The notes under the pieces: model-generated | Seen by the model: only the letters and a program-made list of their open reading frames with translations | Databases searched by the model: none | What the model was told of the DNA's origin: nothing | Position numbers and translations under genes: made by a program | In this document: positions 1 to 57,472 of the stretch, in pieces | How the letters are laid out: the number at the start of each line of letters is the position of its first letter | How positions within the stretch are numbered: the stretch's first letter is position 1 | Assembly (NCBI GenBank): GCA_041611735.1 | Contig: JBFIML010000027.1 | Coordinates: forward strand, 1 to 57,472 | DNA: 57,472 bases | DNA from: Myxococcota bacterium | Lineage (GTDB): Bacteria > Myxococcota_A > UBA9160 > PR03 | Direction: 5' to 3'

Positions 1-92
1 GGCAGCAGGAAGGTATCCGGACGCTTGTTGGAGCAGCCGACTCCGAACGCCAGTACCAGGGCACTTCCGAGCCACAGCGCCTTCGTGTCCAC
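1..92 (-). CDS. Putative lipoprotein, N-terminal fragment (runs off window)
   Basis: Own translation from GTG at 92: MDTKALWLGSALVLAFGVGCSNKRPDTFLL; signal peptide with lipobox-like GVGC; G-rich RBS upstream. Confidence 0.6.
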   Translation of the reverse strand, partial: MDTKALWLGSALVLAFGVGCSNKRPDTFLL

Positions 93-219
93 GATCCCCC
101 CCCGGCCCCTCGCGGGCCGCGCCCTGTTGACGAAACTGGTTCATAGGATCTTCACCGCGGTGCCCGCCGTCAAGGACGGGCGTGACCGTCCTCGTCGCGG
201 CTCCGGCTAGACTGCCGCC

Positions 220-1614
220 GTGCCCCGGAGCCGCTCCGCCTACGCCTGCACCGAGTGCGGCGCCCGCCAGCCCCGCTGGCTGGGTCGCTGCCCGGCCTGC
301 GGCGCCTGGTCCTCCCTGGTGGAGGAGCCGGAGTCGCCGGGCCCCGGTCGGGCGCGGCTCGAGGCACGGCCCGCAGGCGAGCCCCTGCGTCTCGGCGCCA
401 TCGAAGCGGGCCGCAGCGAGCGTCTGGGCACCGGGCTTCCGGAGCTCGACCGGGTCCTGGGCGGCGGGCTGGTGCCGGGGTCGGTCGTGCTCCTGGGGGG
501 CGAGCCGGGCATCGGAAAGTCGACGCTCGCCCTCCAGGCGGCGGCCCACGTGCGGCGCGCCGGCCGCCCCGTCCTCTACGTGAGCGGCGAGGAGAGCGCG
601 GAGCAGATCCGGCTGCGCGCAGTCCGGCTCGCCGACGCTCCCGAGGAGCTGCTGGTCCTCGTCGAGACGCGAGCCGGGGCGCTGCAGGATCCGTGGCGCA
701 AGCTGGAGCCCGCGCTCCTGGTCATCGACTCGATCCAGACGCTCCAGACCGAGCGCGTCGAGTCTGCGCCGGGCTCCGTCGCCCAGGTGCGCGAGTGCGC
801 TGCCGAGCTCGCGGCCACCGCCAAGGAGACGGGCACGGCGCTGCTCCTGGTGGGCCATGTGACCAAGGAGGGCAGTCTGGCCGGGCCCCGCGTCCTCGAG
901 CATCTGGTGGACGCGGTGCTGCTCTTCGAGGGCGACCGCGGTCATCCCTATCGCCTGCTGCGCGCCGTGAAGAACCGCTTCGGCTCCACCCAGGAGGTGG
1001 GCGTGTTCGCCATGACCGAGCGCGGCCTCGAGGCGGTGGCGAATCCGAGCGAGCTCTTCCTGGCGGAGCGGCGCGGCGGGGCGCCGGGCTCGTGCGTGGT
1101 GCCGGTGCTCGAAGGTACGCGTCCCATGCTGCTCGAGATCCAGGCGCTGGCCGCGCCCTCGAGCTACGCGTCGCCGCGACGCACGGCCCTCGGCGTGGAC
1201 GAGGCACGCGTCGCGCTGCTGCTCGCCGTGCTGGCCCGCCACGGCGGCGTGGACCTGCTGGGACACGACGTGTATGTGAACGTGACCGGGGGAGTTCGCG
1301 TGGCAGAGCCGGCGGCGGACCTGGCCGTGGTGCTGGCGCTGGCGTCGAGCCGGCTCGACCGGCCCGTGCCGTCCGACGTGGCGGCCGTCGGGGAGGTGGG
1401 ACTCGGCGGTGAGGTGCGCCGGGTCGGCCGCATCGACGCGCGCGTCCGCGAGGCGGCCCGGCTCGGCTTCGGCCGGCTGCTGCTTCCGCGTGGGGCTTCG
1501 CCAACACCGAGAGGTACCCCGGCGGCCCGCCTGCTTCCGGTGGCCGACGTGGCGGAGGCGGTGGCCTGGCTGCGTGCGTCAAGCCCCGTTCACGAAACCG
1601 TGAACGCCCGTTAA
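220..1614 (+). CDS. radA: DNA repair protein RadA/Sms
   Basis: N-terminal CxxC..CxxC zinc finger, Walker A GEPGIGKST, KNRFG motif, Lon-like C-terminus. Confidence 0.97.
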   Translation: MPRSRSAYACTECGARQPRWLGRCPACGAWSSLVEEPESPGPGRARLEARPAGEPLRLGAIEAGRSERLGTGLPELDRVLGGGLVPGSVVLLGGEPGIGKSTLALQAAAHVRRAGRPVLYVSGEESAEQIRLRAVRLADAPEELLVLVETRAGALQDPWRKLEPALLVIDSIQTLQTERVESAPGSVAQVRECAAELAATAKETGTALLLVGHVTKEGSLAGPRVLEHLVDAVLLFEGDRGHPYRLLRAVKNRFGSTQEVGVFAMTERGLEAVANPSELFLAERRGGAPGSCVVPVLEGTRPMLLEIQALAAPSSYASPRRTALGVDEARVALLLAVLARHGGVDLLGHDVYVNVTGGVRVAEPAADLAVVLALASSRLDRPVPSDVAAVGEVGLGGEVRRVGRIDARVREAARLGFGRLLLPRGASPTPRGTPAARLLPVADVAEAVAWLRASSPVHETVNAR

Positions 1615-1651
1615 GCCTCTAGTTTTCCAGGCACTTTTCGTCGCTTCGCCT

Positions 1652-1680
1652 TTGACACGCGGAGGCGGCATGGCTAGCTT
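1652..1680 (+). promoter_or_regulatory. sigma70 promoter (TTGACA-N17-TAGCTT), probably leaderless
   Basis: -35 at 1652-1657, -10 at 1675-1680, ATG 6 nt after the -10, no SD. Confidence 0.7.
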
Positions 1681-1686
1681 CGAAAT

Positions 1687-2712
1687 ATGCGCGACGCGTC
1701 GATGGGTGCGAACCGATTCGAAGCGCTGTTCGCGCACGTGGCGGAGCCCCTCGAGCTCGTCGAGCAGGCGCTGCGCGCCCAGCTCGCCTCGCGCAGCGAA
1801 GTGGTGGCGCTCGTCGGCGAGCACGTGCTCTCGGCCGGCGGGAAGCGCGTGCGGCCCGCGCTCCTCCTGCTGGCCGCCGAACTGTGTGGGTACACGGGGC
1901 CGCGGCGGGTCCAGATCGCTGCCGCCATCGAGCTGCTGCACACCGCCACCCTGCTGCACGACGACGTGGTGGATGTCGCCACGCGCCGTCGCGGACTCGC
2001 GGCCGCCAACACGCTGTGGGGAAACCGTCGCGCGGTCCTGACCGGGGACTTCCTCTATGCCCGGGCCTCGGCCATGGTGGTGGACGACGGGGACCTCGAC
2101 GTGCTCGCCATCTTCGCCGATGCGATCCGCCAGATGGCCGAGGGCGAGATCCTCCAGCTCCAGTTCAGCTTCGATCCCGATGTGACCGAGACGCACTACT
2201 ACGACGTGATCGGCTGCAAGAGCGCGGCGCTTCTGGCCACGGCCTGCGAGGCCGGCTCGATCCTGGCGGGGGTGACGCGGGCAGAGCGACGCCGCCTGGC
2301 GGAGTTCGGAAGAGAGCTGGGCCTCGCCTTCCAGCTTCGCGACGACGCCCTGGATTACACCGCGGCCGAAGCGGCGCTCGGCAAGCAGCCCTTCACGGAC
2401 CTGCGCGAGGGGAAGGTGACGCTACCGCTCCTGCTCACCCTGAAACGCTGCACGCCAGCGGAGCGTGCGGAGCTGGCTGCGTTGCTCAAGCAGCTGGCCT
2501 GCCGGCCGGAAGCGCCGGATGGGGGCGAGCTGCACCGGGCGCTGCGCCCCGCCGTCGAGCTGGTGCGGCGCCATCGGGGCGCCGAGGACACGGTGCGCCG
2601 CGCGTCCGACCACGTGGCTCGGGCGCAGAGCGCGATCGCTCCCTTCCCGGAGGGCGCGGCGAAGCGGGCGCTCCGGGCCGCGGCCGAGCTGGCGGCAACG
2701 CGCGACCGTTGA
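1687..2712 (+). CDS. ispB: Polyprenyl (octaprenyl-like) diphosphate synthase
   Basis: GGKRVRP, LLHDDVVD (FARM), FQLRDDALD (SARM), DLREGKVTLP. Confidence 0.9.
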   Translation: MRDASMGANRFEALFAHVAEPLELVEQALRAQLASRSEVVALVGEHVLSAGGKRVRPALLLLAAELCGYTGPRRVQIAAAIELLHTATLLHDDVVDVATRRRGLAAANTLWGNRRAVLTGDFLYARASAMVVDDGDLDVLAIFADAIRQMAEGEILQLQFSFDPDVTETHYYDVIGCKSAALLATACEAGSILAGVTRAERRRLAEFGRELGLAFQLRDDALDYTAAEAALGKQPFTDLREGKVTLPLLLTLKRCTPAERAELAALLKQLACRPEAPDGGELHRALRPAVELVRRHRGAEDTVRRASDHVARAQSAIAPFPEGAAKRALRAAAELAATRDR

Positions 2713-2752
2713 AGCAACCAGGCTCTCACCCACGGTCCCGTGGGAGACACCC

Positions 2753-3082
2753 ATGACTGGAATGCGACTGCCCTTCGGGCGCCGCGCAGCGGCGGCTCTG
2801 ATGGCGCTCGGGCTCGCCCTGGCGGCGGCGCCGAGCCTGGCCGCCGAGACGGGCGCCCCGGCGGCCGGCCCGGTGAACGTGAACACGGCCAGCGCCGAGG
2901 AGCTGCAGCGTCTGCCGGGCATCGGCGAAGCCAGGGCGCGGGCCATCGTGGAGATGCGCGAGCAACGCGGTGGCTTTCGCAGCGTGGACGAGCTCGTCGA
3001 GGTGCGTGGCATCGGGGAGGCGGCCCTCGAGCGCCTGCGGCCGCACGTGACCGTGGGCGGAGGGACGCGCTCCGCGCGTTAG
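2753..3082 (+). CDS. comEA: ComEA family helix-hairpin-helix DNA-binding protein
   Basis: Signal peptide then VNVNTASAEELQRLPGIG...EVRGIG HhH repeats. Confidence 0.9.
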   Translation: MTGMRLPFGRRAAAALMALGLALAAAPSLAAETGAPAAGPVNVNTASAEELQRLPGIGEARARAIVEMREQRGGFRSVDELVEVRGIGEAALERLRPHVTVGGGTRSAR

Positions 3083-3088
3083 CGACCC

Positions 3089-3116
3089 GGGTGCCGGGCG
3101 TGCGCGCCCGGCACCC
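3089..3116 (+). terminator. GC-rich hairpin after comEA
   Basis: GGGTGCCGGGCG/CGCCCGGCACCC 12-bp stem, weak U tail. Confidence 0.5.
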
Positions 3117-3186
3117 TCTCGTCGCCCGCATGGCGACCGCCCGAGGGGACTCCTAGGCTACGCGGGCCGAGGAAGGAGCCTACCCC

Positions 3187-4067
3187 GTGCGCCCGGCCGC
3201 CCTTCGCGCCACCGTCCTGCTGGCGTCGCTCTGCATGGCGTCGCTCGGCCTGCCAGGCGCCGCTCGGGCCGACGAAGCTCCTGCGCTGGCGCGCCGCGTG
3301 ATCTCCATGAATCCCTCCTTGACGGCCATGCTGATGGCGGTCGGCGCCGCAGACCGGCTGGTGGGCGTCGACGAGTTCTCGGCCCGGCAGCTGGCGGCCG
3401 TGGCGGCGCTGCCGCGAGTCGGGGGGCTATACAACCCGAGCCTCGAGGCCGTGGCGGCGCTGCGGCCGGATCTCGTCGTCCTGGTGCCGAGCTTCGAGCA
3501 ACGCGGCTTCCGCACGCGGCTCGAGGAGCTCGGGATCCCGGTGCTGGCCTTCGATCCCGTGGGTTTCGAGGAGGTGCTCGAGACGATCGAGGTGCTCGGC
3601 GAGCGGGTGGGACGCGGGGAGGCCGCCCGGGGGCGGGCGGACGCCATCCGTCGCACCCGCCAGGTGGTGCGGGAGCGGGTGGGGGAGCGGCCCCGCCTGG
3701 GATCGGTCCTGGTGCTCCAGCGCGACCCGCTCTTCGTGGCAGGACGGGGCAGCTTCCTCGACGAGATGCTCGCGGACGCGGGAGCGCGGAATCTCGCGGC
3801 GCGCTTTGCGGATCCCTACCCGAGGGTCTCGGAGGAGTGGCTGGTGGCCGCCGCGCCCGACGTCATCCTCGATGCGGCCCCGGGTGCGGAGCGTGCGGAT
3901 GCCTTCTGGTCGCGTTGGCCTTCGCTGCCGGCGGTATCCGCCGGGCGGGTCGTCGCCGTCCCCGCCGATCCGGCGACGCTCCCCGGACCCTGGCTGGACC
4001 GCGCCCTCCTCACGCTGGCCCGTGCGCTGCACGGTCCCCTGCTCTTTGCGGACCTCGAGCCGGGGTC

Positions 4068-4071
<4 letters not shown>
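3187..4071 (+). CDS. ABC transporter periplasmic binding protein, BtuF/Fe-siderophore (helical backbone) family
   Basis: RVISMNPSLT, LVGVDEFS, NPSLEAVAALRPDLV motifs; signal peptide. Confidence 0.88.
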
Positions 4072-7934
<3,863 letters not shown>

Positions 7935-8047
7935 GTCTTTGGATCATCGGCGGAAACGGAGCCTTCCCCGGGGGTCCTACGGTAGAGGGCTAATGCAACT
8001 CAATGGAAATACCGAACTGGATCTCCGGAGATTCCGGAGGCAGGTCC

Positions 8048-8650
8048 ATGGCAGGCTCGGCCCGGCGGCTTCACGTCCTCGTGGTGGATCCGGAGCCGGA
8101 GAGCGCCCGGGTGATCCAGGAGGCGGTCGCCGCGGAGGGCTGGCGCGTCTCGGTGCTCGGTGAGCCCCGGGGCCTGCTCGACACGCTGCGTGGCACGCCC
8201 ACCCAGGTGGTGGTCGTGGACGTCTCCGAGGCAGCGGGCGGCACGCTCCTGCAACGCATTCGCGAGTTCGACTCGGACCTCTGCACCATCGCCACCACCT
8301 CGCGGCCGTCCGTCGAGACGGCGGTCGCCGCCATGAAGGGCCAGGCCTTCGAGTATCTGCCCAAGCCGGTGGATCCGGTGGCGCTGCGGCGTGCCCTGCA
8401 CGAGGCGGTGCGACAGAAGGGGCTGCTCGTGGATCTCGAGCAGCGGATCAACGCGGAGGTGGGCCGGCGGGTTCGCGAGCGGCGCTCGGAGCACCGCCTC
8501 ACCCTCAAGCAGGTGGCCAAGCGGACCGGCCTCTCCATCAGCCTGATCTCCCAGATCGAGCTGGGCAAGAGCGCCGCCTCGGTGTCCACGCTCTTCAAGC
8601 TGGCGCGGGCGCTGCGGGTGCAGATGACCTACTTCTTCGAGACGGTCTGA
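8048..8650 (+). CDS. Response regulator, REC plus C-terminal XRE HTH (DigR-like architecture)
   Basis: VLVVD, VVVVD, YLPKP receiver motifs; LTLKQVAKRTGLSISLISQIELGK HTH; SD GGAGG. Confidence 0.85.
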   Translation: MAGSARRLHVLVVDPEPESARVIQEAVAAEGWRVSVLGEPRGLLDTLRGTPTQVVVVDVSEAAGGTLLQRIREFDSDLCTIATTSRPSVETAVAAMKGQAFEYLPKPVDPVALRRALHEAVRQKGLLVDLEQRINAEVGRRVRERRSEHRLTLKQVAKRTGLSISLISQIELGKSAASVSTLFKLARALRVQMTYFFETV

Positions 8651-8697
8651 GGCAGAATCCCGGCGATCGTCCGGGACCCCGGGCAGGAGGGGATGGC

Positions 8698-9804
8698 CTG
8701 CGCACCGTCGAAGACACCCGGCCCAAGGCGGGCCTGTCGGTCCCCGTGGTCACGGTGCTCGACGACCACGGCGAGCTGGCGGAGGAGGATCAGCGCGCCG
8801 TCGTCCGGCACGTCGTCCAGGACGGCTATGGCGCCGACGTGGTCTTCGCCGCCGGCACCACCGGGGAGTGGGACCAGGTCGAGAATCCGGTGCGCCAGCG
8901 CGTGGTGCAGGTGTGCGCCGAGGAGGTCGCCAAGGAGAACGCCCGCCTGGCCGGAACCCTCGGCGGCGATCGGGTGGAGCTGTGGGCAGGGATCACCGCT
9001 CCCAGCCCGGAGGAGACCCTCGAGAACCTGGACCATGCGCTCGCCTGCGGCGCCGACGCCGCGGTGCTGGCGCCGCTCTCGATCCCTGGCATCGATCCGG
9101 TGCGCTTCGTGGCGCGAGACGTGGCGGACCTGCTCGACGCCCGGCCACGCCGCATTCCCCTGTTCCTGTACGACAACGCCGGCATCGCCGCCGATCCGAA
9201 GCAGCCCCACATCCGCACCCGGCAGGTGAAGGCCCTCTCGCGTCTCGACTTCGTGCGAGGCATCAAGGTGACGGCTCCGCGCAAGGTGCTCGGCAACTAC
9301 ACGAAGGCCGCCTCGAGCTTCAACGAGCGCGGCGCCTTCGGCATCTACGTGGGCGACGCGCTGCTGATCTTCGACCTCTTCCGTCCGCGCCGCGGCCCGT
9401 TCGGCGCGATCGTCGAGCACTGGAACCGCTGGCGCATGCGGGGCGGCATCCCGAGGGGCGTCGTGGCCGGGCCGGCCAATGCCCTGCCGCGGGAGTGGGC
9501 GCGTGCGTGGCAGGTGTGCCGCGCCGGAGACTGGGAGCGCATGGAGCAGGTGCGGGAGGTGGTGACCGCCTTCCGCGAAGGCACGCATGCCGCCGGCGGC
9601 CGCCGAACCATCGCGTGCCTGAAGCGCGCCCTGCGTCTGCAGGGCGTGATCGAGAGCGACGCCGTGGCGTCGGGGACGCCGGCCCTGGCACGCCCCGACG
9701 CGGAGCGCTTCGACCAGGTGTTCGCGCGGGTGCAGGAGCTCGCCCGCCGGCGCATCGGCCCGCCCTGGGTCAGCCACGCGCCGGGCCGCACGGGCTGCGC
9801 ATGA
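8698..9804 (+). CDS. DHDPS/N-acetylneuraminate-lyase family class I aldolase (start uncertain)
   Basis: GLSVPVVT, AGTTGE, LFLYDN and GIKVT (Schiff-base Lys); frame is open upstream of the called GTG 8746. Confidence 0.85.
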   Translation: MRTVEDTRPKAGLSVPVVTVLDDHGELAEEDQRAVVRHVVQDGYGADVVFAAGTTGEWDQVENPVRQRVVQVCAEEVAKENARLAGTLGGDRVELWAGITAPSPEETLENLDHALACGADAAVLAPLSIPGIDPVRFVARDVADLLDARPRRIPLFLYDNAGIAADPKQPHIRTRQVKALSRLDFVRGIKVTAPRKVLGNYTKAASSFNERGAFGIYVGDALLIFDLFRPRRGPFGAIVEHWNRWRMRGGIPRGVVAGPANALPREWARAWQVCRAGDWERMEQVREVVTAFREGTHAAGGRRTIACLKRALRLQGVIESDAVASGTPALARPDAERFDQVFARVQELARRRIGPPWVSHAPGRTGCA

Positions 9805-11432
9805 GGGGCGACTCGGATCTCGACCTGGTGGGTTTCGGCAGCATGGTCGTCGACCGGCTGCACCGGGCGCCCCGCATCGTGGGTCCGGACCGCAAGGGGA
9901 TCCTGCACCCGCTGGAGGGCGGCGTGCCGACCCGTCGATTCGTGGGCGGCGTGATCCTGAACCAGCTCGGCTGGGCGGCGTCCCTCGGGCTGCGCACGGG
10001 CCTGTTTGGCCGCCAGGCGGACGACGAGAACGGGCGCTTCCTGCGCGCGGCCATGGCCCGCGCGGGCATCGAGGCACACCTCGTCCTCGACGGAAGCGCC
10101 AGCTCCGTGGCGGAGATCTTCGTGGACGACACGGGCGAGCGGGCCATCTACTTTGCGCCGGGGGCCACCGCCGAGACCACGGCCCAGCACGTGCGCGAGC
10201 ACCACGCGGCGTTCCTGCGGCGCGCGGGGCGGCTCTCGACGGAGGTGCACCAGCTTCCGCTCGATGCGGTGCGGGAGGCGCTGCGGCTCGCACGCGAGGC
10301 GGGGGTGTCGGCCGTGGTCGATCTCGACGCCCGGCCCTCGGACGTGGTGCCGGCGCTCGGGGACGAGGCAGCCCTGCGGGAGGTGCTGGGCGCTGCGGAC
10401 CTCCTGAAGCCGGCGCGCGCCGCGGCAGAGGAGCTGGTGGGCGGGGGCAGCGCCGACGCGCTCGAGCTCGCACGCCGGCTGCGTCGGCAGCTCGGCGTTC
10501 CCGCGGTGGTGGTGACCGACGGGCAGGCCGGGTGCGCCGTGGCCAGCGAGCGCTTCGAGGGCTCGATTTCCGCCTTCGCGGTCAAGGCGGTGGACGCCAC
10601 CGGCGCCGGTGACGCCTTCCTGGGCGGCCTCGTGGCGGGCATCCAGTACCGGCTTGCGTGGCCTGACGCCGCGCGCCTCGGCAATGCCTGCGGCGCCGCC
10701 TGCGTGGAGCAGATCGGAGCCTTCCCGGAGGACGCGGCGCGGGCCAGAGCCAGGATCCTCGAACTGTACGACGGCGCGCCGGTGCCCTGGGCGCCGGCCC
10801 CGGCGCCGGCGACGACGGCTGGGCCCGGGACCGCCGAAGCGCTGGCGACCGTCGACGTCGCGCTCGAGGAGCTCGGCGCCCTGCGGCGGCGGCTCGGGCC
10901 GCAGCCCTTCCAGGCTGCCGCTCGGCTGATCCGGGAGGCGGAGGCGCGGGGCGGTCGCGTGCACGTCACCGGGGTGGGCAAGCCGGAACACGTGGCGCGC
11001 TACGCGGCGGCGCTGCTGGCGTCCACCGGAACGCCTGCCACCTTCCTGCACGCCACCGAGGCGGTGCACGGGAGCGCGGGTCAGGTCCTCGCGGGCGACG
11101 TGGTGATCGCTGTCAGCAACAGCGGCCAGACCGAGGAGGTGCGGGCCTGCGTGGAGGTCGTGCGGCGCCTCGGAGCGCGCGTCGTGGCCGTGACCGGGGG
11201 CATCGACTCACCGCTGGCCCGGGCCGCCGAAGTGGTGCTCGATGCCGGCGTGGGCCGTGAGGGCGGCGGCCTCGGTCTCGCGCCGCGGGCGAGCGTCGCG
11301 GCGGAGGTACTGATCCTGGCCGCCCTCGCCGCCGAGCTGGAGCAGGCCCGCGGCTTCTCCCCCTCCGATTACCACGCTCGCCACCCCTCCGGCCCCCTGG
11401 GCCGGAAGACCCGGGGGCCCGTCGCGGACTAG
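9801..11432 (+). CDS. PfkB-family sugar kinase fused to KdsD/GutQ-like SIS isomerase domain
   Basis: DATGAGDAF PfkB motif; SIS motifs TGVGK, ASTGTPATFLHATEAVHG, SNSGQTEE, HPSGPLGRK; ATGA overlap. Confidence 0.88.
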   Translation: MRGDSDLDLVGFGSMVVDRLHRAPRIVGPDRKGILHPLEGGVPTRRFVGGVILNQLGWAASLGLRTGLFGRQADDENGRFLRAAMARAGIEAHLVLDGSASSVAEIFVDDTGERAIYFAPGATAETTAQHVREHHAAFLRRAGRLSTEVHQLPLDAVREALRLAREAGVSAVVDLDARPSDVVPALGDEAALREVLGAADLLKPARAAAEELVGGGSADALELARRLRRQLGVPAVVVTDGQAGCAVASERFEGSISAFAVKAVDATGAGDAFLGGLVAGIQYRLAWPDAARLGNACGAACVEQIGAFPEDAARARARILELYDGAPVPWAPAPAPATTAGPGTAEALATVDVALEELGALRRRLGPQPFQAAARLIREAEARGGRVHVTGVGKPEHVARYAAALLASTGTPATFLHATEAVHGSAGQVLAGDVVIAVSNSGQTEEVRACVEVVRRLGARVVAVTGGIDSPLARAAEVVLDAGVGREGGGLGLAPRASVAAEVLILAALAAELEQARGFSPSDYHARHPSGPLGRKTRGPVAD

Positions 11433-11470
11433 ATCGACTTCTCCCGCCCGGAGCCGGCCCGAAGAGTCAA

Positions 11471-12124
11471 TCAGTCCACCACGTCCCCGAACAGGAAGCG
11501 GGTGACCATGTCGGTGGTGGCCTCGACGGCGGCGTCGACGCGGGCCTCGTCGACCTCGCCCAGCATGAGCCGCGCCGCGGTCCACTCCACCGAGTTGTAG
11601 AGCACGAAGGCGGCAGCAGGCGCGTCCGACACCCGGCAGCGCCCCTCGGCCCGCAGCGCCTCGAGCAGCGCCTGCAGCACGACGCGCACGCGATCCTCCA
11701 CGGCCTCGAAGGCGCTGCGAAACTGGGGATCCTTGAAGTAGCGCTCCCAGAGGATCCGCTGGAGGCCCGGGGTCACGGTCCGGGCTCGGAACACGGTGTC
11801 GATCAGCCGCCGAACGTTCTCCCGGGCAGAGCCCGCTCGCCAGGCCGACGGCTCGAGGCCGCGCACCACGGGGTCCGCGACCTGCTCCAGGGTCTCGGCC
11901 ATCACCTCGAGCAGGAGCTCGCGTTTGTCGGCGAAGTAGCCGTACAATGTCCCCACGGCGATCCCCGCCCGGCGGGCGATGCCCGCCGTGGTGGTGGCGT
12001 CGAAGCCCCGCTCCTCGAAGCAGGCCACCGCCGCCCGCAGGATGCGCTCCCGCGTCCGGCGGCTGCGCGCCTGCTGGGGAACCCGACTTCCCCGAGGGGC
12101 ACCCTTCTTCGGCGCGATGGTCAT
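11471..12124 (-). CDS. TetR family transcriptional regulator
   Basis: QQARSRRTRERIL...TTTAGIARRAGIAVGTLYGYFADK; -10 TAGCAT 6 nt before ATG (leaderless). Confidence 0.93.
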   Translation of the reverse strand: MTIAPKKGAPRGSRVPQQARSRRTRERILRAAVACFEERGFDATTTAGIARRAGIAVGTLYGYFADKRELLLEVMAETLEQVADPVVRGLEPSAWRAGSARENVRRLIDTVFRARTVTPGLQRILWERYFKDPQFRSAFEAVEDRVRVVLQALLEALRAEGRCRVSDAPAAAFVLYNSVEWTAARLMLGEVDEARVDAAVEATTDMVTRFLFGDVVD

Positions 12125-12314
12125 CGCTGCATGCTACCGACCCGGCGAGCCCGCGGGCCAGCCTGCAGCCGGTGCCGGAAAGCGTGGAAAGCGAACTCGA
12201 CTTCGGCTTTTTCTTGACCGTGCAAGTCCTCAGGATTAGAATTGGATCATCCGATGGACCGATCGGTCGGGTGGCCCCTGCCCGACCCTCGATTGCCAGG
12301 AGGAAGCCCGGCGC

Positions 12315-13334
12315 ATGGCCATCGCACCCGTCAACGCCCGCACCCGCATCGACAGCGAGCTGGACACGATCCTCACCTCCTTCGACACCAACTACGCCTG
12401 GAACTACGGCAGCGTGAAGGAGGGGCTGCGGGAGCTCTACGAGAAGGCCAAGCGCGAGCAGTGGAACTCCACCACCCAGCTCGCCTGGGACACCCAGGTG
12501 GATCCCGAGAGCGAGATCATTCCCCAGCACTTCAATCCGCTCCAGGACTACGGTCCCTTCAAGAAGCTGAGCCCCAGGCAGGTCACGAGCTTCCAGCACG
12601 CCAACCTGGCCTGGACCCTGTCCCAGTTCCTGCACGGGGAGCAGGGCGCGCTCATGACCGCAGCGCAGCTCGTCGACGCCGTGCCCTGGACCGACGCCAA
12701 GCTCTACGCCGCCTCCCAGACCATGGACGAGGCGCGCCACGTGGAGGTCTTCAGCCGCTATCTGCGCGAGAAGCTCGAGTGGGAGTGGTCCATCAACCAG
12801 AACCTGAAGAAGCTACTCGATCAGATCCTCATGGACTCCCGCTGGGACCTCAAGTACCTGGGTATGCAGATCCTCGTGGAGGGGCTGGCCATGGCCGCCT
12901 TCTCCAACATGTACATGATGGCCAACGAGCCGCTGATCAAGGATCTACTCAAGTACGTGATGCGCGACGAATCGCGCCACGTGGCCTTCGGCGTGATCTC
13001 GCTGAAAGGCTTCTACGACGACATGTCGGAGAGCGACCGCAGGGACCGCGAGGAATTCGTGGTGGAGGCCTGCGAGCTCATGCGCGATCGACTGCTGGGC
13101 CTGGACGTGTCGGCCCACTTCGGCTTCGACGTGAAGGAGGTGCGGGAGATCGTGCTCGGCTCGCCGGTGATGCAGCAGTTCCGCCAGTTCCTCTTCATGC
13201 GCGTGGTCCCGAACGTCAAGCGACTCGGGCTGCTGACTCCGCGCGTGCGCGAGCAGTTCGAGCGCCTGGGCATCATCCAGTTCGAGAACGCCGATCCGGA
13301 CGCGATGGACGCCAAGCTCGGCCTGGCGAGCTGA
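12315..13334 (+). CDS. Ferritin-like diiron oxygenase (AurF-like)
   Basis: QFLHGEQGAL, DEARH, EGLAMAAF, DESRH diiron ligand motifs; SD AGGAGG. Confidence 0.85.
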   Translation: MAIAPVNARTRIDSELDTILTSFDTNYAWNYGSVKEGLRELYEKAKREQWNSTTQLAWDTQVDPESEIIPQHFNPLQDYGPFKKLSPRQVTSFQHANLAWTLSQFLHGEQGALMTAAQLVDAVPWTDAKLYAASQTMDEARHVEVFSRYLREKLEWEWSINQNLKKLLDQILMDSRWDLKYLGMQILVEGLAMAAFSNMYMMANEPLIKDLLKYVMRDESRHVAFGVISLKGFYDDMSESDRRDREEFVVEACELMRDRLLGLDVSAHFGFDVKEVREIVLGSPVMQQFRQFLFMRVVPNVKRLGLLTPRVREQFERLGIIQFENADPDAMDAKLGLAS

Positions 13335-13415
13335 CCCATCCGCGCACCGGACCGCGACGCCTGCATCCCCCTGCGGGCGCCGCGGACGGCGTCCTTGGAC
13401 CCGACGCCCCCACCC

Positions 13416-13865
13416 TCACTTCTCGGGCGTCTTTACCGTCAGCACCGGACAGGGTGACTTCTGCACCACGCGCTCCGCCACGCTCCCCAGCAGCAGATGC
13501 TTGAGGCCCGAGAGGCCGCGGGTGCCGATCACGATCAGGTCCACGTGCTGGCGCGCCGCCTCCTCTTCGATCACGGTGGCGGCGTAGCCTTCCCGCACGA
13601 GTGTCTCCACCTTGAGTCCCTTCTGGCGCAGCGTCTCCGCGTGCCGTTGCAGGGACTTCTGTGCCTCGTCCTTCACGTTGGCCCAGAAGTCCGGCGGCAG
13701 GTACGCGCCTTCCAGCTGCTGGAACTCGAGGGGCAGGTGATAGGCGTGCAACAGGATCAGACTGCTGTCGTGTTCTTCGGCCAGATGGGCCGCCCATTCG
13801 AGTATGGGCTCCGTGTGGGAGGAGAAGTCGAGGGGCACCAGGATGCGTCGGACTTCGATCGTCAT
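13416..13865 (-). CDS. Universal stress protein
   Basis: RILVPLDFS, DLIVIGTRG, LLGSVAERVVQKSPCPVLTV. Confidence 0.95.
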   Translation of the reverse strand: MTIEVRRILVPLDFSSHTEPILEWAAHLAEEHDSSLILLHAYHLPLEFQQLEGAYLPPDFWANVKDEAQKSLQRHAETLRQKGLKVETLVREGYAATVIEEEAARQHVDLIVIGTRGLSGLKHLLLGSVAERVVQKSPCPVLTVKTPEK

Positions 13866-13954
13866 ACCCCAGAGCGTGCCCCGAATCCGGCTCGGAAGTC
13901 CAGCCCCCGGCGGCTGGGACTGCTCCGGATCGGACGGCCACCCCCGACGGCTTG

Positions 13955-13983
13955 TTGACGCTCCAGGGCCCCGGCTCTACCGT
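13955..13983 (+). promoter_or_regulatory. sigma70 promoter of tRNA-Ala
   Basis: TTGACG-N17-TACCGT, ending 14 nt before the tRNA. Confidence 0.7.
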
Positions 13984-13997
13984 TTGAAGGCACTCCT

Positions 13998-14073
13998 GGG
14001 GCCGTAGCTCAACTGGGAGAGCGCCGCGTTCGCAACGCGGAGGTTGGCGGTTCGATCCCGCTCGGCTCCACCA
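13998..14073 (+). tRNA. tRNA-Ala (anticodon CGC)
   Basis: 76-nt cloverleaf GGGGCCG...CGGCTCC-ACCA, G3:U70 Ala identity pair, anticodon arm CCGCG-TTCGCAA-CGCGG, T-loop GTTCGAT. Confidence 0.98.
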
Positions 14074-14095
14074 GAAGGGCTCCGGGGAGCCGTCC

Positions 14096-14824
14096 GTGTC
14101 TCGCAGCCTCGAAGATCTGGTCGACCGCCAGGCCCGCCGCTGGGAGCACGCGCGCCGAGCCACGGTTCCGCGTGCCCGCGGGCCGTGCGTCAGCATCTCC
14201 CGGCTGCCCGGGGCCGGCGCCGGCGAGGTGGGCCGACGCGTGGCCGAGTGGCTCGACTACGGCTTCTTCGGCGGCGAGATCGTCGACCAGATCGCCGAGC
14301 AGCAGGGCGTACAGCGCCAGCTGGTGGCGGGCCTCGACGAGCACGTGCGGAGCGCCATCGACCGCTACGTGATCTCGGCGTTCCGCTCGCGTCCGTTCAC
14401 GGAGAACGACTACATTCGCCACGTGGTGCACACGATCGCCACGCTCGGGGAGCGTGGCATGGCGGTGATCCTGGGCCGGGGCGCGACGGTCATCCTCGCC
14501 CCGGAGCAGACCCTGCGCGTCCTCGTGGTGGCGCCCGACGCCGACCGCATCGAGCGCCTGGCCCGGGTTCGCGGCATCTCGCGCGACGAGGCCGCGGCGC
14601 GCCTCGCCCAGGAGGACGAGGACCGGGCTGGGTTTTTGCGCCATCACTTCGGCGTCGAGCAGAACGACCCGACCCTCTACGACGTCGTGGTGAACACGGG
14701 CACCCTCGGCGTGGAGGGGGCCGCTGCTCTGGTGGTGGAGGGCCTGCGCCGGCGCTTCCCGGCCGGCCAGGAGGCTGGACGTTCCGGAGCTGCAGCCCAC
14801 GCCGGTCTCCGGTCAGGTTCCTAG
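14096..14824 (+). CDS. Cytidylate kinase-like family protein
   Basis: VSISRLPGAGAGEVG, VILGRGA, YDVVVNT motifs. Confidence 0.85.
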   Translation: MSRSLEDLVDRQARRWEHARRATVPRARGPCVSISRLPGAGAGEVGRRVAEWLDYGFFGGEIVDQIAEQQGVQRQLVAGLDEHVRSAIDRYVISAFRSRPFTENDYIRHVVHTIATLGERGMAVILGRGATVILAPEQTLRVLVVAPDADRIERLARVRGISRDEAAARLAQEDEDRAGFLRHHFGVEQNDPTLYDVVVNTGTLGVEGAAALVVEGLRRRFPAGQEAGRSGAAAHAGLRSGS

Positions 14825-15039
14825 CCCGCCCGGCCGGCGGCGGTCTCCTCGGAGACGAAGCCGCAGCGCCCGTGGGTGCCGTCGCAGAAAGGCCGGCTCG
14901 CCGACTGGCCGCAGCGACACAGGGCGACGGGCTTGCCCGCCTCGACCCGGTGGGCTGCTCCGGTGTGATCCACCAGCTGCACCGGACCGGTCACCACGTA
15001 GGGACCGTTCTTGAGGACCTTGATGCTGACGTCCGCCAT
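14821..15039 (-). CDS. CDGSH iron-sulfur domain protein
   Basis: NGPY, LCRCGQSASRPFCDGTH; SD GGAGG. Confidence 0.92.
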   Translation of the reverse strand: MADVSIKVLKNGPYVVTGPVQLVDHTGAAHRVEAGKPVALCRCGQSASRPFCDGTHGRCGFVSEETAAGRAG

Positions 15040-15072
15040 GCTCGCCTCCTTCGCTTGCGCGGAGAGCATGCC

Positions 15073-16239
15073 CTAGGAGGCAGCGGGCAGCGATCGGGCC
15101 GTCGCTCGCGAAGCTGGCGCGGGCAGGGCCCGGGCGGCCTCTTCGAGCACGCGGGCGAGCCGCGGCAGGGCGGTCTGCAGGCTGTAGCGCTCGACGGCCC
15201 GGGCACGTCCCGCCGCGCCGAGGCGGAGTCGAAGGTCGGCGTCCCCGAGCAGGCGCGCCAGGCTCGCCTCCCACTCCGCCGGTGTTCGCGCCAGCAGCCC
15301 CGCCACGCCGTCGCCCACCACCTCGCCGTTCACTCCCACCGGGCTCGCCACCACCGGGACGCCGCACGCCATGTACTGGATGGCCTTGAAGGCGCACTTG
15401 CCGGCGGCGAACGGAGTGTCGGGGAGCGGCATCAGGCCGACGTCGAAGCCCTGGACGTCGCGCGCGTCCTGCCGTGCGTGGCGATACCCGGGCCAGGGCC
15501 GGCACTCCACCGAGACCCCGGGGCAGGGGAAGCGATGCGGCCCGACCAGCCTCAGCCGCAGCGGAAAGCGACGCGCCAGGGCCTGGAAGACGCGCACCAG
15601 GGGCTCCAGATAGATGGTGTTGCCCGGCGCGCCGGTCCAGCCCAGGGTGAGGGGTCCCGAGCGGCGCGCCGCAGGGGCCGGCTCGAACACCTCCGTGTCC
15701 ACCACGGTGGGAATCACCTCCACCCGCCGCGCGTGGGGCTCGGCCCAGGCGGCCAGCACGGGGCTTCCCGCCACCACCGCCCGGCAGCGGCCGATCAGGG
15801 CCGGCAGCGCCCGGTCGCGGCGCACGACGCCGTCCGCCAGGCGCGCCGCCAGGCGCCCGCGTCCGTCGGCGAGCGGACTGCGCATGTAGACCGCGTCGTC
15901 GAAGTCGTAGACCACGGGCAGGTCGAGGCGCGGGATCAGCCGCGCGAGGCCGAGGGGCAGCGTCTCCTTCTGGATCCAGAGCAGGTCGAAGCGTCGCGCA
16001 GCCAGCAGGTCCCGCAGCCGGCGCGCGCCGCGCGCTGCGAAGTGGCCCGCCGCCCAGGCCGTGGCCGCGGGACGGCCCACCCGCCGCAGGCCGTAGCCGA
16101 GCTCGAAGTAGGCGCGCCCGGCCAGGGGCCTCACCTCCACCTCGATGCCCAGCCGCCGCAGCTCGGGCAGGTACTGGTAGACCCGCCAGCGGCTGCTGGG
16201 CTCGCAGTCCGGACCCACCGTGAAGGCCAGCACGCGCAC
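15073..16239 (-). CDS. Glycosyltransferase family 4
   Basis: SSRWRVYQY, YDFDDA, GKCAFKAIQYMACGVPVVASPVG. Confidence 0.9.
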   Translation of the reverse strand: MRVLAFTVGPDCEPSSRWRVYQYLPELRRLGIEVEVRPLAGRAYFELGYGLRRVGRPAATAWAAGHFAARGARRLRDLLAARRFDLLWIQKETLPLGLARLIPRLDLPVVYDFDDAVYMRSPLADGRGRLAARLADGVVRRDRALPALIGRCRAVVAGSPVLAAWAEPHARRVEVIPTVVDTEVFEPAPAARRSGPLTLGWTGAPGNTIYLEPLVRVFQALARRFPLRLRLVGPHRFPCPGVSVECRPWPGYRHARQDARDVQGFDVGLMPLPDTPFAAGKCAFKAIQYMACGVPVVASPVGVNGEVVGDGVAGLLARTPAEWEASLARLLGDADLRLRLGAAGRARAVERYSLQTALPRLARVLEEAARALPAPASRATARSLPAAS

Positions 16240-16398
16240 GGCCCGCTCCCCTGGAAAGCGCCGGCGCGCAGCGCCGCTCCGCGCGCCCCTGCCGGTGGCG
16301 GATCGGCCGGCAGGCGCGCGGACTTGACCCGGCGGGGGTGCGCGCGGTGGATCCTCGTCCCCGGCGGGACTACCTTCGGCGCGCCGAACGGGAGGACC

Positions 16399-17445
16399 AT
16401 GGGCAGCGGGCCGGGCGAACGGGATCATGCGGAGCGCAACCGCTTCGGGCGGGTCGTGCGCATCCCGACGCCCACGCCGCTCCCGGTGGGCGACATCAAC
16501 GCCTATCTGATCCTGCCGCCCGCGGGCTCCGATTCCCTCACCCTGATCGACACCGGGGTGAAGTCTCCCGAGGCCTTCGAGGCCCTGCGTCAGGGCTTCA
16601 AGGCCGGCGGCTGGTCTCTCGAACGGGTGGACCGGATCCTGGTGACCCACGCCCACATGGACCACTACGGGCAGGCGAAGCGCATCCGCGACCTCTCGGG
16701 GGCCACCGTGCATGCATCCCGGGCCGAGGCGGAGCGCATGACCACCTGGTTCTCGCCCACCGGCGAGCGCAACGAGGTGGTGCTGGCCTGGTTCCGGCAC
16801 TGGGGCGTTCCCGAGGCCATCGCCCGTCCGGAAGGGGAGATGGCCAGCATGGCGCGCCGTCTCCTCGACCCCATCGACGTGGACGTGATCCTGGACGACG
16901 GCGATCGGGTCGAGGCGGTGGACCTGGGCCTGGAGGCCATCGCCACGCCCGGCCACTGCGACGGCCACCTGGTCTTCTACGAGCGGGACCTGGGGCTCCT
17001 CTTCTCGGGCGACCACCTGCTCACGGACATCACACCGGTGCCGTTGCTCGTGTTCCCGAAGCACGCGGGCGAGCCGCGTCCGAAGAGCCTCGGGCGCTTC
17101 ATGGACTCCCTCGACCGGGTGGAGTCCCTGGAGTGCCGGCTCACCTTTCCCGCCCACGGCGACGTGATCCGGGACCACCGGGAGATCATCCGCGGCTATC
17201 GCCTGCACCACGAGCGACGCAAGCTACAGATGCTGCGCGCCCTGGAGCGCGGGCCCTTGACGCCCTTCGAGCTGGCCCGGCGCCTGTTTCCGCGCCACTA
17301 CGCCCGGGAGATCTACCTGGTGATGTCGGAGGTGATCGGCCACCTGGATCTCCTGGTGGACGAGGAGAGCGTCCGGCTCGAGGAGCGGGACGGCGTCGAG
17401 CGGGCCGTCCTGATCCGCGAGCCGCTTCCGGAGGAAGCCTCGTGA
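16399..17445 (+). CDS. MBL-fold metallo-hydrolase with C-terminal wHTH
   Basis: THAHMDHYG, TPGHC, SGDH, PAHG; SD GGAGG. Confidence 0.9.
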   Translation: MGSGPGERDHAERNRFGRVVRIPTPTPLPVGDINAYLILPPAGSDSLTLIDTGVKSPEAFEALRQGFKAGGWSLERVDRILVTHAHMDHYGQAKRIRDLSGATVHASRAEAERMTTWFSPTGERNEVVLAWFRHWGVPEAIARPEGEMASMARRLLDPIDVDVILDDGDRVEAVDLGLEAIATPGHCDGHLVFYERDLGLLFSGDHLLTDITPVPLLVFPKHAGEPRPKSLGRFMDSLDRVESLECRLTFPAHGDVIRDHREIIRGYRLHHERRKLQMLRALERGPLTPFELARRLFPRHYAREIYLVMSEVIGHLDLLVDEESVRLEERDGVERAVLIREPLPEEAS

Positions 17446-17663
17446 GCATCAGCAAGAACAGCGAGCTGATCGGATCATCGCCCCACGGCTTCGAGGCGGC
17501 CGCCGAGGGCGTCGTCGAACGCGCCCACCGCACCCTGCGCGGGGTGACGGGCTTTCGGGTGGTCGACAAGCGGGTCCTGGTGACGTCGGAAGGCATCCAG
17601 GAGTACCAGGTCCGGCTACGGCTCAGCTTCGACGTGGCGCCGGAGACGGTGCTGCACTGGTAG
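17442..17663 (+). CDS. Dodecin family protein 1
   Basis: ELIGSSPHGFEAA..RAHRTLRG..EYQVRLRLSF; GTGA overlap. Confidence 0.82.
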   Translation: MSISKNSELIGSSPHGFEAAAEGVVERAHRTLRGVTGFRVVDKRVLVTSEGIQEYQVRLRLSFDVAPETVLHW

Positions 17664-17673
17664 GAGGGAGGCC

Positions 17674-17886
17674 ATGGCCGTCGCTTCGGTCTCGACGATC
17701 ACGGCGTCGTCGCCGCTCGGCTGGCAGGATGCCCTGCAGCGGGGCTTCGAACGCGCCCGCAAGACCCTGCGTCACATCCGTGAGCTCGAGGTGGCGGAGG
17801 AGCGCGCGCGCGTCGAGGACGGCAAGATCAGCGAATACCTGGTGACGCTGCGCGTGATCTTCCTGCTCGAGGAGCCCGGCGACTAG
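17674..17886 (+). CDS. Dodecin family protein 2
   Basis: ITASSPLGWQDA..RARKTLR..VEDGKISEYLVTLRVIF; strong SD. Confidence 0.88.
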   Translation: MAVASVSTITASSPLGWQDALQRGFERARKTLRHIRELEVAEERARVEDGKISEYLVTLRVIFLLEEPGD

Positions 17887-17888
17887 CC

Positions 17889-18899
17889 ATGCGGGTTCCT
17901 GCGGTCGTCGCCGCCGGCGACCGCCGGGCGGCCAAGGCGATCCTCGGCGAGAGCAAGGTCTACCTCGAGATCGACGACCGCCCGCTGGTCGTGCACGTGG
18001 TCCAGGTGCTGCAGCGCGTCCCCGAGGTGTCCGCGGTCTGGGTGGTGGGCAACCTGGCGCGGCTGGAGGCGGTGCTGGGCGCGGAGGCGGTGCGTCGCAC
18101 CCTTCACAAGCCCCTGCACGTGGTGCCCCAGCAGCGCAACCTGTACGAGAACTGCTGGGAGACGTATCGGAGACTGCTGCCGGGCGCTGGCCCCGAGGGC
18201 CGGGATCCCCGTCCCGAGCACGCGCACCAGCGCGTGCTCTACCTCTCCGCGGACCTGCCCTTCGCGACCCCCCAGGAGATCTCCGAGTTCGTGCGGCGGG
18301 GAGCCGAGCTCGACTGCGACTACGTGCTTGGCCTCGCCACCGAGGAGGCCATGGAGGCGTTCTACCCCGTCCGCAGCGGAGAGCCCGGCATCCGCATGGC
18401 CTACTTCAACCTGCGCGAGGGCCGCTTCCGGCAGAACAACCTCCACCTGGTGAAGCCCGCGCGCATCACCAACCGCTTCTACATCGAGGAGATGTACGAG
18501 CACCGCTACCAGCGGCAGTTCGGCCAGATCCTCGGCCTGGCCTGGCGACTGCTGCGCAGCGAGGAGGGGGGCCTCCAGCTCCTCTACTACTACGGGCTCA
18601 TGCACCTGGCGGCGGTGGCAGACCGCCGGGGCTGGCGGCGCAGCGCGGACCGCCTGCGCCGCTGGATCTCGCTCGCCAAGGTGGAGGTGGCGGTGAGCCG
18701 GCTGCTGCGCTCGTCCTTCCGTACCGCGGTGATCGACCTCGGCGGCTGCGCCGTGGACATCGACAACGAAGACGATTACCAGGCGGCGCGGCTCCGCTAC
18801 AAGGAATGGCGCACCCGCGAGGAGGCGCGCGCCAACGAGCTCTACGGCCCGCTCGCACTGCCGGCGCGGGCGGGCCAGGCGGGAGAGCCGGGCTCGTGA
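17889..18899 (+). CDS. MobA-like NTP-transferase domain protein
   Basis: AVVAAGD..SKVYLEI, LSADLP, VDIDNEDD. Confidence 0.78.
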   Translation: MRVPAVVAAGDRRAAKAILGESKVYLEIDDRPLVVHVVQVLQRVPEVSAVWVVGNLARLEAVLGAEAVRRTLHKPLHVVPQQRNLYENCWETYRRLLPGAGPEGRDPRPEHAHQRVLYLSADLPFATPQEISEFVRRGAELDCDYVLGLATEEAMEAFYPVRSGEPGIRMAYFNLREGRFRQNNLHLVKPARITNRFYIEEMYEHRYQRQFGQILGLAWRLLRSEEGGLQLLYYYGLMHLAAVADRRGWRRSADRLRRWISLAKVEVAVSRLLRSSFRTAVIDLGGCAVDIDNEDDYQAARLRYKEWRTREEARANELYGPLALPARAGQAGEPGS

Positions 18900-19900
18900 C
18901 GCCCGAAGAGTGTGCGGCCGCGGTGCGACGCGGGGCGGGTCTCTTCCGTCTCGAGGACCGCGGGCTGCTCGAAGTGACGGGCTCCGACCGGGAACGCTGG
19001 CTGAACGGCCAGGTCAGCAACGAGGTGGCCGGGCTGGCGCCGGAGGGGCCGCGCTCGGGCTGCCCCGCGCTGCTGCTCACGGCCCAGGGGCGCATCGTCG
19101 CGGACCTGCAGGTGCTGGCGCGGCCGGGAGCCTTCTGGCTCGAGTGCGACGCCGCGGCGCTGCCGGCCGTCCAGGCGCGCCTCGCCAAGGTGATCATCGC
19201 GGACGACGTGACGCTCGCGGACCGCAGCGCCGCCGTGGCCCGGCTCGGGCTCGAAGGGCCGCAGGCTGCGCAGATCCTGGCTCGCGCGCTCGGGCACCCG
19301 CTCGCCCTGGCACCCGGGAGCACGGCCGAGGTGGGGCTCGCGGGCGCGGAGGCGCTGGTGGCGGCGTTCGGCTGGAGCGGGGAGCCGGCCTTCCAGCTCT
19401 TCGTGCCGCCGGAGCGGACGGTGGCGGTGGCGGAGACGCTGCAGCGCGCCGGGCAGGGAGCGGGCCTGGTGGCCGGCGACGCCCTCGCTCTCGAGATCCT
19501 GCGGGTCGAGGCCGGCGTGCCCCGCTTCGGGCGGGAGCTGGACGAGGACGTGCTGCCGGCGGAGACCCCGCTGCTGGGGCCAGCGGTCTCGTTCACGAAG
19601 GGCTGCTACACGGGCCAGGAGATCGTTGCGCGCATGCACTCGCGCGGGCAGGTGAAATACCGGCTGGTGGGGCTTCGCTGCCAGGCAGACGCGCCGCCGG
19701 CGCCGGGCGCCGCGCTCCACGCGGGCGGCCGGTCCGTGGGCGAGGTGACGAGCGCCGCCCGCTCGCCCGCGGCCGGTGCGATCGCCCTGGCCTTCGTGAA
19801 GCGCCCCCACGACGCGCCCGGCACGGAGCTGCAGGTGGAGGGGCGCCGCGCCCGGGTGGCTTACCTCCCCCTGGTCGACCCGACCGGCCCGGGCCCATGA
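18896..19900 (+). CDS. ygfZ: Folate-binding protein YgfZ/GcvT family
   Basis: KGCYTGQEIVAR signature; GTGA overlap. Confidence 0.88.
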   Translation: MTPEECAAAVRRGAGLFRLEDRGLLEVTGSDRERWLNGQVSNEVAGLAPEGPRSGCPALLLTAQGRIVADLQVLARPGAFWLECDAAALPAVQARLAKVIIADDVTLADRSAAVARLGLEGPQAAQILARALGHPLALAPGSTAEVGLAGAEALVAAFGWSGEPAFQLFVPPERTVAVAETLQRAGQGAGLVAGDALALEILRVEAGVPRFGRELDEDVLPAETPLLGPAVSFTKGCYTGQEIVARMHSRGQVKYRLVGLRCQADAPPAPGAALHAGGRSVGEVTSAARSPAAGAIALAFVKRPHDAPGTELQVEGRRARVAYLPLVDPTGPGP

Positions 19901-20574
19901 AGGGCTGGCTCGTGGTCTTCGCCAAGGAGCCCGTCCCGGGCCGGGTGAAGACGCGGCTCACGCCGCCCTTCAGCGCCGAGGAAGCGGCCGCCCTCTACGG
20001 CTGCCTGCTCGAAGACGTCCTGGAGACGAGCGCTCGGGCCGCGCAGCAGCTCGGCCTCGAGGCGGTGGCAGCGGTGGATCCGCCCGCAGCGCTGGCCTCG
20101 CTGGCGGCCCGCGCGGTCCGCGGCCTGCGGGCCGTGGTCCAGCGCGGGCCCGGTTTGGCGGGGCGCATGGAACACGTGGTGGCGGAGGCCGCGGCGGCGG
20201 GCGCGGGCCTCATCCTGCTGCGCGGCAGTGACAGCCCCACCCTGGACGTGGAAGACCTCGCGGCGGCCCTGGAAGCCCTGGAGAAGGCGGACCTGGTGCT
20301 GCGGCCGGACCGGGACGGCGGCTACAACCTGGTGGGACTGCACGAGCCGGTCCCGGGCCTCTTCGATCATCCCATGAGCACCCCGCACGTGCTGGAGGAC
20401 ACCCTCACCAACGCGGCAGGCCTGGGTCTCGTCGCCCGCCTGCTGCCCCCCGGCTTCGACATCGACACGCAGCAGGACCTGCGCTGGCTCGCGGACGCAC
20501 GCCGGGGAAACCCCTCGCTTCCGTGTCCCCGCACGATCCGGCTCTTGGACGAGCGCGAGCTCTGGCCCCGGTAG
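19897..20574 (+). CDS. DUF2064/TIGR04282-family CofC-like transferase
   Basis: VFAKEPVPGRVKTRL, GSDSP, DGGYNLVG, DIDT. Confidence 0.85.
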   Translation: MKGWLVVFAKEPVPGRVKTRLTPPFSAEEAAALYGCLLEDVLETSARAAQQLGLEAVAAVDPPAALASLAARAVRGLRAVVQRGPGLAGRMEHVVAEAAAAGAGLILLRGSDSPTLDVEDLAAALEALEKADLVLRPDRDGGYNLVGLHEPVPGLFDHPMSTPHVLEDTLTNAAGLGLVARLLPPGFDIDTQQDLRWLADARRGNPSLPCPRTIRLLDERELWPR

Positions 20575-20607
20575 CCCCCGGGCCCCGGACCATCCCGCGG
20601 CAGGGGC

Positions 20608-20714
20608 TGCCCGGGGGGTGGGGCAGCGTTGGGCTGCCTCCGGCACCGGCTCCAGCCGCGCTCTCCGACGGAGACGCACGAGGCGGGCCTCGCGGAGAAG
20701 GCACCCCCGTTGCT
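20608..20714 (+). promoter_or_regulatory. sigma54 promoter with upstream enhancer-like site (porin gene)
   Basis: AGGCAC-N5-TTGCT at 20699-20714; TGCCC-N8-GGGCA at 20608-20625. Confidence 0.65.
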
Positions 20715-20952
20715 TTGGGGTGAAGAATGGATTAAAGGGCGGCAGTGCTCGTAGGACGTGCGTCCTGGGGTACGTCGAGCTCCCGAGCGGGAGCCACGGT
20801 GTGCTCTGGCCGGTCGGGCGTACGATCGTGGGAGGAAGGGAAACGTCTGGGGTGATATCACCCCGAGAGCGGACGGTGCTGCGGCTCCGTCCGCCCGCGC
20901 CACCACGTCGTCGCGAACGCACCGGCTACACCATCAAGGAGGGGACACAGTG

Positions 20953-22362
20953 ATGCGTTCTCGGTTGACGGCCGCAGCAGCGGCCTTCGCGGTCCTGGCG
21001 TTCGCCGCACCGCCGTCCGGCGCCGACGACGTTCAGGACCAGCTCCGCGCGATGCAGGAGCGGATGCAGCAGGTGGAGGATCGCCTGCAGGCGACCACGG
21101 ACGAGCTCCAGACCTCGAAGCAGCAGGTGGCCGAGCAGCAGCAGCTGATCGAGCGCTCCGGAATCGCGAACGGCTCGGGAGCCAGCTCGGGGCTGGCCTC
21201 CTTCCTGGATAGTCTCGAGATCGGCGGCTGGGTGACGGCCAGCTACTGGTACAACGTGAACGACCCGGACAACGACGATCTCGACGACTCGGACAATCCG
21301 GGGGTGAACCAGGGCGCGTTCGGACACGCGAACTTCTTCCAGCCCGACAACAACACGTTCTCGATCGATCAGCTCTGGTTCGAGCTGCGGCGGCCCACGG
21401 ACGAGAGCAACCGCGCCGGCTTCGGGGCGGACATCCTGTTCGGCAAGCACGCCGGCCTCCTGAGCCCGCAGGACTTCGAGTCCCGCGCGGTCCGGGAGCA
21501 GTGCGAGGACCCCGAGTTCGGCTGCCGGGCCGGCGACGCCACGGACCTCTATGTCCACCAGGCGTACGCGGAGTACCTGGCCCCGATCGGGAACGGGGTC
21601 CGCATCCAGGCCGGGAAGTTCATGACGTTGCTCGGGTACGAGACGATCCACGCGCCCTACAACAACCACATCACGCGGGGCATCGTCTGGCAGAACCTGC
21701 AGCCGATCGACCACACCGGCGTCCTGGCCTCCACCTCGCGAGGCGGCTGGGAGGCGGCGCTCGGTCTGGTGAACAGCTTCTCGCCCATCGACCCGGACCA
21801 GAACGACGGCAAGAGCGTGATGGGCCGGGTGGGCTTCAGCGGCGAGAACTTCTCGGTGCTGCTGAACGGCATCTGGGGCCCGGAGTCGCCGGACAACGAG
21901 CACGACAAGCTGGCCGTGGGAGACGTGATCATCACGCTGAACCCGAACGACCGGCTGTCGCTCTTCGCGAACGGCGACTTCCTGTGGGCGGATCCGGACC
22001 CCGTGCTCGGTCCCTCGCGGGGCGATCAGCACGCCTGGGGAGCGGCCGTGGGCGGCCGCCTGGCCCTGACGGACCGCACGGGCTTCTCCGTCCGGGGCGA
22101 GTACCTGCGGGACGACGGGGCCTTCATCACCGGGAGCACCGTGGCGGGCCGGCCGATCGACGCCACGCTGTGGTCCGCCACCGGCACGGTGGACCACAAG
22201 CTGACCGACAAGCTCATCCTGCGGGGTGAGGTGCGCTGGGACCGCGGTCGCCTCGACGAGGTGGCGGACAACCTCTTCGTCGACGACACGGGCTCCTCGT
22301 TCACCTTCGAGGACGAGGACCAGCTGCTGGTGGGGGTCGACCTGACCTACCTGTTCAACTAG
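20953..22362 (+). CDS. Outer-membrane beta-barrel porin (DUF1597/BBP2-like) with N-terminal coiled coil
   Basis: Signal peptide, Gln-rich coiled coil, QAYAEY/AGKFMTLLGYE motifs, C-terminal YLF; SD AGGAGG; alternative GTG start 20950. Confidence 0.85.
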   Translation: MRSRLTAAAAAFAVLAFAAPPSGADDVQDQLRAMQERMQQVEDRLQATTDELQTSKQQVAEQQQLIERSGIANGSGASSGLASFLDSLEIGGWVTASYWYNVNDPDNDDLDDSDNPGVNQGAFGHANFFQPDNNTFSIDQLWFELRRPTDESNRAGFGADILFGKHAGLLSPQDFESRAVREQCEDPEFGCRAGDATDLYVHQAYAEYLAPIGNGVRIQAGKFMTLLGYETIHAPYNNHITRGIVWQNLQPIDHTGVLASTSRGGWEAALGLVNSFSPIDPDQNDGKSVMGRVGFSGENFSVLLNGIWGPESPDNEHDKLAVGDVIITLNPNDRLSLFANGDFLWADPDPVLGPSRGDQHAWGAAVGGRLALTDRTGFSVRGEYLRDDGAFITGSTVAGRPIDATLWSATGTVDHKLTDKLILRGEVRWDRGRLDEVADNLFVDDTGSSFTFEDEDQLLVGVDLTYLFN

Positions 22363-22387
22363 GTCGCGTCGGCCGGACGCACGTTCC

Positions 22388-22421
22388 GGGGCGCGGCACC
22401 GCCGGGTGCCGCGCCCCTTCT
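22388..22421 (+). terminator. Intrinsic terminator after porin
   Basis: 13-bp stem GGGGCGCGGCACC/GGTGCCGCGCCCC then TTCT. Confidence 0.65.
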
Positions 22422-22437
22422 GCATGGGGGCCCGGCC

Positions 22438-22773
22438 TCAGGCCGCTTCGTCGTGTCCCGGGGCGACCGGGCGGCGGGTGGCGAAGCCCAGGCGCTCGAG
22501 CTTGGCGTACAGGGTGCGGCGCCCGATGCCGAGGGCGCGGGCGGCGGCGGAGCGATTGCCGCGCGCCTCGCGCAGGGCCTGGGCGATGCGCCAGGCCTCG
22601 GCCAGGGCACTCCACTCGCGGAGGGGCAAGCCGAGCCCGCCCCGCGCGCGGCGCGCCCGGTGCTCGAGCTCGGCCAGGGTGAGCTCGGCCAGCTCCGCCT
22701 CGGCTCGTCCTGCGTGTCCGCCCCTCTGCATCCGCAGGGCTCCCGCCGTCGTCGTCGGCTCTGCGCCGGCCAT
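22438..22773 (-). CDS. Stand-alone Fis-type HTH (HTH_8) protein
   Basis: [34 protein letters not shown]; no AAA+ or REC domain; start 22773 or 22731. Confidence 0.78.
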
Positions 22774-22844
22774 CCAGCGCGGGCGCCTGCAAGGTGCGTT
22801 CCGGGTCCCGGACCGCCCCGCGCGCTGCTGGCGACCCGATCCCC

Positions 22845-23404
<560 letters not shown>

Positions 23405-23442
23405 CGCGCCCCAGACGCTTCCAGAAGAAAGGGACGACTCTC

Positions 23443-24864
23443 ATGAATGCACGGCAGGTTCTGGAGTTCGCGAAGAAGAACGACGTCGTGATGGTGGACC
23501 TCAAGTTCACTGACTGGCCGGGGATGTGGCAGCACACGTCGGTGCCGATCCACCAGCTCGAGGAGTCCTCGTTCGAGGACGGCTTCGGCTTCGACGGCTC
23601 GTCGATCCGGGGCTGGCAGGCGATCCATGCCAGCGACATGCTGGTGATCCCGGATCCCGAGACGGCCATGCTGGATCCCTTCACGGACCACCCGACCCTT
23701 TCCCTGATCTGTGACATCGTGGATCCGGTCACGCGGGAGAACTACACCCGGGACCCACGCTGGATCGCCAAGAAGGCGGCCAACTACCTGAAGATGACCG
23801 GGGTCGGCGACACGATCTACTTCGGGCCCGAGGCCGAGTTCTTCGTCTTCGACCACGTTCGCTTCGAGACCGGCCCGAACCGCGGCTTCTACTTCATCGA
23901 CTCGGTGGAGGGACGCTGGAACACGGGGCGTGAGCTCGATCTGGGCAAGCCCAACCTCGGCTACAAGCCGCGCTACAAGGAGGGATACTTCCCGGTCCCA
24001 CCCAGCGACACGCTCCAGAACCTGCGCACCGAGATGGTGCTGGAGATGGAGAAGCGCGGGATCATCATCGAGGCGCAACACCACGAGGTGGCGACCGGCG
24101 GCCAGTGCGAGATCGACATGAAGTTCCAGCCGATCGTCAAGATGGCCGACCACCTGATGCTGTACAAGTACATCATCAAGAACGTGGCGCGCCGGCACGC
24201 GATGACGGTGACCTTCATGCCGAAGCCGCTCTTCATGGACAACGGTTCGGGCATGCACTGCCACCAGTCGGTCTGGAAGGACGGCAAGCCGCTGTTCGCC
24301 GGGTCCGAGTACGCGGGCCTCTCGAAGCTGGCCCTGTACTACATCGGCGGGATCCTCAAGCACGCGAACGCCCTGGCGGCCTTCACCAACCCCACCACGA
24401 ACTCGTACAAGCGGCTGGTACCCGGGTACGAGGCGCCGGTGAACCTGGCCTACTCGAGCCGCAACCGCTCGGCCGCGTGCCGCATCCCCATGTACTCGCC
24501 GAGCCCGAAGGCGAAGCGGGTGGAGGTGCGCTTCCCGGACCCCGCCTGCAACCCGTACCTGGCCTTCGCGGCCATGGCCATGGCCGGCTTCGACGGAATC
24601 GAGAACAAGATCGATCCCGGCCAGCCGCTGGACAAGAACATCTACGCCCTCTCGCCGCAGGAGCTGGCCCAGGTGCCGACCATGCCGGCGAGCCTCGAGG
24701 AGGCGCTCGACAACCTGGAAGCGGACAAGGAGTTCCTGCTGAAGGGCGACGTCTTCACCGAGGACGCCATCGAGACCTGGATCGCCTACAAGCGCGAGCA
24801 CGAAGTGGATCCCGTGCGGCTGCGCCCGCACCCGCACGAGTTCGAGCTCTACTTCGACATCTAG
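23443..24864 (+). CDS. glnA: Glutamine synthetase type I
   Basis: [28 protein letters not shown] adenylylation site. Confidence 0.98.
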
Positions 24865-24887
24865 TCGAGCTCGGGCTCCGGTTGGCT

Positions 24888-24928
24888 GCGGGCCCCGGCG
24901 GCGGTGCCGCCGGGGCCCGCTTCGTTTC
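24888..24928 (+). terminator. Intrinsic terminator after glnA
   Basis: 15-bp stem GCGGGCCCCGGCGGC/GCCGCCGGGGCCCGC then TTCGTTTC. Confidence 0.75.
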
Positions 24929-24938
24929 CGAGCGTCGC

Positions 24939-25059
24939 TGCCCACGGCGCGGGCACGTGCCCGCCGAGCAGGCAGCGGCCCGGGAAGTGCGCCGTTTCCG
25001 GCACGCTCCCGCCCGCGTTCTCGGTCCCTCGCCGCGCTCGGATTGGCACACCCATTGCT
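24939..25059 (+). promoter_or_regulatory. sigma54 promoter of amtB-glnK with tandem NtrC-like enhancer sites
   Basis: TGGCACACCCATTGCT at 25044-25059; 17-bp sites TGCCCACGGCGCGGGCA (24939-24955) and TGCCCGCCGAGCAGGCA (24958-24974). Confidence 0.85.
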
Positions 25060-25067
25060 TTCGCTGA

Positions 25068-26873
<1,806 letters not shown>

Positions 26874-26923
26874 GCCACCCGGTCGGGAACCATCCCGGAC
26901 CCGCCAGGGAAGCGATCGAGCAC

Positions 26924-27379
26924 ATGCCGAAACGACGCGTGGGCGAGCTGATGAACCCGGACGTGGTGACCCTGCGGCCGGACGCCACGGTGCAGGAGGC
27001 CCAGAAGCTGCTCTCGCGGCGCCGGGTGAGCACCGCTCCGGTGGTGGACGAGAGGGGCCACGTGCTGGGCGTCGTCTCGCTGAACGACCTGGCACGCCAC
27101 CAGGCGGAGGAGCAGACCACCGGCGAAGCGGGACTGTTCTTCAGCAGCCTCGACGAGTACCGCGACCTGGCCCGGATCCCGGCCAACCGGGGCAGCACCC
27201 CCATCGAGAAGCTGATGCGGCGGCGGGTCTACAGCGTGAGCCGCGACGCCGGGGTTGCGGTGGCGGCCAACATCATGCGCGAGCGCTGCATCCAGCGGCT
27301 GCTGGTCACCGAGAAGAGCGTCCTGGTGGGGGTGATCCGTTCGCTGGACCTGCTGCGGATCGTCGAAGAGGCCTGCTAG
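26924..27379 (+). CDS. CBS domain pair protein
   Basis: VGELM..APVVDERGHVLGVVSLNDL..LVGVIRSLDLL. Confidence 0.88.
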   Translation: MPKRRVGELMNPDVVTLRPDATVQEAQKLLSRRRVSTAPVVDERGHVLGVVSLNDLARHQAEEQTTGEAGLFFSSLDEYRDLARIPANRGSTPIEKLMRRRVYSVSRDAGVAVAANIMRERCIQRLLVTEKSVLVGVIRSLDLLRIVEEAC

Positions 27380-28182
27380 GAGCGCTCCCCGAGGCCGAGC
27401 ACCTGCTCCATCCCGTACAGGCCCGGCGCGCGCCCGCGCAGCCAACGCGCGGCCGCCAGCGCCCCGCGCGCGAAGTGGTCTCGGGTGGCGGCGCGGTGGG
27501 CGAGCTCCAGCCGCTCGCCGCGGCCCACCAGGAACAGCGTGTGCTCGCCGGGGTTGTCGCCGGCCCGCAGGGCCTGGACGCCGATCGCCCCGAGCGGGCG
27601 CTCCCCGGTCTCGCCCTCCCGGGCCAGGACCAGCCGCTCCCCGCCGGGTCGGCCCCGCCCCTCGGCGACCGCCGCCGCGAGGCGCAGCGCCGTTCCGCTC
27701 GGCGCATCCCGCTTGGCCGCGTGGTGCAGCTCCACGATCTCGGCATCGAAACCCTCGCCCAGGAGCCGCGCCGCCTCGCGCACCAGGTGCACCAGCACGT
27801 TCACGGCCACCGAGAAGTTCGGGGCAGCGACGATCGGCAGGCGGGCCGCGAGCCCCTCGAGCTCGGCGCGCTGTGCGGCGCCGAAGCCCGTGGTGCCGAC
27901 GACGCAGGGGACGCCGGCATCGGCCGCGGCGCGCAGCAACGCCAGACTCGAGGCGGGGGTCGAGAAGTCGATGGCCACGTCGGCCCCCTCCAGGGCGGCC
28001 TTCGGATCCTCCCCCACGCGCACCCCTCCCGGCAGCGCGCTGCCGAGGGCCGGGTGGCCGGGAGCCTCCAGGGCGCCGGCCAGCGTGGCGTCCGCGGCCT
28101 CCGCCACCGCCGCCCGCACCCGCTCGCCCATGCGGCCGAGGGCCCCGACCACCAGTACCCGCAGCGGGGCGCCGGCGCTCAA
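27376..28182 (-). CDS. dapB: 4-hydroxy-tetrahydrodipicolinate reductase
   Basis: GALGRMG, IDFS, GTTG, ELHHAAKRDAPSGTA; TTG start overlapping dapA stop. Confidence 0.96.
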   Translation of the reverse strand: MSAGAPLRVLVVGALGRMGERVRAAVAEAADATLAGALEAPGHPALGSALPGGVRVGEDPKAALEGADVAIDFSTPASSLALLRAAADAGVPCVVGTTGFGAAQRAELEGLAARLPIVAAPNFSVAVNVLVHLVREAARLLGEGFDAEIVELHHAAKRDAPSGTALRLAAAVAEGRGRPGGERLVLAREGETGERPLGAIGVQALRAGDNPGEHTLFLVGRGERLELAHRAATRDHFARGALAAARWLRGRAPGLYGMEQVLGLGERS

Positions 28183-29051
28183 AGCAGGCCGTGCTCCTTG
28201 AGCAGCACCTGGAGCCGCTCGCGGTGGCCCTCGGAAAGGGGCACCAGGGGAAGGCGCAGCTCCTCCCGGATCAGGCCGCGCAGCGCCAGGGCAGCCTTGA
28301 GCGGGATGGGGTTCGTCTCGCAGAAGAGCACCTCGACCAGCGGCAGGAGCTGCTGATGGAGCTGGCGCGCCCGCTCCACGTCGCCGCTGCGGAAGGCACG
28401 CACCATCTGCACCACCTCGGCGGGCGCCACGTTGGAGATGGTGGAGATGGCGCCGCGGCCCCCCACCGCCAGGATCGGGAGCGTGAGCGCATCGTCGCCG
28501 GAGAGCACCACGAAGTCGGCGGGGCAACGGGACACCACCAGCGAGACCTGACGCAGGTCGCCGCTCGCCTCCTTGACCCCCACCACCTGTTCGATGTCCG
28601 CCAGGCGCGCCATGGTCTCCACGTCGATGTTCGACGCAGTGCGACCGGGGATGTTGTAGACCAACAGGGGGCAGGCGGTCTGACGGGCCACCTCCGCGTA
28701 GTGCGCCACGATCCCGGCCGGGGTCGGCTTGTTGTAATAGGGCGAGATGAGCAGCGCTCCGTCGGCCCCCGCCTCCTTGGCGTGGCGGGTCAGGGCGACG
28801 GCCTCCTCGGTGGAGTTGGAGCCCGTGCCGGCCAGCACCTGCACGCGGCCCCGGGCGGCCGCCACCGTCACCTCGATCACGCGGCGATGCTCCGCGTGGG
28901 AGAGCGTCGCCGCCTCGCCCGTGGTGCCGCACGGGACGATCCCGTTCACGCCGGCCGCCACCTGCAGCTCCACCAGATGCTGGATGGCCCGCTCGTCCAC
29001 GGCCCCGTCCCGGAACGGGGTCACCAACGCGGTGAGGACGCCTTCGAACAC
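28179..29051 (-). CDS. dapA: 4-hydroxy-tetrahydrodipicolinate synthase
   Basis: TALVTPF, GTTGE, PYYNKP, YNIPGRT, GVKEASG, ETNPIPLK. Confidence 0.97.
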   Translation of the reverse strand: MFEGVLTALVTPFRDGAVDERAIQHLVELQVAAGVNGIVPCGTTGEAATLSHAEHRRVIEVTVAAARGRVQVLAGTGSNSTEEAVALTRHAKEAGADGALLISPYYNKPTPAGIVAHYAEVARQTACPLLVYNIPGRTASNIDVETMARLADIEQVVGVKEASGDLRQVSLVVSRCPADFVVLSGDDALTLPILAVGGRGAISTISNVAPAEVVQMVRAFRSGDVERARQLHQQLLPLVEVLFCETNPIPLKAALALRGLIREELRLPLVPLSEGHRERLQVLLKEHGLL

Positions 29052-29053
29052 GC

Positions 29054-29902
29054 TCAGTCTCCTTCCAGGGCGATGCGGCCCGTGAAGACCTCGACCGCGG
29101 GGCCGGTCATCCGCACGCTGCCCGCGTCCTCGGGCCAGGCGATCTCGAGCTCGCCCCCGCGCAGCTCGATGGTGATGGCGCGCTCCGTGCGCCCGCCGAG
29201 GACCGCGGCCACCCCCACCGCGCTGGCGCCGGAGCCGCAGGAAAGCGTCTCTCCGGTCCCGCGCTCCCAGGTCCGCTGACGAAGCCTTCGGCGCGAGACG
29301 ACCTCCACGAACTCGACGTTGACTCGGTTCGGAAACGCCTGGTGATGCTCGATGCGCGGACCGAGGCGCTCGACCGGGGCCCGCTCCACGTCGTCCACCC
29401 AGATCACGCAGTGGGGATTGCCCATGGAGACGCAGGTGACCCGGAGCCGCTCCCCCTCCACCTCGAGGGGGGCGTCCACCACCGGCCCCTCACCCGCGCC
29501 CAGGCGGGTCGGAATCTTGGCGGGGGCGAGCACCGGGCGCCCCATGTCGACGCCCACCCGGTCCGGGCCCACCCAGTGTGGCCGCACGATCCCCGCGAGG
29601 GTCTCCAGGGCGAACTCGTCCAGGGTCACGATGCCGCGATCGCGCAGCCACTTCGTGAAGACCCGCACCCCGTTTCCGCTCATCTCGGCGCGCGAGCCAT
29701 CGGGGTTGTAGACGTCCATGCGCGCATCGGCCGTGCCGGACGGGCGCGCCACCAGGAGCTGGTCGCCGCCGATCCCGAAGCGCCGGTCCAGGAGCCGGCG
29801 CGCCAGGCGCTCGGGGTCGCCCGGGTCCCCACCGCGCCCGTCGATCACCACGAAGTCGTTCCCGGTCCCCTGCATCTTCGTGAACTCGAGGCAGGGACTC
29901 AT
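29054..29902 (-). CDS. dapF: Diaminopimelate epimerase
   Basis: FTKMQGTGNDF, AEMSGNG (first catalytic Cys appears as Ser), SMGNPH, ERGTGETLSCGSG. Confidence 0.93.
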   Translation of the reverse strand: MSPCLEFTKMQGTGNDFVVIDGRGGDPGDPERLARRLLDRRFGIGGDQLLVARPSGTADARMDVYNPDGSRAEMSGNGVRVFTKWLRDRGIVTLDEFALETLAGIVRPHWVGPDRVGVDMGRPVLAPAKIPTRLGAGEGPVVDAPLEVEGERLRVTCVSMGNPHCVIWVDDVERAPVERLGPRIEHHQAFPNRVNVEFVEVVSRRRLRQRTWERGTGETLSCGSGASAVGVAAVLGGRTERAITIELRGGELEIAWPEDAGSVRMTGPAVEVFTGRIALEGD

Positions 29903-31164
29903 CCGGTGAGGTCCTCCGGGATCGTCTCGCCCCGCACCAGGTCCTCGAGGGTCTCTCGGGCCCGCACCACCTCGAAGCGCGCGCCCCGGACCAGCACCTC
30001 GGCGGGCCGCGGGCGACCGTTGTAGTTGGAGGCCATGGCGAAGCCGTAGGCGCCGGCGGAGCGGACCGCCACCAGGTCCCCGGCCTCCAGCGCCGGGAGC
30101 GCCCGGTCCCGGGCCAGGAAGTCTCCGGACTCGCACACCGGACCCACCACGTCGACCCGCTCCTCGCCGGGCCGCGGCGGCCCCACCGGCTCGATGGCGT
30201 GGTGGCCCTGGTAGAGGGCCGGGCGCAGCAGATCGTTCATGGCCGCGTCCACGATCACGAAGCGCTTGTCGTCGTTGGTCTTGCGGTAGATCACCCGGGC
30301 CAGCAGGACGCCGGCATTGGCGGTGATCCAGCGCCCGGGCTCCAGCACGAGCTCGCAGCCCAGGTCGCCCACCGCCTGGAGCACGGCCCCGGCGTAGGCG
30401 CGCACGTCGGCGGGCTCGTCCTGCTCCTGGTAGCGGACCCCGAGGCCGCCCCCCACGTCGATCACCCGGATCGCATGGCCCGCCTCGCGCAAGGACTCCA
30501 CCAGGCCCCGCACGCGTCCCAGGGCGTCCGCAAAGGGCTGGACGCCGAGCAGCTGGGACCCGATGTGGCAGTCCACGCCCACCACCTGCAGGTGGTCGAG
30601 GGCCTTGGCCTCGGCGTAGGCGTCCATGGCCTCGGCGATGGGGATGCCGAACTTGGCCGAGCGCAGGCCGGTGGAGATGTACGGGTGGGTGCGGGGGTCC
30701 ACGTCCGGGTTCACGCGCAGGGCGATGGGCGCCCGCTCGCCCCGGCGGGCGGCCAGCGCGTCGATCCGGCGCAGCTCCGCCCGGGACTCCACATTGAACA
30801 TGCGGATGCCGGTGGCGAGAGCGCGCTCGATCTCCGGGTCGGTCTTCCCGACCCCGGAGTAGACGATGCCTGCCGGGTCGGCGCCGGCCCGCAGCGCCCG
30901 GAACAGCTCTCCGCCCGAGGTCACGTCTACGCCCGCCCCACGGGCCACCAGGGTGCGGACCACGGCCAGGTTCATGTTGGACTTGATGGCGTAGCAGATG
31001 AGGTGCGGCGTCCCGGCGAACGCGTCATGAAGCGCGTCATACGCGTCGTGCAGCGCCGTCGCGCTGTAGACGTAGGCAGGCGTCCCCACCGCCTCGGCAA
31101 TGCGCTCGAGGGGTACCTCCTCGGCGAAGAGTCGGCCGTCGCGACGGGAGAAGCGCTCGGTCAT
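29899..31164 (-). CDS. lysA: Diaminopimelate decarboxylase
   Basis: YAIKSN, HIGSQ, EPGR, GPVCESGD, MASNYN. Confidence 0.97.
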   Translation of the reverse strand: MTERFSRRDGRLFAEEVPLERIAEAVGTPAYVYSATALHDAYDALHDAFAGTPHLICYAIKSNMNLAVVRTLVARGAGVDVTSGGELFRALRAGADPAGIVYSGVGKTDPEIERALATGIRMFNVESRAELRRIDALAARRGERAPIALRVNPDVDPRTHPYISTGLRSAKFGIPIAEAMDAYAEAKALDHLQVVGVDCHIGSQLLGVQPFADALGRVRGLVESLREAGHAIRVIDVGGGLGVRYQEQDEPADVRAYAGAVLQAVGDLGCELVLEPGRWITANAGVLLARVIYRKTNDDKRFVIVDAAMNDLLRPALYQGHHAIEPVGPPRPGEERVDVVGPVCESGDFLARDRALPALEAGDLVAVRSAGAYGFAMASNYNGRPRPAEVLVRGARFEVVRARETLEDLVRGETIPEDLTG

Positions 31165-31340
31165 CGGGGCCTCTCCGGAACCTCGGAACCGTCGTCGCGC
31201 TCCTGGCTCGCATCCGGAGCGGCAGGCGCGGCCGTCGGCGCGGCCGCCGCGGGGCGGGCACGCTGTGGGGGACCGTACTTTCCGCACGCCGCCGGCGCGA
31301 GGCCCGCCAGGAAGATCGCGGCGAGGACCGCCCGCCTCAC
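31161..31340 (-). CDS. Small lipoprotein, LptM/YifL-like
   Basis: Lipobox AAC then GKYGPP; lies between argH and lysA with overlaps at both ends. Confidence 0.75.
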   Translation of the reverse strand: MRRAVLAAIFLAGLAPAACGKYGPPQRARPAAAAPTAAPAAPDASQERDDGSEVPERPR

Positions 31341-32755
31341 GAGCCGGGCTCGAGCGTTGCGAGGCGCCCGGCCTCCGCTTCGCACTCCTGCTCCGCCCGC
31401 GCCAGGGCCTCGAGGACGCGCTGCCGGGCGGTGCCGCCGGGGAGCGCGCGCCGCTCGAGGGCCTGCTCGAGGCCGACCAGCTCTCCGGCCGGCGCCGGGA
31501 AGGCGGGATGGAAGGCGCGCAGGTCCTCCCGGGAGAGCTTGCGCAGGTCCAGGTCCTTCTGGAGGCAGTCAGCCACCAGGCGCCCCACGACCTCGTGGGC
31601 CTCGCGGAAGGGAACCCCTTCCCGCACCAGCACCTCCGCCAGGTCCGTGGCCAGCAGCATGGGATCCTCGGCGGCGGCGCGCATGCGGGCCGCGTCCACC
31701 CGCAGGGTCGCCAGCGCCCCCGCCATCACCGCCAGGCAGTCGCCCAGGGTTGAGGCGGCGTCGAAGACCGGCTCCTTGTCCTCCTGGAGGTCCCGGGTGT
31801 AGGTCAGGGGGAGCCCCTTCAGCATGGTGAGGAGCGCCACCAGATCGCCGATCACGCGGCCCGCCTTCCCGCGCACCAGCTCGGGCACGTCCGGGTTCTT
31901 CTTCTGGGGCATCAGGCTCGAGCCCGTGGAGAAGGCGTCGGCCAGCTCCACGAAGCCGAACTCGCTGGACGACCAGAGCACCAGCTCCTCCGCCAGGCGC
32001 GAGAGGTGGACCATGCAGAGCGCCGCCGCGGCCAGGAACTCCCCGGCCAGGTCCCGGGAAGCCACCGCGTCCATGCTGTTCGGGGCGGGTGCCGCAAAGC
32101 CCAGTGCCCGGGCCGTCTCCTCCCGGTCGAGAGGCAGGGTCGAGCCCGCCAGGGCGCCGGCGCCGAGGGGGCAGTGGACCAGGCGCCCACCCAGGTCCGC
32201 GAAGCGGCCGGCGTCGCGCCCGAGCATCTCCACGTAGGCGAGCCAGTGATGGGCGAGCCGCACGGGCTGGGCGCGCTGGAGGTGCGTGTAGCCGGGCAGG
32301 ACCGTGTCCAGGTGCTCCCGGGCCCGCTCGAGCAGGACGCGCCGCAGCTCCAGCAGGCTGCGGCGGGCCGCGATCGCCACGTCGCGCAGGTAGAGCGCCA
32401 GGTCCGTGGCCACCTGGTCGTTGCGGCTGCGCCCGGTGTGAAGCTTGCCGGCCACGGCGCCGAGCCGCTCCCGCAGCCGGGCCTCCAGGTTCATGTGCAC
32501 GTCCTCGAGGGCCGGGTCGAGCTCGAGGCCTCCGCTGTCGAGCTCGAGCCCCAGGGCGAGCAGTCCTTCCACGAGGGCGTCCGCCTCCTCCGGCCGGATG
32601 AGCCCGGCCTTGGCCAGCATGCGGGCGTGGGCCACGGAGCCCCGGATGTCGTGCCGGGCCAGGGCGCGGTCGAAGTGCACCGAGGCGGTGAAGCGCTCCA
32701 CACCGGGATCCGTCCGCTGCCGGAACCGACCCCCCCAGGGTTTGTCCTTGCCCAT
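31337..32755 (-). CDS. argH: Argininosuccinate lyase
   Basis: WGGRF, HTGRSRNDQ, GSSLMPQKKNPD. Confidence 0.97.
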   Translation of the reverse strand: MGKDKPWGGRFRQRTDPGVERFTASVHFDRALARHDIRGSVAHARMLAKAGLIRPEEADALVEGLLALGLELDSGGLELDPALEDVHMNLEARLRERLGAVAGKLHTGRSRNDQVATDLALYLRDVAIAARRSLLELRRVLLERAREHLDTVLPGYTHLQRAQPVRLAHHWLAYVEMLGRDAGRFADLGGRLVHCPLGAGALAGSTLPLDREETARALGFAAPAPNSMDAVASRDLAGEFLAAAALCMVHLSRLAEELVLWSSSEFGFVELADAFSTGSSLMPQKKNPDVPELVRGKAGRVIGDLVALLTMLKGLPLTYTRDLQEDKEPVFDAASTLGDCLAVMAGALATLRVDAARMRAAAEDPMLLATDLAEVLVREGVPFREAHEVVGRLVADCLQKDLDLRKLSREDLRAFHPAFPAPAGELVGLEQALERRALPGGTARQRVLEALARAEQECEAEAGRLATLEPGS

Positions 32756-32975
32756 GGGCCGAAATCTCCGTGACCGCGGGGGCTTTGGCAAGCGCGGCGT
32801 TGCGGGACCCATCCCCCTCCCCTAGCCTACCGCGGCCGCGACCCGGAGGTGGGGGCGCAAGTCTCCGGCCGCTTCCGGTGCTCCCGGGGGGCTGCCCGGC
32901 CCCTGCGCGGACCCCCAGACCTCCCGGTCCAGCGCATGCCGCGCCGCTTCGACGCGGCACACGAGGCCCGGCCCG

Positions 32976-34097
32976 ATGATCATCGTCATGAAGGCGGACG
33001 TGCAGGCGGATTCGCCCGAGGTCCAGCGCGTGATCGCGCTGGCGGAGAGCTTCCCGGGCATCCACACCAAGGTGCACCAGATCCAGGGCGTCACCCGTTC
33101 GGTCACCGAGATCTATCTCCTCGGCCAGACCGGTGTGATCCCGACGAGTCCCTTCGAGGAGTTCGCCAGCGTCGAGAAGGTGGTGCGGGTCACCGAGAAG
33201 TTTCGGACGGTGGGCCGACACGAGGGGCGCAACGAGCCCCTGGGCTTCGAGTACAACGGCGTCCAGATCACCCAGGACAACCTGACGCTCTTCCCGGGAC
33301 TGTGCGCCGTGGACACGCGGGAGAACACCGAGCTCATGTTCCAGGCGCTAGCGCAGCATGGGATCGTCACGGCCCGGGCGGGGGCCTACAAGCCGCGCAC
33401 CAGCCCCTACGACTTCCAGGGGCACGGCGCCGCGTGCCTGCCCTACGTCTTCGAGCTGGCGGGCAGGCACGGGATCCGCGTGCTGGCCATGGAGATCACC
33501 CACGAAGACCACGTGGAGGAGATCCACGCCGCCCTGGAGGCGGCGGGGCATCCGACCGGTGTCATGCTCCAGATCGGCACCCGCAACGCCCAGAACTTCG
33601 AGCTGCTGAAGGCCGTGGGCCAGCAGACCGAGTTCCCGGTCCTGTTCAAGCGGGGCATGGGCATCACCCTGGAGGAGTCCCTGAACGCCTGCGAGTACGT
33701 GGCGTCCAGCGGAAACCATCGGGTCGTCTTCTGCCTGCGGGGCATGAAGTCCCAGTTCGGCGATCCGCACCGGAACTTCGTGGACTTCGGGCACGTGCCG
33801 GTGGTGCAGCGCCTGACGCGCCTGCCCGTCTGCGTCGATCCCTCCCACTCGGTGGGCCGCCGGGCGGTCGCCCCCGACGGGATCCTCGACATCTTCCACG
33901 CGACTGCCCAGGGGGTGATCGCAGGCGCCAACCTGGTGCTGGTGGACTTCCATCCGCGGCCCGAGGAGGCCCTCTGCGACGGCCCGCAGGCGCTGCTGTT
34001 GGAGGAGCTGCGGCACTTCCTGGAGGATGTGGCGATCACGCGCCGCGCCTACGAGGAGCGCCGCAAGCTGCGGGCCCGAACCGTGGAGAAGACCTAG
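32976..34097 (+). CDS. aroF: DAHP synthase type I-beta with N-terminal regulatory domain
   Basis: AYKPRTSPYDFQG, QIGTRNAQNF, KRG, DPSH, CDGPQ. Confidence 0.9.
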   Translation: MIIVMKADVQADSPEVQRVIALAESFPGIHTKVHQIQGVTRSVTEIYLLGQTGVIPTSPFEEFASVEKVVRVTEKFRTVGRHEGRNEPLGFEYNGVQITQDNLTLFPGLCAVDTRENTELMFQALAQHGIVTARAGAYKPRTSPYDFQGHGAACLPYVFELAGRHGIRVLAMEITHEDHVEEIHAALEAAGHPTGVMLQIGTRNAQNFELLKAVGQQTEFPVLFKRGMGITLEESLNACEYVASSGNHRVVFCLRGMKSQFGDPHRNFVDFGHVPVVQRLTRLPVCVDPSHSVGRRAVAPDGILDIFHATAQGVIAGANLVLVDFHPRPEEALCDGPQALLLEELRHFLEDVAITRRAYEERRKLRARTVEKT

Positions 34098-34147
34098 GCT
34101 CCGGCGCGACGCGCGCCGCCCTCGCCTCCCCCAGCGGAGGATTCCGC

Positions 34148-36574
34148 TTGCCCCGAACCAGGAGCCGACGCCCCGTGCGCCGCGCGCCCGGCGAGCGCCA
34201 CGAGCCGCCCGCCGGGCGTTCCCGCACGCTGCGCCGGCTCGCCCTCACACTCCTTGCTGTCTCCTTTGCAGGAGGCGTGTGGACCAGCCAGCGGGTGGTG
34301 GAGCTCGACCGCATCGTGGTGGCCCGCTTCGAGGGGCGGCGTTTCCGCGTCCCCTCCCGGGTCTACTCGGCGCCGGCCATCCTCTACCCGGGGCTCGACA
34401 CCGAGCAGGGCGGGCTGCGCCAGGCCTTCGACCGCCTGGGCTACCGCAGCGAGCCGGCTGGGCGGTCTCCCGCGCCGGGCGGCTACGTCTGGGGCCAGGG
34501 GCGCGTGCGGGTCCACCTGCGGGCCTTCGAGCATCCCACCCGGCCGGAGCCCAGCCGCGACATCGAGCTTCGCCTGGCGGCCGGGCGCATCGATTCGATC
34601 CGGGAGGCGGCCAGCGGCCGCGAGCTCGGGGCGGTCCTCCTGGAGCCCGAGCCCGTGGGGTCCTACTACGGCCTGGACCGGGAGCAGCGCGAGCTGGTGC
34701 GACTCGAGCACGTCCCGCCCTCCCTGGTGGCCGCGATCCTCGCCGTGGAGGACCAGCGCTTCGAGGAGCACCCGGGCATCGACTGGCGCCGGATCGCGGG
34801 GGCCTTCTGGGTCAATCTGCGCTCCGGTTCGATCCGCCAGGGCGGAAGCACGCTCACCCAGCAGCTGGTCAAGAACTTCTTCCTGACGCCGGCGCGCACC
34901 GTGCAGCGCAAGCTCCAGGAGGCGGTGATGGCCCTGCTGGTGGAGGCCCGCTACGAGAAGCCCGCCATCCTCGAGAGCTACCTGAACGAGATCTACCTGG
35001 GCCAGCGGGGGGCCACGGCCATCCACGGGGTGGGCGAAGCGGCGCGCTTCTACTTCGGCAAGCCGGTCGGCAAGCTGGGGGTCGCGGAGTCGGCGCTGCT
35101 GGCGGCGATCATCTCGAGCCCCGGCGCGAGCTCGCCGTTCCGAAACCCCGAGCGGGCCCGGGAGCGGCGGGATCTCGTGCTCCAGCTCATGCATCGTCAG
35201 GGGCGCATCGACGACGCCAGCTTCGTCGCTGCCCGGGGTGAGCCGCTGGTGCTGGCGTCCCGGACCCGGGAGCCCCAGGAGGCCCGCTACTTCCTCGATG
35301 CCCTGCGCCGCCAGCTCCCGGAGGTCTACGACGCCGAGGCCTTGACCTCCGAGGGGCTGCGCATCTACTCGACCCTGGACGTACGCCTTCAACAACTGGC
35401 CAACCGGGCCCTGCGCGAGGGGCTCGATGCCCTGGAGAAGCGCCATCCGACCCTGCGGGCCGAGAAGCCGAGCCGACGCCTCCAGGGCTGCCTGGTGGCC
35501 CTGCGGCCCCAGACCGGTGAGGTGGTCGCCCTGGTGGGCGGGCGCGACTACTCGGTCTCCCAGTTCGACCGCTGCACCCAGGCCCGCCGGCCGGCGGGCA
35601 GCGTCTTCAAGCCCATCGTCTACGTGACCGCTCTCGAGCCGCGCTCCGACGGCCCGCCGACCGTGACCCTGGCGAGCCGACTGGACGACGGCCCCCTCAC
35701 CGTGCGCACCCCCGTGGGCGACTGGACTCCCGCCAACTACGACCACGAGTTCCACGGCACGGTCTCGGTGCGGCAAGCGGTGGAGAGCTCGCTCAACGTG
35801 GCCACCGCCCGCCTGGGTCAACAGGTTGGAATCGCCCGGATCGTCCAGATGGCGCGTCGGCTCGGCATCGAGAGCCCGCTCCCGGAGGTGCCGAGCCTCG
35901 CCATCGGCAGCGCGGACCTGACCCCGATCGAGCTGGCCCGCGCCTACGCCACCCTGGCCAACGGCGGCGTACGCCCGGAGATCCGCACCTTCGAGGATGC
36001 GGTGGACGCGGAGCGCGGCACCCTGGAGCGTCGCACGATTGCCTTCCAGCGCGTGCTCGACCCGGGCGTCGCCTACCTGGCCGCGTCGCTGCTCGAGGGG
36101 GTCGTGGACCGGGGGACGGCCCGGGCCGTGCGGGCCGCCGGCCTCACGGGGCCGGTCGCTGCCAAGACTGGAACCAGCGACGAGGAGCGCGACGCCTGGT
36201 TCGTCGGCTTCACTCCGGAGCTCGTGGCGGCGGTCTGGGTGGGCTTCGACGAGCCGCGCAGTCTGCGCCTGCCGGCCAGTCAGGTGGCGCTACCGATCTG
36301 GCTGCGCTTCGCCAAGGAGGCCACGGGTGGCCGGGTGCGCGGCGCCTTCGTCCCGCCCCCCAACGTGGCGCGTGCCGACGTGGACCCCCAGACGGGGGCC
36401 CTCGCCCTGCGCGGCTGCCCGGAACGGGAGGCCGAGTTCTTCGTGCGCGGAACCGAGCCGATCGAGACCTGTCCCGAGGGAGGCGCCTTCGCCCACGACG
36501 GCGACCAGGGACCCCTCGGGCCCGGCGGTCTGATCGACCGGCTGTTCGATCGCTGGCTGCGGGACGTCTTGTGA
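34148..36574 (+). CDS. mrcB: Class A penicillin-binding protein 1B (UB2H + transglycosylase + transpeptidase)
   Basis: EDQRF, QGGSTLTQQLVKN, RKLQE, SVFK, SLN, KTG; TTG start after SD GGAGG. Confidence 0.92.
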   Translation: MPRTRSRRPVRRAPGERHEPPAGRSRTLRRLALTLLAVSFAGGVWTSQRVVELDRIVVARFEGRRFRVPSRVYSAPAILYPGLDTEQGGLRQAFDRLGYRSEPAGRSPAPGGYVWGQGRVRVHLRAFEHPTRPEPSRDIELRLAAGRIDSIREAASGRELGAVLLEPEPVGSYYGLDREQRELVRLEHVPPSLVAAILAVEDQRFEEHPGIDWRRIAGAFWVNLRSGSIRQGGSTLTQQLVKNFFLTPARTVQRKLQEAVMALLVEARYEKPAILESYLNEIYLGQRGATAIHGVGEAARFYFGKPVGKLGVAESALLAAIISSPGASSPFRNPERARERRDLVLQLMHRQGRIDDASFVAARGEPLVLASRTREPQEARYFLDALRRQLPEVYDAEALTSEGLRIYSTLDVRLQQLANRALREGLDALEKRHPTLRAEKPSRRLQGCLVALRPQTGEVVALVGGRDYSVSQFDRCTQARRPAGSVFKPIVYVTALEPRSDGPPTVTLASRLDDGPLTVRTPVGDWTPANYDHEFHGTVSVRQAVESSLNVATARLGQQVGIARIVQMARRLGIESPLPEVPSLAIGSADLTPIELARAYATLANGGVRPEIRTFEDAVDAERGTLERRTIAFQRVLDPGVAYLAASLLEGVVDRGTARAVRAAGLTGPVAAKTGTSDEERDAWFVGFTPELVAAVWVGFDEPRSLRLPASQVALPIWLRFAKEATGGRVRGAFVPPPNVARADVDPQTGALALRGCPEREAEFFVRGTEPIETCPEGGAFAHDGDQGPLGPGGLIDRLFDRWLRDVL

Positions 36575-37098
36575 GCGGAACTCGTCGCCCGGCCAGCGCT
36601 GCCCTCCTGCTGGCGGCCCTCGCCCTGGCGGCGGCCTGTGCCTTGCCCGGCCTGGGCCCGCCGGGGGGGGCGGGCGAGACGTTCCGACTGAGCAGCGTGG
36701 CCGGGGAGGGAGACGCGCGACAGCGCGCCTCGACCCGGCTCGTCCTCGACGGCCTCGCAGCCGATGCGGCACTGCGTCCCGACGCCGCAGTGGTCCTCTA
36801 CGAGAGGGCGTTGCAGCTCGATCCCACCAACCCGTGGGCCTTCCTGGCCCTGGCCCGCCATCGCGTGGAGGGACCCACCCCGCGGGCGGCACTTCCCGCC
36901 CTGGATCAGGCCGAGGCGATGCTACGAAGTCGCGGCGAGCTGGCCCCGGGGGTGGAGGCACATCTGCTGGGGCTGCGCGGCTCCGTGCTCCTCACCGACG
37001 AGCGTCGGGACGAGGCCTTGCCGTTGCTGCGTCGCGCTCGGGAGCTTTCCCCCTCGATCTGGAGCGACGCCCGACTCGAGGCCGAAGAGCTGCGTTAG
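36571..37098 (+). CDS. TPR lipoprotein (LpoP-like candidate)
   Basis: Lipobox LAAAC, TPR YERALQLDPTNPWAFLALA; GTGA overlap with PBP1B. Confidence 0.75.
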   Translation: MSGTRRPASAALLLAALALAAACALPGLGPPGGAGETFRLSSVAGEGDARQRASTRLVLDGLAADAALRPDAAVVLYERALQLDPTNPWAFLALARHRVEGPTPRAALPALDQAEAMLRSRGELAPGVEAHLLGLRGSVLLTDERRDEALPLLRRARELSPSIWSDARLEAEELR

Positions 37099-37134
37099 CC
37101 CGCCCCGAGGGCGTGTGATAGCTTGCCCCGCTCC

Positions 37135-37653
37135 ATGACGCCGAAGCTGAAGGTTTTTCTCGGGGCGTTGCTGGTGAGCCTGCCGCTCGACCAGGTCACC
37201 AAGCTCTGGGTCGATTCCTCCCTCACGTACGCCGACCGCATCCCCGTGATCGATGGCTTCTTCTACATCACCCACGTGCGCAATCCCGGAGCCGCCTTCG
37301 GTCTGTTCACCTCGAGCCCCGCGGAGCTGCGCCTCTTCTTCTTCATCGGCGTCTCTCTGGTGGCGATCGGCCTCATCTTTTCGTTCTTCCGTCGCCTGGC
37401 CCCGGGGGATCGTCTGTCCGCCTTGGCGCTGGGATTGATCCTCGGGGGAGCGGTCGGCAACTTGATCGACCGCGTGCGTCTCGGTGAAGTCGTGGACTTC
37501 CTCCACTTCCGTCTCTGGAGCGGCTACTCCTGGCCGGACTTCAACCTGGCCGACAGTTTCATCGTCGTGGGTGTCGCACTGCTGGTGATCGAGCTGCTGG
37601 CCAGCGAGGGCGAGAGTCGCGCTGACCCCGCGGGTGCCAAGCCCGGCGCGTGA
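37135..37653 (+). CDS. lspA: Lipoprotein signal peptidase II
   Basis: LDQVTK, NPGAAFG, GGAVGNLIDR, VVDF, FNLAD; extended -10 TGATAGCTT at 37116-37124. Confidence 0.96.
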   Translation: MTPKLKVFLGALLVSLPLDQVTKLWVDSSLTYADRIPVIDGFFYITHVRNPGAAFGLFTSSPAELRLFFFIGVSLVAIGLIFSFFRRLAPGDRLSALALGLILGGAVGNLIDRVRLGEVVDFLHFRLWSGYSWPDFNLADSFIVVGVALLVIELLASEGESRADPAGAKPGA

Positions 37654-37893
37654 AGGGCACGATCACCCTCCGACGGGTGCCCTGGCGCCTCAGGGCAATT
37701 GCCGAAAACTAAGGCGTTCCCCGAATCAGTCTCCGGACCCATTGCGAGACGTCCACGGTCTCCCTCGGTAGATTGCGTGCAAGAGCTTCGTCAACTGCTT
37801 GACACGAAAAACTTTCGGAGATAGGAAAGAGGACTCGGACGGAGTTCTTCGTCGGGAACGCAATCGAGCCGACGGAAGAGCGAGCCCACCAAG

Positions 37894-38691
37894 ATGCGAC
37901 GTGCCAAGAGTGAGTACGCGATCCAGACCGTGACCAACGCGCTTCGTCTGCTCGAGGCCTTCGAGGCAGGCGAAGAGTTCGGCGTGACCGAGCTGTCGCG
38001 GCGGCTCGGTCTGCACAAGAACAATGTCTTCCGTCTGCTCGCGACCCTCGAGCAGAAGGGCTACGTGGCCCGGAGTCCCCGCAGCGACCGCTATCGCCTC
38101 GGCCCGAGCTGCCTCGGGGTCGGCCAGTCCTTCGCCCGCAGCCACGAGCTCGTCCAGCGGGCTCGGCACGTGTTGGATGCCCTGGCGGAACGGACCGGGG
38201 AGTCGGCCCACCTGGGTGTGCTGCGGGAGTTCGAGGTGATCCACCTGACGGGTGTCCAGTCGCCCCGCCTGGTGATGACGGGGGTGCGCGTCGGCCTGCG
38301 TCTGCCCGTCCATTGCACGGCCCTCGGCAAGGTGCTGATCGCCTGTGCCCCTCCCGGCATCCAGCGGGCCTACGACCTGCAGGCGAGCCGGGAGGGGGCC
38401 CTCGAGGCGCGCACCCCGGCGACCATCGTGGACCGGGACAAACTCCTGGAGCACCTGCGGGCCGTGGCGGCCCGGGGCTGGGCCCTGGACGTGGACGAGT
38501 GCGAGGTCGGCCTCTCGTGTGTGGCCGCGCCGGTCTTCGACGCCGAGGGGTCCGTGCTGGCGGCCCTCTCCGTGTCGGGTCCCACGTTCCGCCTGGAGCC
38601 CACGCTCCTCGAGTCGACCCTGTCTCTTCAGGTCCTCGCCGCCGCCGCCCGCCTCTCCCGCGACCTCGGCCACGGGAACGTTGTCGACTGA
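37894..38691 (+). CDS. IclR family transcriptional regulator
   Basis: GVTELSRRLGLHKNNVFRLLATL, HCTALGK, CVAAPVF. Confidence 0.93.
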   Translation: MRRAKSEYAIQTVTNALRLLEAFEAGEEFGVTELSRRLGLHKNNVFRLLATLEQKGYVARSPRSDRYRLGPSCLGVGQSFARSHELVQRARHVLDALAERTGESAHLGVLREFEVIHLTGVQSPRLVMTGVRVGLRLPVHCTALGKVLIACAPPGIQRAYDLQASREGALEARTPATIVDRDKLLEHLRAVAARGWALDVDECEVGLSCVAAPVFDAEGSVLAALSVSGPTFRLEPTLLESTLSLQVLAAAARLSRDLGHGNVVD

Positions 38692-38861
38692 TTGACGCTT
38701 CGCTCGAAGGGCCGCGCCCCCGCGACGCCCCCAGGAGCAGTCAACTAGTCAAGGACGTCCCCCACTGCTACCTTCCCTTCACTGCAAGTCTTCGTTTTCG
38801 CTTGGAGAATGACTGAGGGTCGGGTTTTGGATTCCGGTCCCCCGCGCGGAGGTCACCCCTG

Positions 38862-40001
38862 ATGGAATTCTCCCTGAGCGACGATCAGCTGGCCCTCCAG
38901 GAGACCGCCCGCCGCTTCGCCCAGCAGGAGATCGCCCCGGTGGCGGCGGAGTACGACCAGAGTGGGACCTTCCCCCGGGACATCATCAAGAAGGCCTGGG
39001 AGCTCGGGCTGGTCTCCACCTGCGTGCCCGAGACGTACGGCGGGGTCGGCCTCGGGTTGCTGGAGAGCTGCCTCGCGGTCGAGGAGCTCGCCTGGGGCTG
39101 CTCCGGCTTCACCACCTCCATCATGTGCAACGACCTCGGCCTGATGCCCATCGTGCTGGCCGGCAACGATGCCCAGAAGAAGCAGTGGCTCACCCCCTGC
39201 ACCCAGGACTTCAAGCTGGTCTCCTTCTGCCTGTCCGAGCCCGAGGCGGGGTCCGACGTGGCGGGCCTCCAGCTGCTGGCCGAGAAGGACGGCGACGACT
39301 ACGTGCTGAACGGCACCAAGTGCTGGATCACGAACGGGGGCGAGGCGGACCTCTACACGGTCTTCGCCACCCTGGACCGCAGCAGCCGCCACCTGGGGAT
39401 CTGCGCCTTCGTGGTCCCCCGCGACGCGCAGGGCCTCAAGCCGGGCAAGAAGGAGGACAAGATGGGCCAGCGGGCCAGCGACACCCGCCTGGTCCACTTC
39501 GACAACGTGCGCGTGCCGGCCGCCCAGCGCCTGGGGGCCGAGGGCGAGGGGTTCAAGATCGCCATGCGCACCCTCGACGCCACCCGCCCCGTGATCGGGG
39601 CCCTGGCGGTGGGGATCGCCCGCCGGGCCCTGGACGAGTGCCTGGCCTACGCCCGGGAACGCAAGGCCTTCGGCTTCCCGATCGCCGGCTTCCAGGCGAT
39701 CCAGTTCATGCTGGCCGACATGGCCAAGGACCTGGACGCCGCACGTCTGCTCACCTGGCAGAGCGCCTGGATGGTGGACCAGGGCCTGCGGGCGTCCAAG
39801 CAGTCCTCCTTCGCCAAGTGCTTCGCCACCGATGCCGCCATGCGCATCACCACGGACGCCGTCCAGGTCTTCGGCGGAAACGGCTACACCCGGGAATACC
39901 CGGTCGAGAAGCTGATGCGGGACGCCAAGCTGATGCAGATCTACGAGGGAACCAACCAGATCCAGCGCCTGGTGATCGCCCGGGAGCTGCTGAAGGAGTA
40001 G
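38862..40001 (+). CDS. Acyl-CoA dehydrogenase
   Basis: [31 protein letters not shown]. Confidence 0.96.
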
Positions 40002-40179
40002 CGGGGTGCGGGGCGCCCGGAGCGAGTCGGGCCAGCCCGCGCCGGACACCCTCCCGGCGCCGCAACCTCCCGGAACGGCGACCGAAACCCGTTCGACATC
40101 CCCCGAGGTGATCTGGTAGACTGCCGCGTTCCGATCGGCAGCCGGGGTCGGGGCCCGCCGGACACGAGGACGCGTTGCC

Positions 40180-41466
<1,287 letters not shown>

Positions 41467-41485
41467 CCTCCGGGGACCGCTTGCC

Positions 41486-43036
41486 ATGTCGGTCGAGGAG
41501 AAGATCAAGCGCCTGGAGGAGCTCAACGCCCGAGCCGAGCTGGGCGGCGGCCAGGTGCGCATCGATCGCCAGCACGAGGCCGGCAAGCTCACGGCCCGCG
41601 AACGTCTGGAGCTGCTCCTCGATCCGGGCACGTTCGCCGAAACCGACCGCTTCGTGGTGCACCGCTGCACCGACTTCGGGATGGACGAGACGAAGATCCC
41701 GGGCGACGGTGTGGTGACGGGCCACGGAAGGATCGACGGCCGGCAGGTCTTCGTCTTCGCCCAGGACTTCACGGTCTTCGGGGGCAGCCTCTCCGGGGCC
41801 TTCGCCGAGAAGATCTGCAAGATCATGGACCTGGCCGCCAAGGTGGGCGCGCCGGTGATCGGGCTCAACGACGGCGCCGGCGCCCGCATCCAGGAGGGTG
41901 TCGTCTCGCTGGGTGGCTACGGCGACGTCTTCCTGCGCAACGTGCTCTCCTCCGGGGTGATCCCGCAGATCTCGGCCATCATGGGCCCGTGTGCGGGCGG
42001 CGCTGTCTACTCCCCGGCCATGACCGACTTCATCATCATGGTGAAGAACAGCAGCAACATGTTCATCACCGGGCCGGACGTGATCAAGACCGTGACCCAC
42101 GAGGACGTGTCGGCCGAGGAGCTGGGCGGGGCGGTGGCCCACGCCAGCCGGAGCGGCGTGGCGGACTTCGCAGTGGGCAGCGAAGAAGAGTGCATCCAGG
42201 TGATCCGCGCGCTGCTCTCCTTCGTTCCCCAGAACAACCTGGAGGACCCGCCCTTCGTCCCGACGGACGACGACCCGAATCGCATGGACCCCCGCCTGCG
42301 GACCCTCGTGCCGGACAACCCGAACAAGCCCTACGACATCAAGGAGCTGATCCGGCTGGTCGTGGACGACGGCAACTTCCTGGAGGTCCATCCCCTCTAC
42401 GGCAAGAACCTCGTGGTGGGCTTCGCACGCTTCGGGGGGCGCTCGGTGGGGATCGTGGCCAACCAGCCCGCCCACCTGGCCGGTGTGCTCGACATCGACG
42501 CCTCGCGCAAGGGTGGCCGCTTCGTGCGCTTCTGCGACGCCTTCAACCTCCCGATCATCACCTTCGTGGACGTGCCGGGCTTCCTGCCCGGCGTGGCCCA
42601 GGAGCACGGCGGAATCATCACTCACGGCTCGAAGCTGCTCTACGCCTTCTGCGAGGCCACCGTGCCCCGCATCACCGTGATCACGCGCAAGGCCTACGGC
42701 GGGGCCTACGTGGTCATGAGCAGCAAGCACACCCGGGCGGACGTCAACCTGGCGTACCCCACCGCCGAGATCGCCGTGATGGGGCCCGAGGGCGCCGTGA
42801 ACATCGTCTTCCGCAAGGAGCTGGCGGACACCGACGATCCCGCCGCCCGCAAGGACGAGCTGGTGGCCGACTATCGGGAGACCTTCGCCAACCCCTTCAA
42901 GGCGGCGGAGCTCGGATACATCGACGAGGTAATCAAGCCCGAGGAGACGCGCCCCAAGATCATCCGCGCCCTCGAGATGCTGGCCACCAAGCGCGATAGC
43001 AACCCGCCGAAGAAGCATGGGAACATCCCGCTCTGA
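41486..43036 (+). CDS. pccB: Acyl-CoA (propionyl-CoA) carboxylase carboxyltransferase subunit
   Basis: [34 protein letters not shown]. Confidence 0.93.
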
Positions 43037-43058
43037 CGGCGGGGCGGGGGGCGCCCGC

Positions 43059-44594
43059 ATGTTCCGCAAGGTCCTGATCGCCAATCGTGGCGAGATCGCG
43101 GTGCGCGTGATCCGCGCCTGCCGCGAGATGGGCGTGAAGACGGTTGCGATCTACTCCGACGTGGATCGCAATGCGCTTCACGTCCGATTTGCCGACGAAG
43201 CCCATCATTGTGGCCCTCCGCCGGCCCGCGAATCCTATCTCGTGATCGACCGCATCCTGGAGATCGCCCGCAAGGCGGGCGCCGACGCCGTGCACCCGGG
43301 CTACGGGTTCCTGGCGGAGAACGGCGACTTCGTGGACCGCTGCGAGAAGGAGGGCCTGAGGTTCATCGGTCCGAGCGGGGACGTGATGCGCGCCATGGGC
43401 GACAAGGTGACCGCCCGCCAGGCCATGGAGAAGGCCGGCGTCCCGATCGTGCCGGGCACCACCGAGCGCCTCTCGGACGAAGCCATCACGCGCTGGATCC
43501 GCGAAGTGGGGCCGCCGGTCATGGTGAAGGCGACCGCCGGCGGCGGCGGCAAGGGCATGCGTCTGGTCCGGAGCGAGGCGGAGATCGAGCGCGCCGTGGC
43601 GCGCGCACGCAGCGAGGCGCGCTCCTCGTTCGGCGACGACGGCCTCTACGTGGAGAAGTTCATCGAGCAGCCGCGTCACATCGAGATCCAGGTCCTGGCG
43701 GACTGCCACGGCAACGTGATCCATCTCTTCGAGCGCGAGTGCTCGATCCAGCGCCGGCACCAGAAGGTGATCGAGGAGGCGCCGGCCAACGGGATGACCC
43801 CGGCCTTGCGCGCCAAGATGGGTGAAGCGGCAGTGGCTGCGGCTCGCGCGGTCGACTACGTGGGCGCAGGCACCATCGAGTTCCTGGTGGATGCCAAGGG
43901 CCACTTCTACTTCCTCGAGATGAATACGCGCGTCCAGGTGGAGCATCCGATCACCGAGGCGATCACGGGCGTCGACATCGTGAAGGCCATGATCCGGGCG
44001 GCGGCCGGCCAGCCGCTCGGGATCCGCCAGGAGGAGGTGGCGATCCACGGTCACGCCATCGAGGCGCGCATCTACGCCGAGGATCCGGACAAGGACTTCG
44101 CGCCCTCGCCGGGGAAGGTGCTGGTCTACCGCCCGGCCGACGGCTTCGGGATCCGGGTGGACAGCGGCGTCTATCAGGGCGCCAGCGTGAGCGTCTTCTA
44201 CGACCCCATGGTCGCCAAGCTCGTGGCCTGGGGACGCGACCGGCCCGAGGCGATCGATCGCCTGAAGCGCGCCCTCGCCGAGTTCGTGGTGAAGGGCATC
44301 AAGACCTCGATTCCCTTCCACCAGAGGGTCGTGCACCACCCGATCTTCGTGGCAGGGCGCTACGACACGGGCTTCATCGACGCCCACATGGCCGGGGGCA
44401 AGGGGGGTCCGCAGCCGGTGGAGGGCGACGAGGCCCGCGAGGCCGAGCGGGTGGCCTTCATGCTGGCGGCCGTGGCCGCCTACCAGCGCGACAAGCGACA
44501 GGCGGAGCGGACCATCAGCGGGCGGAGCGGCGTGGCGCAGAGCCCGTGGAAGAGCTTCGGGCGCCGCTTCGGGATGCGGAGCGGCCTGCGGTGA
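43059..44594 (+). CDS. Biotin carboxylase subunit of acyl-CoA carboxylase
   Basis: ANRGEIA, HPGYGFLAEN, RECSIQRRHQK, EMNTRVQVEH. Confidence 0.95.
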   Translation: MFRKVLIANRGEIAVRVIRACREMGVKTVAIYSDVDRNALHVRFADEAHHCGPPPARESYLVIDRILEIARKAGADAVHPGYGFLAENGDFVDRCEKEGLRFIGPSGDVMRAMGDKVTARQAMEKAGVPIVPGTTERLSDEAITRWIREVGPPVMVKATAGGGGKGMRLVRSEAEIERAVARARSEARSSFGDDGLYVEKFIEQPRHIEIQVLADCHGNVIHLFERECSIQRRHQKVIEEAPANGMTPALRAKMGEAAVAAARAVDYVGAGTIEFLVDAKGHFYFLEMNTRVQVEHPITEAITGVDIVKAMIRAAAGQPLGIRQEEVAIHGHAIEARIYAEDPDKDFAPSPGKVLVYRPADGFGIRVDSGVYQGASVSVFYDPMVAKLVAWGRDRPEAIDRLKRALAEFVVKGIKTSIPFHQRVVHHPIFVAGRYDTGFIDAHMAGGKGGPQPVEGDEAREAERVAFMLAAVAAYQRDKRQAERTISGRSGVAQSPWKSFGRRFGMRSGLR

Positions 44595-45118
44595 ACTACG
44601 AGGTCTCGGAGAAGAAGGGTGCCACCCGCCGGCTGGCCCTGCGCGAGCTCGAAGAGGGTGTCTACGAGGTCACGATCGGGGAAGAGACGGTCCACGTGGA
44701 CGTGGTCCAGAGCGGGCCCAGCACCTACTCGGTGATCGAGGACGGCAAGCAGTTCGAGGTGATCGTGGACGAGCGGGGCACCCATGGCTTCGACGTCCTC
44801 GTGGCGGGGCGCCTTTTCCATCTGGACGCCGTGGACGAGCGCATCAAGGCCCTGGCCGGCTCCGCCAAGGCCACGGTCACCGGGCCGCAGACGGTCGAGG
44901 CCGAGATGCCGGGCAAGGTGGTGAAGCTCCACGTGGCGGCGGGCCAGCCCGTGCGGGAAGGGCAGGGCGTCGTGGTGGTCGAAGCCATGAAGATGGAGAA
45001 CGAGATCTCCTCGCCCATCGACGGCATCGTGAAGGAGATCCCGGTGTCCGAGGGGCAGACCGTGGAGACCGGCGCCGTGCTCTTCGTGGTGGAGCCTTCG
45101 CCGTCTTCCAAGGCCTGA
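44591..45118 (+). CDS. Biotin carboxyl carrier protein subunit
   Basis: MPGKVV, EAMKMENE biotinylation motif; GTGA overlap. Confidence 0.93.
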   Translation: MNYEVSEKKGATRRLALRELEEGVYEVTIGEETVHVDVVQSGPSTYSVIEDGKQFEVIVDERGTHGFDVLVAGRLFHLDAVDERIKALAGSAKATVTGPQTVEAEMPGKVVKLHVAAGQPVREGQGVVVVEAMKMENEISSPIDGIVKEIPVSEGQTVETGAVLFVVEPSPSSKA

Positions 45119-45127
45119 CGTCGAGCC

Positions 45128-46075
45128 TTGTCCCGTCCCCTCCTCCTCGACACCGACATCGGAAGCGACGTGGACGACGCCCTGGCGCTCGCGCTCGTGC
45201 TGGCCGCGCCCCAGGAGTTCGAGTTGATGGCCGTCACCACCGTGGCGCGTGACACGCGCCTCCGCGCGCGCATCGCCGCGCGTCTCCTGGGGATCGCGGG
45301 TCGACGCGAGGTGGAGGTCTGCGCCGGTGAGCGCGGGGCCCTGCTGCGCGGAGAGGAGCGCTTCGGCTGGTGGGGCCACGAGGAGAAGTGCTTCTCCGAA
45401 GGACCCGACGCGCCCGTCTCGAACGAGCTGGCGCCCGAGCGCATGGTGCGCGCCGCCCGGGAGGTGCCGGGCCTGGAGATCGCGGCCATCGGTCCGCTCA
45501 CCAACGTGGCGCGGGCGCTGGCCCTGGACCCGGACCTGCCACGGCGCGTGGGTGGCCTCACGATCATGGGTGGCCACGTGCGCGAGGTGCGCATCGGCGA
45601 CCACGTCTGCAAGCCCGGGATCGACTACAACCTCTGCTCGGACCCCGAGGCCACCATGGCCGTGCTGGGGGCCGGCTTCCGCACCACGCTCGTACCCGCC
45701 GACGTGACGCTGCGGGTCTGGATGCGCGTGCGCGACCTCGAACGCCTCGAGACGGCGGGCGCCCTGGGTGCCGCCCTCGCACACCAGGTGCGCCTGTGGG
45801 CGTCCGTTCAGCACGAGATCTTCCCGAAGCTCGGCGGCACCCTCGAGCCCGACAACGTGGCCTTCCTGCACGATCCGCTCACGATCCAGGCCCTGATCGA
45901 CGCGACGCCGCTGCGCTTCGAGACGCTCCGCATCGTGCCCACCATCGAGCGCGGCATCCTCCGCACCCTCGAGGTGGACCCCGGCCTCGGGCTCGGGGCG
46001 GAGATGCGCGTGGCCACGGACGTGGACGCGCGGGCCGCCGAGAAGGCGATGCTCGAGCGGATCGGCGCAGGCTAG
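45128..46075 (+). CDS. Nucleoside hydrolase (IUNH family)
   Basis: LDTDIGSDVDD, IGPLTN, DPEA, LHDPL. Confidence 0.92.
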   Translation: MSRPLLLDTDIGSDVDDALALALVLAAPQEFELMAVTTVARDTRLRARIAARLLGIAGRREVEVCAGERGALLRGEERFGWWGHEEKCFSEGPDAPVSNELAPERMVRAAREVPGLEIAAIGPLTNVARALALDPDLPRRVGGLTIMGGHVREVRIGDHVCKPGIDYNLCSDPEATMAVLGAGFRTTLVPADVTLRVWMRVRDLERLETAGALGAALAHQVRLWASVQHEIFPKLGGTLEPDNVAFLHDPLTIQALIDATPLRFETLRIVPTIERGILRTLEVDPGLGLGAEMRVATDVDARAAEKAMLERIGAG

Positions 46076-46490
46076 AGCGCCGGCGGCAGGCCCAGGGGGT
46101 TCCGTACGCCGAGCGGTGCGCACGGCCCGCTGCCCCGCAGAGCGGTGCGGGTGCGAACGCCACTTCCCACCGCCCGCCGGGTCCGCGAGGCGTGCTACGC
46201 GATCCTTTCTTGCTCTTGCCCCACGTCCTCGGGCCGGAGTACCGCAAGGTGCGCGAGAAGTTCCTGGCCCCGGGCGCGCAGGCTGTCGCTGACAGCGACA
46301 GCCATTCACGGTCGAGCTCGAAGCCCTGCAGCAGTGGAGCCTCTCCGCTGAGGATGCCGCAAATACCCGCCAGCCGGCCCTCTCGGTGATCGGTGAGGAA
46401 TCGGGGCGCTTGTTCGAGGACGTCCACTATGACGCGCAGGCGAAAGGAGGTGCACGCGAAGCCGCTCGCCGCCAGGTCACGTGTCTACCA

Positions 46491-46557
46491 GGCATCTCGG
46501 TCGCCACCGATTGCGAGTCCTGCATGCAGTGGCACATCGAGCAGGCGGCGGCGGCGC
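46491..46557 (+). pseudogene. Fragment of a carboxymuconolactone decarboxylase/AhpD-family gene
   Basis: GISVATDCESCMQWHIEQAA (CxxC..H core) without plausible N- or C-terminal context; abuts a half attC. Confidence 0.6.
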
Positions 46558-46563
46558 GGAAGG

Positions 46564-46650
46564 TGGTAGGTTCCTGGCCACGGGGCTCAGGTGGCTCGGC
46601 GCTGGCGGTCGTCGCCCGCGGCGTCCGGCTGAGCGCCCTAGCGGTTGGGC
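46564..46650 (+). repeat. attC site 0 (right half only)
   Basis: GCTGAGC-GCCCTAGCG-GTTGGGC (R' 46644-46650); central TGGTAGGTT; left half missing. Confidence 0.7.
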
Positions 46651-46678
46651 AGCCGATCCGTGCCTGAGAGGTGAGCCG

Positions 46679-47080
46679 TTGAAGACCGTAAAGCTAGTCG
46701 CAATCGCAGTCGTCGCATACGTGGGAATCATCGTCGCGTTTGAATCACTGATCGGGTACTTCCAGCCCGCTGACCGGTCGACCCTCGTCATCACCACCTT
46801 CGATGGCGACGGAGTCCCATATGACCGGGTCCTGTCCCGCCTCGAGAGCAATGGCCAGCTCTACGTGGCAGCCAACCACTGGCCCCGTGCCTGGTACGAC
46901 CGCGTGCTGGAGAAGCCGGAGGTGCAGGTCACGCTGGATGGCGAGAAGGGCGACTACCGGGCCGTGCCTGTCACCGGAGTGGAGCGCGATCGGGTCGCCG
47001 GCGAGAACAGACTGGGGGTAGTCCTTCGGATCCTGACCGGCTTCCCGCCCAGATCGTTCGTCCGGCTGGATCCCCGCTAG
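46679..47080 (+). CDS. Cassette: N-terminally anchored split-barrel (deazaflavin/nitroreductase-like) protein
   Basis: TM helix then LVITT..GQLYVAANHWPRAWYDRVLEKPEVQV; TTG start, SD GAGG. Confidence 0.7.
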   Translation: MKTVKLVAIAVVAYVGIIVAFESLIGYFQPADRSTLVITTFDGDGVPYDRVLSRLESNGQLYVAANHWPRAWYDRVLEKPEVQVTLDGEKGDYRAVPVTGVERDRVAGENRLGVVLRILTGFPPRSFVRLDPR

Positions 47081-47122
47081 CGGGTGGTCGGGCGGGGCCG
47101 CCACGGCGAGCACCCTTCGGCT

Positions 47123-47259
47123 GCCCAACAACGCGCTGCAGCGGACAGCGCTTGGCGCCCGGCGCAATCGCTTCGTGGTAGACTCTGGCAGCGTGCGCCC
47201 GCGCCTCGCCGCTGTGGGTCAGCGCGGTGCGGCGCAACTGAGCGCCCGGTCCGTTGGGC
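47123..47259 (+). repeat. attC site A (137 bp)
   Basis: R'' GCCCAAC, L'' GCTGCAGC with extra G, L' ACTGAGC, R' GTTGGGC. Confidence 0.88.
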
Positions 47260-47302
47260 GGATCCAGAACGCACCGGCCGCAGCAACGGCGGGAAATCAA
47301 TC

Positions 47303-47566
47303 GTGGGCGATCCCGTACATTCCTTGATCCTCGATCTTCTGGAGTGGATCGCACCTCGGCCGAGGTCATACGCAGAGGTCATCGACGCGTGGCGCACCTC
47401 GTGTCCTCGGCTTCCCGTCTGGGAGGAGGCCACCGATCGCAGGTATGTCGAACTCCGGGAAGGAGACACTGGCATCCCGATGGTCTGCCTGACGTCGCGC
47501 GGTCGCGAGTTCCTGAATCGGCATCGGGGAGTCGAACGCACGCCCGGGACCCCTGGCGAACGATAG
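47303..47566 (+). CDS. Cassette: small hypothetical protein (WRTSCPRLPVWE motif)
   Basis: Single ORF bracketed by attC A and B. Confidence 0.75.
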   Translation: MGDPVHSLILDLLEWIAPRPRSYAEVIDAWRTSCPRLPVWEEATDRRYVELREGDTGIPMVCLTSRGREFLNRHRGVERTPGTPGER

Positions 47567-47586
47567 AACCTGATTTGCGCAGCACC

Positions 47587-47716
47587 GCCCAGCGAGGCGC
47601 TGCAGCTGGCGAGCAAGTTCCAATCGATGCGTGGTACCGTTTGGCATCGAAGTCGGGCGCTTCGGTCGAGCCACGGAGGCGCTGTGACTCGCGGGTGGGC
47701 GCCAAGTCCGTTGGGC
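47587..47716 (+). repeat. attC site B (130 bp, degenerate)
   Basis: R'' GCCCAGC, L'' GCTGCAGC, R' GTTGGGC; L' eroded. Confidence 0.75.
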
Positions 47717-47737
47717 GGCGCTGGATCGGAGGGTCCT

Positions 47738-48190
47738 GTGAAGCGAGTGGCCGAGCTGCGCGACCTCTCAGACGACCACCACACAGGGCTCGTGCTCGCG
47801 CGCCGGTGCAAGCAAGCCGGCCGCGCAGACTCCGATCTTTCCGCCGAGCAGGTTTGGGAGCAGGTACTCGAGGCGTTCTCGAGCCACCTGGAGCCGCACT
47901 TCCAGATCGAGGAGCAACATCTTCTTCCGGCGTTGGAAGCCATTGGGGAGGCTGCACTCGCTGCGCGAGTCCGCCAGGACCACAGCGCTCTCCGTACGCT
48001 ACAGAGGATCGAAGTCCCCAACCGAGCGTTGGTCAAACGCTTCGGCGAGCTTCTCGAATCGCATATCCGTTACGAGGAGCGCCAAGTGTTCGAGCCTACC
48101 CAAGAACGGCTGCCGGCTCGTGCCCTCCAGGCCATCGCAGTGGCTTGCCAAGCCATCCCGCGGGTTTGCCCCGCCTCGCTCAAGGTGTAG
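47738..48190 (+). CDS. Cassette: hemerythrin-domain protein
   Basis: [30 protein letters not shown]. Confidence 0.85.
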   Translation: MKRVAELRDLSDDHHTGLVLARRCKQAGRADSDLSAEQVWEQVLEAFSSHLEPHFQIEEQHLLPALEAIGEAALAARVRQDHSALRTLQRIEVPNRALVKRFGELLESHIRYEERQVFEPTQERLPARALQAIAVACQAIPRVCPASLKV

Positions 48191-48199
48191 CGCCGGGCT

Positions 48200-48333
48200 G
48201 CCTGACAAGGGGGTGCAGCCGCCGTGGCACAGCGCGTTCCAAGCGACCGATGATAGAGTCTGGCATTGAACTTGGGTGCCTCAGCGGCCGTCGGCGGCGT
48301 GTGCCACGCGGATGAGCGCCCGTTCCGTTGGGC
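48200..48333 (+). repeat. attC site C (134 bp)
   Basis: R'' GCCTGAC, L'' GGTGCAGC, inner stem GTGGCACA/TGTGCCAC, L' GATGAGC, R' GTTGGGC. Confidence 0.82.
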
Positions 48334-48349
48334 GGCCACCAGACGAGGC

Positions 48350-48675
48350 GTGACACTTCTTGAGTACATCGCGGCCGCCTTCCAGCCCGAGTCGAGGTCC
48401 TGGGTCCATGCAAGCTGGGTCTGCCTCGGTATCTTCTTGATCAGCCTGACCTGGTGGTTCTTCTGGTCGTACCAAGAGGTCAACTGGAACTACGCCCGCT
48501 TCCTGATCGCCCTCCTCCCAGTCGGCCTCCTCTACGTCCTGGCAGCCCGGCAGCCGGGTGCCCGATCCGTTGCCGGCGTCGCCGCGACTCGGAGGCCTGC
48601 CGCATGATCCCCTTCATCGTCCTGGTCGTCGTCCTCTTCGTGGGGTTCCTGATGGCCGCGCGATTGGAGTCCTGA
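48350..48675 (+). pseudogene. Cassette: probably internally deleted membrane-protein gene
   Basis: MTLLEY..SWVHASWV..WWFFWSYQEVNWNY segment, followed by a separate 23-aa hydrophobic tail (48604-48675) in another frame. Confidence 0.5.
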
Positions 48676-49224
48676 ATGGTCGCGGGGCATTACGCAATAT
48701 CGCTGGTGGCCTACGAACGGCATCGGGAAGGACCGCTCTGGCTCTTTCTGATCGCCGGGATGTTTCTCGACATCCTGATGATCCTACTGGTGCTCGTCGG
48801 AGTCGAAGAAATGGCTCCAGGCCCAGGCGCCACTCGCCCCGGCTTCTCCACCATGGTCATCGACATGTCGTATAGCCACGATCTCGTCCCAGTCGCCGGG
48901 TGGGCGGTCGCAATGACCGCAGCTGCCTACCTCGTAACGCGGAACCGGGGAGCGGCAATCTGGGCGGGCGGTCTGGTCGTGCTGCATGAAGTGGCGGATC
49001 TTGTATCCGGGTTTCCGCATTTCGTGCTCGGTCCCGACAGCCCCGCAATCGGACTCGGACTCTACATCCATGCGCCCGTTGGCGCGCTCGTCGCCGAATT
49101 GCTGGTGGCCTTGGCCTGCGTTTGGTGGTTCAGCACGCGTACAAGACTCGCTGGCAGACGGCAGCTGGCACTGTATCTCCTATCCTTCTTGGGCGTTGGG
49201 GCGCTCCTGCCCATGGCGCTGTGA
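48676..49224 (+). CDS. Cassette: membrane protein, putative metal-dependent hydrolase family
   Basis: MVAGHY..PLW..FLDIL..MSYSHDL..LHEVAD; followed by attC left end. Confidence 0.72.
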   Translation: MVAGHYAISLVAYERHREGPLWLFLIAGMFLDILMILLVLVGVEEMAPGPGATRPGFSTMVIDMSYSHDLVPVAGWAVAMTAAAYLVTRNRGAAIWAGGLVVLHEVADLVSGFPHFVLGPDSPAIGLGLYIHAPVGALVAELLVALACVWWFSTRTRLAGRRQLALYLLSFLGVGALLPMAL

Positions 49225-49233
49225 CGGCCCGCC

Positions 49234-49275
49234 GCCCAACAAGACGATGCAGCGGATGTGGCACGGCGCGTTCCA
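49234..49275 (+). repeat. attC site D1 (left half only)
   Basis: GCCCAAC-AAGAC-GATGCAGC-GGATGTGGCACGGCGCGTTCCA, similar to left arm of site C. Confidence 0.7.
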
Positions 49276-49453
49276 CCCCGCATCACATCGGGGCGGTCAC
49301 CGGCCGGGCCAGCTGCAGCGTCTGCGATCACGGTCCCGCAGTTTCAGAGGGCCCGCGAGCTGGCCGTGGAGCCGTTTCGGACCCATCAGATCCGTCGGCA
49401 CCTGCGCGCAACGCCCGCTGCTTCGCATCATGCAATTCGGACTCCAGCATGCC

Positions 49454-49606
49454 GCCCAAGTCGCGGGACGAGTCCATCCCGTCACTGCCCGGACACGGCC
49501 GGCTGCGCCGTGACGAAGGGTGCTAGGGTCTGGGCGTCGTGGCTCGAATGGCCCGGCGCCGGCGGTCGGTGCTCGCGGCGCAGCAGAGCGCCTGGGCCGT
49601 TTGGGC
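49454..49606 (+). repeat. attC site D2 (degenerate)
   Basis: GCCCAAG ... TGCTAGGGT ... GCAGAGC-GCCTGGGCC-GTTTGGGC. Confidence 0.6.
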
Positions 49607-49629
49607 GGCGTGATCGGAGACCCCGGCAG

Positions 49630-50028
49630 ATGTCCCCAATCCAGCCCTTCGTCATCCACGAGCAAGAGTGCGAATTCGAGCGGTGGGATGAGCCGGCAGC
49701 CGGGCGGGTTCGGTGGCGGACTCTGCTGAGCGGAGATCGCACGCCAACCGAGTCACTCACCCTGGGCGTGGCTGAGCTGGAATCCGGTGAAGCGAAGGAT
49801 TTTCGCCCACACCGGCACGCGCAGGCGGAGGTGTATTACATCCTTTCGGGGGAAGGAACCGTCACCATCGCAGGCAAGGAGTATCCGGTACGGGCAGGCT
49901 CCGCGGTCTTCGTGCCCGGTGACGCTGTGCACGGAGCGCGGAACACTGGAAGGGAGCTGCTCCGGCTACTCTACGTGTTCCCCGCTGACTCGTTCGATGA
50001 GATCGAGTACGAGTTCCCCTCCTCGTGA
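49630..50028 (+). CDS. Cassette: cupin domain protein (DddW-like)
   Basis: HRHAQAEVYY and PGDAVHG cupin motifs; C-terminal SFDEIEYEF. Confidence 0.85.
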   Translation: MSPIQPFVIHEQECEFERWDEPAAGRVRWRTLLSGDRTPTESLTLGVAELESGEAKDFRPHRHAQAEVYYILSGEGTVTIAGKEYPVRAGSAVFVPGDAVHGARNTGRELLRLLYVFPADSFDEIEYEFPSS

Positions 50029-50045
50029 GACTCCAGCCGCACGCC

Positions 50046-50172
50046 GCCCGACAAGGCGCCGAGGCCGCACCGCCCGGCGCAATCGGTCCGTGAGACGGTC
50101 CGGCGGCGGGCGCCGGCATCCCTCGCTACCGGTCAGCGCCCGCGGCGCCGCTGAGCGCCCGGTCCGTCAGGG
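50046..50172 (+). repeat. attC site E (degenerate, related to site A)
   Basis: GCCCGAC ... CGCCCGGCGCAATCG (15 bp shared with A) ... GCTGAGCGCCCGGTCC-GTCAGGG. Confidence 0.72.
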
Positions 50173-50184
50173 GGCGGCAGTGAC

Positions 50185-50610
50185 ATGACGGACACCTTGG
50201 CGACGTTGGGGAGCTCGCCGCGACCTCGCTGGATGAGCGCGCTCGCCATCTTCTGCCTCGCAACGGTGCTGTTTCTCGTTCCACGAGATCTCTTCTTCGC
50301 CGAAACCCGCGACGTGGAGGTCTGGCTCGGATTCGAGCTCCGAGGAACTCTCGCGCTGGCTACAGCGCCGCTTCACTGGGCCATCTTTCTGCTCGGCGCC
50401 TGGGCCTTCTGGTTTCGGCGCCCCTGGATCCTGCCGTGCGCCGCAGGCTATCTGTTCTACATTGGAATCAGCCACCTCATCTGGAGCGAGGCCAGCCCGA
50501 ATGGGCGAGGCTGGCCTTCGGGCCTCGCACAGGCTCTGGTGATTTCAGTCCCGGGCGTCCTGCTCCTGCGCGCTCACCGCCTGACGAGGCGCGAACCAGC
50601 GGTGGAATAG
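50185..50610 (+). CDS. Membrane protein of unknown function
   Basis: About four hydrophobic segments; starts 12 nt after attC E. Confidence 0.72.
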   Translation: MTDTLATLGSSPRPRWMSALAIFCLATVLFLVPRDLFFAETRDVEVWLGFELRGTLALATAPLHWAIFLLGAWAFWFRRPWILPCAAGYLFYIGISHLIWSEASPNGRGWPSGLAQALVISVPGVLLLRAHRLTRREPAVE

Positions 50611-50623
50611 GCTCCTGGCGAGC

Positions 50624-51232
50624 GTGCCGAACCTGTTCAGCGGCTTCCGCGTCTTGTGCGCCCCGGTTCTGCTGGCGCTGGCGTGGCAGGGCGCCCCGGG
50701 CGCCTTCCTGACCCTCTTCGCTCTCGGGCTCGTATCCGACGTGTTGGATGGCGCGCTTGCCCGGTGGCTTGGCCAGGAATCGGACTTTGGGGCCCGGCTC
50801 GACCAGTGGGCCGACTTCGCGCTCTGGGTCTCATTTCCGCTGGGCGCCTGGTGGCTCTGGCCCGATGTCGTTCGCCGGGAGGCAAGCTACGTGGTTCTTG
50901 CCGTTGTTTGCCTCCTGCTACCCACGGCGTTGGCCTACGCAAAGTACCGGGCGGTTCCCGGCTATCACACCTGGTCGGCGAAGCTGGACTCGGTCCTGAT
51001 GGGGATCGGCGTGCCCCTGCTCCTGGTATTCGACGTGGCCTGTCCGTTTCGTCTCGCAAGCCTCTTCCTGTTGGTGTGTGCGGTCGACGAGATGGGCATC
51101 ACCTACCTTCTGCAGGAGTGCCGGCACGACGTGCCGTCGGTCTTTCATGCTGCGCGGCTGCGGAGAAGCAGAGCCGAGCAGTCGATCGGTGCTTCTGCAA
51201 TGGGTGGCTCGAGCGAGGTGACTCCCGAGTAG
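50624..51232 (+). CDS. CDP-alcohol phosphatidyltransferase family protein
   Basis: PNLFS, SDVLDGALAR..GARLDQWAD motif. Confidence 0.9.
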   Translation: MPNLFSGFRVLCAPVLLALAWQGAPGAFLTLFALGLVSDVLDGALARWLGQESDFGARLDQWADFALWVSFPLGAWWLWPDVVRREASYVVLAVVCLLLPTALAYAKYRAVPGYHTWSAKLDSVLMGIGVPLLLVFDVACPFRLASLFLLVCAVDEMGITYLLQECRHDVPSVFHAARLRRSRAEQSIGASAMGGSSEVTPE

Positions 51233-51375
51233 CGCAATCCGATCTGGGCGCCCCGACGCGCCGTCCCCTGGCCACCCCGGGCTCGGCTGCCTGGGGTGCT
51301 AGGCTTCTCTCACGGGAGCGCCCACGGCAAGACGTCCGCGGCAAGAGGTTCGCGGCAAGAGGATGGAGGGCGGGG

Positions 51376-52038
51376 GTGGCGCAGGTGCTTCTATACGGCT
51401 GTCTCGTGGGCATCAGCCTGATCCTCTTTGCGTTCCCCAGGAGACTCCGAGCGCCCGTCGGGTGGCTGGCCGTCCTGGTGGGCGTCGCGGTCTTCGCCAT
51501 ACGCCTGCAACACGAGGGGCCGTATGCCTTCCCGGAGCGTGGAAACCTGCTCTCCGGGGTCCTCGCCCTGGTGGCGGGGCTCGCGCTTCTCGGGCCGTGG
51601 CTCGGAGGCGAGCGATCCACATCCCTGCTGACGCGCGCCGTCCTGGTGGCGACCCCGATCGTCGTCTTCTTCGGGCTCTACGCCACCCTCTCCGAACTCG
51701 AAGAAGTGGTCGTACTCCGCACCAGCGATGAACGAGGCGATACCCGGGACCTGCGTCTCTGGGTGGTGGACCACGAAGGGACGCCCTGGGTCACCATGCC
51801 CAGGTGGAAGGCCGAGGCGCACGGGCTCACGGACACTCGTGCCGAGCTGCTTCGGCGTGGCGCCATGGGTTGCGTGATCGCGAAGCGTCACGAGGACTAC
51901 GCGACCGTGGACCAGATCTTCCGACTCCGTCACGAGAAGTACCGGATCCAGCGGCTCGCCACCGCCCTGGGGATCTTCGGTCGATCCGTGGGCAGGGACG
52001 TAGTGACCCTCCGCCTCGCGCCATGTCCCGCTCCCTGA
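51376..52038 (+). CDS. Membrane protein with C-terminal split-barrel-like domain
   Basis: Four TM segments then EVVVLRT..LWVVDHEG..EKY; SD GGAGG; extended -10 TGCTAGGCT at 51297-51305. Confidence 0.65.
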   Translation: MAQVLLYGCLVGISLILFAFPRRLRAPVGWLAVLVGVAVFAIRLQHEGPYAFPERGNLLSGVLALVAGLALLGPWLGGERSTSLLTRAVLVATPIVVFFGLYATLSELEEVVVLRTSDERGDTRDLRLWVVDHEGTPWVTMPRWKAEAHGLTDTRAELLRRGAMGCVIAKRHEDYATVDQIFRLRHEKYRIQRLATALGIFGRSVGRDVVTLRLAPCPAP

Positions 52039-52060
52039 TTCCGGGACGGCGAAGCGGCCC

Positions 52061-52444
52061 GTGATCGCCGCTCTCGAGACGGCGATCCAGCGTGGGGACT
52101 CGGCTGCGGTGCAGGACCTTCTCGCCGACGGCGTCAATGCCGATTCCCGTGACCGATACGGCCAGACCGGCCTCATGTTGGCGGCCCACGCCGGGCACGT
52201 CGAGATCACGCGGACCTTGATCGCACACGGCGCCAGCCTGGACATCACGGCGAAGTACGGCTTGAGCGCTCTGATGCTCGCGGTCGTTGGCGGGCACGCA
52301 GAGGTGGCGCGCCTTCTCTTGCGAGCCGGCGCGGATCCGTCCTTGCGGGGCGTCGGTGCGCCGGGCTTCGCGGACAAGACCGCCTGCGACCTGGCCATGG
52401 CTCGCGGCATGGAAGACCTCGCCCGAGAGCTGAAACCCCGCTGA
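52061..52444 (+). CDS. Ankyrin repeat protein
   Basis: GQTGLMLAAHAGH, GLSALMLAVVGGH repeats. Confidence 0.9.
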   Translation: MIAALETAIQRGDSAAVQDLLADGVNADSRDRYGQTGLMLAAHAGHVEITRTLIAHGASLDITAKYGLSALMLAVVGGHAEVARLLLRAGADPSLRGVGAPGFADKTACDLAMARGMEDLARELKPR

Positions 52445-52755
52445 GGATCCCTCGCGGCCGGAGAGCTCGCCGACCGCCTGAAGCCTCTACCCAGCTCCGC
52501 AGTCCTCGAGATGAGCAGGGATCCGGGTTCTTCGGCGCCTGGGATATCCTGCCGGTCGAACGGAGGGTCCGGCGCCCCGGTCGGGGTGGGCTGTCGGCGG
52601 AGTGCGCGATCGGTTCGGGCGCCAGTGGGCAGGGAGGGTGGGCAAGACGATGTACGGTGCCGACTTCGTTGCGTTCGTGGAGTCCGAGATCGCCGAGATC
52701 GACGTAGCCCAGCGCGGCGCCACCCCGGGCCAGCCCGTCCGGCGGCGAGACTAGG

Positions 52756-53352
52756 ATGGCGGAACCCGCATCCATCAAGCTCTACTTCGATTACAAGAGC
52801 CCATTCGCGTTTCTGGCCATGCAGCCCGCTTTCGATCTACCCCAGCGGTTCCACGTGGAAGTCCGCTGGATTCCCTATCTGCTGCGGATCAAGGGCAAGG
52901 GAGAGCGGAGCATCTACTCCGAGTGGAAGGCCCGCTACTCCTATATGGACGCGCGAAGGTGGGCCAACCGAAGAGGAGGGTTTCCGATCAAGGGACCCCA
53001 GAAGGTCTACGATTCGACGGCATCTCTGATCGGCGGGCTCTACGCTCGGGAGCATGCCTTCTTCAGAAACTACACCGAGGCGGTGTACGCCAGGTTCTTC
53101 AATCGTCAGCTCGAGATCGACCTTCCCCAGGAGATCGCAGGCCTGGTCGACGAGCTGGGGCACTCCGGTGCCGATTACCTCGCCTGGTCCGAGGTCGAGG
53201 GCAGAGCGGAGCTCGACCGCTGCATCGAGGAAGGTCATCAGGACCACATCTTCGGCGTTCCGATGTTCCTGTTCGAAGGCGAGGCCTTCTGGGGTCACGA
53301 TCGGATCCCTCTGCTGGAGGAGCGCCTTTCGGAGCATGGTCTCCGGCTCTAG
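52756..53352 (+). CDS. 2-hydroxychromene-2-carboxylate isomerase/DsbA family protein
   Basis: YFDYKSPFAFLA, IFGVPMF, FWGHDR. Confidence 0.92.
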   Translation: MAEPASIKLYFDYKSPFAFLAMQPAFDLPQRFHVEVRWIPYLLRIKGKGERSIYSEWKARYSYMDARRWANRRGGFPIKGPQKVYDSTASLIGGLYAREHAFFRNYTEAVYARFFNRQLEIDLPQEIAGLVDELGHSGADYLAWSEVEGRAELDRCIEEGHQDHIFGVPMFLFEGEAFWGHDRIPLLEERLSEHGLRL

Positions 53353-53439
53353 GCCGAGCCTGCCGGAGCGCCTGGCTCATCGGGCCCAGAGGCGGCGTGC
53401 CGGCGGTCCGAGCCGCCACCCACCGGGAGGGAGCAACCA

Positions 53440-53910
53440 ATGGCGAGCACGCTGATCCTTCTGGCTGCGGCGGCGCTCGGTCTCTCGGCAGGGGCCTTGC
53501 TGACCGAGGGCGCAGTCCTCGTTCCCTTCTGGCGATCATTGCCGCCCGACTCGTTTCTCGACTGGTACCGCGAGAACGGGGCACGGCTGCTGCGATTCTT
53601 TGGACCACTCGAGATCCTGGCGGCGCTGCTGGCGTGCCTGGCCGCGGGCGCGAGCTGGCTCCAGGGGAGTTCCCATGCGCCGCTGCTGGCTGTTTCCGGA
53701 TGCCTGGCGCTCGGGGTGGTCGGGACATTCCCGGTGTATTTCCAACGCGCCAATGCCAGCTTCGCCGAGGCAACCATCGAGAGCGACCGCGTTGAGGATG
53801 AGCTGCGCCGCTGGAGCCGCTGGCATTGGGCGCGAGTCGGCCTGGCTGCCGCTGCCTTCCTTGCAGCTCTCCTGGCCCTGGTTGCTGCGACTCCGGGAGC
53901 TGCCTCCTAG
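53440..53910 (+). CDS. DUF1772/anthrone oxygenase-like membrane protein
   Basis: [30 protein letters not shown]. Confidence 0.75.
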   Translation: MASTLILLAAAALGLSAGALLTEGAVLVPFWRSLPPDSFLDWYRENGARLLRFFGPLEILAALLACLAAGASWLQGSSHAPLLAVSGCLALGVVGTFPVYFQRANASFAEATIESDRVEDELRRWSRWHWARVGLAAAAFLAALLALVAATPGAAS

Positions 53911-53952
53911 CGTGAGGTCGGTTTCCCGCCGGGGTGGGGAGGTCCGCGACCC

Positions 53953-55071
53953 ATGAAGCTCTACATCACCGAGACGTCTCCCTACGCGCGCCTTGCGCGA
54001 ATCGTGCTCCTGGAGAAGGGACTCGAGAGCCGGGTCGAGATCATCGCGGCTCGGACCCGTACTGCGGAGAGTGCGTACTATCGCATCAATCCGTCAGGAA
54101 GGGTTCCGTGCCTCATCCGTGACGACGGAGTCGGGCTGGAAGGATCCGCTCTCATCTGCGCCTACCTGGATCACCTCGATGGCAACCCAGTCTTCCAGCA
54201 ACCCGCAGGAGAAGCAGCCTGGGAAGCCCAGCGTCTCGAGGCGCTGGCAAGAAGCCTGCTGGATGGTCATGCCGTCTGGGGTCGCGAGCTCCAGCGGCCT
54301 CGACCCGAGCGCTCGCCCGCACTCCTCGAGCACGAGGCAGGCCGCAGCGGCCGCCTGGCGGACCTCTGGGAGCGGGAGATCGACCATCCGCTCATGCGCA
54401 GCGCCCTCAACATGGCGCAGATGACGCTCGTTTGTGCTCTCGGCCTCGAAGCTCGCAATCCCGATCTACGCTGGCGGCCGGGACACCCGAGGCTCTCCCA
54501 CTGGTTCGACCAGCTTGCCTCGCGCGCCTCCTTCGCAGCCACCGTGCCACCCTCCGGACCGAGGTTGGCATCGTCGCCGGGAGAGCGTCGGAAGCCGACT
54601 GCGAAGCTCGAGATCGAGGCGATCGGTCGGGTGCACGCTCCTCGCGTCGACCTGGGGGACGATCTCTGGGGCGGCCTCGAGTCCCGCATCGTGCTCGACG
54701 AGCGGTTCGAAGCCGATGCCTTGGAAGGGATCGACCATTTCTCCCACGCCGAGGTCGTCTTCGCCTTCGACCGAGTCGATCCCGGCAAGGTGGTCCGCGG
54801 AGCACGCCACCCCCGCAACGATCCGAGCTGGCCGGCGGTCGGGATCTTCGCGCAGCGGGGGAAGAACCGGCCCAACCGCATCGGGACCACGCTGTGCAGG
54901 ATCCTGCGCCGGGAGGGCCGGGTCCTCCACGTGGCCGAGCTCGATGCCATCGATGGGACTCCGGTCCTGGACATCAAGCCGGTGATGCGGGCCTTCCTCC
55001 CGCGAGGAGAAGTCCGGGAGCCGGAGTGGTCTCGGGAGCTCATGCGCCGATACTGGGCGCACCCGGAGTAG
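53953..55071 (+). CDS. Fusion: glutathione S-transferase domain plus TsaA/TrmO-like SAM-dependent domain
   Basis: N: SPYAR..NPSGRVP; C: RHPRN..VGIFAQRGKNRPNRIG..LDAIDGTPVLDIKP. Confidence 0.8.
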   Translation: MKLYITETSPYARLARIVLLEKGLESRVEIIAARTRTAESAYYRINPSGRVPCLIRDDGVGLEGSALICAYLDHLDGNPVFQQPAGEAAWEAQRLEALARSLLDGHAVWGRELQRPRPERSPALLEHEAGRSGRLADLWEREIDHPLMRSALNMAQMTLVCALGLEARNPDLRWRPGHPRLSHWFDQLASRASFAATVPPSGPRLASSPGERRKPTAKLEIEAIGRVHAPRVDLGDDLWGGLESRIVLDERFEADALEGIDHFSHAEVVFAFDRVDPGKVVRGARHPRNDPSWPAVGIFAQRGKNRPNRIGTTLCRILRREGRVLHVAELDAIDGTPVLDIKPVMRAFLPRGEVREPEWSRELMRRYWAHPE

Positions 55072-55080
55072 GGGGAACCC

Positions 55081-55863
55081 ATGAGTCGAACGCGCGTGCC
55101 GCGCCGTCTCGTCACCATCTCCGTGAGCCACTTCTGTGAGAAGGCGCGCTGGGCGCTCGACCGTGCGGGCCTGGACTACGTGGAGGAGGGCCACTTCCCC
55201 AATGCCCACTACCTGGCGTCGTTTCCAATCGCACGGACTCCGTACGTGCCGATCCTCGTCGACTGGGGACGTGTCGTTCCCGATTCCACTGCAATCCTGC
55301 ATCACGTGGACGGCCTGGTGGCAGAGGATGCGCGCCTGTTCCCGGTCGGCGGCTCCGCGCTCGAGGTGAGCCGTCTCGAAGAGCGCTTCGACGCGGACCT
55401 CGGCCCGGCGACGCGTCTGTGGGCGTACTGGCACTGGTTCGGCCGCACCCGCGAGCTCCTGCACTACGCGGGCCACGGCACGCCGCGGCTGGAGCGGCTC
55501 CTGGCGCCGCTTCTGGTCGGCGTCATGAAGCAGATGACCCGGCGACGGTTCTCGATCGATCGCGAAGCGGCGGAGCGATCGATCCGTACCGTGCGCGGGA
55601 TCTTCGAGGAGGCGGGCGCGCTGTTATCCGACGGCCGCCGCTTCCTCGCGGGAGACCGGTTCACTGCGGCAGACCTGACCTTCGCGTCGCTCGCGGCCCC
55701 GGTGCTGCTGCCGCCCGAGCACGGTGTTCCGCTCCCGCCGATCGAGGAGGCGCCGCAGGCCATGCGCAGCGAGATGGAGCGCCTGCGCAAGACGGCGGCG
55801 GGCGCCTTTGCCCTGCGCCTCTACTCCGAGGAGCGGAGGCGCGCTGGGGCCGTTGGGCCATGA
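55081..55863 (+). CDS. Glutathione S-transferase family protein
   Basis: SHFCEKARWALD, VP, DSTAI, FTAADLTFASL. Confidence 0.9.
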   Translation: MSRTRVPRRLVTISVSHFCEKARWALDRAGLDYVEEGHFPNAHYLASFPIARTPYVPILVDWGRVVPDSTAILHHVDGLVAEDARLFPVGGSALEVSRLEERFDADLGPATRLWAYWHWFGRTRELLHYAGHGTPRLERLLAPLLVGVMKQMTRRRFSIDREAAERSIRTVRGIFEEAGALLSDGRRFLAGDRFTAADLTFASLAAPVLLPPEHGVPLPPIEEAPQAMRSEMERLRKTAAGAFALRLYSEERRRAGAVGP

Positions 55864-56525
55864 GCCCCGCCATGCGATCGTGGGACGCCCTGCCCGAGCG
55901 GCTGCTCGCGGACCGGGGAACCGAGAGCGCCGGCTTGCTGGCGCGCGGTCTCCGCCACTACCGCGCCGCCGCGCAATACCTCCACGGGCTCCCCTATGGT
56001 CGCAACTCCAATCGCTCGGACTACCGCCTCGTCCTCAAGGAGGGTCGTGGCACCTGCAGCACGAAGCATGCGCTGCTGGCGGCGGTGGCCCTGGAGCAAG
56101 GGCTCCCCGTCTTCCTCACCATCGGGATCTACGACATGAGCGAGGCCAACACACCCGGCGTCGGCCCGGTCCTCTCGGCTCACGGGCTCGACCGGCTTCC
56201 CGAGGCCCACTGCTATCTCACGTACCGCGGCCAGCGTGTCGACGTCACCCGGGGCGGCGTCTCGCCGCGCGAGGAAATCGCGGCCTTCCACCGGGAGTGG
56301 CGCATTCGTCCCGCGCAGATCGGCGCGCACAAGCAGTCGCTCCACCAGGCCTTCCTGCGGGAGTGGCTGGGTCGGAATCCCGACGTGGAGGAAGGCTTCG
56401 AAGCGCTCTGGGAGATCCGCGAAGCGTGCATCGCGGCGCTGGCTTCCAGCGGGGAAGCCGCTCTCGACAGCGGCGAAACTCCTACGGGGAGTGCACCGGG
56501 AGCGGACAGAAGGCGCCTTCGCTGA
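55860..56525 (+). CDS. Hypothetical protein, transglutaminase-like Cys/His/Asp motifs
   Basis: LPYGRN, GTCSTKHALL, PEAHCYL, VDVT; ATGA overlap; 3' end overlaps convergent gene by 44 bp. Confidence 0.72.
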   Translation: MSPAMRSWDALPERLLADRGTESAGLLARGLRHYRAAAQYLHGLPYGRNSNRSDYRLVLKEGRGTCSTKHALLAAVALEQGLPVFLTIGIYDMSEANTPGVGPVLSAHGLDRLPEAHCYLTYRGQRVDVTRGGVSPREEIAAFHREWRIRPAQIGAHKQSLHQAFLREWLGRNPDVEEGFEALWEIREACIAALASSGEAALDSGETPTGSAPGADRRRLR

Positions 56526-57051
56526 AGCCGTGGGACTCGATGCCCAGGGTGCGATTGAAGCGCGCCCGCCAGTTCTCCCAGGCGATGACGGCCACCAGCT
56601 CCACCAGCTGGGCCTCGTCGAACTGCTTGGCCAGCTCGCCGAAGAGCTCGTCATCCACCGCTACCGGCGTGCGCGACATCGCCGTGGCGAGATCGAGCAC
56701 GAGCCTTTCCACATCGCTGAACTGGGAACTGGTCCGGTAGTCCGGCAGCTCCCGCAGCTGCTCCTCACGCAGACCCTCCGCCCGGCCGACGGCCGAGCCG
56801 ATGTCGATTCAGAAGGGGCATCCGATCAGGGTCGCGGCGCGGATGCTGGCCAGCGACTTGAGGCGAGCCGGCACCCGCTTGGAGCGCTCCAGCGCCAGCT
56901 CGAAGGCGCCGTTGGCGCCGAGGACCCAGCCGTGATGCCCCATGACTCCGGCGGGCTCGAGGGTCCGACCGACCTTCTTGCGCGAGTAGCGGTTGGCGAT
57001 CCGCAGCAGCAGACTGGCCTCGGCGGGCGGAACGGGCGGGATGCGCGCCAT
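56482..57051 (-). CDS. AhpD/carboxymuconolactone decarboxylase family selenoprotein (CPFU, Sec81)
   Basis: ORFs 56809-57201 and 56482-56712 share a frame; TGA 56809-56811 lies in IGCPF*IDIG; SD AGGAGGT; hairpin downstream. Confidence 0.85.
56780..56798 (-). promoter_or_regulatory. Bacterial SECIS-like element
   Basis: mRNA GCUCGGCC-GUC-GGCCGGGC; G-first loop begins after an 18-nt gap from UGA. Confidence 0.75.
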
Positions 57052-57199
57052 GGAGCTCGGACCTCCTGGGCGAGACGTATAGCGCAGCCCTGGTCTGAGT
57101 TGCTTCGCGCAGGACGCCTGTAGTGCAGCCGTGATAGGCTTCGGAGCCAGCCGAGCGGGCCGATCAGCGGCGAGCACCTCGTCGCGACGGGGCGTCCCC

Positions 57200-57472
57200 A
57201 TGTTCGTCGGACACTACAGCGTGGCACTGGCGGGCAAGGCGGCAGGGCCCGGTGTGCCGCTCTGGGTCCTCCTGCTGGCGGCGCAGTTCGTGGACGTGCT
57301 CTGGACCCTCTTCGTCCTGCTCGGTATCGAGCAGGTGCGACTGGATCCCGCCCTGGCTTCCAACCCCCTCGACCTCCATCACATGCCCTATACCCACAGC
57401 CTGCTCGGGACGGCGCTGTGGGCGGGAGTGGCGGGTCTGCTCGCCGCCCGGATCGCGTGGCTCGGGGGAACC
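57200..57472 (+). CDS. Membrane protein, putative metal-dependent hydrolase family (partial)
   Basis: Own translation MFVGHYSVAL..PLW..QFVDVLW..GIE..MPYTHSL; extended -10 TGATAGGCT at 57132-57140. Confidence 0.8.
   Translation, partial: MFVGHYSVALAGKAAGPGVPLWVLLLAAQFVDVLWTLFVLLGIEQVRLDPALASNPLDLHHMPYTHSLLGTALWAGVAGLLAARIAWLGGT

Follow-up and report, generated by a model that had tools for sequence, protein, structure and literature searches.

In the Myxococcota bacterium that is the source of the window (the whole stretch of 57,472 nucleotides analysed here), the only KpsF-type isomerase domain of the genome is the C-terminal part of a fusion protein that begins with a PfkB-type kinase, and the gene for this fusion directly follows that of a divergent aldolase. 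What is new here is that the fused SIS domain holds this place alone and is mutually exclusive with canonical KdsD. Our preferred reading, to which we give slightly less than an even chance, is that the operon serves Kdo metabolism at its arabinose-5-phosphate (A5P) node, where the isomerase would feed KdsA and the aldolase and kinase would return free Kdo to A5P.

Both genes lie on the forward strand. The first (8698..9804; 368 residues, with a probable CTG start) is predicted to encode a class I (Schiff-base) pyruvate aldolase, a divergent member of the DHDPS/NAL superfamily. The second (9801-11432; 543 residues, ATG at 9801) encodes a ribokinase-fold PfkB domain (9801..10790, residues 1-330), a linker with helices preceding the SIS domain (10791..10955; in the AF2 model residues 330-350 are of low confidence and helices follow at 342-382), and a KdsD/KpsF-type SIS domain without a CBS pair, recognized by the NCBIfam kpsF model (10956..11432). 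The two reading frames overlap by ATGA (9801-9804), which bears out the translational coupling proposed in the initial annotation, and they are best read as one operon. On its 5' side the aldolase frame stays open beyond 8698, and it closes with the stop at 9802-9804; its earliest in-frame ATG, GTG or TTG is at 8746, and the codon at 8698 is CTG, with GGAGG 7 nt before it. A start at 8698, as a CTG codon, appears reasonable because the alignment of homologues begins at this codon, with ATG, GTG or TTG in exactly that column in many of them, because of the spacing of the GGAGG, and because DNA contigs from two other studies have identical letters at 8698. Upstream by 47 nt and on the same strand is a gene for a protein with a response-regulator receiver and an Xre-type HTH domain (8003..8650; Pfam Response_reg 47.5 bits, HTH_3 51 bits), which possibly regulates the pair.

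The aldolase scores 35.5 bits against Pfam DHDPS (PF00701; cut-off 22.1), a match confined to profile positions 3-101, the N-terminal third. It had been described as a divergent member of this family separate from dapA, and so it proved: the true dapA, on the reverse strand at 28179-29051, reaches 356 bits against TIGR00674 (cut-off 206.15), whereas the aldolase reaches 26.4. Six of its residues (G53, T54, G56, E57, Y158 and K190) are invariant in 62 aligned homologues, and it retains the Schiff-base lysine, the catalytic tyrosine and the G-x-T-G-E carboxylate-binding motif, with K190, Y158 and GTTGE paired by hhalign with K165, Y137 and GSTGE of E. coli NanA. The AF2 model (pLDDT 91.8) is predicted to form a (beta/alpha)8 barrel with C-terminal helices, like solved members of the superfamily. 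A Foldseek search returned at least 500 PDB matches at E<=0.001; the matches listed are NAL, DHDPS and YagE (TMt 0.79-0.88), and the closest among them is N-acetylneuraminate lyase of C. glutamicum (5c54; E 4e-16, 20% identity). At E<=0.01 there is no match to the NCBIfam nanA model. The G-x-D-E motif, by which NAL binds its sugar, is not kept, since G189-Y-D191-E192 of NanA pairs with G219-D/N-A, after which 4 residues are inserted. Judged by its sequence, the protein represents a small separate branch of the superfamily, apparently active and outside the characterised subfamilies.

The description of the second gene as a PfkB-SIS fusion with motifs of A5P isomerases and no CBS pair was likewise confirmed. 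The protein matches Pfam PfkB (131.6 bits, residues 45-307) and Pfam SIS (65.9 bits, residues 386-510), and ASTGTP, EAVHG, SNSGQT and HPSGPLGRK are all present. Its score against NCBIfam kpsF is 138.2 bits, below the whole-protein cut-off of 203.7, and since the match is limited to model positions 1-153 of 268, with 154-268 unmatched, the tandem CBS pair is lacking. Among PDB matches of the SIS domain, 5uqi (107.5 bits over 171 residues), which we take to be the isomerase of an E. coli CFT073 island, scores best, followed by the SIS domain of E. coli KdsD (2xhz, 101.7 bits) and B. fragilis 3etn (85 bits). It shares with 5uqi and 3etn a single SIS domain, free of CBS, that ends in HPxGxLGxK, but these are stand-alone proteins and the module SIS is a C-terminal domain. 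Identity to the SIS domain of E. coli KdsD is 47%, and canonical KdsDs of the same phyla range from 43 to 55%. K394, H423, E487 and H528, which are conserved in the family, align with active-site residues of KdsD: the Lys of GxGK, the His of EAxHG, the Glu that precedes GLAP and the His of HPxGxLG; Gln stands where the SNSGE of KdsD has Glu, at a position variable within the family. In these features, and in its occurrence in genomes with KdsA, KdsB and WaaA, the domain resembles KdsD, GutQ and KpsF, from which it differs in lacking CBS domains, in its fusion to PfkB, in its accompanying aldolase, and in forming its own clade apart from canonical KdsDs in a quick tree (SH-aLRT 100).

The nearest solved relatives of the kinase domain are ribokinases (6znx, 75.6 bits), not KDG kinases, and Foldseek aligns it with 6znx and with E. 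coli RbsK (1rkd), both at TMt 0.88 and the latter with an rmsd of 2.5. Invariant residues of the family include the catalytic Asp271 within TGAGD (T267-G-A-G-D271), D18, G49, G50 and N54, together with two basic residues of the lid, K32 and R114, that are additional to those of RbsK. In RbsK numbering, D16, G41, G42, N46, A98, I100, I110, T223 and the GXGD motif with Asp255 are kept. Of the seven ribose-contact residues listed for E. coli ribokinase (PMC9604405), D16, G42, N46 and D255 are retained and three are changed (N14V, K43V/L and E143S, the last being H in the window). The NXXE motif, given a Mg-binding role in an excerpt of PMC5931981, has become A/S-x-x-A and has lost both key residues: N187 is replaced by A, S or T in 58/58 rows of the kinase family and E190 by A in 57/58, and HMMER pairwise alignments to three ribokinases give the same loss. 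The score against the ribokinase model TIGR02152 is 111.2 bits, far from its cut-off of 299.65. A PPi-dependent kinase was ruled out, as RXGRGD is absent and TGAGD is found instead; the same excerpt gives a small second residue of the GXGD-type motif as the ATP-type pattern (PMC5931981). Two other assignments of the fusion were also rejected, an Amadori (FrlD/FrlB) system in view of the 138-bit match of the SIS domain to kpsF and the 33 bits of the fructoselysine kinase model, and a MurQ function because, beside that kpsF score, the best 25 families listed do not include the MurQ etherase.

The initial annotation had asked for kdsA and kdsD elsewhere in the genome. In the source genome (95% complete) KdsA (374 bits), KdsB (198 bits) and WaaA (171.7 bits) are present, and there is no further KpsF-type isomerase, the other SIS proteins being GlmS, a MurQ-like etherase and a GmhA-like isomerase. 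Among 121 genomes sampled from the order, 99 are of the module type, 2 have canonical KdsD, 20 have neither and none has both, and within the family the module occurs in 15/16 genomes. The Myxococcota phylum sample (n=151) holds 22 module-type and 5 canonical genomes, again none with both. In the Binataceae-class sample (n=61) there are 45 canonical genomes and one more with an internal TGA, 7 with the fusion, 6 with a stand-alone CBS-less SIS and 2 with none, and no genome has two types; across the phylum sample of the Binataceae lineage canonical KdsD is found in 77/81. In total, a module-type SIS and a canonical KdsD occur together in 0/333 sampled genomes. From the counts in the order and the Binataceae-class sample, the module is core-like and stands in the place of KdsD, rather than being an accessory catabolic island. 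As the sole KpsF-type domain of the genome, never found with canonical KdsD and present in most of the order, the SIS domain is inferred to be the A5P isomerase of the cell, probably biosynthetic as well. KdsA was detected in 21/22 module holders of the Myxococcota sample. In the exception, genome G133, waaA is broken by contig ends, and kdsA lies at this place in its kin. A KpsF-type SIS is absent from 39/65 KdsA-positive Myxococcota genomes, so an alternative isomerase exists in the phylum and could be present here too.

The linkage of the two genes in other genomes had been set beforehand as a test, and the linkage holds. The aldolase lies directly upstream in 78/80 related loci, which places the pairing beyond chance, and stop and start overlap by 1-8 nt in 64 of these 78 pairs (taking the nearest in-frame start). 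It is strictly co-inherited with the module: it occurs in 21/151 Myxococcota genomes, every one a module holder (21 of the 22), and in the Binataceae-class sample in exactly the 7 fusion holders (7/7). Two class-level kin, G113 and G133, have an active-looking aldolase and an SIS that stands alone, and they lack a kinase orthologue; the kinase domain has been secondarily lost in some kin. All three domains in a single protein are rare in nature, an example being P0143, whose aldolase residues are intact. In the distant relatives P0156, P0161 and P0171 (the first two 50% identical over their full length), an aldolase-like domain without the Lys, the Tyr and GTTGE is fused to SIS. These domains are probably catalytically dead and, since they are still joined to SIS, the association of aldolase and SIS may not be purely metabolic. 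The long 'fusions' P0121, P0122 and P0123 were set aside as probable frameshift or gene-call artefacts, with out-of-frame-looking stretches in the alignment of P0121 and P0123.

The neighbours of the module are housekeeping genes (enolase, RF1/PrmC and Hsp70). A homologue of the regulator is present in 30/80 related loci, in 29 directly upstream of the aldolase, all of them Myxococcota-type and none Binataceae; two proteins encoded upstream at Binataceae loci, c7 and c12, have no family match. An Opp-type substrate-binding protein and two permeases lie directly upstream in the same operon in 7/80 loci and in L092. The nearest solved relative of the binding protein is the peptide binder AppA (189 bits), and PDB chains that we take to be the sialic-acid binder SatA give 66 bits; with these scores it was dropped as evidence for sugar-acid uptake. 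At the related loci there is no consistently linked transporter or Kdo-releasing hydrolase, nor a linked nucleotidyltransferase or glycosyltransferase.

In the preferred reading, the SIS domain would interconvert ribulose-5-phosphate and A5P, supplying KdsA for LPS Kdo, while the substrate of the aldolase would be a free 3-deoxy-2-ulosonic acid, most probably Kdo, split into pyruvate and D-arabinose and derived from the cell's own turnover, from prey or from necromass. The kinase domain would phosphorylate the pentose at O5 to give A5P; alternatively, the kinase might first make Kdo-8-phosphate, which the aldolase would then split into pyruvate and A5P. From there A5P could pass back into KdsA (salvage) or through the same isomerase to ribulose-5-phosphate (catabolism), and this shared metabolite would explain the fusion of kinase and isomerase. 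Of the Kdo catabolic module originally suggested, the route from Kdo through pyruvate and D-arabinose to A5P survives as the simplest chemistry, but not the notion of an add-on beside a normal Kdo pathway, given the exclusivity with KdsD. The scheme recalls NanA-NanK-NanE of the E. coli nan operon, where pyruvate and an aldose arise from a lyase of the DHDPS/NAL family, a kinase acts on the aldose and a third enzyme leads from the sugar phosphate to a central metabolite, and the NAL 5c54 is the top fold match among those listed; in contrast, the module has a PfkB rather than a ROK kinase, an SIS isomerase rather than the NanE epimerase, an aldolase that departs from NanA in motif and family match, and a last enzyme presumably needed for biosynthesis too. 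The reaction proposed for the aldolase is that of Kdo aldolase (EC 4.1.2.23), though that activity was described from other bacteria and its link to this family would be a proposal. The activity was described in 1966; excerpts of two papers treat it and state that none is annotated in E. coli (PMC10619137, PMC12199768), and its gene is still unassigned (PMC10619137). In a search of the literature at the level of the papers themselves, PfkB, SIS domain and arabinose-5-phosphate never occurred together in one paper; Kdo catabolism, degradation, utilization or recycling and arabinose 5-kinase gave no match, and Kdo salvage matched one paper.

Several points weaken the A5P-node reading. A cycle that cleaves free Kdo beside KdsA looks wasteful unless regulated, and the loss of NXXE, the changed ribose contacts, the kinase-less G113 and G133, the want of a consistently linked transporter or Kdo-releasing hydrolase, the seemingly dead aldolase relatives and the possible alternative isomerase each count against it. 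In one rival explanation the aldolase-like and PfkB-like parts are chiefly ligand-sensing or structural and stand in for the CBS pair of canonical KdsD; by sensing, for example, Kdo, pyruvate or ATP they would adjust how much A5P a housekeeping isomerase provides, as the mutual exclusion of CBS-bearing KdsD and the CBS-less module, the SIS-fused P0156, P0161 and P0171, and the family-wide absence of the kinase Mg motif would suggest; but neither the Lys and Tyr of the aldolase nor its G-T-x-G-E varies in the window and the 62 aligned homologues, and all rows of the kinase retain the catalytic Asp, the anion hole formed by GXGD, and D18 and N54 for sugar binding. Such conservation is expected of working enzymes, and we consider this explanation improbable. 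Of similarly low probability is the same logic on another substrate, with the aldolase acting on a different 2-keto-3-deoxy sugar acid, for instance a derivative of Kdo, a heptulosonate or a nonulosonate, the kinase on the released aldose and the SIS domain on that sugar phosphate besides A5P. The position of the aldolase outside the characterised subfamilies (no nanA match, 26 against 206 bits for dapA, no G-x-D-E) and the partly changed ribose contacts of the kinase are consistent with it, and a KpsF-like single-SIS protein of Listeria is reportedly a glucose-6-phosphate isomerase; against it, the SIS domain lies within the canonical range of identity to KdsD, keeps the residues aligned with its active site and replaces it in genomes that need A5P.

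An accessory island that feeds Kdo into the pentose-phosphate pathway, with the cell's own Kdo made through another isomerase, would fit the permease-bearing operons (7/80 loci and L092), the response regulator directly upstream in 29/80 loci and the many Myxococcota without a KpsF-type isomerase, in which a hidden housekeeping enzyme is conceivable. It is unlikely all the same, as the module is core-like and not patchy in the order and family, never accompanies canonical KdsD and sits among housekeeping genes. Pyruvate-dependent synthesis of Kdo-8-phosphate, in which ribulose-5-phosphate would become A5P and the aldolase would join A5P and pyruvate in parallel to the PEP-dependent KdsA, draws on the aldolase and SIS as the invariant core, kinase-less in G113 and G133, and on the missing KdsA of G133; yet that gap is best explained by the assembly break beside waaA, pyruvate aldolases of the DHDPS/NAL type favour cleavage at cellular concentrations, and the presence of KdsA in the source genome and nearly all module holders makes this very unlikely, and the KdsA-independent route raised in the initial annotation unlikely. 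Least probable, and likewise very unlikely, is an activation of arabinose modelled on GmhA and the HldE kinase, the SIS domain making A5P and the PfkB domain phosphorylating C1 for a nucleotide-arabinose. In the heptose pathway an SIS isomerase is indeed paired with a PfkB kinase. Phage pathways from A5P to NDP-arabinose are also described in an excerpt of PMC13326640; however, no nucleotidyltransferase or glycosyltransferase is linked at the loci, the match to the HldE kinase model is weak (59.7 bits, cut-off 345), and the aldolase would be left without a role.

A bolder form of the A5P-node reading, which we regard as doubtful, is that a three-part A5P metabolon has taken over from KdsD in Binataceae and in this order of Myxococcota. 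The NAL-like aldolase would be the Kdo aldolase, the NXXE-less domain a D-arabinose (or Kdo) kinase, and the CBS-less isomerase would work physically with both, coupling the breakdown or sensing of Kdo to A5P supply; in some relatives the SIS-fused aldolase would be dead and purely regulatory.

Most Gram-negative envelopes cannot do without Kdo synthesis, for which KdsD is, to our knowledge, regarded as the universal first enzyme, whereas the Myxococcota order and Binataceae have a differently built isomerase, tied to an aldolase and a kinase. Current annotations of the fusion, 'PfkB family carbohydrate kinase' or 'arabinose-5-phosphate isomerase', each omit half of the protein, and a module family would correct these database names. 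The fusion of SIS to aldolase domains that are probably dead hints that the aldolase fold can also serve in regulation. If the aldolase does cleave Kdo, it would be the first gene for an activity known since 1966, would reveal a salvage route for Kdo and D-arabinose, and would show how this LPS-specific sugar is dealt with by abundant bacteria of sediments and soils, which possibly prey on Gram-negatives.

The two genes of the module lie on the forward strand of a stretch with a G+C content of ~72%, contig C27 of a 4.09 Mb assembly (118 contigs, completeness 95%, contamination 0.64%). The frame of gene 1, the aldolase, is open from before 8698 and closes with a stop codon at 9802-9804; gene 2, the kinase-isomerase fusion, begins with the ATG at 9801 and ends at 11432 (543 aa), such that the genes overlap by ATGA. 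The codon at 8698 is a CTG, the ATG at 8693 belongs to another frame, and the earliest canonical start in the aldolase frame is a GTG at 8746. Because the alignment of aldolase homologues begins at the column of 8698 (ATG, GTG or TTG in many of them), the CTG lies 7 nt behind a GGAGG, and the same letters are found there in contigs from two other studies, we accepted the coordinates of the initial annotation for the aldolase (8698-9804), with CTG 8698 as the probable start. Gene 1 matches Pfam DHDPS in its N-terminal third only (35.5 bits); gene 2 matches PfkB (131.6 bits, residues 45-307) and SIS (65.9 bits, residues 386-510), and it aligns with only the first 153 of the 268 positions of the NCBIfam model kpsF (138.2 bits), which means that it has no CBS pair. 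The initial annotation had described an aldolase translationally coupled to a PfkB-SIS fusion, an SIS domain without a CBS pair, and a true dapA elsewhere in the window (28179-29051, reverse strand); the overlap at 9801, the truncated kpsF match and the dapA gene bear this out, and the four motifs quoted (ASTGTP, EAVHG, SNSGQT and HPSGPLGRK) were all found in gene 2.

The aldolase family is small: a profile search across 1.84 billion representatives returned 93 members at E<=1e-30, 250 at E<=1e-10 and 859 at E<=0.001. G53, T54, G56, E57, Y158 and K190 are invariant across the alignment of 62 aldolase homologues. When its profile is compared with that of NanA from E. coli (probability 80%), K190 falls on the Schiff-base K165, Y158 on Y137 and GTTGE on GSTGE; the G-x-D-E sugar-binding stretch of NAL is not retained in that comparison. 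For the AlphaFold model built from the alignment of 62 (pLDDT 91.8, pTM 0.92), the top solved neighbour is 5c54, the C. glutamicum N-acetylneuraminate lyase (E 4e-16, TMt 0.84, 20% identity); DHDPS and NAL entries come next. No solved structure is close to the protein in sequence (best E 1.9e-5), and it falls below every NCBIfam equivalog cut-off. From the invariant residues, the fold, this remoteness and the small family, gene 1 appears to be an active class I pyruvate aldolase of a separate, uncharacterised branch.

In the AlphaFold model of the fusion, a low-confidence linker (residues 330-350) connects two domains predicted with confidence (pLDDT 92.9), and the pTM of 0.67 leaves the mutual orientation of kinase and SIS domains unfixed. 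Ribokinases are the nearest relatives of the kinase domain, both by sequence (6znx, 75.6 bits) and by fold (TMt 0.88 to 6znx and to E. coli 1rkd). Aligned with E. coli RbsK, using the ribose contacts listed in PMC9604405, the family retains D16, G41, G42, N46, A98, I100, I110 and T223, together with the GXGD motif and its catalytic D255 (D271 in the fusion), and has altered N14 (to V), K43 (to V or L) and E143 (to S; H in the window). NXXE, the magnesium-binding motif according to PMC5931981, has lost its two key residues (N187 to A, S or T; E190 to A in 57 of 58 rows), as is also seen in HMMER pairwise alignments to three ribokinases; from this loss, the kinase would be expected to depend on metals in an unusual way. 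The same paper assigns RXGRGD to PPi-dependent members; the TGAGD of our kinase domain follows the ATP-type pattern, and its lid holds two further invariant basic residues, K32 and R114. Among solved structures, the SIS domain matches 5uqi, a phosphosugar isomerase without CBS domains (107.5 bits), 2xhz, the SIS domain of E. coli KdsD (101.7 bits), and 3etn, an isomerase from B. fragilis (85 bits). Its sequence identity is 47% to the SIS domain of E. coli KdsD and 43-55% to canonical KdsDs from the two phyla, and at the positions that correspond to the KdsD active site it retains the Lys, both His and the Glu.

PfkB-SIS fusions are common in metagenomes (1448 matches at E<=0.001; the best 120 are all PfkB + SIS, with 63-100% identity), and 194 stretches encoding a relative were found in the species-representative genome collection. 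An aldolase homologue lies directly upstream in 78 of the 80 loci kept from these 194 (the exceptions being loci L022 and L038), and the linkage anticipated from the window thus holds in other genomes. The two genes overlap by 1-8 nt in 64 of the 78 pairs, and by 4 nt in 39 of those, where the in-frame start nearest the aldolase stop was taken, a choice that favours short distances. Across 151 genomes sampled from the phylum, all 21 with the aldolase carry a module-type SIS domain, and a fusion lacking the aldolase occurs in one more genome, G032; among 61 genomes of the Binataceae class the aldolase occurs in exactly the seven fusion holders and in 0 of the 54 others.

Most of the genes around the module have housekeeping functions (enolase, RF1/PrmC, Hsp70 and a GcvT/YgfZ-like protein). 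A receiver-HTH regulator lies directly upstream in 29 of the 80 loci, including the window, and an Opp-type binding protein with two permeases lies immediately upstream on the same strand in seven of the 80 and in locus L092, ~10 nt from the module in three loci; since the solved structure closest to the binding protein is that of AppA, a peptide binder, these genes are no evidence for sugar-acid uptake. Downstream of the pair, the window encodes an AurF/R2-like di-iron oxygenase-fold protein (12315-13334, forward strand; Pfam AurF, 38.4 bits), a homologue of which follows the fusion shortly downstream in 14 of the 80 loci by tblastn; in twelve Binataceae-type loci, a protein with weak similarity to AurF (23.9 bits, below cut-off) is encoded downstream on the other strand. 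Farther along the window's forward strand (38862-41466 and 41486-45118), genes for an acyl-CoA dehydrogenase, a malic enzyme, a methylmalonyl-CoA carboxyltransferase-like subunit, a biotin carboxylase and a biotin carrier protein represent ordinary metabolism unrelated to the module. Locus L105 (G000:C7:1-1959; ORF 19-1716, reverse strand) encodes a MurQ-type N-acetylmuramate-6-P etherase domain (323.8 bits, residues 293-560) behind ~290 N-terminal residues that match no NCBIfam family.

In a quick maximum-likelihood tree of 100 SIS domains, all module-linked domains fall on one side of a branch with an SH-aLRT of 100; this side holds 78 fused domains, two aldolase-linked stand-alone domains and that of G032, and the other holds E. 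coli KdsD, canonical KdsDs of both phyla and six stand-alone SIS domains of the Binataceae class. All 28 Binataceae-type rows fall into a single group (support 99) that sits within the Myxococcota rows, a position suggesting that the module was transferred as a whole. In the six Binataceae-class genomes on the far side (G240, G249, G258, G267, G276 and G285), the stand-alone CBS-less SIS (169-188 bits) is the only protein of the KpsF type; it groups with canonical KdsDs and not with the module in the quick tree, and represents a second, independent loss of the CBS pair. In two class-level relatives, G113 and G133, the aldolase is followed by a stand-alone SIS of ~210 aa and the orthologous kinase is absent from the whole genome; since their SIS domains nest among fused ones, the kinase was probably lost secondarily. 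The G113 aldolase retains GTTGE, LYDN and GIKVS; that of G133 retains LYDN and GIKVS and has GTNGE for GTTGE.

Among representatives of the aldolase family, other architectures join the aldolase to the isomerase. Protein P0143 (895 aa), an aldolase-PfkB-SIS fusion, has its catalytic residues intact. The same three domains make up P0171 (861 aa), but without the Lys, the Tyr and GTTGE, which are also missing from P0156 (544 aa) and P0161 (562 aa), each an aldolase-like domain fused to SIS with no kinase. The latter two are singletons at 90% identity (P0161 on two contigs, in three sources), and they share 50% identity over their full length, so the architecture is inherited rather than an accident of assembly. 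In P0156, P0161 and P0171, all distant relatives of the aldolase, the attachment looks like a pseudo-aldolase domain on an isomerase; another distant relative, the stand-alone P0128, also lacks the Schiff-base Lys. Judging from these variants, the aldolase fold is the constant partner of the module SIS, even where catalysis is no longer possible.

The source genome encodes KdsA (374 bits), KdsB (198 bits) and the Kdo transferase WaaA (171.7 bits), and its only KpsF-type SIS is the fusion: remaining kpsF matches cover the CBS part of the model alone, and its other SIS proteins are GlmS, a MurQ-like etherase and a GmhA-like heptose isomerase. This answers the suggestion that kdsA and kdsD be sought elsewhere. 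The genome, 95% complete, contains no candidate KdsC-type Kdo-8-P phosphatase; another phosphatase must act in its place, or its gene must sit in the missing 5%. The module type is present in 15 of 16 genomes of the family, and across three samples, dominated by MAGs, containing related genomes that do not count as independent and searched with a first-look filter, it never occurs together with canonical KdsD: 99 of 121 genomes in the order have the module type, two canonical KdsD and 20 neither; the phylum sample divides into 22, five and 124; and the Binataceae-class sample holds seven with the module type, 45 with canonical KdsD (plus one with an internal TGA), six with the stand-alone CBS-less SIS and two with none. 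Canonical KdsD is present in 77 of 81 genomes from the wider phylum to which the Binataceae lineage belongs, and in five more module holders, reached via their loci, the fusion is the sole KpsF-type match. KdsA accompanies the module in 21 of its 22 holders in the phylum sample; its absence from G133 (93% complete) is likely an assembly gap, because waaA there is split across two contig ends and kdsA lies ~4 kb or less from waaA in related genomes. That the fusion is the sole isomerase is a weaker argument given that a KpsF-type SIS is missing at E<=1e-20 from 39 of 65 KdsA-positive Myxococcota genomes (e.g., G007, G012 and G014), with the search taken down to E<=0.001 in five of these: the phylum must possess an unrecognised A5P isomerase, which could also be present in the source genome.

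The module resembles NanA-NanK-NanE in reaction logic, and KdsD and CBS-less isomerases in its isomerase; on the features tested it belongs to none of NanA, DapA, full-length KdsD or ribokinase. Kdo aldolase (EC 4.1.2.23) is known as an activity with no gene annotated in E. coli, according to PMC10619137 and PMC12199768, and the literature passages searched contain nothing on Kdo catabolism genes or a PfkB-SIS fusion. For two proteins that carry catalytic residues, are co-inherited and exclude KdsD in Kdo-making genomes, we tentatively hypothesize, as a quite possible reading with inferred substrates, that the module works at the A5P node: the SIS domain would interconvert Ru5P and A5P and so supply KdsA, the aldolase would cleave free Kdo to pyruvate and D-arabinose, the kinase would convert D-arabinose to A5P, and this A5P would either serve KdsA again or flow back into the pentose-phosphate pathway. 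No simpler scheme than this four-part one employs all three activities and accounts for their being inherited along with the cell's A5P isomerase. Alternatively, Kdo may be phosphorylated to Kdo-8-P before cleavage to pyruvate and A5P; the kinase-less aldolase-SIS operons fit this order better, and the ribokinase-like fold and the kinase-isomerase fusion fit the aldolase-first order better.

The dead aldolase domains and the loss of NXXE would suit an aldolase and kinase that serve mainly as regulatory or structural partners of the isomerase, but the catalytic residues are invariant in the family of this window, and we consider such a role unlikely, as we do action of the module on another sugar acid. 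Pyruvate-dependent synthesis of Kdo-8-P seems very improbable, and a role in arabinose activation more so still. The purely accessory catabolic island of the initial annotation is hard to credit, if somewhat less so than these last two, and is contradicted by the distribution: a module present in four fifths of the order and never beside canonical KdsD argues for a core replacement. As the main new result, the module behaves like a replacement of KdsD as a core function in these genomes.

Follow-up and report, generated by a model that had tools for sequence, protein, structure and literature searches.

In the window (the whole 57,472-nt stretch of DNA analysed here), attC sites of an integron cassette array quite probably contain a built-in extended −10 promoter that would drive the cassette downstream. 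The view that the attC centre holds an extended −10 promoter that needs no −35 element and points into the next cassette is strongly supported by sequence comparisons, because the motif found there, TGnTAnnnT (TGNTANNNT), coincides with the promoter consensus of the host, keeps a fixed offset, lies on one strand and occurs in most attC sites. We infer that cassette expression would be independent of Pc and of position in the array, each cassette probably being switched on locally and not from one upstream integron promoter. In the standard model, cassettes are promoterless and their expression is set by the distance from Pc, with the result that large chromosomal arrays serve chiefly as silent stores and have to be reshuffled before use. 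If this attC family has a built-in promoter, a whole lineage would have position-independent expression, the continued usefulness of integrase-less arrays (CALINs) would be explained, and a cassette would bring a switch for its downstream neighbour anywhere, even after transfer across phyla. A far broader reading is unlikely, namely, that a portable promoter stands at the hairpin centre of every integron cassette throughout a whole bacterial class and in cassettes of metagenome-assembled genomes (MAGs) labelled as several other phyla, with polymerase opening possibly coupling transcription to attC extrusion and mobility. If it were true, arrays would consist of constitutively served genes, not of "one promoter plus a silent memory."

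The cassette array and its attC sites

The array at 46.5 to 50.2 kb comprises five or six cassettes of 0.45 to 1.3 kb, all on the + strand and each ending in an attC site (Table 1). It is an integron cassette array without an adjacent integrase, i.e., a CALIN, since no IntI was found in the window and no complete copy anywhere in the 118-contig assembly, in which only a 19-residue stretch at the border of contig C99 matches IntI. Neither was a Pc detected near the window array, and a scan of the array for classical −35/−10 pairs found no other promoter. The host is a marine bacterium with 72% G+C that probably belongs to the Myxococcota. Its relatives have the same cassette layout, one array reaching up to ∼40 sites, and in four of them IntI (TIGR02249, 423 to 450 bits with a cutoff of 265) adjoins arrays of the same attC type. 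Cassettes with such attC sites are now also present in MAGs labelled as several other phyla.

The original prediction counted six attC sites. Covariance-model and nhmmer searches recovered four of them as complete sites of ∼141 nt, whereas A and E proved to be 3′ halves only. In site A, R″ and L″ are absent from both the nhmmer alignment and the sequence. Site E is a chimera, in which a 5′ half is followed by ∼240 nt of other DNA and then by the 3′ half; according to the alignment, the inner stem of the former is mismatched to the latter. The same arrangement occurs on one contig of an independent study (X5), spanning 47622 to 49817. Cassette 4 is probably two fused cassettes, with an R′-like remnant near 48560 to 48580, as judged by eye.

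Identification of these elements as attC rests on their cores and folding. R″ (RYYYAAC) and R′ (GTTRRRY) cores are present, sites B to D having GCCCAAC, GCCCAGC, or GCCTGAC with GTTGGGC, and a second imperfect stem (L″/L′) with an unpaired spacer completes the single-strand hairpin characteristic of attC, which has six unpaired columns on its 3′ side only. Over 72 sites, the R″/R′ helix is paired in 88.6% of cells, with CG-to-UA exchanges in 17, and the L″/L′ helix in 95.4%, with 6 of its 10 pairs showing changes in both partners; these values were unmatched in 500 shuffles, and slid controls were 24 to 42% paired compared with 85%, in an alignment that had been fitted to the model.

Table 1. 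Coordinates of the cassettes, attC sites, and motif copies in the window
Feature	Position	Strand	Remark
Site A, attC 3′ half only (motif, 3′ arm, R′ GTTGGGC at 46643)	46560..46653	+	nhmmer HMM positions 55-144 only
Site A motif TGGTAGGTT	46564-46572	+	predicted transcription start 46579-46581
Cassette 1 ORF, 133 aa; weak, sub-threshold F420H2-dependent quinone reductase-like match	46679..47080	+	starts 107 nt past site A motif
Site B, complete attC; R″ GCCCAAC at 47123, R′ GTTGGGC at 47254	47120..47263	+	covariance model 116 bits
Site B motif TGGTAGACT, unpaired centre	47176-47184	+	predicted transcription start 47191-47193
Cassette 2 ORF, 87 aa; no Pfam family	47303..47566	+	
Site C, complete attC	47584..47720	+	covariance model 121 bits
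Site C motif TGGTACCGT	47632-47640	+	predicted transcription start 47647-47649
Cassette 3 ORF, 150 aa, hemerythrin HHE domain	47738..48190	+	PF01814, E 1.5e-9
Site D, complete attC	48197..48337	+	covariance model 126 bits
Site D motif TGATAGAGT	48251-48259	+	predicted transcription start 48266-48268
Cassette 4, two ORFs (48350-48607, 48676-49224)	48350..49224	+	
Site E 5′ half (R″/L″) of one attC	49230..49275	+	nhmmer HMM positions 4-49
Site E 3′ half, from another attC; R′ with extra T (GTTTGGGC)	49514..49604	+	nhmmer HMM positions 52-140
Site E motif TGCTAGGGT	49521-49529	+	predicted transcription start 49536-49538
Cassette 5 ORF, 132 aa, cupin	49630..50028	+	PF07883, E 5e-18
Site F, last recognisable attC; R′ eroded (GTCAGGG)	50043..50176	+	covariance model 86 bits
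Site F motif, degenerate TGAGACGGT	50091-50099	+	
Housekeeping example TGGTAGACT	40114..40122	+	58 nt before malic enzyme ORF
Further housekeeping examples	5897 (enolase), 23001 (P-II), 37116 (signal peptidase II), 38766 (acyl-CoA dehydrogenase), 51297, 57132		

Placement of the motif in attC sites and in the host genome

A pattern search of the window placed TGnTAnnnT on the cassette strand (+) in five of the six attC sites. All six 9-mers quoted in the original prediction are where it located them, the one in site F being degenerate, as claimed. Counted from the last T of the motif, the G of the GTT core lies 71, 70, 71, 69, 71, and 67 nt away in sites A to F, in close agreement with the 66 to 71 nt given earlier. 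In the bottom-strand fold of site B, the motif falls in the apical loop. TG at −15/−14 and a hexamer with A(−11) and T(−7), which identify extended −10 elements, are found in five of the six window sites and in 113 of 189 related sites.

These 189 sites, from 18 related genomes, were located with an HMM confined to the 3′ box, i.e., without reference to the motif, the long arrays sampled being picked from matches of a model that includes it. The exact motif lies 83 to 93 nt before the box end in the 113 sites, whereas shuffled centres gave a mean of 0.8 and a maximum of 5 sites and permuted motifs gave 0 to 1, which bears out the anticipated positional enrichment. The strand bias was 123 top to 1 bottom, and grouping at 80% identity left the motif in 43 of 91 clusters. 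An independent sample was obtained by scanning named public genomes with an exact 3′-box pattern; in the named MAGs, 65 of 86 sites had the motif, in 80 of the 119 stretches found. A promoter-like element was lacking in 43 of the 189 sites, and no compensating motif was detected in the 150 nt downstream (1/41). The claim that the motif outlasts eroded R and L boxes was not supported in general, a promoter-like element being kept in 10 of 18 sites without a detectable 5′ box versus 136 of 171 with one.

The same motif recurs elsewhere in the host. The window has 12 TGNTANNNT matches for 7.4 ± 2.8 expected, a number reached by 10 of 100 shuffles; what goes beyond chance is not the total count alone but the location of all 12 on the + strand and of five within 3 kb. 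The seven non-attC matches are all intergenic, −1 to 88 nt upstream of a called + strand gene start, and precede genes for enolase, P-II, signal peptidase II, acyl-CoA dehydrogenase, and malic enzyme and two unnamed ORFs, in accordance with the similar motifs previously reported before eno, lspA, and the acyl-CoA dehydrogenase gene. Identity between attC and housekeeping copies was also predicted and does exist, with the site letters off by one: the malic enzyme copy (TGGTAGACT) equals the motif of site B, not A, and the P-II/glnB copy (TGGTACCGT) that of site C, not B.

Genome-wide, the two strands together have 312 TGNTANNNT matches over 4.09 Mb, a density of 0.076 per kb. Outside attC arrays, and with genes called by a crude purpose-made caller, 213 of 300 copies are intergenic (intergenic share of the genome, 8.1%), and 187 (62%) are both intergenic and at most 200 nt upstream of a same-strand gene, compared with 2 to 12% for seven permuted controls, 27% for GTNTANNNT, 18% for TCNTANNNT, 39% for GGNTANNNT, 34% for CGNTANNNT, and 26% for AGNTANNNT. 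No −35 signal was found in 185 upstream instances of TGNTANNNT. In 48 of the 300 copies, a long high-GC3 ORF begins 7 to 9 nt past the last T (a 6- to 8-nt gap between motif and start codon), a peak that resembles leaderless mRNAs; a control motif gave codon periodicity only. Judged by this genomic placement, TGnTAnnnT is a predicted housekeeping promoter motif of the host.

RNA polymerase would be expected to bind the double-stranded attC centre through the motif used by the host housekeeping sigma factor, without a −35 element, and to start 7 to 9 nt past the last T. The motif occupies the unpaired centre, and no other part of attC is free of the hairpin pairing constraint. A transcript would run through the attC 3′ arm (∼60 nt, L′ plus R′) into the next cassette, with a leader of ∼80 to 110 nt and one hairpin arm only. 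Public RNA runs containing this DNA were not found. Crossover takes place at G|TT of R′, and the putative promoter would therefore travel with the upstream cassette and serve any cassette that ends up downstream. A similar −10 box inside attI may serve the first cassette; in three relatives with bona fide IntI, the attI region has TGATATGCT or TAGACT ∼45 nt before the attI GTT.

Alternative readings and other attC designs

The attC copies have features of their own. Their usual form is TGGTAGnnT, position 3 being G in 110 of 113 attC motifs versus 35% of the housekeeping ones, and TGGC follows in 74 of the 113 but not in housekeeping promoters. This G and the trailing TGGC are not explained by a promoter, and a further constraint besides it acts on the stretch. 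The TGG...TGGCA string prompted us to consider a sigma-54 promoter, the consensus of which has invariant GG at −24 and GC at −12 in a fixed GG-N10-GC spacing. This candidate was rejected, as sites D and E, among others, have A, C, or T in place of the second G, the spacing is GG-N9-GC, and 39 of 113 sites have no TGGC.

The same features could point to a recombination or folding element whose promoter likeness is incidental, either because IntI or a host protein recognises the box, as part of the variable terminal structure, once the bottom strand has folded, or because a relatively A/T-rich spot nucleates hairpin extrusion in very G+C-rich DNA. The motif is indeed central in the hairpin, 62% unpaired in bottom-strand folds versus 32% for the whole site, the conserved G and TGGC are no promoter feature of the host genome, and 96% of cells show the GGC paired to a GCY located ∼15 nt downstream. 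However, a melting or loop role predicts neither the exact T-G-n-T-A-n-n-n-T pattern with its bias to one strand nor its match to a motif that stands upstream of genes in most of its genomic copies, and the 39 sites without TGGC keep the box. Other attC designs also speak against it. In a second attC backbone, nine sites carry TGGTAGnnT at −50/−51, where the box lies beside the L′ arm and not at the apex. In a third (nine sites, 6 genomes), the −10 A is lost (TGGTT) and the box is swapped for a −35/−10 pair, an invariant TTGACC-N18-CATACT with a variable spacer. We consider the folding explanation improbable.

An equally improbable alternative is a real promoter whose product is not cassette mRNA, yielding a short attC-derived RNA or acting through polymerase opening that favours or hinders attC extrusion, thereby coupling transcription to mobility. 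An open complex spanning about −11 to +2 would coincide with the very centre of the inverted repeat, and all predicted transcripts would begin with the same conserved 3′ arm; yet nothing supports this alternative specifically, and the predicted leaders fold normally (z-scores of −1.3 to +1.2). Moreover, of 102 promoter-like sites followed by a clear ORF, 90 are oriented in sense to it, which makes cassette mRNA the simplest product. Counting against the main reading, the association between a promoter-like element and a sense downstream ORF is weak (odds ratio, 3.0; P = 0.04), decreasing to 2.2 (P = 0.15) with the largest array left out.

Shared descent alone, with the box as a frozen or homogenised, functionless piece of one ancestral attC (cf. 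Vibrio VCRs), is very improbable: 35 of 37 sites in one relative's array have the identical TGGTAGGAT, and homogeneous lineage-specific attC sites are known from sedentary integrons, in the sections consulted of Ghaly 2021 (PMC8352920), but across genomes positions 6 to 8 drift (0.34, 0.08, and 0.34 bits over 72 aligned sites) while T, G, T, A, and T stay at 1.45 to 2.19 bits, the opposite of the equal conservation named beforehand as a refutation, adjacent loop columns are far less conserved than the box, the 113 motif-bearing sites comprise 23 different 9-mers, and the box recurs in backbones whose centres do not align together.

Relation to known promoters and integrons

Extended −10 promoters that need no −35 element include TGnTATAAT in E. 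coli, and −10 boxes of the TAnnnT type are found in high-G+C bacteria. Like these, the proposed attC promoter has TG one base before the −10 hexamer, fixed A(−11) and T(−7), no −35, and a predicted start ∼7 nt downstream; it differs in that the middle of its hexamer, as read from sequence, is G+C rich (TAGnnT or TACnnT).

The sites otherwise resemble attC of sedentary chromosomal integrons and CALINs in having R″/R′ cores, an unpaired centre, and two stems that show compensatory changes, in being conserved within the lineage, and in the layout of the arrays, with a single small ORF per cassette, a common orientation, and, in relatives, an adjacent IntI. Known sites of this kind include the Vibrio VCRs of ∼120 to 130 nt; lineage-specific attC models were given by Ghaly et al. 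2021 (PMC8352920), whose text does not use the words "promoter" or "transcription." The published accounts compared, as far as their excerpts go, call the loop variable, whereas here this centre has a positionally fixed box equal to the host promoter motif. Pc sits in intI or attI, with TGN-extended −10 variants in class 1 and Pc2 inside attI2, as stated in part of PMC8876359. The attC box is similarly sigma-70 type, would read into promoterless cassettes, and shares with Pc the TGN-extended −10 forms and, with the class 2 promoter, a location inside a recombination site. Pc, however, is a single platform promoter from which expression drops with distance, while the box is repeated in each attC and mobile with the cassettes.

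We found no description of a lineage-wide attC promoter in the literature. Sporadic cases, each from the available portion of its report, are one attC of Vibrio sp. DAT722 that is bridged by a sigma-70-type promoter (Michael and Labbate 2010, PMC2945992), transcription starts within the attC of the gene-less cassette F2 (Blanco et al. 2024, PMC11014356), and promoters in ORF-less oral cassettes (PMC6557892). In line with the proposal made here, these show that starts in or at attC are possible and that Pc is not the sole feed of arrays; they differ in being single cases, located for the most part in the bodies of cassettes or in special cassettes without genes, and never a conserved element of an attC family.

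attC sites and cassettes of the window

A row of small plus-strand ORFs, which encode a hemerythrin-domain protein, a cupin, an F420H2-reductase-like protein (a weak, sub-threshold match) and several products without family, follows a nucleoside hydrolase gene, and ~141-nt repeats with GCCCAAC...GTTGGGC ends lie between these ORFs. A covariance model trained on seven attC sites from the window's own assembly (4.09 Mb in 118 contigs, 72% G+C, with the window as contig C27) scored the four complete window sites at 86 to 126 bits. Pairing was 88.6% in the R''/R' helix and 95.4% in the L''/L' helix across 72 sites drawn from about 30 genomes, with many pairs altered on either side; none of 500 shuffles reached the observed values, and slid-helix controls were 24 to 42% paired versus 85% observed, figures that are somewhat favoured because the alignment had been fitted to the covariance model. 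The repeats are integron attC sites. They matched no family in the Rfam search of the window, where the sole match was a tRNA gene.

Site A comprises only the 3' half of an attC. The ORF running into it, without Pfam match at E 0.01, holds a CxxCxxxH-like stretch (CESCMQWH), which we take to resemble the AhpD/CMD motif; this ORF probably represents a cassette gene in decay. Site E is a composite, with the 5' half from one attC and the 3' half from another, a split arrangement also present in a contig from an independent study, and the stretch between its halves probably remains from a cassette since lost. An attC 3'-end-like stretch, GCCCGATCCGTTGCCGGCG, lies within an ORF of the array; cassette 4 may consist of two fused cassettes, the intervening attC being mostly deleted.

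The window lacks an integron integrase, and none of the 118 contigs carries a complete one; the array is therefore a CALIN. Four relatives carry an IntI above the TIGR02249 cut-off adjoining arrays of the window's attC type. Within the assembly, further attC sites lie on contigs C99, C66, and C16. The integron platform may sit at the starting edge of C99, where a 19-residue IntI-like fragment lies on the opposite strand. Assignment of the host to a phylum is tentative, because it is based on the malic enzyme of the window, which shares 81% identity with its homologue in a MAG labelled Myxococcota.

The extended -10-like box in the window and the host genome

The original prediction had placed in the centre of six sites a plus-strand 9-mer, TGnTAnnnT (here, the box). 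All six are present, five matching TGNTANNNT and the sixth degenerate. Their fixed offset, claimed as 66 to 71 nt before GTT, was measured as 67 to 71 nt, counted to the G of the GTT crossover core. The proposed identities of the site A motif with that at 40114 and of the site B motif with that at 23001 proved to be off by one site. By itself, the window-wide count of TGNTANNNT (12 versus 7.4 expected) does not reach significance. Every one of the 12 matches is on the plus strand, and five of them fall within 3 kb, compared with 0.076 per kb over the genome. The seven outside the array are all intergenic, just upstream of plus-strand genes (enolase, P-II, signal peptidase II, acyl-CoA dehydrogenase, malic enzyme, and two unnamed ORFs). 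In sites A to E, ORFs start 91 to 119 nt downstream of the boxes. A classical -35/-10 promoter scan of 46000 to 51500 returned 0 promoters, and its terminator-like matches fall within ORFs. RNA folds of five predicted leaders were unremarkable (z-scores of -1.3 to +1.2).

With genes of the assembly called by a purpose-built codon-usage caller (3715 genes, 92% coding), 213 of 300 box copies outside attC arrays (71%) were intergenic, versus 8.1% of the genome, and 187 (62%) were both intergenic and at most 200 nt upstream of a same-strand gene. Only 2 to 12% of the copies of seven permuted or one-base-changed controls fell into this upstream class; for the copies of five further motifs, the share was 39% (GGNTANNNT), 34% (CGNTANNNT), 27% (GTNTANNNT), 26% (AGNTANNNT), and 18% (TCNTANNNT). 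Neither 5' nor 3' of the motif did 185 upstream instances hold any information, so these putative housekeeping promoters have no -35. Independently of gene calls, 48 of the 300 copies preceded a long high-GC3 ORF whose start codon lay 7 to 9 nt past the last T; a control motif yielded codon periodicity only. Judged from sequence, this peak is the signature of leaderless mRNAs, and many genes of the assembly look leaderless. The peak calibrates the start point of transcription, and the predicted starts agree with the original ones. Signal peptidase II, near 37135, is an example of this type in the window.

Occurrence of the box across the attC family

The covariance model found the attC family in 92 of 121 relatives (45 of 60 genera, 12 families, one order) and, in an even sample of the phylum, in 18 of 151 genomes, all of the same class. 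Exact boxes occur in 7 of 11 attC regions shown from C99, C66, and C16. The public runs containing the window's DNA are marine and sediment metagenomes, with no RNA run listed for 46400 to 50300, and DNA contigs from four runs indicate that further attC variants with the same box occur there. Variation had been noted mostly at the N positions, and in an alignment of 72 sites the specified T, G, T, A, and T indeed reached 1.45 to 2.19 bits, versus 0.34, 0.08, and 0.34 at positions 6 to 8.

Since the model includes the box, sites were relocated with an HMM of the 3' box alone, which yielded 189 sites in 22 long loci plus the window (18 genomes). The exact box stood 83 to 93 nt before the 3' box end in 113 sites, compared with a mean of 0.8 and a maximum of 5 for shuffled centres and 0 to 1 for permuted motifs, a bias remaining in that the 22 long arrays were chosen from the hit list of the model containing the box. 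Fifteen further sites have nGnTAnnnT at that offset, nine have TTGACC-N18-CATACT replacing the box with its A lost, nine have another central backbone with TGGTAGnnT at -50/-51, and 43 hold nothing promoter-like. Matches fell on the top strand 123 times and on the bottom strand once, and the box was present in 43 of 91 clusters of sites at 80% identity. Masked-column HMM realignment, in which 174 of the 189 sites aligned, blurs the register owing to the +/-4-nt variation in offset. The high-low-high pattern persisted, peaking at 1.09 bits for the last T, though as evidence it is weaker than the counts of occurrence.

As an independent sample, named public genomes were scanned for an exact 3'-box pattern; of the 119 stretches found, the 80 examined contained 86 sites, 65 with the box at the expected offset. 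By MAG label, these were Myxococcota/Deltaproteobacteria (28/35), Gemmatimonadota (13/20), Spirochaetales (7/9), Gammaproteobacteria (6/6), Binatia (4/5), Chloroflexota (3/3), Acidobacteriota (0/3), and others (4/5). Such labels may be wrong, so this cross-phylum spread is a lead rather than a result.

Coordinates of features in the window, in other contigs of its assembly, and in loci (L) from relatives' genomes (G)
Feature	Sequence	Position	Remark
tRNA gene	window	13998-14070
Nucleoside hydrolase gene	window	45128-46075	upstream of the row of small ORFs
ORF running into half-site A	window	46386-46667
ORF with attC 3'-end-like stretch	window	48350-48607	stretch at 48540-48585
Stretch between halves of site E	window	49276-49513	~240 nt; 49-codon minus-strand ORF 49328-49477, no Pfam match
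attC sites	C99	whole contig
attC site	C66	11174-11289
attC sites	C16	42754-44962
TTGACC/CATACT subtype	L034	16751
TTGACC/CATACT subtype	L040	5918
TTGACC/CATACT subtype	L041	679, 6206, 10419, 12949
TTGACC/CATACT subtype	L044	4915
TTGACC/CATACT subtype	L046	3366
TTGACC/CATACT subtype	L048	7815
CTGACC version of subtype	L053	8622
Second backbone	L037	744, 1317, 6868, 7521, 7939
Second backbone	L045	5547
Second backbone	L050	8796
Second backbone	L051	2776, 6158
Tandem 15-nt unit in attC	L044 (G044)	~7774-7801	about 4 copies
attI region	L139 (G053)		no -10-like box seen
attI region	L140 (G027)		TGATATGCT
attI region	L141 (G052)		TAGACT
attI region	L035 (G022)		TAGACT

Proposed working and variant designs

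Our main interpretation is an attC with a built-in promoter, which is well supported in silico. The box occupies the unpaired hairpin centre and, in bottom-strand folds, is 62% unpaired, versus 32% for the whole site; nowhere else in the site can a one-stranded signal evolve without being mirrored in the opposite arm. In duplex DNA, the box would direct transcription via the attC 3' arm into the next cassette. Crossover takes place between the G and the TT of the core, so the promoter would belong to the upstream cassette and serve whatever comes downstream.

Known cases differ from this arrangement. The review by Fonseca and Vicente (PMC8876359) describes Pc variants, Pc2 within attI2, cassette-borne promoters, and ORF-less promoter cassettes; a promoter of an attC family is not among the kinds in the portion available. 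Michael and Labbate (2010; PMC2945992) described a single sigma-70-type promoter bridging an attC, and Blanco et al. (2024; PMC11014356) mapped transcription starts within the attC of one gene-less cassette. Ghaly et al. (2021; PMC8352920) built attC models by lineage, including a 'Deltaproteobacteria' one, and in the accessible part of that paper neither promoters nor transcription come up. Phrase searches of the literature for an attC-borne promoter, with supplements (attC logos and tables, e.g., those of PMC8352920) outside their scope, gave nothing relevant. What appears to be new here is a putative promoter built into the attC family itself, lineage-wide.

Some observations do not fit. 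A quarter of the attC sites are boxless, and the next 150 nt hold a substitute TGNTANNNT in 1 of 41 of them versus 2 of 109 boxed sites. ORFs in sense and other orientations numbered 90:12 at promoter-like sites versus 20:8 at other sites (p 0.04), but 69:11 versus 20:7 (p 0.15) without the largest array, so the association with sense ORFs is weak. The idea that the box outlasts eroding R/L boxes was not borne out: a promoter-like element persists in 10 of the 18 sites that lack a 5' box, versus 136 of the 171 that have one.

The box stretch is likely under a second constraint, structural or protein-binding. Position 3 is G in 110 of 113 attC boxes versus 35% of housekeeping ones, and TGGC follows the box in 74 of the 113 sites, its GGC pairing with a downstream GCY in 96% of cells. 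A sigma-54 reading of TGG...TGGCA was rejected: the second G varies, the spacing is GG-N9-GC, and TGGC is missing in 39 of 113 sites.

Two variant designs bear on what is selected. The TTGACC subtype, in at least six genomes, has TGGTT for TGGTA and combines TTGACC and CATACT, both invariant, with a variable 18-nt spacer between them; one C-to-T change in the usual AATCGACC would yield this -35-like TTGACC. In the second backbone, whose centre differs, TGGTAGnnT lies 50 to 51 nt before the 3' box end and adjoins the L' arm, not the apex. Both the -35/-10 subtype and the -51 backbone speak for selection on promoter function rather than on any single loop sequence. In three of four regions examined around attI, the integron platform's own recombination site, a -10-like box precedes the attI GTT by ~45 nt; it would seem, then, that a -10 box comes with every recombination site of these integrons. 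The G022 integrase is co-directional with the cassettes ('reverse integron' layout). In L044, the 3' arm of one attC carries tandem copies of GCGCTGCCGGTCAGC, an expansion that moves its box ~50 nt further from R'.
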